Assembly (NCBI GenBank): GCA_963795855.1
Contig: CAWCIZ010000003.1
Span: 992,001-1,056,000, forward strand
Reading direction: 5' to 3'
From: Vulcanimicrobiota bacterium
Lineage (GTDB): Bacteria; Vulcanimicrobiota; Vulcanimicrobiia; Vulcanimicrobiales; Vulcanimicrobiaceae
DNA: 64,000 nt
Both the position numbers and the translations under genes were made by a program. Of the stretch, positions 1 to 64,000 are shown in pieces. The number at the start of each line of letters is the position of its first letter. The first letter of the stretch is position 1. The notes beneath the pieces were generated by a model that saw only the letters and a program-made list of their open reading frames with translations, ran no database searches and was not told the DNA's origin.

Positions 1-50
1 CTCGATGTGGGGCATGAAGCAATCCTTCGCGATGCGAACGACACCTTACT

Positions 51-884
51 ATGCGAGTTTCGTCGCTGGAGGACGTCCTGCTGGCGGCCGCTTACCTCCA
101 TTTGCCGGCTCGGCGTTTGCGTGCGCTGGTGCGCGGTGAAGAAGCCGCGCTGCGCGAATGGGTCGCCGAAGATACGGCCCGTAAGGTCACGCACGCGCGC
201 CATCAAGCGAAAACCGCCGCGCAGCGTCTGCGAAAACTCGGCGCGCGCCTCGTAACGATCGCCGAAGACGCGTATCCCGCTGGGTTGCGCGATCTCGACG
301 ATCCGCCCGCTTTCCTTTGCGTGCGGGGCGCGCTGCCCGCCGGCGGTTTGGCGATCGTCGGCACGCGCACGCCTCCGGCGCAAGCTGCGGTGTTTGCGCG
401 CGATCTCGGTTCGGCGTGCGGGTCGCCCGTAGTGAGCGGTTTGGCAGCGGGCGTGGATGCGGCCGCGCATCATGGCGCGCTCGAGGCGGGTCTCGCGACG
501 GTCGCCTACGTCGGAACGGGGCTCGGCATCACGTATCCGCCCGAACATCTCACGCTGGAAGAAGAGATCGTTTCACGCGGCGGAGCGGTCGCGAGCGAAC
601 GACTCCCGGACGAGCCGGTGACGAAATCTGCGCTGGTGCACCGTAACAGACTGCAGGCCGCGCACGCCGACGCCACGGTGCTCGTTGCAAGCGAAATCGA
701 CGGCGGCGCGATGCAGACGATGCGCTTCGCAAAGGACCTCGGCCGTCCGCGATTCGTTTTGGATGCGAAGGGTGAAGCGGAATATGCCGGGAACGTGCAG
801 GCCCGCGCGGACGGCGCAATCGCGCTGCCGTTCGACGTGAAGGCCGCGCTGAGGATCCTGCATGCAAACCTTCGATCTCGTTAA
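51..884 (+). CDS. dprA: DNA-processing protein DprA/Smf
   Basis: Motifs YPAGLRDLDDPP, AIVGTR, VVSGLAAGVDAAAH, RNRLQAA. Confidence 0.9.
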   Translation: MRVSSLEDVLLAAAYLHLPARRLRALVRGEEAALREWVAEDTARKVTHARHQAKTAAQRLRKLGARLVTIAEDAYPAGLRDLDDPPAFLCVRGALPAGGLAIVGTRTPPAQAAVFARDLGSACGSPVVSGLAAGVDAAAHHGALEAGLATVAYVGTGLGITYPPEHLTLEEEIVSRGGAVASERLPDEPVTKSALVHRNRLQAAHADATVLVASEIDGGAMQTMRFAKDLGRPRFVLDAKGEAEYAGNVQARADGAIALPFDVKAALRILHANLRSR

Positions 885-2142
885 CCGCGCGCAAGCGGTG
901 CTTGCGGCAGGCTGCGACTCGCCCGTGCGTTCGGGCTGGTCGGTCGGCGGCGCTCCGTTTATTCAATCGCGCGGCGCCGGCGCCTATGCGTACGATGAAA
1001 ACGGCGACCGTTTCATCGACTACATCATGGCGTACGGTCCGCTGCTCTTCGGACACGCGCATCCCGCGCTGACATGCAATTTGGAAGAACTCGCGGGTGG
1101 AGGCGCCGTGCACGGCAACACGCATCCGGAAGAAATTCGACTGGCCGAACGTATTCGAGCGTATTTGCCCTCGATGGAGCGCCTGCGTTTCACCAGCACG
1201 GGCACTGAAGCGGTCATGAGCGCGATTCGCGTCGCCCGCGCTTTCACCAAACGCAATCACGTCGTCAAGTTTGCCGGCAATTACCACGGACATTTCGATC
1301 TTGCGCTTTTGAACGCCGGTGCCTCGGCGCACACGGGCGATGCAAAGCGCGGCGGCATTCCTGAAGGGGTGATGCATGACGTGTCGGTCGCGCGGTACAA
1401 CGATCTCGAAAGCGTCGACGCGCTGGTTCGCGGACGCGAGCACGATCTTGCGGCGATTATCGTCGAGCCGATCGTCGGCAACATGGGATACGTAACGCCG
1501 GTTCCGGGGTTTCTCCAAGGCCTGCGCGAGCGCACACAGCGCTATGGCGCCCTGCTGATTTTCGATGAAGTCATCACGTGGCTTCGTTTCGGGCTGCGCG
1601 GCGCGCAAGGGCGCGCCGGTATTTTCCCCGATATGACCACAATTGGAAAAGTCATGGGAGGTGGATTTCCCATCGCGGCGTTCGGCGGCCGGGAAGACGT
1701 CATGCGTGTATTGGCGCCGCTCGGCGCGACTTTCACCGGAGGAACGCACGCGGGCAACCCATTCTCCGTCGGCATGGCGCACCGCACGCTCGATCTGCTT
1801 GAAGCGCATCCGGAATATCATCCGTACATGGACGCGCTCGCATCGCGCCTTGCCGCCGGCATCCGGGAAAGTTTCAGACGGCGCGGTTTGCCGTATGCCG
1901 TCGTCCAGCAAGAATCGATTGTCGACTTCAAATTTCGCGCCGGTCCGCCCGCCCGCAACTACGACGACGCGCTCGCGGCGGACAAGGACCGGTATGCGCG
2001 GTATTATCATGAAATGCGCAGGCGGAAAATTTTGCTGCCGCCCTCGCAAAACGAAGTGATGTTCGTTTCGACCGCGCATACCGCCGCGGACGTCGATGAG
2101 ACGATAACCGCTATCGATGAAACGCTCGACGTTCTTAGCTAG
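862..2142 (+). CDS. hemL: Glutamate-1-semialdehyde 2,1-aminomutase
   Basis: DSPVR, GPLLFGH, STGTEA, YHGH, FDEV and the PLP-lysine region GKVMGGGFP. Confidence 0.9.
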   Translation: MQTFDLVNRAQAVLAAGCDSPVRSGWSVGGAPFIQSRGAGAYAYDENGDRFIDYIMAYGPLLFGHAHPALTCNLEELAGGGAVHGNTHPEEIRLAERIRAYLPSMERLRFTSTGTEAVMSAIRVARAFTKRNHVVKFAGNYHGHFDLALLNAGASAHTGDAKRGGIPEGVMHDVSVARYNDLESVDALVRGREHDLAAIIVEPIVGNMGYVTPVPGFLQGLRERTQRYGALLIFDEVITWLRFGLRGAQGRAGIFPDMTTIGKVMGGGFPIAAFGGREDVMRVLAPLGATFTGGTHAGNPFSVGMAHRTLDLLEAHPEYHPYMDALASRLAAGIRESFRRRGLPYAVVQQESIVDFKFRAGPPARNYDDALAADKDRYARYYHEMRRRKILLPPSQNEVMFVSTAHTAADVDETITAIDETLDVLS

Positions 2143-3514
2143 CACGCCGCTTGCCGCGGCAGCCGGGACGTATGCGGCCGCAATGCCGCAACCGAGCACC
2201 GTCGCGGCGCAAGTCCGCGAGGAGTTTCTACACGCGTGGAACGGCTACAAACGCTTTGCGTGGGGCGCGGACGAAGTCGCGCCGCTGAGCGGAAAGCCGA
2301 AGAATTTCTTCGTGCCCGGGCACTCGTTCGGTCTGTCGATCATCGAAGCGATGGACACGCTGTACGTCATGGGCCTGGACGACGAACTCGCATCCTGCGT
2401 GGAGTGGCTGCGCTCTCACCTCGATTTCGACGTCGACGCGAACGTCCAGATGTTCGAGGCCGTCATCCGCATGGTCGCGGGTTTGACGACCGGCTACTAC
2501 GCAACCGGCGAGCGGTTTTTGCTGCAAGGAGCAGTGGATCTGGCGGATCGGTTGCTGCCGTGCTTCACGAAGTCTCCGAGCGGCGCACCGTACCGGTACG
2601 CGAACTTGAAAACGGGTGCAGTGAGCGATCCGAAGTCGAATTTGGCGGAGATCGGCTCCAACGTCCTCGAGTTCGGAGACTTGACTCGGTTGACCGGAGA
2701 TCGTAAATATATCGAAGCGTCGATGAACGCGTTTTCCGCGGTCATGAAGCGAAAATCGCCGCTCGATCTGCTGGGCACGTCCTTCCACGTCGAAAAGGGC
2801 GAATTCATCGGTTCCGATGACGTCGCGCCGGACGAACCGGTCGATTCTTTTTACGAATATCTCTGGGGCGGCTGGCAGTTGCTGGGCATCGCGCAATGCC
2901 GCGAATGGTACCACGAGTTGACGCGCGCCCTGCTCGAATACAAAGTTACGCACGTCGACGGGAATCTTTGGTTCAAAACGGTCGACTACACGACGGGGCT
3001 GCCCACTGGCGATGCTTCCAGCAGCGAACTCGCCGCCTTCTACGCCGAACTCGTCGCGAAAGGCGGCGATCGCGCCGTCGGCGAGGCGTTTTACGACTCT
3101 TGGACGCGCGCGCTCGATCGATACGCGCTCATTCCGGAAGTTCTCTTCTATCCGGACCTCTCGATTATCGATCCGCGACATTGGCTGCGCCCGGAGTACC
3201 CGAACTCCGCGTTCGACCTCTGGTTCCTGACGCGAGATCCGAAATACCGCGCCACGGCGTACCGCTATTTTACTGCGTTACGCACGCATTGCCGCACCGC
3301 GAGCGGATATACCGTCCTTACCGACGTTCGCACGCGCCCGATGACGCAGGGCGATTATTTTCCGGCGTACGCGTTTTCCGAAAATTTCAAGTACCTCTAC
3401 CTGATGTTCGCCGACGCGCCGCGCTTCGACGCGAGCGGCTATTATCTGAACACGGAAGGCAAAATTTTGCGCGGAATGCTGCGCGGCGGAAAGCCGGCGC
3501 ACCTCACGCAGTAA
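2117..3514 (+). CDS. Glycoside hydrolase family 47 (alpha-1,2-mannosidase-like), probably exported
   Basis: FLHAWNGYKRFAWGADE, DTLYVMG, LADRLLPCF, DSFYEYL, LRPE, ENFKYLYLMF, NTEG; Tat-like N-terminus MKRSTFL. Confidence 0.85.
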   Translation: MKRSTFLASTPLAAAAGTYAAAMPQPSTVAAQVREEFLHAWNGYKRFAWGADEVAPLSGKPKNFFVPGHSFGLSIIEAMDTLYVMGLDDELASCVEWLRSHLDFDVDANVQMFEAVIRMVAGLTTGYYATGERFLLQGAVDLADRLLPCFTKSPSGAPYRYANLKTGAVSDPKSNLAEIGSNVLEFGDLTRLTGDRKYIEASMNAFSAVMKRKSPLDLLGTSFHVEKGEFIGSDDVAPDEPVDSFYEYLWGGWQLLGIAQCREWYHELTRALLEYKVTHVDGNLWFKTVDYTTGLPTGDASSSELAAFYAELVAKGGDRAVGEAFYDSWTRALDRYALIPEVLFYPDLSIIDPRHWLRPEYPNSAFDLWFLTRDPKYRATAYRYFTALRTHCRTASGYTVLTDVRTRPMTQGDYFPAYAFSENFKYLYLMFADAPRFDASGYYLNTEGKILRGMLRGGKPAHLTQ

Positions 3515-3632
3515 ACGAGCGAGGCCCCGCCGGGACGCGAGGCCATCTCCTATGAAGCGCAAAGCGGGGATGGGGGAAGCGGATCGGGCATTGCGTTGGC
3601 GCGCGGGGAGGCCGGTCCGCTTCCTATTACTA

Positions 3633-4994
3633 TTATGTGCGAACCGGCACCGGATAAACGACCGGACTGCGTAAACCTTTTGCATCTACGGAACGCACGC
3701 CGAGAATAAAGTTGTCTTTGCTGACCGGCACTGTCGCTTCGGTGGCACTTCCGACGTTCTTCGCATACTGCCAAACCGGCGAGCTCGTTTCGCGCCAGAC
3801 GATTTCGTATTGCGAAGCGCCCGCAGCCGGCTTCCACCGAAGCGTCGAGTCATTGGTGAGGTGAGCGGTCACTAATTCCACCTGCGACGGCGCGTCGGGC
3901 CCTAGCGCAAGCGCCGCCAACGCGGCGACGTTCATGCGGGTGACTTGCGCAAGATACTCCGGGTCGACGTATTTCGGCAAGTCGCCGTATTGAACGCCGG
4001 CCTGCACGCGCACGTCCTGGTGCTGGTGGCGGAAATCTTCGTGAATTTCGACGAAGCGGATCGCGGGAAAGCCTTCCGCGGTAAACGATTCCTGATCGCC
4101 ACCGCGCAAAAACCGGTCGGCGCGGTAAATCAGCACGCCGTGCATCGGCGGAACGTAACGCTCGCTCGCCGCCTTTACGAAACGAGCGAGTTCGCGCGAC
4201 GGCGAATCGTTTTCCGAACCAACGAGATTGACGACGGCGTCTTTGGCTCCCAAGGGCAGCGCCTCGCTGAAGATGCGGACTTCGTTCAGGTCCGGAGTCC
4301 GGCGGGCGCGTTCGGCGTGCCGATGATGTCGTTGTTCAGGTCCGCCGACGACGTCGGTGCCTGCCGCCTTCATCTCCTTAGCGAAGTGTTCCGAACCCCA
4401 CAACCCCAGTTCCTCACCGTCGAAGACCGCGAAAACGATCGTTCCGCGAAATTGCGTCGACGCCATGACCTTCGCAGCCTCGATGACCGCCGCCGTTCCC
4501 GAACCGTTGTCGTCGGCGCCCGGCGCGTCACCGCGTCCGTCCGTGCATTTGCCGTTGCAGTCGTCGTAGTGGCTCGACATGACGTACGTAGGGCCCGGAA
4601 CCGAGCCTTTGAGCGTCGCGATAATGCTCGACTCGATGACGTCGCGCGGCGTTCGTTCGGTCTTCGGCTGCGTGAAGGTGTCGAGCGCGACGCTCATGCG
4701 GCCGCCGCTCGTTTTAGCGATCGCATCGAATTGCGCGCGGATCCAGTCGCGCGCCGCGAACACGCCGCGTGTGGAGGAATGAAGATCGTCGGAAAAATCG
4801 TTGCGGGTTCCGAACGCAACGAGCCGGCTGTCGGTTTGACGCAGATCGCTCGCGGAGACGGCTGCCACGAGCGCCTTGATGCGCGGATCGATCGGCGGTT
4901 GCGGTATGGAGGCATAGCCGGCGGCGCGTGCGACAAAGCAGCTCGACGCCAGCGCGGCGACCGTAAATGCGGCAAAGAGGCGGCGAATCTTCAT
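3633..4994 (-). CDS. Secreted M28 family metallopeptidase with C-terminal FN3-like domain (short internal out-of-frame stretch)
   Basis: Signal peptide, SSHYD, GADDNGSG, DGEELGLWGS, GGDQESF; the LNNDIIG motif reads in another frame near 4330. Confidence 0.85.
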   Translation of the reverse strand: MKIRRLFAAFTVAALASSCFVARAAGYASIPQPPIDPRIKALVAAVSASDLRQTDSRLVAFGTRNDFSDDLHSSTRGVFAARDWIRAQFDAIAKTSGGRMSVALDTFTQPKTERTPRDVIESSIIATLKGSVPGPTYVMSSHYDDCNGKCTDGRGDAPGADDNGSGTAAVIEAAKVMASTQFRGTIVFAVFDGEELGLWGSEHFAKEMKAAGTDVVGGPEQRHHRHAERARRTPDLNEVRIFSEALPLGAKDAVVNLVGSENDSPSRELARFVKAASERYVPPMHGVLIYRADRFLRGGDQESFTAEGFPAIRFVEIHEDFRHQHQDVRVQAGVQYGDLPKYVDPEYLAQVTRMNVAALAALALGPDAPSQVELVTAHLTNDSTLRWKPAAGASQYEIVWRETSSPVWQYAKNVGSATEATVPVSKDNFILGVRSVDAKGLRSPVVYPVPVRT

Positions 4995-5006
4995 AGCCGC
5001 CTCATT

Positions 5007-5489
5007 TCATTGTATTGCCGCTCTTTCCTGATGGTAGCGGTATTTTGGGCGCAGATACCGGCCCAGCACGACCTCCGTGCCACGGCCCGGAATGGAATGA
5101 ACCGCGAAAATGTCGGTGCAACGGCGCATAATCGGCAAACCTCGTCCGCGTTCGGTAAGGGCGTCGGGTAAGGCGATGTTCGAGGCGGGATCGGACGAGA
5201 AGCCGGGGCCGGAATCAACGATCGTTGCCAGGATTTTGTCATCTTCGATTTGACAACGCACTTCGATGACGTCGCTGGTGCGCGAGTGCTCGATAGCGTT
5301 TGCGAGCGCCTCGCCTACGGCAAAAATGAACTCTTGGAGTTCCTGACTGTTTATCTCGTGACTGCCGGCAAAGGACAAGACTTGGTGCCGGACGCTTCGG
5401 CTAAACCGCGCGTTCGGCGGTATGCGCACGCATAAGCGGTGCCCGCCGGATTCGCCCTGTCCGTCGAGTGTCTGGCCATTTGAAATCAT
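5007..5489 (-). CDS. RsbW-like anti-sigma factor / HATPase_c protein
   Basis: GEALANAIEH, DSGPGF, ERGRGLPIM. Confidence 0.85.
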   Translation of the reverse strand: MISNGQTLDGQGESGGHRLCVRIPPNARFSRSVRHQVLSFAGSHEINSQELQEFIFAVGEALANAIEHSRTSDVIEVRCQIEDDKILATIVDSGPGFSSDPASNIALPDALTERGRGLPIMRRCTDIFAVHSIPGRGTEVVLGRYLRPKYRYHQERAAIQ

Positions 5490-5539
5490 CGTCCCTTACC
5501 AGGGGCAGTTTACCTCGCCTCCAGAAAATTAAACTGTCG

Positions 5540-5830
5540 ATGGGCGCGTTCGTGTACATCCTTCGCTGCAGCGACGGCTCGCTTTATACCGGCTGGACCG
5601 ACGATCTGGATCGCCGCCTGGCGGCGCACGCGCAAGGCAAGGCCTCGAGATATACGCGGTCTCGGCTTCCGGTTCGGCTGGCCGCCTGGTTTGCACTGGA
5701 AAGTTCGACGACTGCGCGCAGCCTGGAGGCGCGCTTCAAGCGATTAACGCGGCGGGAAAAACTCGCGGCTCTTGCGGCGCGCCAGGCGTTCGGCATAACG
5801 ATGCACAACGCTCGCCACCGTCATGACGAC
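5540..5830 (+). CDS. GIY-YIG nuclease family protein (UPF0213-like); 3' end uncertain
   Basis: FVYILRCSDGSLYTGWT, RRLAAH, ASRYTRSRLPV. Confidence 0.85.
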
Positions 5831-6314
5831 GCACACTCCACCGGTCGGCGAAGAACTGCGAAACCTGCTGGACAAGGCGCGCACCTCGCAAGCGCGCATC
5901 ACCACGTCGAAAGGCGACATGGTGTTCACCTTTTATCCGGACGACGCGCCGCAGCATTGCGCGGCGTTCATCAAATTGAGTGAGAGCCGGCTTCTACGAC
6001 GGGCTCGACCTTTCATCGCGTCGAGCCCGGCTTTGTGATTCAAGGCGGCGACCCGTCGGGAAATGGGACCGGCGGTCCGGGTTACAAGCTGAAGGCGGAG
6101 TTCAACGCCCGTCCGCACGTGCGCGGAACCGTCGCGATGGCGCGCGTCGGCAAATCCGGACTCAGCCGGTTCGCAATTCTACATTTGCCTGGACGACGCG
6201 CGGTTTCTGGATCGTCAGTACACGGTGTTCGGGCAACTCATCGACGGCTTCGAAACGCTCGACGCTATTCGCGCGGGCGACGCGATGACGAAGGTGACCA
6301 TCGAACCGCGATAA
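5823..6314 (+). CDS. Cyclophilin-type peptidyl-prolyl isomerase (frameshifted)
   Basis: Across frames: GFYDGL, FHRVEPGFVIQGGDP, GTVAMAR, SAGSQFYI, YTVFG. Confidence 0.9.
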
Positions 6315-6326
6315 TTTCCGGAAGCG

Positions 6327-7211
6327 TTACAGGTCGGTTCCGGCTACGCGTCCATACACCAGGCGCGATATCTGCGCGATGCCGTCGTAGGCTTCGCCGG
6401 GCGCATCCAACCCGCTCGTATAGACGGCCAGCACGTACGGCGAGTCGCCGAACGGATCGACGATAGCCACGTCGCTGCGCGAGCGGCTCAGTTCGCCGGT
6501 CTTGTTCGCCACCGGCGTGCCGCGCGGCACGCCGCGCGGAATGGTGTCGCGATCCGTTTGCCCGAGCATGATGTCGATCATGCGGCGGCACGATTTCGGC
6601 GAGGCGACGGTGGCGATCTCTTCACGCGTGCCGCGTTCGAGTTCGAAAAGCAAATGCGCCATGTCCGCGGGCGTGGTGCGGTTGTCCATGTGGCGCAAAA
6701 TTGCGCTCGATATCCAGAAAATGCCGTTTCAAATGCGTGTTGTGCAATCCGGCGTGCCGCGTAACCGCATTGATGCGGCCGAACCCGAAGTGCGTGATGA
6801 GTAAGTTGCTCGCGGTGTTGTCGCTCAGTTGAATCATCGGTACGATCAGCTCGCGCGACGGTGAAACGCTGCCCGTCCGGCTGCGCTCGCCAGAAAATCG
6901 GAACCACCGATCAGCTCCTCACTGCGAAAAGTGATGCGCTCGCTTCATGACGGCGGGGTCGCGTTCGGCAGCCTTGAACGCCGTGAGCATGATGAGCATT
7001 TTGATCGTCGACGCGCTTGGAAACGATACGTTCGCGTTGTACGAGGCGAGCGGCGCGCCGAACGCCATGGTGTGCGCGTAAACGCCCACGTTACCCGGGA
7101 TGCTCTCGATTGCCGGCCGCAGCAGCGCGTCCAGCGGCGCTTGCGGCGCGAACTGCCTGCGGTAACCGACAATGCGGCGATCGAGCCGAATAAGAACGCC
7201 GAGCGCTTCAT
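6327..7211 (-). CDS. Class A beta-lactamase-like serine hydrolase (frameshifted)
   Basis: FPSASTIK (SxxK), SDN and KTG found across frames; N-terminus MKRSAFL. Confidence 0.8.
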
Positions 7212-8020
7212 CAAGACCCCGTTCCTTGGTAGTGCTGCATCCCGATTCGCCAAAATCCGTACGAGACCGCCAGCCAGCCCGCGCCGATCAGCGGAGTAAG
7301 CAGTCCGACTTGCGGTGAGAGCGCGAGTCCGGTTTCGGCTTTGTGCAGGAGAAACGTCGCCGGAAAGTAGTTCATGAAAGCGAACGGAAAGACGAACGAC
7401 AGAATGATGCGCACGCCGCGCGTGTAGATGCTGATCGGATAGCGCGTGAACTCCTGTTCCAACGACATGATGACCCAGCGCAGCGTGTCTACGCGTACGA
7501 ACCAGAACGAGACGGTCGCGACGGCGAGCGAGATGCCCAGATCGATGAGCGCGCCGCCAAGGATGATGAACGGCACGAACGTTATGAACGCCCAATCGAC
7601 GTGGACGCCGCAATAGCGCGTCGCGATGACGAAATAGGCGATGGCCAGCACCAGTCCGTCGGGAAAGATCTGCGAGGGAACGGTCAGCGTCTGAAAGAGC
7701 GCGTCTTGGGGCCGAACCAGAAAGCGGTCGAACCGCCCTTCGCGCACGTAGTCGGGAACGTTCACGACCGTGAAGAAGAAGGTATTGTGGAACTCGTGTG
7801 CCAGCATCCACAGCGCGTACAGGAACGCCATCTGTTTGAAATCCCAGCCGTTCATCGACGGAAACTGGCGCAGCGTCACCCACAGCGCGCCGAGTGCCGT
7901 ACCGTGGTACACGATTGTGAAGCAGAGCCACATGAAGAAGTTCGCCCGGTACTCGAGCATCGTCAAGAAATTGATGCGCCAGTATTGATAGTATGTGGCT
8001 AGCACTGCCGTGAAGTTCAC
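7211..8020 (-). CDS. ABC-2 family transporter permease
   Basis: Hydrophobic helices, EYRANF, VREGRFDRFLVRP, YPISIY, C-terminal YQGTGS. Confidence 0.9.
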   Translation of the reverse strand: MNFTAVLATYYQYWRINFLTMLEYRANFFMWLCFTIVYHGTALGALWVTLRQFPSMNGWDFKQMAFLYALWMLAHEFHNTFFFTVVNVPDYVREGRFDRFLVRPQDALFQTLTVPSQIFPDGLVLAIAYFVIATRYCGVHVDWAFITFVPFIILGGALIDLGISLAVATVSFWFVRVDTLRWVIMSLEQEFTRYPISIYTRGVRIILSFVFPFAFMNYFPATFLLHKAETGLALSPQVGLLTPLIGAGWLAVSYGFWRIGMQHYQGTGS

Positions 8021-8912
8021 GCTGGAGCGCGAAGTTTCCGTTCGTCCGCCGTACCGGTTGGACCTGACTGCCGACGCGCTGCGCCGGCTGGCCGCGAACG
8101 TCGTGGACGTCGTCAGCGACGAGGGTGTGTATCGCCGCGCCCTGCGCGACGAGCGCGGAACGAATCTCGTTGAAATTCGCCAAGCCGAGCCCGCGCGCTC
8201 TCTCGCTGCGCATTGCCGGACGCGGACGCGGTTCGTTGGGTCGCGACCGTGGAGCGCATGGTCGGCACCGGGGTGCGTCTCGACGACTGGTATCGGCGCG
8301 TGCGCCCGTTTCCGTGGCTTGCTTTTCTCGCGCGCGAACTGCGCGGTCTTCGGCCTCCGCGCTATCCGTCACTTTGGGAGGCGCTCGCACATTCGATCGT
8401 TTTTCAGCAGATCAGCATTCACGCCGCCGCGTCGATCATGCGCCGGTTTATCGAAGCGGTGGGAGAGCCGGTCGACCACGCGGGCCGCGCGTACTACCCG
8501 TTTCCTGTCCCGCAACAGCTGCTGGCGTGCGCCGACGACGCGCTGCGCGGCGCCGGTCTGAGCGCAAACAAGATCGCGCACTTGCGAAGCGCTGCGCAAG
8601 CGATCGCTTCGGACGAGATCGCCGATGCGCAGATCGAAGCACTGCGACAGCGAACAGGCGGCGGAACGGCTGTGCTCGATACGCGGTATCGGCCCGTGGA
8701 GCGCTGCGGTCGTGCTGCTGCGCGGTTTCGGCCGGCTCGACGTATTCCCGATGAAGGATTCGGGCGTCGCGCGAAGTCTGCGGATGCTCTCGGGCAACCC
8801 GCTGCTGGACGCCCATGAACTGCTCGAAGGGCTCGGGCCGGTGCGCGGGATGCTCTACTTTCATCTGCTGCTCGGCCGCACGCGCAACCTCGTGCCGTCC
8901 GGTGCGGATTAG
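8010..8912 (+). CDS. alkA: AlkA-family DNA-3-methyladenine glycosylase (frameshifted)
   Basis: AlkA N-domain RPPYRLD, EALAHSIVFQQIS, HhH motif LCSIRGIGPWSA, FPMKD. Confidence 0.8.
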
Positions 8913-8919
8913 AGAGCCT

Positions 8920-9654
8920 ATGAACGAAACCACGCCACGCACGTTCGACGTGCAGCGATCGGCGCAGCGGTATCACGCTCGCCATGGATGGCTCGATACC
9001 TACCATTCGTTCAGCTTCGCCGACTACTACGATCCCGCCAATTTGCATTGGGGCGCCTTGCGCGTCTTCAACGACGACCGCATCGCGGCCGGAACCGGTT
9101 TCCCACCGCATCCGCATCGCGATATGGAGATTCTCACGTACGTCTTTTCCGGCGAGTTGGAGCATCAGGACAGCATGGGCAACAGCGGCGTCGTCAAACC
9201 CGGCGGCGTGCAGTTCATGAGCGCCGGCACGGGCGTACGCCACTCCGAGACGAACGCGCGCAAAGACTCTGACTTGCATCTCGTGCAGATGTGGGTGCTG
9301 CCGGGAACCACCGGCGCGCCGCCGACGTACGGGCAAGCCGATTTCACGCGCAGCGATCGGCACAACCGCTGGCTCGCGGTAGCGAGCGGACATCGCGCGA
9401 TTCCCGCGTCTATTTCACTCACGCAGGACGCGGCACTGCTCGTCGCGCGCCTGGAAAGTCATGAATTGCGGCACACGTTCGAGCCCTCGCGGTACGGCTT
9501 CTTGTTCGTCGGTGACGGCGAAATCGAAGCGAACGGCGAGCGCCTGCAGGCGGGAGACGCGGTGCGCATGTACGCCATCGAGCGTCTCGATCTGCGCGGC
9601 AGCGGCGAGGTCGTGCTTTGGGACTTACCCGCCTTGAATGACGACGCGGCGTGA
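8920..9654 (+). CDS. Pirin family protein
   Basis: HSFSFADYYDP, HPHRDMEI, HQDSMGN, MSAGTGVRHSE. Confidence 0.92.
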   Translation: MNETTPRTFDVQRSAQRYHARHGWLDTYHSFSFADYYDPANLHWGALRVFNDDRIAAGTGFPPHPHRDMEILTYVFSGELEHQDSMGNSGVVKPGGVQFMSAGTGVRHSETNARKDSDLHLVQMWVLPGTTGAPPTYGQADFTRSDRHNRWLAVASGHRAIPASISLTQDAALLVARLESHELRHTFEPSRYGFLFVGDGEIEANGERLQAGDAVRMYAIERLDLRGSGEVVLWDLPALNDDAA

Positions 9655-10420
9655 TGCGGCGCGCCACACGAGCGTCGAGAGGACGCTGAAGAGCCCGAGC
9701 CACAAGATCTGCACGAGCAGGTAGCGCCCATACTCGGGCGGCCGGATCGCACCGACGTAAATGAGCAGCGGCGTCGAGTAAATCGCCGCGAACGGCAGCG
9801 CGAACACGACGCGCCCCAGAACGCCGGGAAAGAACGTGAGCGGAATGATCTGCCCGCTGAGCAGATCCGAAACCCACCTCACGATGCAGCTGGATCGCGA
9901 ACGTCTCCAGCGTCCAGAACGCGATTGCGTTCATCAGAAAGTTCAAAAAGAAATTGACGAGGTAGCCCAGGAAGAACGAGAGCAGGAACATGCCGAAGAC
10001 CGGCGCGGGCGGCATGTCGATGTGCACGAGCAGCAACGCGAAAAGCACCGACGGAATAACGAGAATCGCGTGCAGCACCGTCTGGCCGAAGCCGTCGCTG
10101 AAGAAATAGAACGGCACGCTGATCGGCTTCATCAGGTCCGTTGCGATCGTGCCTTCACGCACCTTTTCACGGATGAGCCGCGTTCCGTCGATCTCGAGGA
10201 TCAGCGACATGAGCAGCGCCACGGTCGCGTACGTAATCATCGAGTGCAGCGGCAGGTTCATCGGCGCGGCGTTTTGCGCGTAGAGCGCCGTCCAGAGCGA
10301 GCGGAGTAAATACACACGCACGACGAGCGAGCCGACTTCGGTGAAAACCTCCATGCGGTACGTCGCTTCGCGCGCGAACGCTTTCTTCGCGAATTCGGCG
10401 TACGGCTCGAGCGCTATCAT
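9625..10420 (-). CDS. ABC-2 family transporter permease (frameshift near 9885)
   Basis: VREGTIATDLMKP, LSGQIIPLTFFP, C-terminal VVIQGG. Confidence 0.88.
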
Positions 10421-10836
10421 CCCGGTGGAACGATGAGGTCGTGCACTTCGTACGAACCGTCGCCGTGTTCGAAGCGCAATTGCCAGTCGTCACGCGGCGG
10501 CGCGGGGAAAGTCGCGTTGAAATACGTCGACTGTTGCGGCGCGATGCTCGGAACCCCGCAAAACTGCGCGGACGGCGCGATGTCGTTGCCTCCGTCGCGC
10601 ACGAGCACGAATTCCCCGGGCGAACACTGCATGGCGTTTTTGCCGTCGTTCGTGATCGTTCCGGATACGACGAGGCCGACCATGGGCGCGCTGCCCGCGC
10701 TCGTTTTCATCGGAGCCGGAACCGCTTGGAGCGCCGAGAGAAACTGCTCCTTCGACAGCGTTCCGCCCCCGTGCGACTGCTGCGCGGCGCAGCCCGCGAG
10801 TACGGCGAGCGCTGTGATGAGAAAGACTGCGCGCAC
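10417..10836 (-). CDS. Hypothetical lipoprotein
   Basis: Lipobox LAGC; beta-rich mature part; coupled to its neighbours. Confidence 0.7.
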   Translation of the reverse strand: MRAVFLITALAVLAGCAAQQSHGGGTLSKEQFLSALQAVPAPMKTSAGSAPMVGLVVSGTITNDGKNAMQCSPGEFVLVRDGGNDIAPSAQFCGVPSIAPQQSTYFNATFPAPPRDDWQLRFEHGDGSYEVHDLIVPPG

Positions 10837-11491
10837 CTATTTCTTGCCCTTTTTTTCGCGCGCGATGGCCGCCTCACGGCGAAGGCGCGCTTCTTCCAAC
10901 TCGACGAACATGACGTCCACGACTTTCTCCACTTCGACGTTTTGCGCCGGAGGCGGTTCCTCGGTGCGTTTGGGTGGTTTCGCAGGCGCGGCCTTTTTCG
11001 GCGCTTCCGCGATCGGCGCGTCCTGCGCGTGGATCTTCCGCAGGAATTTCGAGTACGTCTCGGCAGCGCGCGCGCGGACTTCCTCCGACGCATCCAGGTT
11101 GAAGACGTCCGTAAAAAACGTCTTGCCGACCTCGCCGACCGTACCGTTCTCGGCGATGGTCTCGCCGTTGCGGACGAATCTCGTGCGCGGCGATGAAGCA
11201 GCCCGGCTCGATGGTCGCGCCGACGACGTACGCGCCCGGACCGATGATGCAGCTCTCGCCGATGCTCAGCGGAAACTGCATGACGCTGCCGCCGCTCGAC
11301 TTGAGCACGGCATTTTCCATGACGACGGTGTTCGCTCCGATGGTGACCGGCGCGCCCTCGGCGGTGACGACCACGCCATACAGAATCGCGCAGCCTTCCT
11401 CGACGGTTACGTCGCCGCTGAGCACGGCGGTCGGTGCGACGTAAACGCCCGCGTGGACGTTCGGTTTTTTCGTTCCGCTTGAAATCAGCAT
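10837..11491 (-). CDS. Gamma-carbonic-anhydrase/PaaY-like left-handed beta-helix protein (frameshift near 11180)
   Basis: YVAPTAVLSGDVTV, VTIGANT, SIGESCIIG hexapeptide repeats; charged C-terminal tail. Confidence 0.75.
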
Positions 11492-11501
11492 GCTCTTCTC
11501 G

Positions 11502-12515
11502 TTACCGTGAGGTGGGCGACGGCTGGTCGAGGCTCGCAAGGCCTTCCAGGTAGATTCTTCGGATAATGGATTCCAAATCCGGCTCCTCGATCGTCAGGTC
11601 GCGCAGTTCGAACCGCTGCGTTGCCTCCTGGATGAGTTGATCGGGGCGAACGTGGCGCCGGTCGAACCGGTACCGGACCGTGACGTGCTCGTTGGAAACA
11701 ATTTCGGCATTGCGCAAACCCGGGTCATCCGGCGGCGCGGTGAACGTCAGCACCAGCGTGCGATGCGTGCCGTACTCTTCTTTGATGCGCTCGATACCCC
11801 CGTCGTAAATCACCGTGCCGTTGTCGATGATCACGATGCGCCGGCACAGGCGTTCGACGTCGGCCAGGTCGTGCGTCGTGAGGATCACCGTGGTTCCGCG
11901 TTCCTCGTTGATGTGACGCACGAATTCGCGTATCGCTTCTTTGGCGATGACGTCCAAGCCGATCGTCGGCTCGTCCAAGTACACGATACGCGGATCGTGC
12001 AGCAGTGCCGCCGCGAAATCGCCGCGCATGCGCTGCCCGAGCGAGAGCTGCCGGACGGGCGTGCGAAGGAACGGCTCCATTTCGAGAATGCGCGTGAACG
12101 TCTGCAGATTCGCATCGTACCGCTCGCGCGGGATGCTGTAGATGGCGCGCAGCAGTTCGAACGATTCCACCAGCGGCAAATCCCAGTACAGCTGGCTTCG
12201 CTGCCCGAAGACCACCCCGATGTTGCGCGCGTTGCGTTTGCGATCGCGGTATGGAACGATGCCGGCGACCTCGATCGTGCCCGACGTCGGAACGAGGATT
12301 CCGGTGAGCATTTTGATCGTCGTGGACTTGCCGGCGCCGTTCGGCCCGATGTAGCCGACCAATTCGCCGGCTTCCACGTCGATGTCGACGTCTCGCACCG
12401 CGGCCTTCTCTTCGTAACTGCGCGTGAAGAGCGTGCGCATCGCTCCCGCCGCACCCGGCAGACGCTTGACCGAGCGGAAGACCTTGTTCAACCCCCGCGT
12501 GCGGATGATGGGCAT
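11502..12515 (-). CDS. ABC transporter ATP-binding protein (ABC-2 type)
   Basis: GPNGAGKST, LSLGQRMR, LDEPTIGLD, TTHD. Confidence 0.93.
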   Translation of the reverse strand: MPIIRTRGLNKVFRSVKRLPGAAGAMRTLFTRSYEEKAAVRDVDIDVEAGELVGYIGPNGAGKSTTIKMLTGILVPTSGTIEVAGIVPYRDRKRNARNIGVVFGQRSQLYWDLPLVESFELLRAIYSIPRERYDANLQTFTRILEMEPFLRTPVRQLSLGQRMRGDFAAALLHDPRIVYLDEPTIGLDVIAKEAIREFVRHINEERGTTVILTTHDLADVERLCRRIVIIDNGTVIYDGGIERIKEEYGTHRTLVLTFTAPPDDPGLRNAEIVSNEHVTVRYRFDRRHVRPDQLIQEATQRFELRDLTIEEPDLESIIRRIYLEGLASLDQPSPTSR

Positions 12516-12567
12516 CGTGTCCTCTTTACTCCAGGCCTCGGGCGGCCCTCGGAGGGAATAGGTTGGC

Positions 12568-13170
12568 GTGGTCATTACGATCTCCAACCGCTACGGATGC
12601 GGCGCCATTGCGATAGCGCATCTGGTCGCGGACCGCCTCGGTTACGCCTACGTCGACGACCAGTTGCCGGTGGTGGTGGCCAAAAGGCTAATGACCTCGG
12701 CGGCGGCCGTCATATCGGCCGAGGACGCCGCAAAAACCATGAGCGAGCGGATGTTGCTGGCGCTGGAATCGGGAACGCCGGAAGTGCGCGGTCAGGCGGC
12801 GGCGTCATTCGACGAAGAGTGTCTGTACGAAGTGCAGGAAGCCGTTCGCGAGTATGCGTCGCACGGGAATGCCGTCATCGTCGGACGCGGCGCGAACGCT
12901 ATACTCGGCCGGCGCCCCGACATTCTACGCGTCTTCATGCACGCGCCGCGCGACTGGCGCGTCCACCACATCATGGACGGGCACCGCGTCGACGAGAAGA
13001 CGGCCGCTTCCGAAGTCGAGCGTATCGACCGCGCGCGGGGCGAATACATGCGCGTCTACTACGGCGTGGCGTGGACGGATCCGGAGAACTACGATCTCTG
13101 CATCGATACGTCGACGTTCGCACCTGCGGCCTGCGCCGAAATCGTCGTTCGCGCCGTCCGGCCGCAATGA
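12568..13170 (+). CDS. Cytidylate kinase-like family protein
   Basis: VITISNRYGCG, VIVGRGA, YDLCIDTS. Confidence 0.85.
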   Translation: MVITISNRYGCGAIAIAHLVADRLGYAYVDDQLPVVVAKRLMTSAAAVISAEDAAKTMSERMLLALESGTPEVRGQAAASFDEECLYEVQEAVREYASHGNAVIVGRGANAILGRRPDILRVFMHAPRDWRVHHIMDGHRVDEKTAASEVERIDRARGEYMRVYYGVAWTDPENYDLCIDTSTFAPAACAEIVVRAVRPQ

Positions 13171-14411
13171 TCGAACGCACGCTCCCGCGCCGCCGCATCT
13201 CGCTCTTTTCCTCGCTGCAATTCCGCGATTTCCGGTTGCTCTGGTTCGGCCTGCTCATCTCCAACCTCGGCTCGTGGATGCAACTCACCGCTACAGGCTA
13301 CTTCATCGCGAAGCTCGCGGCGGATCCGCATACCGCTTCGCTCTACTTGGGTTTTCAGGGTTTGGGACGAGCGATTCCCGTGCTGCTGCTCTCGCCGGTT
13401 GCGGGGCTCGTCGCGGATACGTGGCCGCGCCGGCGCACGCTGTACTGGACAAATACGATCATGTCGCTGCTGGCACTGATTCTGGCGGTGTTCACTTCGC
13501 TGGGGTGGATGAACATCGTCGGCCTCATCCTGATCAACTCGGCGAATGCCGGGGCGATGTCGTTCGACTCACCGGCGCGCCAAAGTTGGGTTCCGCTGAT
13601 GGTGCCTCGCGAATACATCGGAAATGCGATTGGGCTGAACTCGGTCGCGTTCAACGCCCCTGCTGTGATCGGACCGGCCGTCGCCGGCGTGCTGATCGCG
13701 TCGATCGGTATCGCCGGTTCGTTCTACGTGAACGCCGTCGCAACGATGGCGGTCGTCGTCGCGCTGATGTTCATGCAGCCGGCTCCGCCGAGCACCTCGA
13801 TCCGCGACGAACCCTTCCTGCATTCGGTCGCGCAAGGTCTGCGCTTTCTATTTCAACACAAAATTCTGGGTGCGGTGATTACCGTGTTCATCGTCACGGC
13901 GCTGCTGGTGCGTCCGTACAGCACGCTGTTGCCCGCATTCATCGTCAACACGCTGCACGCAAACGCGAAAGGGCTCGGCGTCGCTATCGCGGCAACGGGC
14001 ATCGGCGGTTTTGCCGGCGCGCTGCTGACGGCTTATCTCGGCGCTCGCGAACGGCGCGGCGTCGTTTGGGCCGCTTCGGCGGTCGTGATGTCGTTTGGCG
14101 TCTTTTCCCTCGGCTTCATTTGGAATCTCTGGGTGACGCTGCCGGTGCTTTTTCTGATCGGCACGGCGACGCTCACCTTCCTGGGAGCGTCGAACACGCT
14201 CATTCAAACGCTTTCGCCGGACGACGTGCGAGGCCGCGCGATCTCGGTCTACACGATGGTCGCGCTTGGATTCGTGCCGGGCGGAGCGTTAATCGCCGGC
14301 GGGCTCGGCTCCGTGCTGAATCTGCACACCGCTTTCTTCATCGTCGGCGCGGCCAGCGCGGCCGTGGCGTTGTGGTTCTGGATCACGCGGCCCATCTTGC
14401 GCACCGTCTGA
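13167..14411 (+). CDS. MFS transporter
   Basis: FRDFRLLW, SNLGSWMQ, AGLVADTWPRR, DDVRGR; about 12 TM segments. Confidence 0.9.
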   Translation: MIERTLPRRRISLFSSLQFRDFRLLWFGLLISNLGSWMQLTATGYFIAKLAADPHTASLYLGFQGLGRAIPVLLLSPVAGLVADTWPRRRTLYWTNTIMSLLALILAVFTSLGWMNIVGLILINSANAGAMSFDSPARQSWVPLMVPREYIGNAIGLNSVAFNAPAVIGPAVAGVLIASIGIAGSFYVNAVATMAVVVALMFMQPAPPSTSIRDEPFLHSVAQGLRFLFQHKILGAVITVFIVTALLVRPYSTLLPAFIVNTLHANAKGLGVAIAATGIGGFAGALLTAYLGARERRGVVWAASAVVMSFGVFSLGFIWNLWVTLPVLFLIGTATLTFLGASNTLIQTLSPDDVRGRAISVYTMVALGFVPGGALIAGGLGSVLNLHTAFFIVGAASAAVALWFWITRPILRTV

Positions 14412-14418
14412 TCGCGGC

Positions 14419-14448
14419 AAAAAAAAAGCGCGCCGCTAGCGGCGCGCT
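14419..14448 (-). terminator. Intrinsic terminator of the basic-protein gene
   Basis: Perfect 22-bp palindrome AGCGCGCCGCTAGCGGCGCGCT (14427-14448) followed by a T-run on the minus strand. Confidence 0.8.
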
Positions 14449-14473
14449 GCATAAAAAACGCCGGAGCGTTTAT

Positions 14474-14797
14474 TTAGGCGGCGGCTGCAGCCTTCTTCCG
14501 GCGGGATGTCTTGCGGCGACGGGTCGTCGCTTTACGAGTGGTCTTGCGAGCTGCTTTACGGCGCGTCGTCTTTTTGCGTCCGGCAGATTTCTTGCGTCCG
14601 CCGGCTTTTTTACGTCCGCCGGCTTTTTTACGGCCGCCGGCCTTTTTGCGTCCGCCGGCCTTTTTGCGGCCACCGGTTTTACGCGTGCTCTTGCGGCGCG
14701 TCGCTGACGACTTCTTCGCAGCAGATTTCTTGCGGCGCGGAGCCGCTTTCTTAGCAGCGGCTTTCGGCGCCGCTTTCTTCGTACGTTTGACTGCCAT
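14474..14797 (-). CDS. Histone H1-like / protamine-like highly basic protein with GRKKAG repeats
   Basis: 107 aa, about 48% K+R, no D/E; synonymous codon variation among the repeats; AAAGGA upstream; own terminator. Confidence 0.8.
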   Translation of the reverse strand: MAVKRTKKAAPKAAAKKAAPRRKKSAAKKSSATRRKSTRKTGGRKKAGGRKKAGGRKKAGGRKKAGGRKKSAGRKKTTRRKAARKTTRKATTRRRKTSRRKKAAAAA

Positions 14798-14912
14798 TTC
14801 TAGCTTAAGTCATCCTTTCTCCGGCTGACAAGCAGCCAGGGTTGTTGACTCTGTTATACACAATTACCGGCGTAAACGCAAATTTCAGTCATCGAACGAT
14901 CGTGTGAGGACG

Positions 14913-15715
14913 ATGCGAATACAGGTTGACGACGCGACCATCGACGTTTCGAGCGACGGATCCGGCGATCCGATCGTGCTGATCCACGGCTTCCCGCTAA
15001 CGCGCGAGGTGTGGGATTCGCAGGCCGCGCAGCTCGCTGCGCACGCGCGTGTGATACGTCCGGACATGCGCGGATGCGGACGATCCAGCGCGCCGGAAGG
15101 GCCGTATTTGATGGAAACGCTCGCCGGCGACGTTGCGGCGATACTTGATGCGATCGGTGTCGAGCGCGCCGCGATCGTCGGTCATTCGATGGGCGGTTAC
15201 GTTGCAATGGCGTTCTGCCGGATGTACGCAGAGCGGGTGACGCGACTGGGTTTGGTGTGCAGCAGACTCGCCGCCGACACGCCGCAAGCCGCAAAAGATC
15301 GCGAAATCTCACTCAGCGCGTCGAGCAAGAAGATCGCATCGACGCGATCGTGGACGCCTACGTGCCGCGAGAATTTGCGCCGGCAGCGCTTGAAGAGCGC
15401 TCGCCGATCGTCGCACACGCGCGCGCCATCGCAAAAGAAACGAGCGTGAAAGGCGCCGCCGCGCTACTTCGCGGAATGGCACAGCGCGTCGAATCGTACG
15501 ACATTGCCGAAGATCTCGACATGCCGGTGCTCGTGGTGGCCGGTGCCGCCGATCGGATCGTGGGGGTGGCGGAAGCGCAAGAGATGGTCCGGGCGTTCCC
15601 TCGGGCCGAGCTTCGGGTGATGAGCCGCAGCGGCCACCTCCCGATGCTCGAGGAACCGGACGCCCTCGGAGACGCGCTTCTCAGATTCGCGCGCAGCGGC
15701 GGATCAGGTTTATAA
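14913..15715 (+). CDS. Alpha/beta hydrolase (frameshift near 15310)
   Basis: LIHGFP, GHSMGG nucleophile, GAADRI, SGHLPMLE. Confidence 0.88.
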
Positions 15716-15848
15716 GGAAGAGGATGCCGAGGATGACCGCGGCCGCGACGGCTGCCGTGAGGAGCAGGGGGATGACGAAGTGCAGGACGGCTAGGATCAC
15801 CAGGATGGCAACCACGAGCAGTACGATGCGCAGGTAGACGTTGAGCAT
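15681..15848 (-). CDS. Small membrane protein, 55 aa, not in the ORF track
   Basis: MLNVYLRIVLLVVAILVILAVLHFVIPLLLTAAVAAAVILGILFLINLIRRCARI; AAGGAG upstream. Confidence 0.65.
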   Translation of the reverse strand: MLNVYLRIVLLVVAILVILAVLHFVIPLLLTAAVAAAVILGILFLINLIRRCARI

Positions 15849-15888
15849 GCCTTTTGCGGCTCCTTCGGGTGTACTTCTTTCATCTATC

Positions 15889-15905
15889 TACCGATAGTAT
15901 CGGTA
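15889..15905. promoter_or_regulatory. Inverted repeat between two divergent small genes
   Basis: TACCGATA-G-TATCGGTA. Confidence 0.45.
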
Positions 15906-15945
15906 AGGGTTTCGGGCCGCTTCGGCCCGCTTCAAGGAGGACTCC

Positions 15946-16104
15946 ATGGACGTCGGCGCGCTGGCGAGCAGCATGATGCTCTCGAACACCGCATCCGCGA
16001 TTACCACCGGCGTCATGAAGGACGCTCAGAACCTCGAGAAAGATCTGGTATCGCGGCTGTTCGGCTCGATCGGGCTCGGAACGGGTGTAGACGCCTACGC
16101 TTAG
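15946..16104 (+). CDS. Small protein, 52 aa, YjfB/putative motility family-like, not in the ORF track
   Basis: AAGGAGG RBS; MDVGALASSMM...VMKDAQNLEKDLVSRLFGSIGLGTGVDAYA; the C-terminal G..VDAYA resembles the YjfB family. Confidence 0.6.
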   Translation: MDVGALASSMMLSNTASAITTGVMKDAQNLEKDLVSRLFGSIGLGTGVDAYA

Positions 16105-16135
16105 CTGATCGCGCCGGGAAGGCGCCGCGCTGCGT

Positions 16136-16149
16136 CGAACGTTTGTTCG
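16136..16149 (+). promoter_or_regulatory. Gram-positive-type LexA (SOS) box
   Basis: CGAAC-GTTT-GTTCG, 9 nt before the ATG of a DNA repair helicase. Confidence 0.8.
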
Positions 16150-16158
16150 TTCACGCAC

Positions 16159-18766
16159 ATGGATCCGATTTTCGAAAACCTCCATCCGGACGTCGCGTCG
16201 TGGTGCGACGCGCATTTGCGCGAGCCTACGGTGCCGCAGCGTGCCGCAATACCGCTCGGCCTGGACAAGCGTAATCTGCTGATCTCTTCGCCGACCGGAA
16301 CGGGCAAAACGCTCGCGGCGTTCCTGCCGGTCATCTCGCGGCTCGCGGACCGCCGAGATCGTGACGAGCTGCATGCGCGCACGTTCGTACTCTACGTTTC
16401 GCCGCTGCGCGCGCTCGGTTACGACGTCGAACACAACGTTCGGCGCCCGATGCGCGAGATTGGGCTGCTCGAACGGCCGAACACCGAACGCGCACGCCTG
16501 CGGCGGGGCCGCATTCGCGAAACGCATGCGCGAACCGGCGTGCGGACGGGCGACACGCCGCGCGAAGAACGCCGCTTGATGCTTTCGCGGCCGCCGCACA
16601 TCCTCGTGACGACGCCCGAATCGCTTTCGGTCATGCTGGCGATGGAGTCATATCGCAAGACGCTCGCCGCCGTCGAGACGGTCATCGTCGACGAAGTGCA
16701 CGCTCTTGCCGGGAACAAGCGCGGCTCGCAACTCGCGCTGCTGCTCGAGTCGCTCGAAGAGATCGCGCCGCGAGCCCTTCAACCGGATTGGTCTGTCGGC
16801 CACTATTAGCCCGCTCGATCGCGTCGCACAGTTCCTGGCCGGCACCGGGCGAAGCTGTGAGATCGTCGACGCACGCGGGTTACGCTCGATCTCCATCGAC
16901 GTGGTGGCGCCGTTCACCGGCGCCATGGCGCCGCTGCCCACGATTGCGCGCACGGCCGCGGACTTGAGCGAACGCGAACGCTCGACGCTGGTCTTCACCA
17001 ACGTTCGCAGTCAAGCCGAGCGCGTCGCGCACGACATGGCTGCGTACGTCGAGCCGGATGCGCTCGAAACGATCGACGGCGAGCAGCGCGAAAAAGTCTA
17101 CGACGCGCGGATCGGCATTCACCATTCCGCGCTCGAACGGAGCGTGCGCCATCGCGTGGAAGCGGCACTGCGCGCCGGAAAACTTCGTACGGTCGTCTGC
17201 AGTTCCAGTCTGGAACTCGGCGTAGACATCGGGTGGATCGACCGCGTGCTGCTGATCGGCGGCGCCCGCGGCATGACGGCGGCGCTTCAGCGCGTGGGGC
17301 GCGCGGGACATCGGCCCGGTGCGGTAGCGCGAGGCACGATCATCGCGCAAGATCGCGACGACATCATCGAAGCAGCCGCGACCAAGCGATGCATCGCCGA
17401 CGGCGTGCTGGAAGAGGCGGCGATTCCGCAAGCGCCGCTCGACGTGCTCGCGCAGTGGCTCGTCGGCTTAGCCTGTTACGATAGGCGCGTACCGCTCGAA
17501 CAAGCGCTGTGCATCGCGCGTCGCGCGTACCCGTACGCGGATTTGCAGCGCGACGATCTCGTGCGCTGCGCGCAGTACCTTGCGGGCGCGGGTGCCGGTC
17601 CGGACGAAGCGCACGTGCGACGGTTGGGCTTCGACGGCGAAGCGCTGTACGGGCTGGGGCGTGAAGTCTGTTCCGCGTTTTTCGAAAACGTCGGCACGAT
17701 TCCGGACGAGCAGCATGTGACGGTCCGCATCAAGGGCGGGAACGCGGTAGGACGCGTCGAGGAAAGTTTCGTCAACGACCTGCAGGTCGGAGACGTCTTC
17801 GTTCTCAACGCGAAGACGCTGCGCGTGAAAGAGATCGGCGCGAGCGGAATCGTCGCGGAGCCGTTCGCGGGCCGGCCGACCGTACCGCAGTGGAGTTCGC
17901 ATCTCAAAGGCATTCCCGTTCCGCTCGCGCGCGAAATACACACGCTCCGTAACGGCGTCGCGGAACGGCTGCGAGCGGGTGAACCGGGGCCTGCGCTGGA
18001 GTGGCTGAAAGTTCGCTACGGACTGCGAAGCGCGGAAGCCGCGCACGTCGTTCGATACATCGCGCAGCAGTCCGCAATCTCTGCGATTCCTTCGGAGCGA
18101 AAACCTATCGTCGAAATTTATCGGATGGACCGGCGCCAAACCGCAGTGTATCACACCGGCGCAGGACGCCGCGTCAACGAAACGCTGGCGCGCGTCGTCG
18201 CCGCGCGCGTCTATTCGCAGATTGGCGCAAACACGACGCTGACGACGGATGACGGCGGCTTCATGCTGACGCTCCCTCGAGGCAAGACGCTGGCCGATGA
18301 GGCTTGGGCAGCACTGCTGCATGCGGAGAACTTCGATCGCGATTTGCTGGCGGGCTTGCGGTCCTCGCATCTGCTTCGCAACTTCTTCCGGTATGTCGCG
18401 AACACCGGGCTGCTCGTTCTGCGCCGTGCCGGAGGACGCGCGCTGCGGCGCGGAACGCTCGCGTGGAATAGTCAGAAGATTTTCGAGCGCCTCTACGCCG
18501 CAGATCGAAAGTTTCCGTTGCTGCGCGAAACGTTTCGCGCCGTCACCCGCGATGTGCTGGACGTGCCGGCTGCGCACGAGTACGTCGATGGAATCGAGGG
18601 CCGCCCGCGCGTGCTGCATCCGCTCGCGGCTTCGCCGTTTACGTTCGGTATTCTGACCTCCAGTTTCGGCGATTCCGTGATGCTCGACGATCGCGCAAGC
18701 ATGGTGCAAGCGCTTCACGAGCGCGTGCTCGAAGTGCTCGGCGAGGGCGAGGCAACGGCGGTATGA
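16159..18766 (+). CDS. lhr: Lhr-core-type DEAD/DEAH helicase (frameshift near 16775)
   Basis: SPTGTGKT, YVSPLRAL, TTPESL, DEVH, GLSAT, HHSAL, SSLELGVDIG, QRVGRAGH, NVGTIPD, C-terminal SPF. Confidence 0.9.
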
Positions 18767-19539
18767 ACGGCGCACCGCGGCCCGCCGCGTCCGTCGTGCC
18801 GCTGCTCTGCGGCGCGAGCGCGGCCGCACCGGGCGTGCTGTGGCTGCACGAAAGCCGCGCAATCGTTGCGGCGGACGTGCACTTTGCGTACGAGCACGTC
18901 ATCGGCGCGGCGCTCCCCGCCTGGAGCACCGCGGAAATCGTCGCCTCGCTCACGATAGCGGCGCGAAGTTTCCAAGCGAACGAAATCGTTTTGCTCGGCG
19001 ACGTCATCCACGGCAGCCGCATGAGCGAGGCTGCCGCGCGGTGCGTGCGCGACGCGTTGGACGTGCTGCGCGGCATCGCGACGCTCACAATCGTTGCCGG
19101 AAATCACGAAGGCCGATCGCGCGGTGCGGCGGTGCTGGGTGAAACGGTGGAATCCATCAGACGCGACGGCTGGCTTTTGCTGCACGGCGATCGTCCGCCT
19201 CAGGGCGTCGATAGTTTGTTCACGCGCAGCATCATCGGACATTTGCATCCGAGTCTCGCGCTGCGTGCGGGCACCAGCGCGCCTGCGTTTCTGGCTTCCG
19301 ACAAGCTGATCGTTTTGCCGGCCCTCACGCCGTACTCTCGCGGGCTCGACGTTTGCTCGGAAGCTTGTGCGAGTGCGCTGCTCCCGTGGGGTGTATCGCC
19401 GCGCGATCTCTGCGTTGTAATCGCCGCGGGCGAGTTGCTCTATCCGTTCGGTCTGCTTTCCGAACTGCGGCGTGTCGTGAACGCCGATGAAGGTGCGCTA
19501 GTGCGCAGAAAACCCGGACACCGCGGCCGGCAGCCATGA
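18763..19539 (+). CDS. Metallophosphoesterase (Lhr-associated endonuclease type)
   Basis: ADVH, LGDVIH, GNHE, LHGD, GHLHP, LPA; ATGA-coupled to lhr. Confidence 0.85.
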   Translation: MNGAPRPAASVVPLLCGASAAAPGVLWLHESRAIVAADVHFAYEHVIGAALPAWSTAEIVASLTIAARSFQANEIVLLGDVIHGSRMSEAAARCVRDALDVLRGIATLTIVAGNHEGRSRGAAVLGETVESIRRDGWLLLHGDRPPQGVDSLFTRSIIGHLHPSLALRAGTSAPAFLASDKLIVLPALTPYSRGLDVCSEACASALLPWGVSPRDLCVVIAAGELLYPFGLLSELRRVVNADEGALVRRKPGHRGRQP

Positions 19540-20280
19540 CGGGTGCGCGAAAATCAGCGCGCTCCAAAATAGCAGCAACGACCCCGCGACCGGCACCGCG
19601 GCGCGCCCGCCGCGGGACGTCTTCTCGAAGATCATCAACGCGGTGAGCGCGGCCATCCACCACAGATTCGCAAAACCCGCGGCAAAGCCGATCAGCATGA
19701 GCGCCCAGCAGCATCCCACGCAGAAGAGCCCGTGGCGCGTTCCCAAGCTGAATGCCGCCGCCGGACCACGCCGGTAATAGCGAACCAGAAAATTCGACGG
19801 AAGGCGGCACGCGCGCAGACACGCGTCCTTGAGCGGCGTGAACTGGAATACGCCCGCCGCCGCAAGCACGGCTCCGCTGATGAGCCAGGGATGCGCGGCC
19901 AGCCATGCGACGCGATCGACGGTGCGATGCAGCGCGACGTCGCCCGCGAATGCGAACGCTCCGAAAACCGACCACACCAGAACGTAACCACCGAGAAACA
20001 GCGTAATCGCCGTCGCAGGGCGCGCCTGTCCCGATGCTGCGATTGCGAACATGCGCATGAACGGAAGGCTCGACGGCAGCATCATCGCCGCAATCATCAC
20101 GAGCCAAGCGACGAGGAACAACGCGAGCGCAACTGCGCCAGGAGGTCCGCGCTCGATCAGCCGATCGTGATGCAGAAATACCGCCGAGCCGGAAACCTGC
20201 GCGGCAATGGCAATGCACCACGCGACCAGAACCGCGGCGGGAATTGCAATCGGCAATCCCGCCGGGCGCGTCGACTGCAT
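19498..20280 (-). CDS. DUF2182 predicted metal-binding membrane protein
   Basis: WLVMIAAMMLPS, QFTPLKDACLRACR, GLFCVGCCWALM. Confidence 0.88.
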   Translation of the reverse strand: MQSTRPAGLPIAIPAAVLVAWCIAIAAQVSGSAVFLHHDRLIERGPPGAVALALFLVAWLVMIAAMMLPSSLPFMRMFAIAASGQARPATAITLFLGGYVLVWSVFGAFAFAGDVALHRTVDRVAWLAAHPWLISGAVLAAAGVFQFTPLKDACLRACRLPSNFLVRYYRRGPAAAFSLGTRHGLFCVGCCWALMLIGFAAGFANLWWMAALTALMIFEKTSRGGRAAVPVAGSLLLFWSALIFAHPSWLPAAVSGFSAH

Positions 20281-20281
20281 G

Positions 20282-20941
20282 CTAAACGCTATACGTGATG
20301 TTGTAGTCGCCCTGTATGGCGTTGCGGCCCTCGAACGACCAGGCCCAACCCTTGCCGTACTTCGTCGCATCGACGCGGTGATAACTCGCTTTCGAGACGT
20401 ATGCCGGAGTGCCGGGTATCGTCGAAAAAATCGAGTCGCGCAGCGTCGTCGCGGTGCCGTCCGGTCCGTGATACGGCGACATGGATGCGCTGATGTACGT
20501 ACCGGCCTTGAGTTCGCCCGCGCCTCCACGCACTTCGTGCGCGATCGGAACGCGTTCGAGTGCGACGATCTCGCCGACCAACTGCGCGAGGTCCGCGAGC
20601 GGGCCGCCGAGTTTGCCGGTATACGCATCCGTCAACGCCTGCACTTGCTGATCGGTCGCCTTGTCGTCGACGAGCACGATAACTTTCCAGCTTTTCGGCG
20701 TGAGCACGTTGCCGGGAATTTTGCTCAGAAAAATCATCGAGAGACCGCTGACGTCGACGCCCGCGATCTCGCCGCGATCGAAGTGATAGGCGACGAACGC
20801 ATCGCACGTGCCGTTGTCCGGGTTTTCACCTATCCAACACGGACAAAGGACGTCGCACGAGCACGCCTCGAGAAGCGTGCCTTGGAGAGTGTAAATGGAC
20901 GACTTTACCTGTTCCCGGCCGCCGGGCTGTACTGTTGCCAT
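20282..20941 (-). CDS. DUF1326 domain protein
   Basis: LEACSCDVLCPCW, GTCDA, VDDKATDQQ; adjacent to DUF2182. Confidence 0.88.
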   Translation of the reverse strand: MATVQPGGREQVKSSIYTLQGTLLEACSCDVLCPCWIGENPDNGTCDAFVAYHFDRGEIAGVDVSGLSMIFLSKIPGNVLTPKSWKVIVLVDDKATDQQVQALTDAYTGKLGGPLADLAQLVGEIVALERVPIAHEVRGGAGELKAGTYISASMSPYHGPDGTATTLRDSIFSTIPGTPAYVSKASYHRVDATKYGKGWAWSFEGRNAIQGDYNITYSV

Positions 20942-21104
20942 GGCATAATCCCCTTCAGAGTATTAACCGAGGCCAACAGTATACTGCCGTACCGGGGCGG
21001 CGGTAACGTCTGAAAGTCCCCATATGCGGCGCGGTGGCCGAACGTAAGAAGTGGAGCTTTTGCTCGTCCGCGAAGTCTGCCGACACGGCGCCGGCTAGCA
21101 GTGG

Positions 21105-21656
21105 TTATCGCGCTGATGCGAGCACATCGAGCATGGAATAGATTGCACCCACGTGCGGAACGGAATCGATGGTGCCGGTGCGCAGCATCGCCCGAACCTC
21201 TTCCAAAGTCGCCAGTTCGACGGCAATGTTTTCCGTGACGTCGAGGTGCTGCTCGCGCGTTTTTGACGCATCGCGCGCGAAAAACAGATGTGCGACGGTA
21301 TCTGCGTTCGTGGGGTCCGTGACGAACGAGCGCACGAACTCCACGCGCTCGGCGGTGTAGCCGGTTTCCTCGGCGAGCTCGCGCACGGCCGTTTCGTGCG
21401 GAGCTTCGCCTTCGTCGATCGCTCCGGCCACGAGTTCGAGCAGCACCTTTCGGACACCGTGTTTGTACTGACGCACGAGCACGACGCGGCGATCGGGCGT
21501 CAGCGCGAACACGATCACGTAACCGCGGCTCTCGCGCACGAAGTAGTCGTCGATGACGGTTCCATCCGGCAGTTTGATCCGGTCGCGCCGTATTCGCAGA
21601 TATGGGCTGTCGATGACGTAAGAGGAAGCCGTGACCTGCCAACCAGGATCGTCCAT
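21105..21656 (-). CDS. NUDIX hydrolase (ADP-ribose pyrophosphatase-like)
   Basis: Nudix box GAIDEGEAPHETAVRELAEETG; LVRQYK. Confidence 0.9.
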   Translation of the reverse strand: MDDPGWQVTASSYVIDSPYLRIRRDRIKLPDGTVIDDYFVRESRGYVIVFALTPDRRVVLVRQYKHGVRKVLLELVAGAIDEGEAPHETAVRELAEETGYTAERVEFVRSFVTDPTNADTVAHLFFARDASKTREQHLDVTENIAVELATLEEVRAMLRTGTIDSVPHVGAIYSMLDVLASAR

Positions 21657-21721
21657 CGCCGCGCCACGTTCGCACGGCGCGCGGCGGGTCCCCGCTTCAA
21701 CGTCGCGTAATGAGGCCCGCG

Positions 21722-23324
21722 ATGAGCAAAATCGTCGTCATCGGAGGCGGCACGATGGGTGCCGGGATCGCGTTCGTCGCGGCGGCAGCCGGCTTCGACG
21801 TCGACCTCGTCGAACCGGACGTCCCCGCCGCGGACCGCGCCAAGCAGCGCATCGCGCGCGATGCCGAACGCGCCAAACTGCCGGACGCGGCGGCGCGCGT
21901 GCAACTGTACTCCACGCTCCAAAGCGGCTCCCAAGCCGATGCGGTCATAGAAGCGGTGCCGGAACGGCTCGATCTCAAGCGCGAGATCTTCGCTCAGATG
22001 GCGCGCACATTCGACGCCGGTACGCTCTTCGCGACCAATACGTCCTCGCTTTCGGTCGGCGAGATCGCGGAAAGGGTTCCGAACCCGGAGCGCGTGGCGG
22101 GTCTGCATTTCTTCAATCCGCCCGCGGCTATGAAATTGGTGGAGATCGTCCGCGCCGAATGCACGAGCGACGAAACGCTCGAACGCGCGCGAGCGATCGT
22201 CGAGCGCTTCGGAAAAACGGCCGTCTTGACTACGGATTCACCGGGGTTCATCGTGAATCGCGTCGCGCGGCCGTTCTATTTGCAGGCAATGCGTGCTTAC
22301 GCCGCAGGCGTCGCTCCTTTGGACGATCTCGATCGGCTTGCGCGCGGCGCCGGCTTTCGCATGGGGCCGTTCGAGTTGATGGACCTGATCGGAATGGACG
22401 TGAATCTGGCCACCACGGAATCCGTCTACGAGCGCACGGGCGCGGAGCGGTTCGAACCGCTGGCGCTGCAGCGTCAATTGGTCGCGCAGAACCGGCTCGG
22501 AAGAAAAACCGGAGCCGGGTTCTACGATTACGCGCAAGGCGTGCCGCAGCACGACGATGCGGTGCCGGTACCGTCCGCGGAAATGGATAGCGACGAACGA
22601 ATCGTCATCATCGGCTACGCGGGGCTAGCCGTCGAAATGCACGACCGCCTCGCAAAACAGTACGCGAGCGTAGATCTGTGGGAAGACGAAGAGACGCTCG
22701 ACGAGATTTCGCGCGACGCCACCGTCGTTTTCGACGTAGGCGACGGCGCTTCCGATCGCGGTGAGACGATCAAGATGCTCGACGGCGAACTGCCGCCTGA
22801 AACGGTTCTGTTCGCCGACGCGTACGCCACCGATCTTCGAAGCCTCGCGACGCGTTTGGAACATCCGGAACGCGTCGTCGGTTACGGCATTCTCGCGTCG
22901 CTGGAGAATCAGCGTATGGTCGAAATCGTCGACGCCGACGAAACCTCGGACGATGCGCTCGAACTCGCTCAGGAGCTCGTTCGAAAGCATCGGATGCGCC
23001 GTCGTTTTAGTCGAAAACCATGCGGGGCTGTTTCTTGGCCGAACCGTGGGCTCGATCGTGAACGAGGCGGTGTGCGTCGTGCAGAATGAAATCGCAACTC
23101 CGGAAGACGTCGATCTCGCGATGCGGCTCGGAACGAACTATCCGCGCGGCCCGATCGAATGGGGGCGAGAGATCGGCGGCGACCGCGTGCGCCGCATCCT
23201 GCAACGAGTGGCGGCGGAAGATGGCAGTGCGTTCGAGCCGAGCCGCGCGTTGTGGGTTCTCGACGTGCAGCCGCAAGAGGAAACGGCGGAAGAGAACGAC
23301 GCGTATCCGGGTTTGAGGCTTTAG
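21722..23324 (+). CDS. paaH: 3-hydroxyacyl-CoA dehydrogenase, PaaH-like (frameshift near 22980)
   Basis: GGGTMGAG, EAVPE, ATNTSSL, GLHFFNP, GFIVNR, duplicated C-domain with MRLGTNYPRGP. Confidence 0.85.
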
Positions 23325-24509
23325 GTGGAGAGAGAAGTTTGGGTCGTCGATGCGGTGCGTACGCCGATCGGACGGTACGGCGGCGCGCTTGCCGGCGTGC
23401 GTCCCGACGATTTGGCGGCCGCCGTTTTGCGCGCGCTCGTCGAACGCACGGGCGCCGACGCTTCACGCATCGACGACGTGCTGCTCGGTGCGGCAAATCA
23501 GAGCGGCGAAGACAATCGCAACGTCGCGCGCATGGCGGCGCTGCTCGCCGGTTTTCCCGTCGAGGTTCCCGGAACGACCCTCAACCGGTTGTGCGGCAGC
23601 AGTTTGCAGGCGATCAATTCCGCCGCACACGCGATCGCGTGGGGCGATGGCGAGGTGATGATCGCGGGCGGCGTGGAATCGATGACGCGCGCGCCCTTCG
23701 TGCAACTCAAAGCGGAGCGGCCCTACGAACGTCCACCGCAGCTTTTCGACACGACGATCGGCTGGCGCATGATCAACCCGCGTATGAAAGAACTCTACCC
23801 GCCGATATCGCTCGGCGAGACCGCCGAGAAGGTCGCGGCGCAGTACGGCATATCGCGCGTAGAGCAAGATCGGTTCGCGCTCGAATCGCAAAGGCGGACC
23901 AAAGCGGCGACGGCGCGGCACGCGTTCGATGATGAGATCGTTCCCGTGGGAGACGTGCGCGTCGACGAACATCCGCGTCCGGATACGACGCTCGATGCGC
24001 TTGCGAAGCTCAAGCCTGCGTTCAAGAAAGACGGAACCGTCACCGCCGGAAACTCTTCCGGAATCAACGACGGCGCCTCGGCGCTGCTGCTCTGCGAAGC
24101 CGGCGCGGCCAAGCGCCTCGGTTTGCGGCCGATGGCGCGCGTCGTCGCGTCAGGGGTAGCGGGCGTGCACCCCGACGTGATGGGCCTTGGCCCTATACCG
24201 GCAAGCCGCAAGGCGCTCGAACGCGCGGGCCTGAGCATGCGCGACGTCGACCTCGTGGAGATCAACGAAGCGTTCGCGGCTCAGTCCATCGCGTGCATGC
24301 GCGACCTGGAAATCGACGGCGCAAAGGCGAACGTCAACGGGGGCGCAATCGCACTCGGGCATCCGCTCGGCGCGAGCGGAGCGCGGATCGCGACGACGCT
24401 GCTGCACGAGATGCGCCGCAGGCGCGCGCGTTACGGTTTGGCGACGATGTGCATCGGCGTCGGACAAGGCATCACGACGATTTTCGAAAGGCTGGAAAGC
24501 GGAGAATGA
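23325..24509 (+). CDS. paaJ: Thiolase, 3-oxoadipyl-CoA (PaaJ/PcaF) type
   Basis: [41 protein letters not shown]. Confidence 0.88.
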
Positions 24510-25999
24510 CCGCCACTGCACCGAGCATCAAAACCCAACTCCTGATCGGCAAGGAGTGGCTCGACGCGCAAAGCGGCGGCACGTATGCCGACGTGAATCC
24601 GGCAACCGGCGCGGTTCTCGCCGACGTCGCGAATGCGGACGCCGCCGACGTCGATCGCGCGGTGAAGGCGGCCCGCGCGGCATTCGAGCGCGGCAAATGG
24701 GCGACCATGGCTGCATCGCGCCGCGCGAAAATCATTTACAAGATGGCGCAGCTCATCGCCGAGCGCGCGAACGACTTGGCGCTGCTCGAAGTTCGAGACA
24801 ACGGAAAAACGATCGGCACGGCGAAGGGCGAACTCGGCGCAATCGTCGACTGCTTTGAATTTTACGCCGGTGCTGCCACGAAAAATTACGGAAGCACGTT
24901 GCCCGCACCGATGCCGGGATACCTTGCGTACACGGTGCGCGAACCGGTCGGCGTCGTCGGCGCGATCGTTCCGTGGAATTTCCCGCTGCTGCTCGCGTCC
25001 TGGAAGGTGGCGCCCGCCTTGGCCGCGGGGTGCGCCGTCGTGCTCAAACCCGCGCCGTCCACGCCGCTTACGGCAATCGAACTGGGCAAGATTGCGCTCG
25101 AGGCGGGATTACCCGAAGGCGTTCTCAACGTGCTCACCGGTTCCACCACGAACCTGGGCCAAGCGATCGTCGAGCACCCCGGCATCGACAAGATCGCGTT
25201 TACCGGAAGTACGGCAACCGGCAAGCGCGTTGCCGCGACGGCCGCGCAAACGGTCAAGCGCGTAACGCTGGAACTGGGCGGCAAGTCGCCTTCGATCGTA
25301 TTCGACGATGCCGATCTGACGCAAGCGGTGAACGGCGCGTTGTACGGTATTTTCTACAACGCCGGGCAAACGTGCGAAGCGCGCTCGCGCGTGCTGGTGG
25401 ACGAGCGAATCGCGGACGAATTCATCGCGCAATTTCGCGACAAGGCGCTCAAGCTGCGAATCGGCAACCCGGAAGATCCGCAGACGCAAATCGGCGCAAT
25501 AACGATGCGGGAGCAGTTCGAAAAGATTCGATCGTACTGCGAGATCGGTGCCTCTGAAGGTGCGACCAAACTTTTCGGCGGCGAGCCCGCGCAGCTTACG
25601 AGCGATTTCGTGCGCGGCTGGTTTTGGAATGCGACGGCATTCGAAGCGCAGGCCGGCCATCGCATCGCGCGCGAAGAGATCTTCGGCCCGGTAGCCGCGT
25701 TCGTGCGGTTCAAGGATGAAGCGCATGCCGTCGCGCTCGCGAACGACTCGGAGTACGGATTATCCGCCAGCGTTTGGTCGCAGAACGTCGGCCGTGTGAA
25801 TCGCGTGGCGGCAGCGCTTCGCAGCGGCACGGTCGCGATCAACACGCCGTACGCCGTTTTCCCCGGCGTACCGTTCGGAGGGTATAAACAATCCGGTTAC
25901 GGGCGCGAACTGGGGTACGAGACTGTAGCGCTCTACTCGGAAACGAAAAGCGTGTTGACGTACGTGGGCGAAAAACCCATCAATCCATTTGGAGCTTGA
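24506..25999 (+). CDS. NAD(P)-dependent aldehyde dehydrogenase
   Basis: [31 protein letters not shown]-coupled to the thiolase. Confidence 0.92.
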
Positions 26000-26332
26000 G
26001 CCATCGAAGCGCTGAAAATCGGGGAACGTTACCAGACGACGTATGGGACGCTGTGGAAGGACGGCACGTACTTTCCTCGCGGTACGAGCGTGCTGGTCGT
26101 CGGGCTTCATCTCGAAGAAGGCTTTTGCGTTCGTTTCCCGGCGGAAGTCGAGGGCGAGTCGTTGGAGACGTGGGAAGATTGGGGCGAGTGTGATTTCCTC
26201 GCGGAGGTGGGGAGCATCGAAGAAATCGCGCCGGTTTCACAAGCGATGCTCGCGGAGGCACGCGAGGTTCTTCGCGATGCGGAAGACGGCTGTCACCTGC
26301 ACTTGCACGAGGGCGACGAGCCGCAGAGTTAG
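25996..26332 (+). CDS. Small acidic hypothetical protein (probable indel near start)
   Basis: Open frame from 26000 (IEALKIGERYQTTYGTLWKDG...EGDEPQS); a TTG overlaps the ALDH stop. Confidence 0.55.
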
Positions 26333-26434
26333 CGATACTATCCACAAGGTGAGCGCGCGCGCGCGGAAAATTGTGACGGCGGCAGCGGTGCTACGATCCG
26401 CGGCCGCTTCTTCGTTTTTTGAAAAGGATTGTTT

Positions 26435-29120
26435 ATGAAGGTACGGGCTTTGGTTTTTGCGGCGATGGCGGCCGTGCTGGCAATGCCGTCGCTCGCGCGC
26501 GCCGCCGACAACGCAGGCACCATCGCCGGAAGCGTGCACAACACGTCCGGCGCGCCGATCGCCGACGCAAACGTCATAGCGAGCGGAGCGGTCACTCAGC
26601 GCACCTCGACCGATTCCTCAGGCAAGTTCGCGTTGACGCTTCCGGCCGGATTCTACCGAATCGACGTGAGCAAAGGCGGCTACCTCGCAGCCACCGAGAC
26701 GGATCTCACCTTACTCGCGGGCGCGACGCTGCCGGTCGACATCACGCTGCAGCAAGCGGACCTCGCTTCGCTCAAGACGATTGCGCGCGTGACCAGCTCC
26801 CGCTCGCAGCTCGATCAACACCGGAGCCGCAGCAATCGCGATTGCCGGACGTCAAGAGTTCGCAAATCTTGCGTCCCCGCAGATCAACGACGTCGTCGAA
26901 CGTATTCCCGGTGCGGACATCGAGAAAGGCTCCAGTTCGCCGAACACGAGCTTCACCGTGGCCGGCACGCAGGGCTATGAAACGCAAGTATTGATCGAGG
27001 GCCATCCCGTTTCGATCGGACGCTACGGCGTCTGGTTTTCTCAGTTCTTCAACTCGTTCATGGTAGGTAATGTCGAGGCGCAGCTCGGCCCCGGCAACAC
27101 CACGCCGTTCGCGGGCACCGCGGTCGGCGGCACGATCAACATCACGACGCCCGCGTATACGAAGAACGGCGCCTATCATTTGGTGACCGGCGAAGATTCG
27201 CTCGCCGGCAGCTACACCAACGCGCTGTACAGCGGCAGCAGCGGTAAACTTTCGTACATGGCGGGGCTGGGAACGGCCGGCGTGAACACGCCGTATACCG
27301 GCACGTACGGTTGCGTTTTGGATGCGACGAACAAAAAGACGTGGAACACCGCGGGCGCGCAAGGCGTCGTCTCGTTCTGCGGCGACCTGGGCGGCGGGCA
27401 GTTCAACAAGGCGGAACTGCTCAAAGCGAAATGGGACTTCTCGCCGAGCACCTCGTTCGAATTCGGCTTTATGGGATCGCAGGCCGGATACAATCCGCAG
27501 GGCAGTGCGTACGGGTTGCTCGCGCCCAATACGACGGTTGCCAACTGCATCACGGTCGGCAGCGGCGCATCCGTGCACCAAGAATGCACGAATCCCGCGT
27601 ACGCCGGCATGGCAGGACAGAAAATCAACGGTCTGTTTTTCTATCCCGGATCGGCGGTATCGAACAACATGCCGCTCTTCACCGCGCAGTTGCGCACCGC
27701 CCTCGGCAACAATACGCTGCTGGTTCGACCGTACGGCGGATCGATCACGCGCATCATCGACGGCTCGGGCGAAGCGGACTACGGCATCTGGTGGTATCCG
27801 AAGTCGGATCCGAACGCCGCGAACGCGTGCTCGAACGCGAGCTTCGGCAAACCGATCGTCACGCCGGGTACGGGTATGAACGTCTGTCAAGACACGCCGT
27901 ACACGACGGTGGAAACGGACAAGCTGCGCGGCGCGACGCTGTCGTTCATCCATCCGATGGGCTTGGATCAGCTCACGTTCAACTACGACTACCACAGCGA
28001 TGAAACGTACGCGATCGCCGGCAATCCGAATCAGGCGGGGGGCTTACCGCCCGCCGTTCCCGACACGATGGAGAAGTACAACTCGCTTTCGCTCACGGGC
28101 GATTTCGCGCTGACCGAACGCTTGACGCTCAAAGCCGGCGCGTATCAAAACTGGTGGTATCTGAACGGCTGGGCGCCGACGCTGAACGGTGCGAAGGGAA
28201 CGATCGTTCCGTTCACTCGTACCGTCGGTTCGTTCGATCCGCACGTTGCGCTCACGTATCAACCGCATGGCGGCGAATCGATTCGTTTGGCGCTCGGCAC
28301 GTCGACGACGTTCCCGTACGCCGGTATCGTCAGCGGTACGGCGTACACGACGCCCGGCGCAACCGGTACCGTCGCGCTTAACGGTAAAAATCCGCTGCTC
28401 TCGCCTGAGAAAGCGTACGAAGCGGATCTCGGTTTCGACAAGCGCCTTTGGGACGGCAGCATCGTGAGCCTCGATCTCATCGACACGCAGGTGCACAACG
28501 TGTTCGAGAACTCCTCGATCGCTGTCACCGGCGAGCCGTACAGCGTCATCTATCAACCGCTCAACGCAGCGAATCTTTCCAGCGAATTGGCGATGCTGAC
28601 GTGGCGGCGCGAGCCGCTCGCCGGTTGGGGTTACCGGCTTTCGGTAACCGCAGATCGCTCCGTTCCGAGCGGCATTCCGATCCCCGCATCGCAGAAGAGC
28701 TATTCGATTCCCTCAAACGGCGTGCAGCAGTGCAGCGACGGCGGAAGCGCCGTGTGCATCCCGTATCTCAAAGGATATGCGGCGCTCGAATATACCTTTA
28801 ACGATCGGACGTTCGCGCACATCGGCGTGAACTACCAAGGCAAGAACAACACGTACTTCCAGCCGCCGTTCGCGATCTGGGACGCCACGCTGCGTCGCCC
28901 GATTCCCAACACGCCGCTAAGCGTCCAGGCGTCGGTGTACAATTTGTTCGACACCAACACGTTCGGCGGTCTCGTGACGCCGAACGCCGGAACGCCGCTC
29001 GTGGGCGAGAACGGCACCGGGCAGTACGGCACGTACACGCAGTCGGTACCATTCCCGCTGCTTCCGGTGCAGCCGCGCACGCTGCGCGTGCAGCTCGACT
29101 ACAACGTCGGGGGCCGGTAA
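26435..29120 (+). CDS. TonB-dependent receptor with N-terminal carboxypeptidase-regulatory-like domain (frameshift near 26800)
   Basis: Signal peptide, GTIAGSV, plug region ERIPG/ETQVLIEGHP, NPLLSPEKA, VYNLFD, PRTLRVQLDY. Confidence 0.85.
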
Positions 29121-29158
29121 GGCATACCATCACTCCCGAGACCGTACCACCGAGCGCG

Positions 29159-30001
29159 TTATTCCCGCGCGGCGCGGAAGAAGTGTTCCGCTTTATTCGA
29201 AACGAGCGAGTAGTATTCGCGGAACAGCGCGGCCGCGACCGTCCCAGGCCAATGCGCGGGCAACAGCGTGCTCGGTAAACCGGGATCGATGTACGTGAAT
29301 TTGCGGTAATCGTGGACAAGCCACATGCGCTCCACGAAGGCCTCGTCATCGCGTAGCGTGCGCCGCGCGCGCTCCTCATGCAGGCGCGGTTCGTAGCGCC
29401 CGATGAACTCGCGGTACTGCTCGGCAATTGCCGGCAGATTCCAGCAGCGTTCGAGCAGTTCGCGGTCGGTGTGCGGGCCGCGATACTCGCCGACGAACAG
29501 ATCGACGGTGTCGAGCACCTGATTCGCTTCCGCCGCGCCGCGCGCGGCTTCGAGCGCGTCATTGGGCGAGACCCACGTGGACGCCGACAGCGGCGCCCAG
29601 CCGAGCACGAGCAAATCTTTGCGCAGGCCGTCACGCCCCTCGCGCCGGCTCTCGGCGACCGAGTACGTGAGCATTCGCCACCGGCCGTCCCACTCGACGA
29701 CCGGACCGTAGATCCGCGGACTGATTGCCTCGACGCGCCGACGGCCTCGGTCGGTGAGGCAGTAATAGGAGCGATTTCCGCGTTTGTCGGCGATAAGCCA
29801 GCCTTGCCGGGACATGCGAGAAACCGCCTGTCGCACGGCGGCCTCGGAGATTCCGAACTCCCCCATAAGGCGAATCAGACCCCCGACCCAAAGCTCGCCT
29901 TTGGCCGTCGGATCGCGGTGGACGAAGTCCCCGAACAACGTATAAATGAACGAATTGGGGCGCGTTACCGCGCGCTGCTCAGGAGCGAGCGCCACCTTCA
30001 C
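29159..30001 (-). CDS. paaX: PaaX family transcriptional regulator
   Basis: SFIYTLFGD, AVRQAVSRM, WDGRW, YIDPGLPSTLLPAHWPG. Confidence 0.92.
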   Translation of the reverse strand: MKVALAPEQRAVTRPNSFIYTLFGDFVHRDPTAKGELWVGGLIRLMGEFGISEAAVRQAVSRMSRQGWLIADKRGNRSYYCLTDRGRRRVEAISPRIYGPVVEWDGRWRMLTYSVAESRREGRDGLRKDLLVLGWAPLSASTWVSPNDALEAARGAAEANQVLDTVDLFVGEYRGPHTDRELLERCWNLPAIAEQYREFIGRYEPRLHEERARRTLRDDEAFVERMWLVHDYRKFTYIDPGLPSTLLPAHWPGTVAAALFREYYSLVSNKAEHFFRAARE

Positions 30002-30007
30002 GTCTCC

Positions 30008-30071
30008 TTGACACGCGCATCCGGGAACGATAATATGACACTATTCTCACGGTACGGTGATTTTCCGTCAT
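30008..30071 (+). promoter_or_regulatory. Sigma70-type promoter of the boxB-like operon with overlapping inverted repeat
   Basis: TTGACA-N17-TAATAT (30008-30036); ATGAC-N27-GTCAT (30035-30071). Confidence 0.6.
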
Positions 30072-30104
30072 GGAACCAAGCGGCCCATGACAAGAGGAGT
30101 TTCC

Positions 30105-31232
30105 ATGGCGCGCATTTCCACCTTCGACGACTGGATCGACCTGCTCCAGGAATGGCAGAAGGACATCGGGCTGAACCAGGAGCTTATCGATCGCTTTATG
30201 CCCGGCTACCAGTTCGAAGCGAAGTACGGCGAACTTACCGGGCGTGAAATCTCGTTCGGCGACTTCAAGGGCGAGCGCCGCTGGGAGAAGATTCTCGAGA
30301 TTCCCGATCAGCGTATGCGCGACGCACTGCTGAACATGATCGTGTATCAGGGAGACACCGAATTCGCCTCCAACGAGCAGCAGCGTTTTCTCGTCAACAA
30401 CGCTCCCAGCGAATACGATCTGGCTTCGCTGGTGCGGATTATGGTGGAAGAAACCCGTCACGGCTATCAGATGTGCCATCTGCTCGTGAACAACTTCGGC
30501 CACGACGGCAAAATCGAAGCGCAGAAGATGCTCGAACGCCGGGCCTTCGGCAAGAAGAACCGCCTGCTCAACGCGTTCAACGACGACGTTACGCATTGGC
30601 TCGACTTTTTCGCCTACACGAATTTCATGGACCGCGACGGAAAGTTTCAGCTGACGATGCTTTCGCATTCCGGGTTTGCTCCGCTCGCGCAATCGATGGG
30701 CCCGATGCTGCGCGAAGAATCGTACCACATGGGCACCGGCATCTCGGGACTGCGCCGCATCGCGCAGGCGAACGTCATTCCGGTCGAACTGCAGCAGAAA
30801 TACTACAACAAATGGATCTCCGGTTCGCTGGATCTTTTCGGCACCGACCATTCCGGGTCTGCGCAATGGGCTTATACCTGGGGCATCAAAGGCCGCGTCG
30901 ACGAGGACAAAGCCGGCGAAACCGTCGACAAAGAACGTTTGAACGAGCGCGCTCGCGGCCAGTTCTACGAAGAGTGCGAGAAGACGATCGAGCGCGTGAA
31001 CGCGGTCAACGCCTCGGAAACGAAGTTGTACATGCCGGACATCCGGTTCAATCGCAAGATCGGCGCGTACGCCGGCCAGTACTGGAGCGTCGACGGCCGC
31101 GAGTTGACCAAAGAGCAGTGGGACGCGTACGTTCAGAACGTTTTGCCTACCGCTCAAGACGACGAGCAACTCAAAGCGTATTTCAAAGATCCCTCGTGGA
31201 TCGCACCAAAAGGTAAAAGTGAGGCAGCGTAG
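30105..31232 (+). CDS. BoxB-like aryl-CoA epoxidase diiron subunit (short form)
   Basis: QGDTEFASNEQQR, VEETRH, MDRDGKFQL, REESYH, SLDLFG; GAGGAG RBS. Confidence 0.85.
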   Translation: MARISTFDDWIDLLQEWQKDIGLNQELIDRFMPGYQFEAKYGELTGREISFGDFKGERRWEKILEIPDQRMRDALLNMIVYQGDTEFASNEQQRFLVNNAPSEYDLASLVRIMVEETRHGYQMCHLLVNNFGHDGKIEAQKMLERRAFGKKNRLLNAFNDDVTHWLDFFAYTNFMDRDGKFQLTMLSHSGFAPLAQSMGPMLREESYHMGTGISGLRRIAQANVIPVELQQKYYNKWISGSLDLFGTDHSGSAQWAYTWGIKGRVDEDKAGETVDKERLNERARGQFYEECEKTIERVNAVNASETKLYMPDIRFNRKIGAYAGQYWSVDGRELTKEQWDAYVQNVLPTAQDDEQLKAYFKDPSWIAPKGKSEAA

Positions 31233-31234
31233 CC

Positions 31235-32104
31235 ATGACAACGACGGAAAACGGTCTTCGCGCGGCTGATAGCCGGCAAACCCCATTCGGACGTGAAACC
31301 CGCGCGTTCGACGGCAAACGCGTTATCGACTACTCGAAAGACGGCCACGTCGCGGTCATCGAGATGAACGATCCGCCGGCAAACACGTACACGCACGAGA
31401 TGATGCGGCAGCTGGACGAGGCGATTCTCGACGCGCGTTTCGACCAGGACGTCGAAGTGCTCTTGATCACCGGCAAAGGCGAGAAATTCTTCTCCGCCGG
31501 TGCGAACATCGGCATGCTGAACAGCGTCACGCCGGAGTTCAAATACAACTTCTGCCTGCACGCGAACGAGACGCTCTCCCGCCTGGAGCAAACGCCGAAA
31601 CTGGTCATCGCGGCGCTCAACGGCCACTGCGTGGGCGGCGGTCTCGAGATCGCCATGGCTTGCGACATCCGCATCGCGCGGCAAGACGCCGGCAAGATCG
31701 GCCTGCCGGAAGTTGCTCTCGGCGTACTGCCCGGAACCGGCGGCACGCAGCGGCTGGCTCGTCTAGTCGGAAAATCGCGCGCTATCGAACTAATGTGCAC
31801 CGGCCGCACGTACAGTTTCGAACAGGCGCAGGAATGGGGCATCGTCAACGACGTTCTCGAGGGCGACGCCCAGAGTTTCCGCGATCAAGTGCTGACTTAC
31901 GCCAAGCAGTTCACGACGCCGAACAAGGCGCCGATGGCGATCGGCCACATCAAGCGCAGCGTCCAGACCGGCATGGAACTGCCGCTCAACGACGCTCTCG
32001 CGCTGGAGCGCGATCTCCAGTCGCTGCTCTTCAAGAGCGAAGACGCGAAAGAAGGCATTGCCGCTTACAACGAAAAGCGCATGGCCAAATTCAAGAACCG
32101 GTAG
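31235..32104 (+). CDS. Crotonase-family enzyme resembling the BoxC N-terminal domain
   Basis: FSAGANIGML, KYNFCLHANET, GGGLEIAMACD, LPEVALGVLPGTGG. Confidence 0.8.
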   Translation: MTTTENGLRAADSRQTPFGRETRAFDGKRVIDYSKDGHVAVIEMNDPPANTYTHEMMRQLDEAILDARFDQDVEVLLITGKGEKFFSAGANIGMLNSVTPEFKYNFCLHANETLSRLEQTPKLVIAALNGHCVGGGLEIAMACDIRIARQDAGKIGLPEVALGVLPGTGGTQRLARLVGKSRAIELMCTGRTYSFEQAQEWGIVNDVLEGDAQSFRDQVLTYAKQFTTPNKAPMAIGHIKRSVQTGMELPLNDALALERDLQSLLFKSEDAKEGIAAYNEKRMAKFKNR

Positions 32105-32138
32105 GGCAGCCGCGAACGCTTGGTCGAAAACCCGCCGC

Positions 32139-33870
32139 ATGTTCAGCATACGACGGGTTCTCGCTTGCGCCGCCCTAGCCGGCTTGATCGGTGCGGCGCC
32201 CGCGCCTTCGCCTGCGAAAAGCGCAGACGCGCAATTTCAAACGCTGGCGCACGACTTTTTCTACTGGGGCTTCAAAGAATCGCCGACGCAGGCAACTGCC
32301 GTCGGCGTTCATACATATGACGCGCAGCTCGACGACATGTCGCAAGCGGCGGTCGCGCGCCGGGATGCGACGATCAAATCCTATCTCGCAAAATTTGAGG
32401 CGATCGATCCGTCGGCGTTGACGCCGGACGACGCGCTCGATCGAACGCTCGTTATCGACGCAATCCGCGACCAGGTTCTCTCGACCGACACGCTTCAGGA
32501 TTGGAAGCACAACCCGGACATCTACACGGGGCTCGCCAGCGGTGCGCTCTTCCTACTGATCTCACGCGATTTCGCGCCGCTTCCGGTGCGCATGCGGGAC
32601 GCAATCGCCCGCGAACGCGCGATACCGGCGATGCTCGTCCGCGCGAAGGCAAACATCGTTTCGGTGGACGCGATGACGCAGCAAATCGCCGCCGAACAGG
32701 CACAAGGAAGCGTCGGTTTCTTCGCACAGACCATTCCGCAGGCGTTTGCGCCGGTGCATGACGCCGGACTGCAGGCTCAGTTGAAAACGGCGAATGCCGC
32801 CGCGATGGCGGCGCTGAAGAGCTACGCTTCGTGGATATCCGCCCTGAAACCGCGCGGCACGTTTGCTATCGGCAGTGACGCGTACGAGAAAAAGCTGCAA
32901 TACGAAGACGCGCTCTCCATGCCCGTGGCGCAGTACCTGTCGTACGGCGAAAAGGCTCTCGCGCAGACGCGCGCGCAATTCATCGCTACTGCAAAGCGAA
33001 TCGATGCGAAGCGGACGCCGCAGCAGGTATACGCTTCGCTTGCTAAGGACTATCCGCCGCCATCGCAGCTGATTGAGCAAAGCCACCAGCGATCTCACGC
33101 GGCTGCGCGCATTCGTGATCTCGCATCATATCGTGACGATGCCGTCGGACGCGAGCATCAAAGTTATTCCCACGCCGCCGTTCGAACGCGCGTTCATCAC
33201 CGCCGCGGAAGATTCGCCGGGCGCTCTCGAAACCGTCGCGACGCAGGCGTATTACTATGTGACGCCGCCGAACAACGCGTGGCCGGCCGCACGCACCGCG
33301 GGCTTCATGGCGCAATTCAACGACTATCAGTTCCCGATTATCTCGGCACACGAAGTGTATCCGGGGCACTTCACCAACTTCGCAATCGATCGGCATTTGA
33401 AACTCAGCCTCACGCGCAGACTGCTGAGCAGCTCGGAATTCGCGGAAGGCTGGGCGCATTACGGCGAGCAGATGATGGTCGATCAGGGTTGGGGCAACGG
33501 CGATCCGCACGTTCGGCTGGCGCAATTGGAAGAGGCGCTGCTGCGCGAGTGCCGGTACGTCGCCGGGGTGAAACTTCATACTGCCGGATGGAGCGTCAAA
33601 CAAGCGGAGCAGCTGTTCGAGAGTCAATGTTTCCAAACGCCTGCGGTGGCGCTGGAAGAATCGATGCGCGGAACGCAGGATCCGATGTACGGATATTACA
33701 CGCTGGGCAAATTGATGATCCTCAAATTGCGCGCGGACTACAAAAAGAAACTTGGCTCGGCGTTCACGCTCGAGAAATTCCACGACGCGTTCCTCGCGCA
33801 CGGCGATCCGCCGATTCCTTTGGTCCGCAGGATGATTCTCGGCAGCGCGGACGACGGCAGACCGCTCTAG
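32139..33870 (+). CDS. DUF885 family exported protein (frameshift near 33075)
   Basis: Signal peptide, HEVYPGH, FAEGWAHYGE, YTLGKLMI, FHDAFL. Confidence 0.88.
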
Positions 33871-33873
33871 AGC

Positions 33874-34119
33874 ATGAGCAAGTTCGAGACGTATCTGGCG
33901 CTGATCGCGGTCGTGCTGGCGAGTCTCTCGGTTGTGAGCATCGGCGGCCGGCCGCGGCCGGTGCTCGCGTTTGCGGCAATTGCGCTTCTCGCGTTCGTCG
34001 CGTATGCGCGCCTTCGCCGCCAATTGACTAGCGGCAGGAAACAACAGCGCACGTTCGATGCCTACGAGCGTGCGCTTCGTATTCAAGAGAAGCGGGACCG
34101 GAAGTACGGCGGCCGTTAA
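33874..34119 (+). CDS. Small two-TM hypothetical protein
   Basis: Two hydrophobic segments and a basic tail; starts 3 nt after DUF885. Confidence 0.6.
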   Translation: MSKFETYLALIAVVLASLSVVSIGGRPRPVLAFAAIALLAFVAYARLRRQLTSGRKQQRTFDAYERALRIQEKRDRKYGGR

Positions 34120-34129
34120 CGGCGCGCGC

Positions 34130-34600
34130 TTATCGCTTCGTGCACGTGTCTTTCCAATTCGCGGGCTTGCCGTTCATTACGCCGGAAAACGTGAGCGCGT
34201 ACCGCGTGAACGAAGCCCGGTCGAACGTCACGCCCAGCCCCGGTTTGGGATACTTCGTTCGAAACGCGATATGCGCGAGCCCGGTATCCGGAGCTTCAAG
34301 TACCGACGCGCTGCCGGTGGGTTCCACGTCGATCACGCGCCACACCCGATTCGTATACGACATCAGATCTTCGCTGGAGTAACCCTTCGAAGTGTTGACC
34401 GTTCGCAGCCACTTCCCCCCGATGGCATAGGAGTACGTTGCAGTATACGTGGTTTGCCCGCTGCCGGCGTTCGAGGTGCAGTTCCATGTGCCCACCAGAT
34501 AGCTCATCAACCGCAGCGGATCGGCGGCGCGGATCGGCGTGGCGCCGAGAAGCGTTGCCGCAAGGCCGCACGCAAAGGCGATTCTTAAAAGCGTTCGCAT
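34130..34600 (-). CDS. Hypothetical secreted beta-rich protein
   Basis: Signal peptide MRTLLRIAFAC; YLVGTWNC...DTCTKR with a probable disulfide. Confidence 0.65.
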   Translation of the reverse strand: MRTLLRIAFACGLAATLLGATPIRAADPLRLMSYLVGTWNCTSNAGSGQTTYTATYSYAIGGKWLRTVNTSKGYSSEDLMSYTNRVWRVIDVEPTGSASVLEAPDTGLAHIAFRTKYPKPGLGVTFDRASFTRYALTFSGVMNGKPANWKDTCTKR

Positions 34601-34634
34601 CAGAAGGATCCTCCTCACCGATTCGGTTCCCCGG

Positions 34635-36322
34635 TTATCGCCCGACGCCCTCGCGTTCCAGCATGATGCGGTAGATTTCTTCGACGCGGCCAATCGTATC
34701 GATTTCGGACGCCGGCTTGTCGTCCCGAACGCGAACGATGCGCGGAAAGCGCAACGAGAAGCCGCTTTCGTGCAGATCGCTGGGCTGAATGATGTCGAAC
34801 GCGACCTCGAGCACGATCTGCGGCTCGACCAGAATCGCGATGCCCGCGCGGCCGCGATTGTGATGCTCCAGAAACCATTGCGTCAGCTCCGCGATCTCCG
34901 CGTCGGTCAAGCCGGAGTACGCCTTGCCGATCGTCAGCAATTCGCCGTCGTCGCCGCGCACGGCGAACGTGTAATCCGACAGCACTTTCGCGCGTTTTCC
35001 GTGTCCCCATTCGACGGCAACGACGACGACGTCGAGCGTCGACAAGTTCGCGTTTGAGTTTGAGCCACCATTTTCCGCGGCGGCCGGGATGATACGCCGC
35101 GTCCGTGCGTTTGAGCATGAGTCCCTCGTGTCCGGCGGCGCGCGCGGCTTCGAAATGCTCGTGCAGATCGTCCGGCGATGGCGGTTCCCCAAGCCGCTCG
35201 AATCGCGCCACCGAGACGCGATCGCGCGGATGACGATTTCCGCCAGCCGTTCGCCGCCGTTCGATCAGCGGCTCGATCGATCAGAAAATCGTCACCGGCG
35301 GCGAGCATGTCGAAAGCCATGTACGCTACCGGGATGTCGCTGAGCAGTGTGCGCATCGACGGCCTTTCGCTGCAAGCCGCGCCTGCAGATAGCGAAACGG
35401 CAGCACCTGCGCGCCTCGCGCTTCGCCACGATCTCGCCGTCGAGCATGAACTCGCCGGGCATCGCCGCAACGGCTGCCGCAATTTCAGGATAGGATCGCG
35501 TCACGTCGTTGAGCGTGCGCGAAAAGATGCGCACGCCATCGCGCGTCTTATGAATTTGCGCGCGGATGCCGTCGAATTTTTCTTCGGCGATCCAGACGGC
35601 TTCGCGCAAATCCTTGTAATCCGATCCGTACTGCAATCGGCGTTGCGAGCATGAACCCGATCGGCGAGCCGTAGGCGACGCGCAATGTCGGCGAGCTCGC
35701 CGCGCTCGCGCCGCAAGCGCCACGGCGCCGATGTCTCCCGCGGCCATCGTGGCGCGGCGTACCGTCGTGATGCGATCGCATCGAATGCGGCAGCGACTGC
35801 GTCGATGATAAGCCCTTCCCGCAGGCCGATGCGCAGATCGCCCGGTCATGATCTTGATGACGTACGTGGCCTCGACCGCGATCGGTGCATGCGCGCAAAA
35901 TCCGCTCGCAGATCGCCTCGCGCTTTCTGCCGGCGGCTTTCCCGGCGGATGCGGCAATCTGCTTCGAAACGCGCATACAGCCACGCGGGCGTGAGGACAT
36001 CGGTAAATAGCGCGAGGTGCATCGGCGGCACGCACGAACGGCCCCAGCGCCGCGCCCAGATCTCCGTGTTCGCGGTACGCCGCGGCAAGCTGACCTTCAG
36101 CCACGCCCCATGCGTCTTTTGCCGCCTGAACGATCGTCCGCCATCCGATGCCCAGACTGCGTTCGTCACGCGCGGCAAACGGATTGCCGGTAAAAAAACG
36201 CGCGGCCAGCGCGAAGATCGCCGTCGGACAAGTCGCGCAAATACTCGGCGAGAATCGCGATCTTTTCGAGCTTTCCCGGCCTTGGCCGCGATCGCCGCGC
36301 AGGTCTGCCCGAACCGGATCAT
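34635..36322 (-). CDS. ATP-dependent DNA ligase (multiple frameshifts)
   Basis: EEKFDGIRAQ, MLDGEI, AFDML, EGLMLK, WLKLK, GKAYSGLTD, LRFPRI. Confidence 0.9.
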
Positions 36323-36337
36323 GGAATGGACTTACCC

Positions 36338-36615
36338 ATGGTCACGGCATTTATTCTCATCAACGTCGAGCGCCCGCGCCTGAAAAGCATCGCGGACGAT
36401 CTGTTGGCCATCGAGGGCATTGCCGAAGTGTACAGCGTCGCGGGTCCTTTCGACATCATCGCGATCGTGCGCGTCAAAGAGCACGAACAGCTCAGCGATC
36501 TCGTGACCGAAGAAATCGGCGTACTCACGGCATCAACGATACGGAAACGCTCATTGCGTTCCGATCGTTTTCGAAGAAAGATCTCGGGCTGCTCTGGGAC
36601 ATCGGCGTGGACTAA
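36338..36615 (+). CDS. Lrp/AsnC ligand-binding-domain protein (frameshift near 36525)
   Basis: MVTAFILIN, EVYSVAGPFDIIAIV, TETLIAF. Confidence 0.85.
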
Positions 36616-36623
36616 CAGCAGCG

Positions 36624-37663
36624 TCAGAAGAGCGCGAGCTGCTGCGTGCTCTTCCAAGTACTCCGCGTTTACGCCCAACGTGCGCAAGCGGTAAACGAAA
36701 TCGCGCCGGCCGTGGTTGAGCAGAACTTTCTTCGGCTGCGCCAGTTCGATGTACCGCAATAGAGCCGGATAATCGGCGTGATCCGAAAGCGCAAACCCGC
36801 GGTCGACGCCGTAACGGAACGGTGCGCTGCGGTCCAGCGTCCACCCGGTGAGTATCGCGGTTCGCACGGCTTTGCCGCGCAGCGCTTTCGGCATGCGTCC
36901 GCCGGGCGGCCACACGACCGCGCTGTTCCCGTCGAAGTGCCCGGCGTCGTAGCGCGTGTACGCCGGCAGCGTAACGCCGCACGCGTCGATAGACGTCGCA
37001 GATGGTTTCGACGGCGCCGTGCACGGTGACGGCAAACCCGGCGTTTCCGAGAATCGCCACCGCTTCTTGCGCCTTGCCGAGCGAGTACGCGAAGAATACC
37101 GGAACCGCTGCGCATTCGAGCGCGTCGCGCGCGAACGCCGCCATTTCTGCTGCGACTTCTTCGCGCGGCGGAAACGCATAGTGCGGACGCCCGTACGTGC
37201 ATTCCATCAACAGCACGTCGCAGCGCTTGACTTCGGGCGGCTCCGCGGTCAGGCACGGGTCGAGTTTGAAGTCGCCCGTGTAAACGAAGCGTCCCGCTTC
37301 GCCTTCGATGAGCAGCTGCGAGCTTCCGAGAACGTGACCGGCCGAAAAAAGCGTGAGTCGGTGTCCGCCGTCGCTCCACGGCTCGTTGAATGCGTGCTCT
37401 TCGAATTCCACGGGCGGCCGCGGCGGCTTCGACCGGTTCCAGCAATGAGGTTTGCCCCCACGCGCTTTCGCGCCGCGCGAAGCGCGCGCGGCAGATGTGC
37501 GCGGTGTTCGGCGTGGTGACGACCGTCGCGTGCTCGCGCGCATGATCCGAATGGCCGTGCGAGACATAGCAGCGATCGCGCGAGCGCATCGAGTCGATCC
37601 ACAAGATCGCAGCGCTTCAACGTAGAGCGATTTTTCGGTCAGCGGAAAACACGGTTCGAGCAT
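36624..37663 (-). CDS. MBL-fold beta-CASP-like exonuclease, ligase-associated type (frameshifted)
   Basis: SHGHSDH, AGHVLGS, YTGDFK, MECTYG, YSLGKAQE, LSDHADY, NHG. Confidence 0.88.
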
Positions 37664-37769
37664 CAGGTTCGGGCGGTTCAAAAGCGCAGCCTCCGCCGCG
37701 TGCAGCCTTTACGCGGGCTTTTCGGTTATGATGGGCACTACGTCTATACGCCCGTTCGAGGACATCTGT

Positions 37770-38738
37770 ATGGCACGCATCTATCGAGAATCTGGCCGAC
37801 ACGTTCGGCAATACGCCGCTGGTGAAGCTGAACGCGCATGGCCAAGGGCTTGCCCGGCACGGTCGCCGTGAAGATGGAGTCGTTCAATCCCGCCGGCTCG
37901 GTCAAGGACCGCATCGGCGTTTCGATGATCGAGGCTGCCGAGCGCGACGGCACGCCTGCGGCCCGACAGCGTCATCGTCGAACCGACGAGCGGCAACACC
38001 GGGCATCGCGCTGGCGTTCGTCGCTGCGGCCAAAGGCTATCCGGTGATTTTGATCATGCCGGATACGATGACCGATCGAGCGGCGCAACCTGCTCAAAGC
38101 CTACGGCGCGCAAGTCATCCTCACGCCGGGCGCCGAGGGCATGAAGGCGGCGATCGCCAAAGCCAACGAGATCGTGCAAAGCAACCCCGCGAAGTATTTC
38201 ATGCCGCAGCAATTCGAGAATCCGGCGAACCCGGAGATTCACCGCCGCACGACCGCCGAGGAGATTTGGCGCGACACGGACGGCGCGATCGACATTTTCG
38301 TCGCTGCGGTCGGTACCGGCGGCACGATGACGGGCGTCGGAGAAGTGCTCAAGGGACGCAAGCCCGGCGTGCAGATTATCGCCGTCGAGCCGGATGCATC
38401 GCCGGTGCTCTCCGGCGGCCAGCCGGGCCCGCACAAGATCCAAGGAACCGGCACGGGCTTCGTTCCGAAGGTGCTCAACACGGAGATCTACGACGAAGTC
38501 TTGCGCGTTACCGACGCCGACGCGATCGCAACGGCGCGGCGCGCGGCGCGTGAGGAGGGCATGCTGGTCGGCATATCGTCGGGAGCGAACATTTGGGCGG
38601 CGTTGCAAGTGGCGGCGCGCCCCGAGTCGAAAGGCAAGCTGCATCGTGACGATCGGATGCGACACCGGCGAACGGTATCTCTCCAATCCCGTCTTCGCCG
38701 AACAGGAAGCGAATATTGTCGAAGCGGCCCTCGTATAG
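37770..38738 (+). CDS. cysK: Cysteine synthase A (frameshifted)
   Basis: [40 protein letters not shown]. Confidence 0.93.
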
Positions 38739-39781
38739 CACTGTGTAGCGGCGAACCTCTGTAGAGTCACGCGCGGCGGTATGGTGGAGTCGTTCCACCA
38801 TGTCGCCGCTTGCGCGGTGGACGCCCAGCGCAACGTCGTTTTCGCCGCCGGCGATCTCGACGTGCCGGTGTTTTTGCGTTCTACCGCCAAGCCGTTCATC
38901 GCCGCGGCGGCCATTGCCGCCGGCGCGCGCGAGCGGTTCGGCCTGGAGCCGCACGAAATCGCGGTGATGTCGGCATCGCACACCGGCACAAACGTTTCAC
39001 GTTGACGCCGTTCGATCGATTCTCCGGAAAATCGGCATGGATGAAAGCGCGCTTCAATGCGGCGTCGCATCCGCCGTACAACGCGCAGGCCGCGGACGCG
39101 ACTTGCGCGATGCCGGCATTGCTCCCAGCGCCGTGCACAACAACTGCTCCGGCAAACACGCGGGAATACTCGGCGCTGTGCAAACTGCTTGGAGCCGATC
39201 CGTCGACGTATCTGGAACCGGGAAACCCCGCGCAACGGCGGATTCTCGACTTGTGCGCGCGCCTTTCGGACGATGCGCGTCGAGGATTTTCCGATCGGCG
39301 TCGACGGCTGCGGCATTCCGGTCTACGCCGCGCCGCTGCGAAATGCGGCGCTGTCGTTTATGCGGTTCGCGACGCTCGACGCCATCGACGAGCGCGATGC
39401 CGCAGGCGCTGCTCGTCGTTCGCGACGCCATGACTGCGCATCCGGAATACGTTTCCGGAACGGGCGAGTTCGACACGCGGCTGATGCAGAGCGCGCGGAC
39501 GGGCGATTGCGTGCAAGAGCGGGCGCTGAAGGCGTTCACGGCAGCGCATTTATCGCCGCGGGCGTGGGCTTGGTTTGCAAAGTCGTGGACGGCGCCTCGC
39601 GCGGCGCGCGCTCCTGCAGTGCTCGCGGCGATACGCGCTATGGGGCTCATGGAGCCGTCGGCATATGACCGAAATTGCCGACTTGGAGCGGCCGGTCGTG
39701 TATAATCGAGCGGGGCGCGCCGTCGGCGAGGTCGCGCGCCTCGAGTACCGTCGCCGTCGAAAAAGCGAGTACACGATCTAA
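38735..39781 (+). CDS. L-asparaginase II (Rhizobium-type) family protein (frameshifted; ends approximate)
   Basis: [29 protein letters not shown], KxGAEGV, KVVDG. Confidence 0.82.
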
Positions 39782-39782
39782 A

Positions 39783-42700
39783 GTGTCTACTATCTGCAAC
39801 TGTTGCGCGAGCGCGTGCTCGTGTTTGACGGCGCCATGGGCACGCAGCTCATGGCGCTCGAATTGACCGCCGAAGATTTCGGCGGAGCGCAAGTATCACG
39901 GCTGTAACGAAGCGCTGGTTCTGACGCGTCCGGACGTCGATTCGCAGCATCCACGAATCGTATCTGGACGCCGGAGCGGACGTCGTCGAAACGGACACGT
40001 TCACCGCGTCGCGGCTGAAACTCGACGAATACGGCCTGGGCGACCGCGTCGCCGACGTCAATCGCGATGCAGCGCGCCTTGCGCGCGCGGCGTGCGATGC
40101 GTATTCAGCACGCCGCAGCGCCCGCGCTTCGTTGCCGGATCCATGGGACCGACGGGAATGCTGATTTCGTCGTCGGATCCGGTGCTTGTCGAAGACGACG
40201 TTCGAGGAACTCGCCGGCATCTACGGCGAGCAGGCGCGCTACCTGGTCGAAGGCGGCGTCGATCTGCTGCTGCTCGAGACGATGCAGGATCTGCTCGAAC
40301 TCAAAGCCGCGATCGCCGGCATCGTTCGCGAGTTCGCACAACGGCATGCGCCGCGTGCCGATTCAAGCGCAGCCGACGCTCATCACCGAAGGCCGCATGC
40401 TGCTGGGCACCGATATTCGCGCGATCTGCGCAACGCTCGGTGCGCTGCCGGTCGACGTCATCGGGTTGAACTGCTCGACCGGACCCGTCGCAAATGCGCG
40501 ACTCCGTTCGCTATCTCGGTGAAACATCCGACCGCTACATCAGCGTCATTCCAAACGCCGGCCTGCCGATCATGGGTCCGAAAGGCGAAACGATCTATCC
40601 GGAAACGCCCGACGAACTCGCGGCGGAACTGCCGCGATTTCGTACGTGAATTCGGCGTCAATGCGGTCGGCGGATGTTGCGGAACGACGCCGGCGCACAT
40701 CACCGCGATCGCAAATGCCGTGTCGAGCCTCGCGAAAGAGGGCGTGAAAGGACGCGTCGCCAGACGAAAAGCCGGCGCAATTCGTCGCCTCGGCGATGAC
40801 GGCCGTAGCCCTCGAACAAGAACCGCGTCCGCTGCTGGTCGGCGAACGCATCAACGCGCAGGGTTCGCGCAAACTCAAGCGGCTGCTGCTCGAAGACGCG
40901 TACGACGATATCGCCGTCCTCGCGCGCAATCAGGTCGAAGGCGGCGCGCACGTACTCGATGTGTGCTGTGCGCTTACCGAACGGGCGGATGAAGACGAGC
41001 AGATGCGCACCGTCGTGCGAAAGCTCGCGCAGTCGGTCGAATCGCCGTTGATGATCGACTCCACCGAACCGCGCGTGATAAAAGCCGCGCTCGAGAATTA
41101 TCCGGGGCGCGCGATCGTCAACTCGGTGCATCTCGAAAGCGGCCGGGCGAAGATCGATTCGATTCTTCCGATGGTCAAAGAGCACGGCGCGGCGGTCGTG
41201 GCGCTCACGATCGACGAAACCGGAATGGCGAAGACCGCGCAGCGCAAGCGCGAAGTCGCGCAGCGCATTTACGACATCGTCGTCGGCGAATACGGCCTCC
41301 CGCCCGGCGCGCTGATTTTCGACGATCTGACGTTTACGCTTGCAACCGGCGATGCGGAATATATCGATTCGGCGGTCGAAACGATCGAGGGCATACGCGC
41401 GATCAAAACGGCCATGCCGGGCGTGCTCACCTCGCTCGGCGTGAGCAACGTCTCTTTCGGTCTCAAACCTCACGCGCGTGCGGCGTTGAATTCCGTGTTT
41501 CTGCATCATTGCGTCGAGGCCGGGCTCGACCTTGCGCTCGTGCATCCCAAAGAGATCACGCCGTACGCGGAACTGGACGGCGCGCAGCGCGAACTCTGCG
41601 ACGATTTCGTCTTCAACCGCCGGCCGGATGCGCTGCCGCGATTCATCGAGCACTACGAATCCGATACCGCCGCCTCGAACGCGGCGAAGGCAAGCGGTCA
41701 GCCGAAGGACGACGATGCCGCAGCTCCGCCGGAAGTTCGCATTCATAATGCGATTTTGCGCCGCCGCAAAGACGGCATCGAAGAGAAGATCGACGAAGCT
41801 TTGCAAACGCGCGATGCGGTCGGCGTGCTCAACGAGATTCTGCTTCCGGCGATGAAGGAAGTCGGCGACAAGTTCGGTGCGGGCGAACTCATTCTGCCTT
41901 TCGTGCTGCAGTCGGCGGAAGTGATGAAGAAGGCGGTCGCGCACCTCGAGCAATTCCTCGAAAAGAAAGAAGGCGCGAGCAAAGGCAAAGTCGTGCTCGC
42001 GACGGTTTTCGGCGACGTGCACGACATCGGCAAGAATCTGGTCGGCACGATTCTCTCCAACAACGGCTACACCGTGTTCGATCTCGGCAAGCAAGTGCCG
42101 ATGAACACCATTTTGGAAAAGGCCGTCGACGTGCAAGCCGACGCAATCGGGCTTTCGGCGCTGCTCGTTTCCACCAGCAAACAGATGCCGGTCTGCGTGC
42201 ACGAACAGGACGTCGCGCGGTCTGAAGTTTCCCGTCCTGGTGGGAGGCGCCGCAATCAACCGCGACTTCGGACGCCGCATCTCGCTTCTGGACGAGGGCA
42301 AGCGGTTTTTCGAACCGGGTTTATTCTATGCGAAGGACGCATTCGAGGGATTGCAGATCATGGAGTCGCTCGGCGACCCGCGCAACCGCGAAGCCTTGCT
42401 CGAACGCTCCAAGAGCGAAGCCTTTGCGCTGCGAGATCGCCAGCGCGCGGCCGTTCCCAGCGCAAACGGCGAGATTGTGTACTCCGCGGTGAAAAGCGAG
42501 ACCGCGCCGATACCCAAGCCGCCGTTTTGGGGCACGCGCGTCGTCAAGGACGTCGATTACGCCACGCTGTGGTCGTGTTTCGATTTGCGAAGCCTCTACC
42601 GGCTTTCCTGGGGCGCGGCGAATACGAAGGGCGAGGCGTTCGAAAATCTCGTGCGCGACGATTTCGAACCGCGACGGCATCGGTACGAAAAACTCGCCCT

Positions 42701-43294
42701 CGAAGAAGGCTTGCTCGAACCGCGATTCGTCTACGGGTACTTTCCGGCGGGCGGCAGCGGAAACGACGTCGTCGTCTACGATCCGCCAGGATGCCTCGAA
42801 AGAAATTGCGCGCTTCACGTTCGTGCGGCAGGCGGGCGGTGAACATCTTTCTCTTGCCGACTACGTGCGCGAACCGGAAAACGGGCGCGGCGTGGATGTC
42901 GTTGCGCTGCAAGTCGTCACGATGGGAACGCGGGCATCCGAGCGGACGGAAAAGCTGCAGCGAGAAGGCTGAATACAGCGAATCGTATTTCTTGCACGGC
43001 TTCTCCGTGCAAAGCGCGGAAGCGCTCGCGGAATACTCGCATCGGCTGATTCGTAAGGAACTCGGCTTGGAAGAAGAGCGCGGAAAGCGTTATTCGTGGG
43101 GCTACGGCGCGTGCCCGGACTTATCGCAGCACGAAACCGCGTTCAGGCTGCTCGACGCGACCAGCGCGATCGGCGTGGCGCTCACGGAAGCGTTCCAAAT
43201 CGTACCCGAGCAGTCCACCGCGGCAATCGTGCTGCATCATCCGAAGGCCGCCTACTTCAACGCGGCCGCAACGCGGGAACTTACGACGGCGTAG
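39783..43294 (+). CDS. metH: Cobalamin-dependent methionine synthase (frameshifted)
   Basis: DGAMGT, GSMGP, LNCSTGP, GGCCGTTP, GERINAQGS, GDVHDIGKN, RYSWGYGACPD, PEQSTAA. Confidence 0.93.
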
Positions 43295-44138
43295 CGAGGA
43301 TCTCGGCGAGCCGTTCGAAGCTGGTTTCCCAACCCGTCGCGGTATTCGCGCAGCCCTCGGCCGTGGCGAAGCGTTCCTGCCGTAATGTCACGCGCGTACC
43401 GTTCGCGGTAGGTTCCAGCGTGTAGGTTACCGTCGTAGGCGCCGCCGGCGTGCCGGCAAGATGCCACGTGTGAACCAGGCGCGTCGGCGCTTCGATTTCG
43501 AGGAATTCGCCTTCCAGCGTGTACGGATTTCCGCCGCCGATTCCGCTTGCGGTCCAGTGTCCGCCCACCCGAACGTCTCCCTGCCATTCGCGCGTGTCGA
43601 AAACTCCCGGCCTTACCCACCAGCGCGTAATTTCATCCGATGCGAGCGCGTCGAATACGCGTTGCGGCGGCGCGGGAAGCTCCGCGGTCGTTACGAGCGC
43701 GCCGGAGAGCCCGTGCAATTTGTCGAGCATCGACGTCCAGCCGTGCGCGTGATTCGCGCGCGATTCATCGGAGGACAGGCGCTCGTGCGTGAGTATCAGT
43801 TCGCTTCCGGATGGATGCGGATTGAATTCGACGGTCAGCAGCGTTTCGTGCTCTTCCGCCGGACTGGCTTCTTGCCACCGCCAGGTCATCGAGAGCCGGC
43901 GGCCCGGCACGACCTCGCGGTACGTTCCATAGGCGACGTACGCTTCGTTTTCGGCCGTGCGCATATCGATGCGGTATGCACCGCCGACCCGCACGTCCAT
44001 CGCGACGTCGGCCACGGTCATACCTTGCGGACACATGAACTGCGCAAGCTGCGGATCCGTCCAAGCCTCGTAAACTTGCGCAGGAGAAGCGGCGTAGACG
44101 CGGCGGATTACCAGGGCCGGCACGCTGTACGTTGTCAT
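43281..44138 (-). CDS. Tandem SRPBCC (AHSA1-like) domain protein
   Basis: Two repeats carrying VYEAWTDP/VFDALASD, DVRVGG and GW motifs. Confidence 0.88.
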   Translation of the reverse strand: MTTYSVPALVIRRVYAASPAQVYEAWTDPQLAQFMCPQGMTVADVAMDVRVGGAYRIDMRTAENEAYVAYGTYREVVPGRRLSMTWRWQEASPAEEHETLLTVEFNPHPSGSELILTHERLSSDESRANHAHGWTSMLDKLHGLSGALVTTAELPAPPQRVFDALASDEITRWWVRPGVFDTREWQGDVRVGGHWTASGIGGGNPYTLEGEFLEIEAPTRLVHTWHLAGTPAAPTTVTYTLEPTANGTRVTLRQERFATAEGCANTATGWETSFERLAEILATPS

Positions 44139-44144
44139 AGCGAT

Positions 44145-44480
44145 TTACTTTCTCGTTTTCGAACGATGCGCCAGAAGCGCGTCCAGGCGGTCGAGCGAGG
44201 CGTTCCAATAGGCACGCTGCTTGTCGATCCATTTCGATGCCGACTCCATCGCGCCGGGTGAAAGCGTGCACTGATGCACGCGTCCGAAAATCTCCCGGCG
44301 AAGCAAACCCGACTCTTCGAGCACGCGCACGTGCTTGGAAACGGCCGGTTGCGAGATAGAGAACTCGGCGGCGATTTGGCCGACGCTAAGCGGGCGGTGC
44401 GCCAAACGTTCGACGATGCGGCGCCGCGTCGGATCGGACAGCGCGGCGAAGACGCGATCGAGCGGACAACTATTAACCAT
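44145..44480 (-). CDS. ArsR/SmtB family regulator
   Basis: FAALSDPTRRRI, SQPAVSKHVRVLEESGL. Confidence 0.92.
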   Translation of the reverse strand: MVNSCPLDRVFAALSDPTRRRIVERLAHRPLSVGQIAAEFSISQPAVSKHVRVLEESGLLRREIFGRVHQCTLSPGAMESASKWIDKQRAYWNASLDRLDALLAHRSKTRK

Positions 44481-44503
44481 AAGGTTATATAACCATACGG
44501 CTA
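44474..44503. promoter_or_regulatory. Probable ArsR autoregulatory operator
   Basis: Tandem imperfect palindromes TAACCATAAGGTTA and TAACCATACGGCTA overlapping the start codon. Confidence 0.65.
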
Positions 44504-44544
44504 AATATCCGCGCCGTCAAGAGCGCCGGCGTTCTCGGAGATCG

Positions 44545-45441
44545 CTAGGGCGTTGCCGTGCCGGTGCCCATCGGCACCGGGTCTTGCCGCCGTTCCACCA
44601 GCGCCGAGCGCAGCATCGTTATTGCGGTGTAAATGACGACCGCGGCGACCAACCAGCGCAACGCGCTGACGTTCAACGATTTCACGATGTACGCCGCGGC
44701 GAGAACGCCCGGTACGCCGCCGATGGTCAGGCCGAGCGCCGCGCGCAGTGTGTAGGCGTCGAACTTGATGAAACGCCAACTGGCGACGGGCATCAGAAAC
44801 GCGCAGGAGCCCATCATGATGGGAAATGCGGCGATCGGGCTCATGCCCAGCAGCGCGACCATGATCATCGCGGGCGCATACAACCCGATGCCGATCGTCA
44901 TGAGCGCGCCGAGCACGAAGTTGCCCGCTATGCCGATCCCGAGCAGCGTGCCGCTCAGACCGAGCGCGTTTCCGCCGCCTTGCAAGACGTTCAAATTCTT
45001 CATGATGAAGAAGATGCCGGCGGCTACGAGCGCCAGGCCCATGCCGATTTGTACGTACCGCCTGGGCCACTTCGCGACGACGCCCGCACCGAGCCAGGCG
45101 CCGGCGATCGATGCTGCAATGAGCAGCACGAGCGTGAGCGGCGCGACGTTGACGATTGCGATGAAGATCAGGGCTTCGGCGATGGTCGGCAGTGCGTGGC
45201 CGACGTTAAGCGTGCCGGGAATGCGTTCGTCCGGGACCAACTTCCAAAACTTGAACATCGACGTCGTCGGCGCGAACGAACCGATGCCGAGCGTATCGAA
45301 AAAGTCGGTGATGAATCCGACGCCCAGCTCGAGCGGTTTCGGCAGCGCGAATCCGCGGCGTTTCATCTCCGCGGCCCAAACTGCGATATAGACGACGGCG
45401 AAGACGCCGAGCAGAATGAGGAGAATCGCGTGTACGCTCAT
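44545..45441 (-). CDS. TauE/SafE-like permease
   Basis: TDFFDTLGIGSFA, PGTLNVG, IGIGLYAP, FPIMMGS; multiple TM segments. Confidence 0.8.
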   Translation of the reverse strand: MSVHAILLILLGVFAVVYIAVWAAEMKRRGFALPKPLELGVGFITDFFDTLGIGSFAPTTSMFKFWKLVPDERIPGTLNVGHALPTIAEALIFIAIVNVAPLTLVLLIAASIAGAWLGAGVVAKWPRRYVQIGMGLALVAAGIFFIMKNLNVLQGGGNALGLSGTLLGIGIAGNFVLGALMTIGIGLYAPAMIMVALLGMSPIAAFPIMMGSCAFLMPVASWRFIKFDAYTLRAALGLTIGGVPGVLAAAYIVKSLNVSALRWLVAAVVIYTAITMLRSALVERRQDPVPMGTGTATP

Positions 45442-45449
45442 GGCTTCCC

Positions 45450-46631
45450 TTACGCTGCAGCCGGCGTGCAGACCTCGCCGAACACCGTGTGCCCGCCGAC
45501 CATGGTGCCGATGACGGTGAACTCCTCATCCCAAAACGACAGATCGGCGCGAAGCCCCGCGCCGATGCGTCCGAGTTCGCGGTCGAGCCCGAGCAGTCTG
45601 GCCGGCGCGTGCGTCGCGGCGACGATCGCTTTCGGGAACGGCAGTTCCGTGTAAGCCATATAGTTTCGTACGCCCTCATCCATGCGCAGCGCGCTGCCCG
45701 CAATCGTTCCGTCTTCCGCGCGCATGACGCCGCCTTCGATGTGGTAGCCGGGTCCGGCGGGCGGCATGTTGTCGGTGGCGATGACGATGCGGTGACCGAG
45801 CGTGCGATGCAAAATGTCGACCATCACCGGCGCCACGTGATGGCCGTCGCAAATGACCTGCACGAACGTGCGCGTGTCTTGAATGAACGCCGCCAGGATC
45901 GACGGATCGCGATGGTCGAGCGGCGGCATCGCATTGAACGCGTGCGTGAGCGAACGGAAGCCTAGGCCGATCGCAAGCATGCCTTCGCGGTACCGCGCGG
46001 AGGTGTGGCCGGCCGAACAGATCACGCCGTGTTCCAGAAAGACGCGCGCCGCGTCGGTGGCGCCTTCGATTTCGGGTGCCATCGTGACCATCACGCAGGC
46101 GCCTTTGCACGCTTCCACGAGCGCCCGAGCGTGATCGCGGCTCGCCGGAATGACCCACTGCTGCTGATGCACGCGGCGGAATTTCGAATTCAGGAACGGT
46201 CCCTCGAAATGCATGCCCAGACAGCGCGCACCGCGCGGAACGTCTTCTTCCAGTTGATGCGCGGCTTCGACCACCTCGCCGGCTGCGTGCAGCATGGATT
46301 CCCAAGGCGCCGTCATGATGCCGGCAACGAAACCCGTCGCTCCCTGCCGCGCGTATTCGACTGCTGCGACCGGAACCGCGTATCCCTGGTCGCGGTTGAA
46401 CAAGAAATCGCCCGCGCCGTTCGTGTGCACGTCGATGAGCCCGGGCGCGATATGCGTGCCGGGCGGGAGATGAAAATCGCTGGGTCCGTCGGCTGCGAGG
46501 ATTTCGCGGATGCGTCCGTGTTCTACGGCGATGCGTCCGTATGTGGAACTTCCGTCGCCGTGCGCAATGGTTGCGGGGCCGAGGGTAAAGCGGTCGGTTG
46601 TCGGGGAATCCATAATGCCGGAAACGTTCAT
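45450..46631 (-). CDS. nagA: N-acetylglucosamine-6-phosphate deacetylase
   Basis: PGLIDVH, HFEGPF, SAGHT, THAFNAM, ICDGHH, IAGS. Confidence 0.88.
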   Translation of the reverse strand: MNVSGIMDSPTTDRFTLGPATIAHGDGSSTYGRIAVEHGRIREILAADGPSDFHLPPGTHIAPGLIDVHTNGAGDFLFNRDQGYAVPVAAVEYARQGATGFVAGIMTAPWESMLHAAGEVVEAAHQLEEDVPRGARCLGMHFEGPFLNSKFRRVHQQQWVIPASRDHARALVEACKGACVMVTMAPEIEGATDAARVFLEHGVICSAGHTSARYREGMLAIGLGFRSLTHAFNAMPPLDHRDPSILAAFIQDTRTFVQVICDGHHVAPVMVDILHRTLGHRIVIATDNMPPAGPGYHIEGGVMRAEDGTIAGSALRMDEGVRNYMAYTELPFPKAIVAATHAPARLLGLDRELGRIGAGLRADLSFWDEEFTVIGTMVGGHTVFGEVCTPAAA

Positions 46632-49372
46632 TCGCTCTTCGTCTCGCCGGTCCCCATGAGAGAGCGCGGAAGCAAGCGCGAGAGCAAGCCTCGGCGCCGT
46701 TGGCCGGACGGCTCCGCTGTTTTCACGCGCGTCCCCGGCTGCGCGCGCTGCGCGCGCTCCAGCCGCTCGAGCCGGGCCATGTGCTCCTCCGCGTGTGCGG
46801 AAATCGTCGAGACGAGTGCGTCGAGCTCGTTCCAGCCCGCGGGTGCGCGGCGTTCGCGTTTCGCTTGCGCGTATTCCAGCGTCGACACCGTGAACGTCCG
46901 CTGGACGGGTATCGCACGTTCGCGCAGGTACTGCTGGGCGAGTTCCACGACGTGCCGGCGTTCGGACGCCGTTTCGTTGTCCGCCAGCGTGTGCGCGAAC
47001 ATCATCGGCTTGCCGAGTTGCGCGACGCGTTGGTACAGCGCGAGTTCGCGATCGGACAACTGGCGTGAAAAGAGGCAGAGGACTTCGCTCGCCGCGCGCG
47101 CTGCGACCATGCACACGTCTTCGAGCGTCGAATCGCCCGCGTCGAACGCGGGGGCGTGCACCAGTACCAATTCGCGCGGCAATTTCCAAGGCGTGAGAAT
47201 GAGTACCGGATTTCGGGTTGCTTCCTCGAGCGCCTACTCGATTTCGATTTCGAGCCAAGACCCGTCGGGCTGCAGCGCAAATGCGCCTTCCTTCCGCCGT
47301 AACGAACGTGCACCGGAAATGCGATCGCGCCGGCTATTTCATCTGCGAGCACTCTGCGTCCGGCAAACGCGTTGATGAGACTTGATTTGCCGCGGCGCAA
47401 CGCGCCGAGAATCGCCACGCGCCAGCGCTGCGGGCGCAGACCGCGCTCATACGCTTCGCGATCGAACTCCTGGTCGACGTGCGCGCGGCGCACTGCCTCG
47501 GAGCCTGGGTCTGCCACCGCAATTTCTTCGCCGCGCGCGAGAAAACTCTCGACGCGTTCGTCGATCGCTTCGACCAGGCGCTGCATCTCCGTCTTGCGCG
47601 CATGCATGTCGCCGATCGCGCGGCGCGGATCTCCGCCGAGCGCATGCGCCTGCAACGCGCGATCGATGCTGCCCACGGCGCGTCTTGCGCATGCGTGAGG
47701 GCTTCATCGAGGGCCGCTGCATACGTTTCTGCGATGCTGAGATCTTTGCCGCGATTTGCGCGGCGAACGCGGTCATCTCATCGCGAAATTGCGGCCAGAT
47801 GGTTGAGCGAAGATCGGCGGTGAGTTCGCGCTTCATGTACGATCCTTGCGGTGCGGAGGAAAAGCGCGTCGCGATCGCGTGAACCAGCGCGATCGCAGGA
47901 CCGCCGATTGCGTCCAGCACGATCGTCGCGCAGAGCGCGGTTGCCGGATCTTCCGACCACGAGCTGCCGGTTCCGCTCGCGCCGAATGCATCCGCGGCGG
48001 CCTGCCCGAACAAGAAACGCACAGGCAAGCGTGCTTGCACGGCCTGCAGTTCCCGCTCGTAATCCGCGTACACCGCCGCTGAAACTTCCGACGCGAACAA
48101 CGCGACCGTCTCGCCGAGCGTGCGATCGACCAGGATGTGCAGCCGCGCACGATCGCGCAGCCGCGCGACGTCCGCCGTGTCGAACGCCTGCGTGAGCGCG
48201 CGTTCCGATTCTTCGGCGAGCATCTCTCCGCGCTCGCGCACTGCCGATGCCATGCGCGCTGATGCTGCGAGTGCTTTCGAGCACGCTTCCCGCGCGAACG
48301 CTTGCGACTGCGCCAGCTCCGGCTCCGCCGATGCGCGCCGGCGCTGGAGTTCTTCACGGCCAAGCGCGAACATGGCAGCGTCGCGATCGATGGTTTCGAT
48401 GCTGTCGTTTGCCGCGAGCGCAGCACGGTCCCGAGCACGCCGCAGCCGCGCGCGTCCGCTGTTGCGCACGAGCGACGCATCGAGCGCCTCAACGAATCGC
48501 GGAAAACCCGAACGTTCGACCAATGCAGCATCGTTTCGCAGCGTTCCCTCGACGTACCGGCGTGCGGAAAGCGCGTACACGTACGTCCCCGGTGCGTGCA
48601 CTGCGGCGAGTTTGGCGATGCGTTCGTATGCCGATTCCCACGCGGATTTGCCGTCGGAAGTCTGATCCCACAAGTCGATTTTCGTCTGCACGACGAAAAT
48701 CGTGTCCAGATGCTGGCGGATGAAGCCGAGAAACGATGCGTCGCCCTCCGTGAACGGCTGCTGCGTGTCGATGAGATACAGCACCGCATCGGCGTTCGGC
48801 AAGAATTGCAGCGTCGCGCGCCGATGCGCGGGATTAATCGAAGCCAGGCCCGGCGTGTCGGCAACGCTGAATCCGCGCCGCAGAAACGGCGAGTCCACCT
48901 TGACCAGCACGCGTGAAGGCGCGTCTTTTTCGTCCTTGACGGCATCGTGCAGCGCGCCGGCGTCGCCCACACTCGCAGCGACGGCTACGAACTGCGAGAG
49001 CCGATCGAGGGGGATGCGTTCGACGCGCCGGTCTTCATGAAAGGCGTAGGCTTCACTCTCGGGCGCGTACTCCAGTTCCGTGATCGTTGCGGTGGACGGA
49101 TTGATATCCGTCGCCAGCAAGCCTACGATCTGTTCGCGCGCTCCGCTCTGCTCGAAGCGGAACTTCCCCAGCAAGGCGTTGAGCAGAAACGACTTGCCGC
49201 TCGAAAATTCTCCGACGACGGCAAGAAGAAACGTCGCGCGTTCCAACCGTTCGCGCGCCGCAGCGACGTCTTTCTGCTGCTCGGGCCCGACGAGCGCTTC
49301 CAGTGCGCGAATCTGCTCGAGAACCGCTAAGCGAGTCTCGTCGTATCGCGCGAGAGCCTCGCGGTCGATCAG
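46628..49372 (-). CDS. Dynamin-like GTPase, probably fused to a second degenerate GTPase domain (frameshifted)
   Basis: GEFSSGKS, INPST, DTPG, TKID; second P-loop GALRRGKS near 47400; a CTG start overlaps the upstream stop. Confidence 0.75.
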
Positions 49373-50718
49373 CTGCGTATGAGCGCGAGCGCCTCGTCCC
49401 GGTGCTGCTCCATGAGGGCCTTGGTATCGCCTTCGACGTTCAGGCGCAGCAGCGGCTCGGTATTCGACGGACGAACGTTCATCCACCAGTGCGGATACGA
49501 AACCGTCACCCCGTCGAGGAAGTCGATCTGCGCGTCCTTGTAGTGCTCCTGGATCTCTTTGAGTTTCGCCGGAATGTCCTTCACGGTGCTGTTGATCTCG
49601 CCGGAACGAAAACGAGTATCGATTGGCGCAATCACTTCACTGACCGGTTTGCCCGCTTCGCTGAAGAGTTCCAAACATTGCATCAGCGCGATCATGCCGG
49701 AATCGGCGTACCAGTTCTCGCGGAAATAAAAATGGCCGCTGTGCTCGCCGCCGAAAATGACGTCCTCTTTGCGCATCGTCGCTTTAATGAGCGAGTGGCC
49801 GACTTGCGAGCGCAACGGGATGCCGCCGTTCTTTGCGATGAGTTCCGGCACGCTGCGGCTGCAAATCAAGTTGTAGAGAATCTTCGTGCCGGGGTGGCGT
49901 TTGAGCGTATTGAGCGCAACGAGCGCCGTTACTGTGCTGCCGTCGACCAAATCGCCTTTTTCATCCACGATGAACATGCGGTCCGCATCGCCGTCGAACG
50001 CCGCACCCAGATCGCAGTGATGTTTGCGCACCGCGGCCTGCAGATCGGCCATATTCTCGGGTTCGATTGGGCTGGCCGGGTGATTCGGGAAGTTCCCGTC
50101 GAGTTCGAAGTACAGCGGCACGATTTCGCACGGAAGATGCTTGAAGACGTGCGGAACCGTTTCGCCCGCCATTCCGTTTCCCGCGTCCACGGCGATCTTC
50201 AACGGTTTGATCTTCGATGCGTCGATGAACGAAAGACAATGCTGAGCGAAGTCGTCGAGCACGTTCACGTGCGTGATGCTTCCGGCTTTCGCCGCTTTCG
50301 GCGGAAGCGTGCCCGAAAGGATTCGATCGCGGATCTCCGAGAGGCCGGTGTCGAGCGAGATTGCCTGCGCGCGGTCGCGCGTGAATTTCATCCCGTTGTA
50401 GTTCGCCGGATTGTGCGATGCGGTGATCATCACGCCGCCGTCGTAACCGAATTTTCCGACTGCGAAGTACAGCGCGTCGGTCGATACCATGCCGATATCG
50501 ACGACGCCGGCGCCTGCTTCGCTTGCGCCGCGTGCAAACGCGTCAAACAGCGTTTCTCCGGACGGCCGCATGTCGCGTCCCACGGCGACGGTTTTCGCCC
50601 CGAGCAGGGGAACGAAGCAGCGGCCGATCTGATATGCAACGTCTTCGTTAAGCTGAGCCGGATAAATGCCGCGAACGTCGTAACTCTTGAAAATTGCCGT
50701 ATTCAACTGCGTTTGCAT
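49369..50718 (-). CDS. Phosphomannomutase/phosphoglucomutase
   Basis: FKSYDVRG, TASHNP, FDGDADR, GEHSGH, RPSNTEP. Confidence 0.95.
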   Translation of the reverse strand: MQTQLNTAIFKSYDVRGIYPAQLNEDVAYQIGRCFVPLLGAKTVAVGRDMRPSGETLFDAFARGASEAGAGVVDIGMVSTDALYFAVGKFGYDGGVMITASHNPANYNGMKFTRDRAQAISLDTGLSEIRDRILSGTLPPKAAKAGSITHVNVLDDFAQHCLSFIDASKIKPLKIAVDAGNGMAGETVPHVFKHLPCEIVPLYFELDGNFPNHPASPIEPENMADLQAAVRKHHCDLGAAFDGDADRMFIVDEKGDLVDGSTVTALVALNTLKRHPGTKILYNLICSRSVPELIAKNGGIPLRSQVGHSLIKATMRKEDVIFGGEHSGHFYFRENWYADSGMIALMQCLELFSEAGKPVSEVIAPIDTRFRSGEINSTVKDIPAKLKEIQEHYKDAQIDFLDGVTVSYPHWWMNVRPSNTEPLLRLNVEGDTKALMEQHRDEALALIRS

Positions 50719-50795
50719 ATTTTTTTCGTTTCGGAGGTGCGGTTGCCTGGACCTAGGAGGCCGGCCGCTCCTATATACCCGGTAGGCGCCAAGGC

Positions 50796-52239
50796 ATGAT
50801 ACGACTGCCGCGCCTGCCCCGGCCGCTATTGCGCGGCGCCGGCACGCTGACTGCGACCGCCATTCTCGGATTCGCGCTCATCATCGCGGTCACTGGCGCA
50901 CTCGTCACGCGTCAGGCTATCAACGTGTCGTTCGCCCAGCAGATGCAAATCGAGCGGGCGCAGCTCACGCTCGAGCGCATGCTGAAAATTCAGCCTGGAC
51001 GAAGAAAATTACGTGCGAGCGTACGTGATAACGCGCGACCCCGCGGACATCGATTCCTACCGCGCGACGAGCTCGCAATTCGACGGGGAACGCGCCATCC
51101 TATTCGGCATCTTGCAGCGCGAGGGACTCGCCGACGCGCTGGGTGCGCTCGAAGATTACGAGATGGCCCACCGCGACTGGCACGTCGAAGTCGCGGATCG
51201 CATGCTGGCGCGTCCCGGCGCGGCCGTGCGTGAGTTGGAAAAGCGCGGTAAAACGCTGATCGACTCTCAAAGCGACGCCGCGCGTTTCATCGAAATGCGC
51301 CTGGACGGGAAGAATCGCGAAGTCCTCGCGTCGACGCAAGAGCAGATCAACAACACGCTGTATCAGCGCATGATCTGGCTGGTCATCTTCGGCCTCATCG
51401 CGATTTTGCTCAACGGTTGGCGCTCGCGCCTTACCAGCGCGCTCGAAGACGAACGTTTGACGACGCAAACGCTGCAGCGCGCCTTCCGGAGCGAACACGT
51501 GCCGCTTCCGAACTGCCGCATCGGCAGCGCGTACGGCGCAGCGAGCAGTCACTTGGCGGTCGGCGGCGACGTCTTCGACGTGCACCGGCTTTCGGATCGT
51601 CTCGGACTCATCGTGATCGCCGACGTAAGCGGCAAGGGCGTCGACGCGGCAGTACTCACGGCGTTCATCAAATTCACGATTCGGGGCATCGCGCTGCGGC
51701 GGCGCGATCCGGGCTTCATTCTGCAGGAATTCAACCGGGCGTTTCCTCGCACGGTGGGCAACCCGTATTTGTTCGTCTCGATGTTCGTCGGCATTCTGGA
51801 TACGTGGACGCTGCGTCTCGATTATGCGAGCGCGGGCCACGACATCGCGTTCGTTCGCCGCGGAAACAACGTCGAACAACTCGCAGTCACCGGCCCGGTG
51901 CTCGGGGTAATGGAAGAGCCGTTCGAGGTGAAGACACTGTACCTGCAGGACGGCGACACCGTCGTGCTTTCGACGGACGGACTCACTGAAGCGCGCGACG
52001 CCGACGGCAAGTTTCTCGAAGTTTCGGGAGCGATGCGGTGGATCGCGGAGGAGAGCGGCGATCCGGCGCACGTCGCGAACCGGCTCATCGAACGCGCTCG
52101 CGCGTACTCGAATCAAAAGATGCGCGACGACGTCGCGGTTCTCGCAATACACGTACAGCGGCCTACCGCGCTTTCGGACAAAGGCGATTCCGAGATCGGA
52201 GACGCCGGCTCCGGCATAGAGGCGGTCGCGGATGTTTAG
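50796..52239 (+). CDS. Membrane PP2C/SpoIIE phosphatase with CHASE3-like sensor (frameshift near 50995)
   Basis: TM-sensor-TM layout; VGGDVFD, ADVSGKG, SAGH, TDGLTEA, DDVAV. Confidence 0.88.
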
Positions 52240-52636
52240 GCGGCTCTTCGTCGCGTTCGTGTTTTTCGGCGCTGCGGTGGCGGCTGCGCTTGCGCAGCAG
52301 TGCCACGCCGAACGCGGCATGCAGATTACGCTCTTCGGCGGCGTGGACGATCCGGACGTGCTAGTCTGGGATTCCCGCGATCGCCTCATCAGCTATGGCG
52401 CCGGATCTGCGGACACCCGAAAATTCTTGCTTCCGCACGCTCTTCTGAATAGCCCCGGAACGCGCGCGGTCGTTCAAGTCTGTATTGGGGGCGCGGTTCA
52501 TTCGAAATTCCGCATGGATTCCGACGATGCGGTGGGCGTGCTGATTCTTAGCGGTAAGTATCGCGGACGCTACGGTTGGGTGAGTTCCTCCGACGTTCGC
52601 GGCAAAGGGATTCCGGAGGCGCAAGAGCCCTGGTGA
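52232..52636 (+). CDS. Hypothetical secreted protein
   Basis: Signal peptide; C-terminal GRYGWV. Confidence 0.6.
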   Translation: MFRRLFVAFVFFGAAVAAALAQQCHAERGMQITLFGGVDDPDVLVWDSRDRLISYGAGSADTRKFLLPHALLNSPGTRAVVQVCIGGAVHSKFRMDSDDAVGVLILSGKYRGRYGWVSSSDVRGKGIPEAQEPW

Positions 52637-53401
52637 GCGGACGGAAACACGCGCAGCGCGCCTGACGCAGAACGTACGATTTCCATCGAAATGCCGTAGG
52701 CACGCTCGAGGAGGTTACACTGCAGCACATCCTGCGGCGGCGCAAATGCGAGCAGTTCTCCGCAGCCCAGCAACAACAGCCGATCCGCGAATTGCGCCGC
52801 CTCATTCAAATCGTGCAGCGCGCACACGACCGTCTTTCCGATCTCGACCTGCGCGCGAAGCAAATGCAAAATGTCGCGCGCAACGCGAACGTCCAGGTGG
52901 CTCGTGGGCTCGTCGAGCAGGAGCACCGGCGCTTCTTGCGCGAGTGCGAGGGCGATCCAAACGCGCTGCCGCTCTCCGCTCGAAAGCGTATCGAAGCGCG
53001 CGGTGTTCGAACGTTTCCACGCGCACCGCACGCAGAGCGCTCGAAACGGCATCGCCGTCGCGCGTTTCTTCGCTCCACTGCCACCAGCGATGGTGCGGAT
53101 AGCGTCCCATCGCGACGACGTCGCGCACCAACAGCCGATCGTTGAAGAGATCGTCGCTCGCGATGTGCGCGATAAGCCGTGCGCGTTGCGCTGCGGAGAA
53201 AGACGAGAACGATCGGCCGTTTACGCGTACGGCTCCGCCGTCCGGGGCGCGCACGCCGGCAAGCGTGCGAAGCAGCGTCGTCTTACCAACGCCGTTCGCG
53301 CCGAGGACCGCCACGAATTCGCCGCGATGCACCGTAAAAGAGGCGCGCGACACGAGGGTTCGGACGCCCGCGCGCAGCGTGAGATCCGAAACCGCGATCA
53401 T
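52570..53401 (-). CDS. Cobalamin/iron-chelate ABC ATPase (BtuD-like; frameshifted)
   Basis: GANGVGKT, LSSGERQR, LLDEPT, LHDLN. Confidence 0.88.
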
Positions 53402-54384
53402 GCGGCGGCAGCTCGCTCTGATCGCAGGTACATGTACAAAAACGCGGGCACGCCTACGAACGCGAGCAGCACGCCGATCGGGATTTCCGTCGGCGGCGCG
53501 ATGGAGCGGCAGAGCGCATCCGCGGCCATGGTGAGCGCCGCGCCGATGAATGCAGACGCGGCGGCGACGTACCGGAAATCCGAACCGACGATGCGCCGCG
53601 CAATGTGCGGAACGATGAGGCCGACGAAACCGACCGTTCCGGATAGCGTTACGGCGCACGCCGTGAGCAGGGACGCCGAACACAGAATGAGCCACTGCGC
53701 GCGGGAGACGTCCACGCCGACGGACGCTGCGCGGACGTCGCCCAGCCGGAGCGCGTTCAACGCCGGAACGCTCACGGCCGCGAGAACGAGACCCGCGAGC
53801 GCATACGGAAGCGCGAAGCCGAGATCGCTCCATCCGCGGCCGGCGAGCGAGCCCGCGAGCCAGCCGATGATCGCCGGGGCCGCATCGGTGGACTGCAACC
53901 GCGTGAGCACCAGCGCGATAATCGCCGAGAAGAGCGATGAAAGCGAGACGCCGGCCAGGATGAGCCGCGTCGCGTCGATGCCGCTGCCGCGTCGCGCAAG
54001 CGCGGCCACCAGTAGCGCCGTTGCGATGCCGGCGCCAAATCCGAGCGCCGGTACCGCCGCCGGTGCGACGCCGGCGGTCATTGCGAGCACGATAGCCACG
54101 GCTGCGCCGGCGCTGACGCCCGTCAAGAACGGATCGACGATCGGATTGCGGAGTAAACCTTGCAGCTGCGCGCCGGCGACGGATAGCGAGACGCCGACGA
54201 GCGCGCCGATTGCGACGCGCGGAAGGCGCAATTGCCAAACGATGGTCGCCACGTCGCCGCCGTTGCGGGGATGCGCCAATGCGGCGAATACTTGCGCGAA
54301 CGCAAGCGGCGTTCCACCGGCGAGCAGGCTCGCGAACATCGCCGCGCACGCGATGCCGAACAGCACCGCAAGCCGTAGCGGCAT
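53398..54384 (-). CDS. FecCD/BtuC-family permease
   Basis: LRLPR, QGLLRNP, GVSAGA, GFVGLIVPH, EIPIG. Confidence 0.92.
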   Translation of the reverse strand: MPLRLAVLFGIACAAMFASLLAGGTPLAFAQVFAALAHPRNGGDVATIVWQLRLPRVAIGALVGVSLSVAGAQLQGLLRNPIVDPFLTGVSAGAAVAIVLAMTAGVAPAAVPALGFGAGIATALLVAALARRGSGIDATRLILAGVSLSSLFSAIIALVLTRLQSTDAAPAIIGWLAGSLAGRGWSDLGFALPYALAGLVLAAVSVPALNALRLGDVRAASVGVDVSRAQWLILCSASLLTACAVTLSGTVGFVGLIVPHIARRIVGSDFRYVAAASAFIGAALTMAADALCRSIAPPTEIPIGVLLAFVGVPAFLYMYLRSERAAAA

Positions 54385-54385
54385 C

Positions 54386-56245
54386 TTACTTGCTCGAAAC
54401 CTCGACTTGGAACGAGCGCCCCGGCATGGGAAATCCGCTTACCGCCGCATAGCGTTCGTTGCCGAGATTATAGCCGCGCAAATTCAAGCGCAGATCGCGC
54501 CCGATGCGCAGCCTCGCGTACGCGTCGACCGTCGTATACGCAGCCGGCTGGTAAAACGGCGGCTGTTCCGGATCGACGAAGCCGCGAGCGCCTGCCGCGC
54601 GCAGCCAAACGCCCCATGAATCGAGTAGCGCGTTCGAACGCGCGGTGTAATCGAGTCGAAGGTTCGCGCCGATCACGGCTTGATTCGGCAGGCGAGTTTG
54701 CGTGTCGATGTTCTCGGCTCGATACAGATCGGTCACATTGAGCGAGGCCGTGAATCCGTTCGAGGGCTGCGTGCGGATATCGAGCGTCAAACCCTGGATG
54801 GATGCGCGAGCGATGTTGCATGGCTCGTAGACGAAACTCGACGGATCCGGCGCGCACGTCGATCCCGCTTTCACCGGCGTGGGTACGATGAGATCGTTCG
54901 TGCGGTTCGCGAACCACGCGATGGACGCTCCGCCGAGCAGCCGTGAATCGTCGATCGTCAAGTCCGCCACTTTCGCCCGCTCGGCCGAGAGCGAAGGGTT
55001 GCCGTATCCCGGAAAATACAACTCGCTCGCGTTGGGAGCGCGGAATGCGGTTGCGACGTTCGCTTTGACCGTTGCTTCATTCGAAAATCGCACGAGCACG
55101 CCGGCCGATGGAGAGAATTCGCCGCCGAGCGAACCGTCGCGCTCCGCGCGCAAGCCGTAATAAAAGCCGCCCCACTTCGTAAGGCTCTTTTCTTGTGCAT
55201 ATGCAGCGGCTTGCGCCAGCGCGTCGACGGAGATCGGTCCCCCGGCGTCCGATCGGACGGCGCCGCGGGCGAGATCGACGCCGTACAGCAGCCGTTCGTT
55301 CGAGCCGGACACGTCGTTGCGCGCGCTGAAGTCCAGCCGATTTTCGGTGTCGAGCGAAGGCACGTTTTGAAAACAGTTCGGATCGGCGGACGGGTCGCAT
55401 GCGAAGGTAATCTGCTGCCGCGTTCCGCCGAACTGCACGGTGGTTTCGGATTGCGCCGTTTTGTGAACGGCGGAAACGCTCGCGTTGCCGTTTACGTCGG
55501 TTTCACGAGACGACGGCGATTCGAACCCGAACGCGCCCGGCGCGCCGACGTGGTCGGACGTCAGTCCCGCGCGCAGCGTCACGTCGAACGTGCCGACGCG
55601 CCGCGATCCGCCGGCGTGTATCGACGAAGAAGCGTAATCGCTGTCGGGCCGCACCCCGCCGCCCGGCAAACCGAAAGCGTCGGCTGCGAGCACGCGCGAG
55701 ATCTGCACGTGCTCGGTGTCGATCTCCAGACGGCGTGCCCCGAACGAACCGTAACCGATTGCGGCCGACGGGCTTGCGGACCGCTGTGTGATCACATTGA
55801 TGATGCCGCCGATCGCGCCGGTTCCGTAGAGCGTCGAACCGCCGCCTTCGACGACTTCGATACGTTCGACGCCGGTCGTCGGCAGGTTGCCCAGTTCCAC
55901 CGAGTTGTCGAACGATCCGGGAGCCGGAAGTCCATCCACCAAGACGAGCACCTGTGCGGTGCTGCTTCCGCGAATGCCGTAGTTTTCGCTCGCGCCGAGC
56001 GCGCCGTACGCGAGCATGTTGACTGCGGGAACAGATTCGAGGGCCTCGGCAACGGTGCGGTAGCCGTAGCGGACGATTTGATCGCGCGTGACGACGTAGG
56101 TCGTGCGCGTGGCGTTGCGCAGCGTTTCATCGGCGCGGTCCGTCGTGAAGACGTGCGCGATTTCCGGCAGCGGAGACGGCGATGGTGAAGGCGTCGGGGC
56201 AACGGCAACTGCCGTGCACAGCGCGCACGCCGAGAAGAAGAGCAT
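54386..56245 (-). CDS. btuB: TonB-dependent cobalamin receptor (BtuB-like)
   Basis: Plug motifs IRGS, VLVDG, ERIEVVEG, LYGTGAIGGIIN; AFRAPN; lies directly downstream of a B12 riboswitch. Confidence 0.85.
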   Translation of the reverse strand: MLFFSACALCTAVAVAPTPSPSPSPLPEIAHVFTTDRADETLRNATRTTYVVTRDQIVRYGYRTVAEALESVPAVNMLAYGALGASENYGIRGSSTAQVLVLVDGLPAPGSFDNSVELGNLPTTGVERIEVVEGGGSTLYGTGAIGGIINVITQRSASPSAAIGYGSFGARRLEIDTEHVQISRVLAADAFGLPGGGVRPDSDYASSSIHAGGSRRVGTFDVTLRAGLTSDHVGAPGAFGFESPSSRETDVNGNASVSAVHKTAQSETTVQFGGTRQQITFACDPSADPNCFQNVPSLDTENRLDFSARNDVSGSNERLLYGVDLARGAVRSDAGGPISVDALAQAAAYAQEKSLTKWGGFYYGLRAERDGSLGGEFSPSAGVLVRFSNEATVKANVATAFRAPNASELYFPGYGNPSLSAERAKVADLTIDDSRLLGGASIAWFANRTNDLIVPTPVKAGSTCAPDPSSFVYEPCNIARASIQGLTLDIRTQPSNGFTASLNVTDLYRAENIDTQTRLPNQAVIGANLRLDYTARSNALLDSWGVWLRAAGARGFVDPEQPPFYQPAAYTTVDAYARLRIGRDLRLNLRGYNLGNERYAAVSGFPMPGRSFQVEVSSK

Positions 56246-56287
56246 CGTGCGACCTTTCCTTTGCGCGAGGTGGTGTGCGGCGTTTAC

Positions 56288-56430
56288 GCTGGTATCCTGA
56301 CTCGCGGATCGTTGCCGTTTGCCCGTGCCTTCCCACCGAAGTAGTGGCATTCGGGCGGCTCCCCGCATACAGTGGCGCGACCGTGCCGGCTTTGCACCGG
56401 CTTCCCGCGCGAAAACGCGAACGTCTAGGT
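56288..56430 (-). ncRNA. Cobalamin riboswitch
   Basis: Minus strand: GGGAAGCCGGTGCAAAGCCGGC, GCCACTGT, GCCACT...GGGAAGGC, B12-box-like GAGTCAGGATACC; upstream of btuB/C/D. Confidence 0.92.
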
Positions 56431-56477
56431 TCCCACGTGCAGGCGGCCGTTCCTCGTCCTGTGAACCTCGCAGACTC

Positions 56478-57332
56478 GTGCACCGAAAACACGCTGCCTT
56501 CGCGCTCGTGCTCACGCTGGCCGCGCTTGCGGCAGGCTGCTCCTCGACGTCGCACGCGCCATCCGCGCTCGCCGCAAGTAACGGCGGCATCGTGACGCTC
56601 ATGCCGTCGTTCGCTGAAGATCTCTGCGCGATCGGCGCGCAGTCGCAGCTCGCCGGCGTTTCGCAATACAGTGCCGGAACGCGCTGCGCCAAAGGCGTTC
56701 CCGCGGTGGCGAATTTCTCTTCGATCGATGCGGAGAAGATCGTTTCTCTGCATGCGCGCGTCGTCGTCGGCATTCCGGCGCAGCGGCCGCTCACGGCCTC
56801 GCTTCGCCGCACCGGCATCGCCACTGTTTTTCTGAACGACGATTCCTACGCCGACATCTTCACCGACATCCGACGCCTAGGTGCGTTAAGCGGACACGAT
56901 AAAGCGGCGCGCGCGCTGATCGCGAGCCTGCATCGACGCACCGCTCGGCTTCGCGCGTCGGAACGCGAGGCGGTACGGCCGCGCGTGTTCGTCGTGCTGC
57001 AAGCGCAGCCGATTTGGACCGTCGGTCCGCAGTCGTATATTTCGACGCTGCTGCGGCTCGCCGGCGCGCGAAACGCCGTCACCCGATTGCCCCGCTCCTA
57101 CGCTCAGTTCAGCTCGGAGGCGTTGCTGCGGCTGCAGCCGGACGCAATCGTCGCCGGCGGCGATACGCAACTCGGATCGCTCCTGGATCGCGAGCCGTGG
57201 CGTTCGCTGCGCGCGGTACGGGGAAAACACGTATTCATTCTTTCGGATCCGGCCGTCCTGGAGCGCCCGGGCCCGTACTATAACGAGGGGTTATCCTGGC
57301 TCATCGAACATTTGCGGCCGCTGACTCGGTAA
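56478..57332 (+). CDS. BtuF-like substrate-binding lipoprotein
   Basis: Lipobox AAGC, PSFAEDLCAIG, SSEALLRLQPD, ERPGP. Confidence 0.85.
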   Translation: MHRKHAAFALVLTLAALAAGCSSTSHAPSALAASNGGIVTLMPSFAEDLCAIGAQSQLAGVSQYSAGTRCAKGVPAVANFSSIDAEKIVSLHARVVVGIPAQRPLTASLRRTGIATVFLNDDSYADIFTDIRRLGALSGHDKAARALIASLHRRTARLRASEREAVRPRVFVVLQAQPIWTVGPQSYISTLLRLAGARNAVTRLPRSYAQFSSEALLRLQPDAIVAGGDTQLGSLLDREPWRSLRAVRGKHVFILSDPAVLERPGPYYNEGLSWLIEHLRPLTR

Positions 57333-57346
57333 CGGCTGCCCGCGCG

Positions 57347-58376
57347 GTGCTCGTCGCGGTCGACGTTGCGGATCCGAGGCGACCCATCGATCCCGAACTC
57401 GCCGAATTCGAAGCTCTGGCGCACGCCTCGGGCGCGCAGATCCTCGAACGCGTCGTGCAGAAGCGCGCTCGAGTCGACCCGGCCACGCTCGTCGGCAGCG
57501 GCAAGGCGCGCGAGATCGCCGATCTGGCGAAGGATCTCGGCGCGACCTTATTGCTCGTGCTCAACGATTTGCGCCCGCGTCAGCGGAAGAATCTGGAAAA
57601 GATCGTCCCGCTGCCCATCGTCGATCGCACGATGCTTATTCTCGACGTTTTCGCGCAGCACGCACGAAGCCGCGAAGGCAAGCTGCAAGTGGAGCTCGCG
57701 CAGCTGCGCTACCGGCAATCGAATCTGATCGGCGCCGGCGCTGATTTATCGCGCTTGGGCGGCGGAATCGGCACGCGCGGTCCAGGTGAAACCAAACTCG
57801 AAATCGATCGGCGCCGGATCCAGCAGCGCATCAGCGTGCTTTCGCGGCAGCTGGAAGAGGTTCGCCGGCAGCGCGCGACGCGACGCGCCGCGCCTGGTCG
57901 CGAACCGCTCGTCGCGCTCGTGGGATATACGAACGTGGGAAAGTCGTCGCTGTTGAATCGGCTGGCGCGATCCGATGCGCTCGTCGCGGACCAGCCGTTC
58001 GCGACGCTCGATCCGACGATGCGCCGCGTCTGGCTTCGCGCGAATGTTTACGTTCGAGTCGTCGATACGGTCGGGTTCATCACCGATCTTCCGCGCGATC
58101 TCGTCAGCGCATTTCGCGCAACGCTCGAAGAGGCTCGATGAAGCGGATCTGCTCGTGCACGTGGTGGACGCGGCAAACGCCGATTGGCCGCGGCAGATGC
58201 AAGCGGTAGATGGAACGCTTCACGACCTGCACTTGGAAACCAAACCGCGCTTGGTGGTGTTCAACAAATGCGATGCGCTCCGCCAAGAACCGGCACATCC
58301 GCCGGGCGCTTTGTGCGTGAGCGCGCGCACCGGAACGGGCATTCGCGAACTCAAAGAAGCGCTCGAAAAGGTCTAA
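57347..58376 (+). CDS. hflX: GTPase HflX (frameshift near 58135)
   Basis: EGKLQVELAQL, GPGETKLE, GYTNVGKS, FATLD, DTVGF, NKCD, SA. Confidence 0.93.
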
Positions 58377-58377
58377 C

Positions 58378-59291
58378 GTGGAAGTACAAGCGATCGACCG
58401 GGACGGCATCGCCGGCGTGGCGCGCGTCATCGCGCCGCACGTTCGCAAAACGCCCGTTCTGGAGCTCGACGGTGCCCTGCTCAAACTGGAGCTGCTGCAG
58501 CACGCCGGTTCCTTCAAGACGCGGGGCGCATTCGCGAACTTGCTGCTGCGCGACGTTCCCGCCGCGGGCGTGGTTGCGGCGTCCGGCGGAAATCACGGAG
58601 CTGCAGTTGCGTACGCCGCGATGCGTTTGGGGGTTCCCGCGAAAATTTTTGTGCCGAGTATTTCTTCGCCCGCGAAAATCGACCGCATCCGGCGCTACGG
58701 CGCGGAGGCTCGTCGTGGGCGGCGATCGCTATGCCGATGCCCTCGCCGCAAGCGAGGAATGGATCGTCCGGTCGGGCGCCGTGCCCGTTCACGCATTCGA
58801 TCAACCGGAAACGTTGCTCGGTCAGGGAACCGTCGGAATGGAGATCGCGGATCAAGCGGCTGACGTGGACACCGTGCTTGTCGCGGTCGGCGGCGGCGGA
58901 TTGATCGGCGGAATCGCTGCGTGGTTCGCCGGCGGGACGAAAATCGTCGCAGTGGAACCCGAGGGCGCTCCGACGCTTGCGATGGCGCTCCGCGAAGGCA
59001 AGCCAGTCGACGCGCCGACCGGCAGCATCGCCGCCGACTCGCTTGCGCCCCGACGCGTCGGCGAACTGGTATTTCCCATCGCGCAAAAATACGTGGACGG
59101 CGTGGTGCTCGTTTCGGACGAAGCGATTCGCGCTGCGCAGCGTGCGCTCTGGCACGGCGCAACGATCGTGGCGGAGCCGGGCGGGGCGGCGGCCTACGCC
59201 GCATTGCTGTCGGGCGGTTACAAGCCCGCTCGCGGCGAACGCGTCTGCGCCGTCATAAGCGGCGGAAACAGACTCCGCCGTTTCGCTATAA
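58378..59291 (+). CDS. Threonine/serine dehydratase family PLP enzyme (frameshifted)
   Basis: KLELLQHAGSFKTRGA, SGGNHG, GGGGL, SGGN. Confidence 0.88.
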
Positions 59292-59299
59292 TCGCAGCG

Positions 59300-59995
59300 A
59301 TGCTTTTCCGCGCCTTCGCTGTCGCCGCCGCGCTTGCGCTTTGCGCGGGATGCGCCGCTCATCACTATGAGGATGACGACTTCGTGGCGTCCGCTGCGAA
59401 ATTGCGTCCGTCGGTCGTACTGCTCTCGATGGACGTTCCGGCGGACAACAAGCACGAGTCCCCCGACACCGAGTACGCAACCGGAACCGTCGTTGCGAGC
59501 GGTCGCTGGGGCAGCGACATCCTCACGGTCGAACATGCGATCGAGGGCGCGTGGAATTTGCGGGTCACGATCGGCAACAAAAATAAAGCGCGCGGAATCA
59601 TCGTCGCAAAAGATGCGGATCTCGACGTCGCGCTCGTACGCACCAAGCGACCGAATCTGCCGGTCGTAAAACTCGGATCGGCGGCCGATGCGCAGCCCGG
59701 GCGAATGATCGGGCTCGTCGGCTATCCGATTCCAGATCAATTCGACGATGAAGGGCTGGGTCTGGCGACGTCGCTGAACTCGGGCCGCGTCTCGTCGATG
59801 CGTGAAGACGCGATAGAGGTTACGCTGCAGATCGTACCGGGCGAAAGCGGCAGCCCGGTGTTTCTGTCGGACACCGGCGAAATCGTCGGCATGGCGGAGT
59901 CGCGTTTCGACGAAGAGCGTTCGATCGGATTCGCGCTCCCAATCGACGACGCAAAGAAATTCCTGCACAAGCACGACGCGAAGCACGGACTGTAG
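59300..59995 (+). CDS. Trypsin-like serine protease lipoprotein
   Basis: Lipobox CAGC; triad motifs ILTVEH, DVALV, PGESGSP; no PDZ domain. Confidence 0.82.
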   Translation: MLFRAFAVAAALALCAGCAAHHYEDDDFVASAAKLRPSVVLLSMDVPADNKHESPDTEYATGTVVASGRWGSDILTVEHAIEGAWNLRVTIGNKNKARGIIVAKDADLDVALVRTKRPNLPVVKLGSAADAQPGRMIGLVGYPIPDQFDDEGLGLATSLNSGRVSSMREDAIEVTLQIVPGESGSPVFLSDTGEIVGMAESRFDEERSIGFALPIDDAKKFLHKHDAKHGL

Positions 59996-60000
59996 ATCGA

Positions 60001-61114
60001 TTACGGCAGATGCGCCTTTTGCCGCTCGATGAGCGAGCGGTCCCCAACCCACTGTATCGGAGGGATTTCCAGCCAGCGCGCGAGTTCGTTCAAATGCGCA
60101 CCGTATTGTACGCGTAGACGCGCGAAGTCTTCCCACGCGATCTCCTCGTCCCGCAAAATGTATCCGGCCTCGCGCAACTGCTCGCAGGCGTGAGTAAATT
60201 CGTGCCGCTCCACGCCGACGCGGCCGTTTTCCGAAGCGACCGAGAAGCGGAAGTACGATGCGAAATCGCTCGTCAGGTGACGGCCGAGCTCGTACATGAT
60301 CCGCGCTTGGCCGACGCTTTGCGGGTTCTGCATCTTTGCGGGATCGATGCGTGCTCATCACCAGTGCGGAGGCGTCCATCAGCGTTCCCAAGGTTCCGAC
60401 CCAAGACTCGTAGTCGTGACTCGAGCGAAACATCACCAGCACCGGATATGCGAGGTGGCTTTCCATGATTTGCGCGGTCCACGTTTGCGCCTCGCGAAAT
60501 ACCTGCGCGACGTCCGCGCGAATCCCGGCATAGCCGTGCACCTCGAGCAATCCCACGCCGCTCGGGGGGACGCCCGCGCGTGCGCCGATCGTAACGACGA
60601 ACGTTTCCCGATTTTGAAATGCGCCGAAAACGGCGAACAGAAACGACGTGACGACTGCTACCACGCCGAGGCCGCACGACGCGGCGACGAGCGACATGAC
60701 GCGAGCGAACGTCGAAGCGGCAACGATGTCGCCGTATCCGATCGTCAGCAGCGAGGCGCCGGCGTAATAAACTGCTGCACCGAACGTCAAGTCCGAAGGG
60801 CGCATCTGCGCTCGAACGCCGTAGAAAAACAATCCCCAGCCGATGACCAGCATTGCCACCCAGACGATGAGAATCAGCACCAGGTGAAACGGAGCGAACG
60901 TGCCGAGGAAATCTTCGCGGCGATCTTCGTCGTTGCGAAAAAGCCGGTAAGCGATGCGCGGCCAGATTCGCCAGGTCCATCGCATCAAATACCAGCTGAC
61001 GCGCAGCGTGGTATTCTCGGCGCGCGGAACGATGACGCCCTGAAACACGTCCCGCAGCGCGACTGCGACGACGAACAGGCCGCCGGCAGCGGCGGCGATG
61101 TTCTGCGCGCTTAT
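60001..61114 (-). CDS. Potassium channel family protein (frameshift near 60345; start approximate)
   Basis: Selectivity filter LTIGYGD; TM helices; ESHLAYPVL. Confidence 0.85.
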
Positions 61115-61560
61115 GGGGCGGTGCTCGACCCCGGCGTCGGCGTTTCCGCCGGAATCGGCGTAGCCACGCCTGCAGTCGGCGTCGGAGTCGGGGGCGGCGG
61201 TGCCGTCGGGCCGCCGGTGAGCGGCATGATGCGCAGATAGCCGATGCTCGTCGTCTTGTCTTGGTGCACGGCCGCCTCTGCGCTGTTTCGCTCGTATCCC
61301 GGCGCGCTCGCCGTTACGCTCTGATGTCCGATCGGAATGTTCGAAAGCGTGAATGCGCCGTTGGGATCGGTATAAGCGGTGTACAGCGAACCGACTGAAA
61401 CGAGGACGTTTCCGACCGGGCGGTTGTTGGTGGCATCGAGAACGCGGCCGACGATCGTTCCGAACTGCTGCACGCCGACCCCGTTCGGGTTGCTGCAGCC
61501 GCCGCCGTTTGCGCCGAGGCTGAGCAAAAAGACGAAACCCAAAACCCACAATTTGCGCAT
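61111..61560 (-). CDS. Exported/lipoprotein with carboxypeptidase-regulatory-like domain and Pro/Thr tail
   Basis: GGGC, GTIVGRVLD, TDPNGAF, SAPGY, PPPTPTP tail. Confidence 0.7.
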   Translation of the reverse strand: MRKLWVLGFVFLLSLGANGGGCSNPNGVGVQQFGTIVGRVLDATNNRPVGNVLVSVGSLYTAYTDPNGAFTLSNIPIGHQSVTASAPGYERNSAEAAVHQDKTTSIGYLRIMPLTGGPTAPPPPTPTPTAGVATPIPAETPTPGSSTAP

Positions 61561-61662
61561 AAGCCTACCTTCGCGATAAACGCTTCGTCACACTCGCGCC
61601 GCTCGGTGCCACTTAAGTAGCACCCTTGCGCCGGCCTGCCGCGGGTAGGTGTTCGTTAACGC

Positions 61663-61680
61663 TTGTGAAAAATTTCACAA
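61663..61680. promoter_or_regulatory. Rex (NADH/NAD+ sensor) operator
   Basis: TTGTGAA-AAAT-TTCACAA, 3 nt before the nuoA ATG. Confidence 0.85.
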
Positions 61681-61683
61681 GCG

Positions 61684-62037
61684 ATGACTCCCTATGGTCC
61701 CGTAGCGATTTTTGTGGCCGTTGCGTTCGTAGCGGCCCTGGGCTTCAGCCTGTTGCCCGGTTTGCTGGCGCAGCGCAAGCCCAATCCGGAAAAAGAGCAG
61801 GCGTATGAGTGCGGCGTCGAGCCGACCTCCAGCGTTGCCGGGCGCTTTCCGATCAAGTTTTATCTGATTGCGATGCTCTTCGTCGTTCTCGACGTCGAAG
61901 CTGCGTCGTTCTATCCGTGGGCCGTTCAAATGCACGCGCTCCGCATGTTCGGATTGCTCGAAATGGTCGTCTTCGTGGTGGTGCTCGCGATTGGATACGC
62001 GTATGTGTGGAAAAAACGAGGCTTCGAATGGAGATAG
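61684..62037 (+). CDS. nuoA: NADH-quinone oxidoreductase subunit A
   Basis: [20 protein letters not shown]. Confidence 0.95.
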
Positions 62038-62513
62038 GGCCGGGGCAGTTTTTTCTTGCCAAATTGGACGAGGTCGTACGCTGGGCGCAAAGCTCGAGCG
62101 TGTGGCCTCTCACGATGGGTCTGGCATGCTGCGCCATCGAGATGATGTCCGTCACGTCCGCGGAGTACGACATCGCGCGGCTCGGCTCTGAAGTCTTTCG
62201 TCCATCACCGCGCCAAGCGGATTTGATGATCGTCTCCGGCCGCGTAGCGCAAAAGATGGGGCCGGTCGTGAAAAGGCTCTACGATCAAATGGCGGACCCG
62301 AAATGGGTCATCTCGATGGGCGCATGCGCGAGTTCGGGCGGCGTTTTCGACAATTACGCGGTCGTTCAGGGCGTCGATACGATCATTCCGGTCGACGTGT
62401 ACGTTCCCGGGTGTCCGCCGACGCCCGACGGGTTGCTCTACGCCGTCAACCTCATTCAACAACAGATCCGCGAAGGCGGCCGCGGCGGCCTCTTCAGCTC
62501 GAGCCTAAACTAA
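62028..62513 (+). CDS. nuoB: NADH-quinone oxidoreductase subunit B
   Basis: [25 protein letters not shown]. Confidence 0.95.
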
Positions 62514-62545
62514 CGACCACGCCAGTTAAAGAATAAGAGTCTTTC

Positions 62546-63166
62546 ATGCCGAGTTCGCAATCACCGCCGCTTCTGGGCGGCGCGATTGACCCCACCGCCG
62601 TGCGCCCGCCCATCGACGACGCAAGCATCGAACGCGTCGATCCGTCGCGCGTGCACGCGCGTTTGGAAGAATTGCGCGCCGAGGGTTACACGATGCTGCT
62701 GGACGTCGGCGCCGTCGATTATCCGGCGCGCGAACCGCGTTTCGACGTCGTGTATCACTTGCTGAAGATGCCGGTTCGCAAAGCGGCACTAGCGGAAGTC
62801 GGCAAACCGCAGCGTTTCCGTTTGCTTTGCGGCGTGCCCGCGGAGAATACCGTGCTGCCGACGGCATGCGACTTGTGGAAGTCGGCGGATTGGGCCGAGC
62901 GCGAAATCTACGATCTGTTCGGCATCAGCTTCGAAGGTCACCCGGATATGCGCCGCATTCAAATGCCGAACGACTGGGAAGGCTATCCGCTGCGCAAGGA
63001 TTATCCGCTGCGCGGTCCAGCGCGCGAGCGTTCGCCGCGCCCGGCGTTTGCGCTGAAGTCGAATGTCGACGCCGGCACGCCGCCGTCCGGAAGAACGCTC
63101 GAAGCGCTGCAGGCGCAGATCGCAAAACGGCGATCGAACGGCGCGCCTGGGGAGGATTCAAAGTGA
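62546..63166 (+). CDS. nuoC: NADH-quinone oxidoreductase subunit C
   Basis: AEREIYDLFGI, GHPDMRRI, PLRKDYP. Confidence 0.95.
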   Translation: MPSSQSPPLLGGAIDPTAVRPPIDDASIERVDPSRVHARLEELRAEGYTMLLDVGAVDYPAREPRFDVVYHLLKMPVRKAALAEVGKPQRFRLLCGVPAENTVLPTACDLWKSADWAEREIYDLFGISFEGHPDMRRIQMPNDWEGYPLRKDYPLRGPARERSPRPAFALKSNVDAGTPPSGRTLEALQAQIAKRRSNGAPGEDSK

Positions 63167-64000
63167 GCGTTTCCGCGACGCCGCTCACGCCGGAACTCGT
63201 TTCGCGCGATGGCAATGCCATGGTGCTTTCCATGGGGCCGCAGCATCCCTCCACGCACGGCGTGCTGCAAATCATGCTCGAGATCGAGGGCGAGAACATT
63301 GTCCGCGCCGAACCGGAGATTGGCTATCTTCACACCGGCATCGAAAAGAACTGCGAGAATCAGTTCTGGTCGACCGCGCAGACCAACGTCGAACGCATGG
63401 ACTATCTCGCGCCGAGCAACAACGCGTTCTGCTACGCGTTGGCGGTCGAGCAGCTGCTGGGAATCACCGATCGAATCCCCGAACGCGCGCAATTAATTCG
63501 CGTGCTCAATGCGGAGCTTACGCGCATCGCATCGCACTGCGTCTGGCTCGGCACCGGCGGCATCGATCTCGGCGCGCTTTCGGTTTTCTTTTACACCTTC
63601 GACCTGCGCGAAAACATTCTGGATCTGCAAGAAGCAGCCGGCGGCGCGCGCATGCATCCTAATTACATCCGCGTCGGCGGCGTCAACGGCGATTTGCCCG
63701 ACGGCTACGCCGAGCGTCTGAACGCGCTCATCGAAAAGTTCCCCGGACGCATGCGCGATCTGCGCGCGCTGCTTCAGGCGAATCCAATCTTGCAGGACCG
63801 GATGATCGACGTCGGCATCATGACCCCGGAAGAAGCCGTGCAGTGGAACGTCACGGGCCCGAGTTTGCGCGCCAGCGGCGTCGCATACGACGTGCGCAAA
63901 GCGTATCCGTATTCCGGCTACGAGACGCTGACGTTTGACGTTCCGACGCGCGAAGACGGCGATTCGTACGCACGCTTCCTCGTGCGGCTGGACGAAATGG
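63163..64000 (+). CDS. nuoD: NADH-quinone oxidoreductase subunit D (truncated by window end)
   Basis: MGPQHPSTHGVL, IGYLHTGIEK, ERMDY, ELTRIASH. Confidence 0.95.
   Translation, partial: MSVSATPLTPELVSRDGNAMVLSMGPQHPSTHGVLQIMLEIEGENIVRAEPEIGYLHTGIEKNCENQFWSTAQTNVERMDYLAPSNNAFCYALAVEQLLGITDRIPERAQLIRVLNAELTRIASHCVWLGTGGIDLGALSVFFYTFDLRENILDLQEAAGGARMHPNYIRVGGVNGDLPDGYAERLNALIEKFPGRMRDLRALLQANPILQDRMIDVGIMTPEEAVQWNVTGPSLRASGVAYDVRKAYPYSGYETLTFDVPTREDGDSYARFLVRLDEM

Follow-up and report, generated by a model that had tools for sequence, protein, structure and literature searches.

The window, a stretch of 64,000 nucleotides from contig CAWCIZ010000003.1 of a Vulcanimicrobiota bacterium (GCA_963795855.1), contains a locus that probably serves the degradation of aromatic compounds in a soil bacterium (Table 1). 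A paaX gene lies divergent from the gene of a 375-aa diiron protein, which is followed by that of a 289-aa crotonase, while paaH, paaJ and aldehyde dehydrogenase (ALDH) genes, which abut or overlap, are located upstream, all at the positions given in a preliminary description of the sequence. The paaH gene is interrupted by one frameshift near 22979, likely an assembly error, and a relative (L003) has an intact version of 533 aa. The PaaJ-like thiolase matches E. coli PaaJ at 56%. Between the paaH-paaJ-ALDH block and the paaX-oxygenase block sits a TonB-receptor-like gene, a variable insert occurring in 10 of 80 related loci, leaving a role as dedicated importer unsupported. The arrangement is otherwise conserved across these 80 loci, with the crotonase in 77, paaX in 71, ALDH in 69, paaJ in 64 and paaH in 62, the missing genes falling mostly at contig ends; this synteny is not due to chance.

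Table 1 Features of the compact oxygenase locus (positions within the window)
Feature	Position	Strand	Evidence
paaH-like gene (PaaH-like 3-hydroxyadipyl-CoA dehydrogenase)	21722..23324	+	PRK08268 and TIGR02279 match both pieces
PaaJ/PcaF-like 3-oxoadipyl-CoA thiolase	23325..24509	+	PRK09050 558 bits, TIGR02430 549 bits, both below cut-off
Aldehyde dehydrogenase (ALDH)	24506..25999	+	PF00171
109-aa SH3/Tudor-like protein, likely ATC start	26003..26332	+	Kept in 69/80 related loci
TonB-dependent-receptor-like gene, two frames	26429..29120	+	PF13620, PF14905, TIGR01782, weak
PaaX-family repressor, divergent from oxygenase	29159..30001	-	PF07848, PF20803, PF08223 (all three pass); TIGR02277 245 bits (cut-off 265)
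Sigma-70-type promoter of the oxygenase-crotonase operon	30008..30036	+	TTGACA, 17 nt, TAATAT
37-bp imperfect palindrome, predicted PaaX operator	30035..30071		ATGAC...GTCAT; overlaps -10 box and start region
Diiron acyl-CoA oxygenase of 375 aa, compact and BoxB-like; putative benzoyl-CoA 2,3-epoxidase	30105..31232	+	TIGR03225 231 bits
Single-domain crotonase, 289 aa; predicted formate-releasing ring-opening dihydrolase	31235..32104	+	Clade affiliated with the catalytic N domain of BoxC

The canonical Box system consists of a full-length BoxB, a two-domain BoxC, the reductase BoxA, the regulator BoxR and a benzoate-CoA ligase. Judged by sequence, by a quick tree search and by a structure model, the 375-aa oxygenase groups with BoxB and away from PaaA, the grouping on which its identity had been made to depend. 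It scores 231 bits against the BoxB model TIGR03225 (cut-off 499) and 36 bits against the PaaA model, its best PDB match is 3PER (E 2e-55), and its predicted structure (pLDDT 94) superposes on BoxB 3PM5 with a TM-score of 0.88, against 0.51–0.54 for PaaA. Across the Azoarcus evansii BoxB structures (3PER, 3PM5, 3Q1G), TM-scores span 0.82–0.88. All six iron ligands, carried by the motifs GDTE, EETRH, DRDG and EESYH, are kept (E86, E116, H119, D176, E205 and H208, equivalent to BoxB E120, E150, H153, D211, E240 and H243). Among the seven benzoyl-orienting residues of 3PM5, taken like the diiron ligands from an excerpt of PMC5489048, five are identical (Q116, T119, S123, F193 and F203 in 3PM5 numbering) and two differ (F206Y and T210M), while PaaA departs from BoxB at four of those five second-shell sites. 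Neither the compact oxygenase nor A. evansii BoxB has a structural subunit nearby. By contrast, the compact oxygenase is about 100 aa shorter (375 vs about 475 aa), shares 38% identity with BoxB, stays below the family cut-off, lacks a BoxA and belongs to a separate tree clade, all members of which carry three changes near the substrate (P121F, F206Y and T210M/I/V; P121F, F206Y and T210M in the present protein). The preliminary description of a BoxB-like but N-terminally shorter enzyme was right about the kinship and incomplete about the shortening, which also involves the C terminus and two internal deletions. From sequence and modelled fold, we conclude that this oxygenase represents a compact form of BoxB.

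The crotonase had been likened to the N-terminal domain of BoxC at half the size, and trees, profile alignment and active-site residues bear this out. Its best-scoring HMM matches are generic hydratases, and against the BoxC model TIGR03222 it aligns over one domain with 91 bits (cut-off 712). Nevertheless, hhalign matched it to the BoxC N domain with 99.6% probability and 40% identity over 193 columns, and its C107, E138 and E159 align with C111, E146 and E168 of BoxC 2W3P, which we take to be catalytic residues. Catalysis in BoxC is confined to the N domain, which holds two glutamates (PMC4498308). In quick tree searches run without bootstrap, where BoxC N domains sit on a very long branch, 11 partners of compact BoxB and 5 BoxC N domains split from 13 other crotonases (SH-aLRT 100), and joining the crotonase clade to PaaF was marginally rejected (p-AU 0.048). 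Furthermore, an NFC-x-x-x-NET segment of BoxC type is retained in the crotonase (FCLHANE in 71/80 and 44/80 loci) and was not found in PaaF, PaaG or the other crotonases aligned. These sequence comparisons place it with the N-terminal, catalytic part of BoxC and not with PaaF/PaaG or generic enoyl-CoA hydratases. Unlike the two fused domains of BoxC, it is a single domain with a normal crotonase C terminus. Its best PDB match, 2PPY (243 bits), presumably from Geobacillus kaustophilus, carries the FC...NET segment, is also the second-best match of BoxC N behind BoxC itself, and is probably a solved member of the crotonase clade associated with compact BoxB. This structure is annotated just as an enoyl-CoA hydratase. 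A Bacillus strain is reported to use a route of Box type. A crotonase encoded next to a second paaAC on a Thermus plasmid was considered as a further member of the clade; it lacks the segment and falls outside the clade.

Far from the streamlined local oddity initially envisaged, the compact oxygenase belongs to a large and widespread family, represented by 4190 clusters at 90% identity among 8000 scored and by 109 of 143 genomes of the class; we found no published paper on this family. The pairing with the crotonase holds across phyla, an orthologue accompanying the oxygenase in 47 of 80 metagenome loci and in 39 of the 49 that are at least 8 kb long. Compact oxygenases lacking a crotonase partner nearby also occur (L100-L104; a NuoF-linked clade).

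Upstream of the oxygenase, the promoter element TTGACA is conserved among relatives, and the palindrome is present in 70 of 72 upstream regions accompanied by paaX and in 0 of 8 lacking it. A matrix built for this element scores the site at 37.3 bits, against 13.9 for the next best site of the genome and 17.9 for the best in shuffled sequences, so that the palindrome is predicted to be the PaaX operator. The matrix scan of the genome found no operator upstream of paaH and hence no sign that paaH-paaJ-ALDH share this regulation; these genes are tied to the oxygenase by position and co-inheritance. At the Nudix site of 14 genomes without a BoxB match, paaJ or ALDH is kept in none. The ALDH matches its counterparts next to the compact BoxB of other lineages at 48–53%, and a BoxD-like protein and PaaZ at 26%, suggesting a functional stand-in for BoxD rather than its orthologue. 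Throughout the family, the 109-aa gene neighbours the Nudix gene; it occurs in 117 of 126 genomes, among them those without BoxB. Its product has no Pfam or PDB-sequence match, and only weak, non-significant matches to SH3/Tudor folds. Since it accompanies the Nudix gene in BoxB-less genomes too and is missing from both other oxygenase-carrying families, it was rejected as a missing pathway subunit or electron carrier and probably lies outside the pathway.

The window was said to contain no boxA, boxR or CoA ligase, which is correct, and boxA and boxR are also missing from the host genome (86% complete), where the best BoxA match reaches 25 bits, a single BoxR query gave no tblastn match, PaaX occurring instead, and full-length boxC is absent. 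A search of this genome for canonical boxA, boxC, boxR or paaABCE genes that could complete a standard pathway elsewhere returned none. None of 151 class genomes has a BoxA match over the cut-off. The absence of BoxA is class-wide, and it extends to canonical boxBC clusters: in the phylum, the neighbourhoods of seven such clusters were inspected and have no boxA either. Some canonical box clusters have likewise been reported without BoxA (PMC10803450). Those without adjacent boxA (Nonomuraea L207; L109, L120-L125) differ from the compact locus by their full-length BoxB and two-domain BoxC. The Nonomuraea cluster resembles it by a paaX gene between boxB and boxC, so that the compact locus is not alone in combining PaaX with Box genes. 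No electron donor gene was found, none of three PF00111 and eight PF07992 matches being tied to the locus. The sole PF00175 match was discarded as donor, being likely pyrimidine-related since it stands beside genes that we take to be dihydroorotate dehydrogenase-like and pyrF-like. Candidate donors include an 80-aa ferredoxin (G000:C6:53895-54140), a flavodoxin-like protein next to a canonical cluster (L125) and a ferredoxin/NuoF-like pair (L126).

Genomic context points to benzoyl-CoA as the likeliest substrate. A ligase over the cut-off of TIGR02262, a subfamily model spanning several aryl-CoA ligases, directly follows the oxygenase-crotonase pair in five related genomes (G125, G144, G150, G158 and G181), and another locus (L146) encodes one with 687 bits. 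In addition, 11 of 80 metagenome loci encode a large subunit resembling that of 4-hydroxybenzoyl-CoA reductase, whose known product is benzoyl-CoA. PaaK exceeds its cut-off in 10 of 151 class genomes and in none of the 44 of the largest genus. In the host genome, no benzoate-CoA ligase passes the cut-off, the best match to such a ligase being an acetyl-CoA synthetase, and an anthraniloyl-CoA cluster combines an AbmA-type gene (1320 bits) with an anthranilate-type ligase in five frame pieces; an aryl-CoA ligase is thus lacking from the window, as described, and not from the genome. The aerobic 2-aminobenzoate ligase of Azoarcus also accepts benzoate (PMC8388817, Table 1). Speaking against this assignment, all six genomes of genus g8 encode the compact oxygenase and none the ligase or AbmA.

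Taken as a whole, the compact oxygenase and crotonase behind a conserved palindrome beside paaX probably constitute a minimal benzoyl-CoA epoxidase route in which a general cellular donor replaces BoxA, a reading to which we give a probability of roughly 0.63. For its substrate, chemistry, inducer and donor, we infer the following course. An aryl-CoA ligase encoded elsewhere would form benzoyl-CoA, which would free the operator from PaaX; the oxygenase would convert benzoyl-CoA with O2 to its 2,3-epoxide, using electrons from a general cellular donor rather than BoxA; and ring opening with release of formate would fall to the crotonase, probably a homo-oligomer where BoxC is a two-domain chain. 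Oxidation of 3,4-dehydroadipyl-CoA semialdehyde would be the task of the ALDH, with PaaH and PaaJ completing the path to succinyl-CoA and acetyl-CoA; the intervening hydration or lactonase step is not encoded at the locus. The scores of oxygenase and crotonase, both far under the BoxB and BoxC cut-offs (231/499 and 91/712), count against a Box reading.

Since two residues of the pocket, and a third next to it, depart from BoxB, the same epoxidation and ring opening could act preferentially on a substituted (hydroxy-, amino-, methyl- or methoxy-) benzoyl-CoA, which we consider unlikely, if the most serious alternative. The fixation of F206Y, T210M and P121F in the compact clade, the breadth of TIGR02262, the anthranilate-type nature of the only aryl-CoA ligase found in the host genome and the Class I CoA-transferase pairs that follow the oxygenase-crotonase pair in other families are consistent with it. 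However, 86 of 151 class genomes already encode a monooxygenase dedicated to anthraniloyl-CoA, the reductase-like neighbours would strip a 4-hydroxyl group to give plain benzoyl-CoA, and the available part of PMC5489048 ascribes the steric role of T210 to the peptide backbone. More doubtful is an oxygenase that hydroxylates an aryl-CoA in the manner of PhgA, perhaps through an NIH shift, or that acts on a non-aromatic acyl-CoA, beside a crotonase serving as an ordinary hydratase in beta-oxidation. Compact oxygenases standing alone, the generic hydratase fold and scores of the crotonase, and the conversion of 4-hydroxybenzoate to gentisate by PhgABC in E. coli, for which the part of PMC11848710 at hand describes no added dedicated reductase gene, would fit such a role, but recurring neighbours include no thioesterase or ring-cleavage dioxygenase, the crotonase retains its BoxC-type segment, and ALDH, PaaH and PaaJ suit a ring-opened aldehyde. 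Finally, a reduced phenylacetyl-CoA route, with the oxygenase replacing PaaABCE under its usual regulator, is highly improbable: the locus shares a PaaX-type repressor and PaaH- and PaaJ-type lower pathway with E. coli, and the operator matrix also picks out a site of 18.7 bits between paaZ and paaA of that species, but the oxygenase is a single BoxB-type chain with a BoxB-like pocket, phenylacetyl-CoA is not turned over by BoxB (PMC4498308), most carriers lack PaaK, and the host genome has a single PF05138 gene and no orthologues of PaaB, C, D, E, G, I, K or Z.

Beyond the minimal benzoyl-CoA epoxidase route itself, we tentatively raise a broader scenario, with odds nearer one in three, in which the compact pair would be the ancestral modular core of Box and a major unrecognised aerobic route for aromatic acids in uncultured soil phyla. 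This core would be BoxA-less, with interchangeable donors (host ferredoxin or flavodoxin, or a NuoE/NuoF-like pair in another clade) and regulators (PaaX, TetR), and insertion and domain duplication would have given rise to textbook BoxB and two-domain BoxC from it. If the proposed route is true, the curated BoxB, BoxC and BoxA models would overlook an entire branch of aerobic ring cleavage via CoA thioesters, near-core in a widespread class of soil bacteria (109/143 genomes), and estimates of the aromatic-degradation potential of these soils would be too low. It would also provide a defined operator for a PaaX with benzoyl-CoA as inducer, a probable function for structure 2PPY, a handle on the purpose of the second BoxC domain, and two small enzymes for studying how electrons reach a diiron epoxidase that has no reductase of its own.

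The locus holds a Box-pathway variant that is both real and conserved. Its gene arrangement is as given in the preliminary description, plus an overlooked 109-aa gene between the ALDH and TonB-receptor-like genes, and synteny is kept in relatives: of 80 related loci, the crotonase is found in 77, paaX in 71, the ALDH in 69, paaJ in 64, paaH in 62 and the TonB-receptor-like gene in 10. The nearest named loci to this genome (3.06 Mb, 86% complete) belong to the Vulcanimicrobiota (Eremiobacterota), mostly Baltobacteraceae, with protein identities of 78–91%. Numerous assembly frameshifts limit claims on broken genes; frames are split in several genes at 16159–18766, 21722–23324, 26429–29120 and 32058–33870, consistent with assembly indel errors.

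Features of the locus in gene order, and of one cluster elsewhere in the genome
Feature	Position	Strand	Remark
DUF1326 + PpoB2 (PF09948) gene pair	19498–20941		immediately upstream of Nudix gene
Nudix gene		-	
paaH-like	21722–23324	+	one frameshift; intact in related locus L003
paaJ-like	23325–24509	+	
ALDH	24506–25999	+	
109-aa gene	26003–26332	+	
TonB-receptor-like gene			
paaX	29159–30001	-	
Sigma-70 promoter	30008–30036		
37-bp palindrome	30035–30071		overlaps promoter
Compact oxygenase	30105–31232	+	375 aa
Crotonase	31235–32104	+	289 aa
Anthraniloyl-CoA (abm-type) cluster (L084)	C2:157000–173035		AbmA-type monooxygenase/reductase, SDR, hydratase, acyl-CoA dehydrogenase, ligase, RidA-like gene

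BoxB is the top family of the oxygenase (231 bits vs a cut-off of 499; PaaA model, 36 bits) and 3PER its closest solved structure. The predicted structure (pLDDT 94, from a 40-row alignment) matches BoxB chains (TM 0.82–0.88) better than PaaA (0.51–0.54) or 4MUD (0.50). Compared with the BoxB residues listed in PMC5489048, all 6/6 iron ligands are kept, plus Q116, T119, S123, F193 and F203; the protein differs by F206Y, T210M and P121F, which are common to the compact clade. A quick tree of 40 rows places the class members (support 96) and canonical BoxB (100) in separate clades, both far from PaaA, as the proposed BoxB-like nature implied; its deep order is unresolved and its root unreliable, so the tree does not show ancestry. 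Strong compact-type matches occur in 109 of 143 other class genomes (91/124, 3/3 and 15/16 by family), a manual tally that includes the unpublished G116 and excludes 11 genomes whose matches are canonical-type or fragments. The more distant the taxon, the lower the identity, a pattern like that of vertical descent. Among 8000 clusters scored in a profile search, 4190 reached E 1e-100 or better, a count covering all lengths and possibly including canonical BoxB; their names include Eremiobacterota, Acidobacteria, Binatia, Eisenbacteria, Armatimonadetes and Udaeobacter, and many carry an automatic JGI label "BoxB". In other families of the phylum, compact homologues stand alone amid housekeeping genes (secE-nusG, ftsY; L100:9687–10844, L101–L104). 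A further BoxB-like diiron clade (L108, L118, L119; 413–438 aa) has 6/6 ligands, DRVG replacing DRDG, and no Box neighbours.

The crotonase is labelled by HMMs as a generic hydratase. Its alignment with the BoxC N domain spans 193 columns at 40% identity and sets C107, E138 and E159 against BoxC C111, E146 and E168, residues with presumed functional roles, and 2PPY is its best PDB match and the second-best of BoxC N. The branch uniting compact-BoxB partner crotonases with BoxC N domains received SH-aLRT 100 in a 29-row tree built without the C domains of BoxC and without one partial row, and 96 with these kept (33 rows). Constraining the clade to join PaaF was marginally rejected (p-AU 0.048). 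The suggested likeness to BoxC N was thus borne out, with good but not final support given the long BoxC N branch. According to PMC4498308, catalysis in BoxC resides in the N domain only, and BoxB is subject to a product inhibition that BoxC relieves, which fits the tight oxygenase–crotonase gene pairing.

The paaH-paaJ-ALDH run sits between the Nudix and 109-aa genes, a site where 14 genomes without a BoxB match have paaJ in 0/14, ALDH in 0/14 and paaH in 4/14. All three precede the pair on one strand in another family of the class (f2, L090), and ALDH, thiolase and dehydrogenase recur next to it in metagenome loci. ALDH identity to BoxD or PaaZ is only 26%. No middle-step hydratase/lactonase was found in the locus; candidate genes map to C1:365 kb and C2:503 kb. 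The 109-aa gene, excluded as a pathway member, is present in 117/126 family genomes and 0/24 of the other two families (including unpublished G206). Its apparent start codon is an ATC preceded, at 8 nt, by a GGAG within the ALDH 3' end (25989–26332); 23/68 related loci lack ATG/GTG/TTG near the start and have ATC or ATA there, ~8 nt past GGAG, and the ATC start recurs where the gene adjoins Nudix alone. It is modelled as an SH3/Tudor-like barrel, for which no fold match reached significance.

The lack of BoxA and BoxR first noticed in the window extends to the genome, where searches found no BoxA or full-length BoxC, tblastn with BoxR and PaaB, C, D, E, I and K gave no match, and PF05138 has one gene. 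BoxA exceeds the cut-off in 0/151 class genomes, and neither BoxA nor PaaE matched in 80 genome and 80 metagenome loci. boxA is also absent from seven canonical boxBC neighbourhoods of the phylum (L109, L120–L125) and one of Nonomuraea (L207:8749–12766), where paaX lies between boxB and boxC and 19 kb held no boxA match. One of the seven has a presumably flavodoxin-like gene between benzoate-CoA ligase and boxR (L125:5242–5718). Canonical box clusters without BoxA are noted in PMC10803450. In one clade the oxygenase gene is paired with a small gene of ferredoxin-like type in 11 loci and with a NuoF-like one in 8 loci, the latter scoring 414 bits and so below its cut-off; compact boxB precedes these in that order, with no crotonase nearby, at L126:9142–10736, L129, L130, L136 and L137. 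In our genome, an 80-aa ferredoxin weakly matching BoxA positions 7–84 is only a candidate electron donor. A Thermus thermophilus plasmid (L206:5535–12230) carries a second paaA/paaC, an ALDH and two crotonases, with no evident PaaE-type reductase.

The reported absence of a CoA ligase holds for the window only: the anthraniloyl-CoA cluster includes one (in five frame pieces), and an over-cut-off TIGR02262 (benzoate-CoA-ligase family) gene directly follows the pair in 5 relatives of 3 genera, often with a CoA-transferase pair next. In family f3, most loci likewise have such a CoA-transferase pair 3' of the oxygenase and crotonase genes. AbmA exceeds the cut-off in 86/151 class genomes (including unpublished G206) and PaaK in 10/151. 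The Azoarcus counterpart of the anthranilate-type ligase accepts benzoate (PMC8388817). Genus g8, with the oxygenase and without TIGR02262 ligase or AbmA, counts against a ligase-based substrate argument. A 4-hydroxybenzoyl-CoA-reductase-like large subunit occurs in 11/80 metagenome loci; the single large subunit scanned passed the cut-off, the scanned beta and gamma subunits falling below. In these 11, hcrCAB-like genes cluster with compact boxB, as at L201:12659–16703, L153, L202 and L205.

The palindrome occurs in 70/72 upstream regions with paaX and 0/8 without, the latter from few lineages and not independent. A matrix trained with the window excluded scores its site at 37.3 bits; the runner-up in the genome reaches 13.9 and shuffled sequence at most 17.9. 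The palindrome recurs in four distant class loci (L105–L107, L117); in family f3 the matrix finds nothing above 11 bits. In E. coli the matrix also scores the paaZ–paaA interval, where a site reaches 18.7 bits, which is suggestive only.

Our literature search found no paper on compact BoxB, single-domain BoxC or Eremiobacterota Box genes; primary Box papers and supplements, outside its coverage, may list such homologues. Box-type benzoate metabolism was reportedly described in a thermophilic Bacillus in 2001. Although the two proteins fail BoxB/BoxC membership by cut-off and architecture, the pair very probably (0.83) works like BoxB/BoxC on some benzoyl-CoA-type substrate, benzoyl-CoA itself being the likeliest one.
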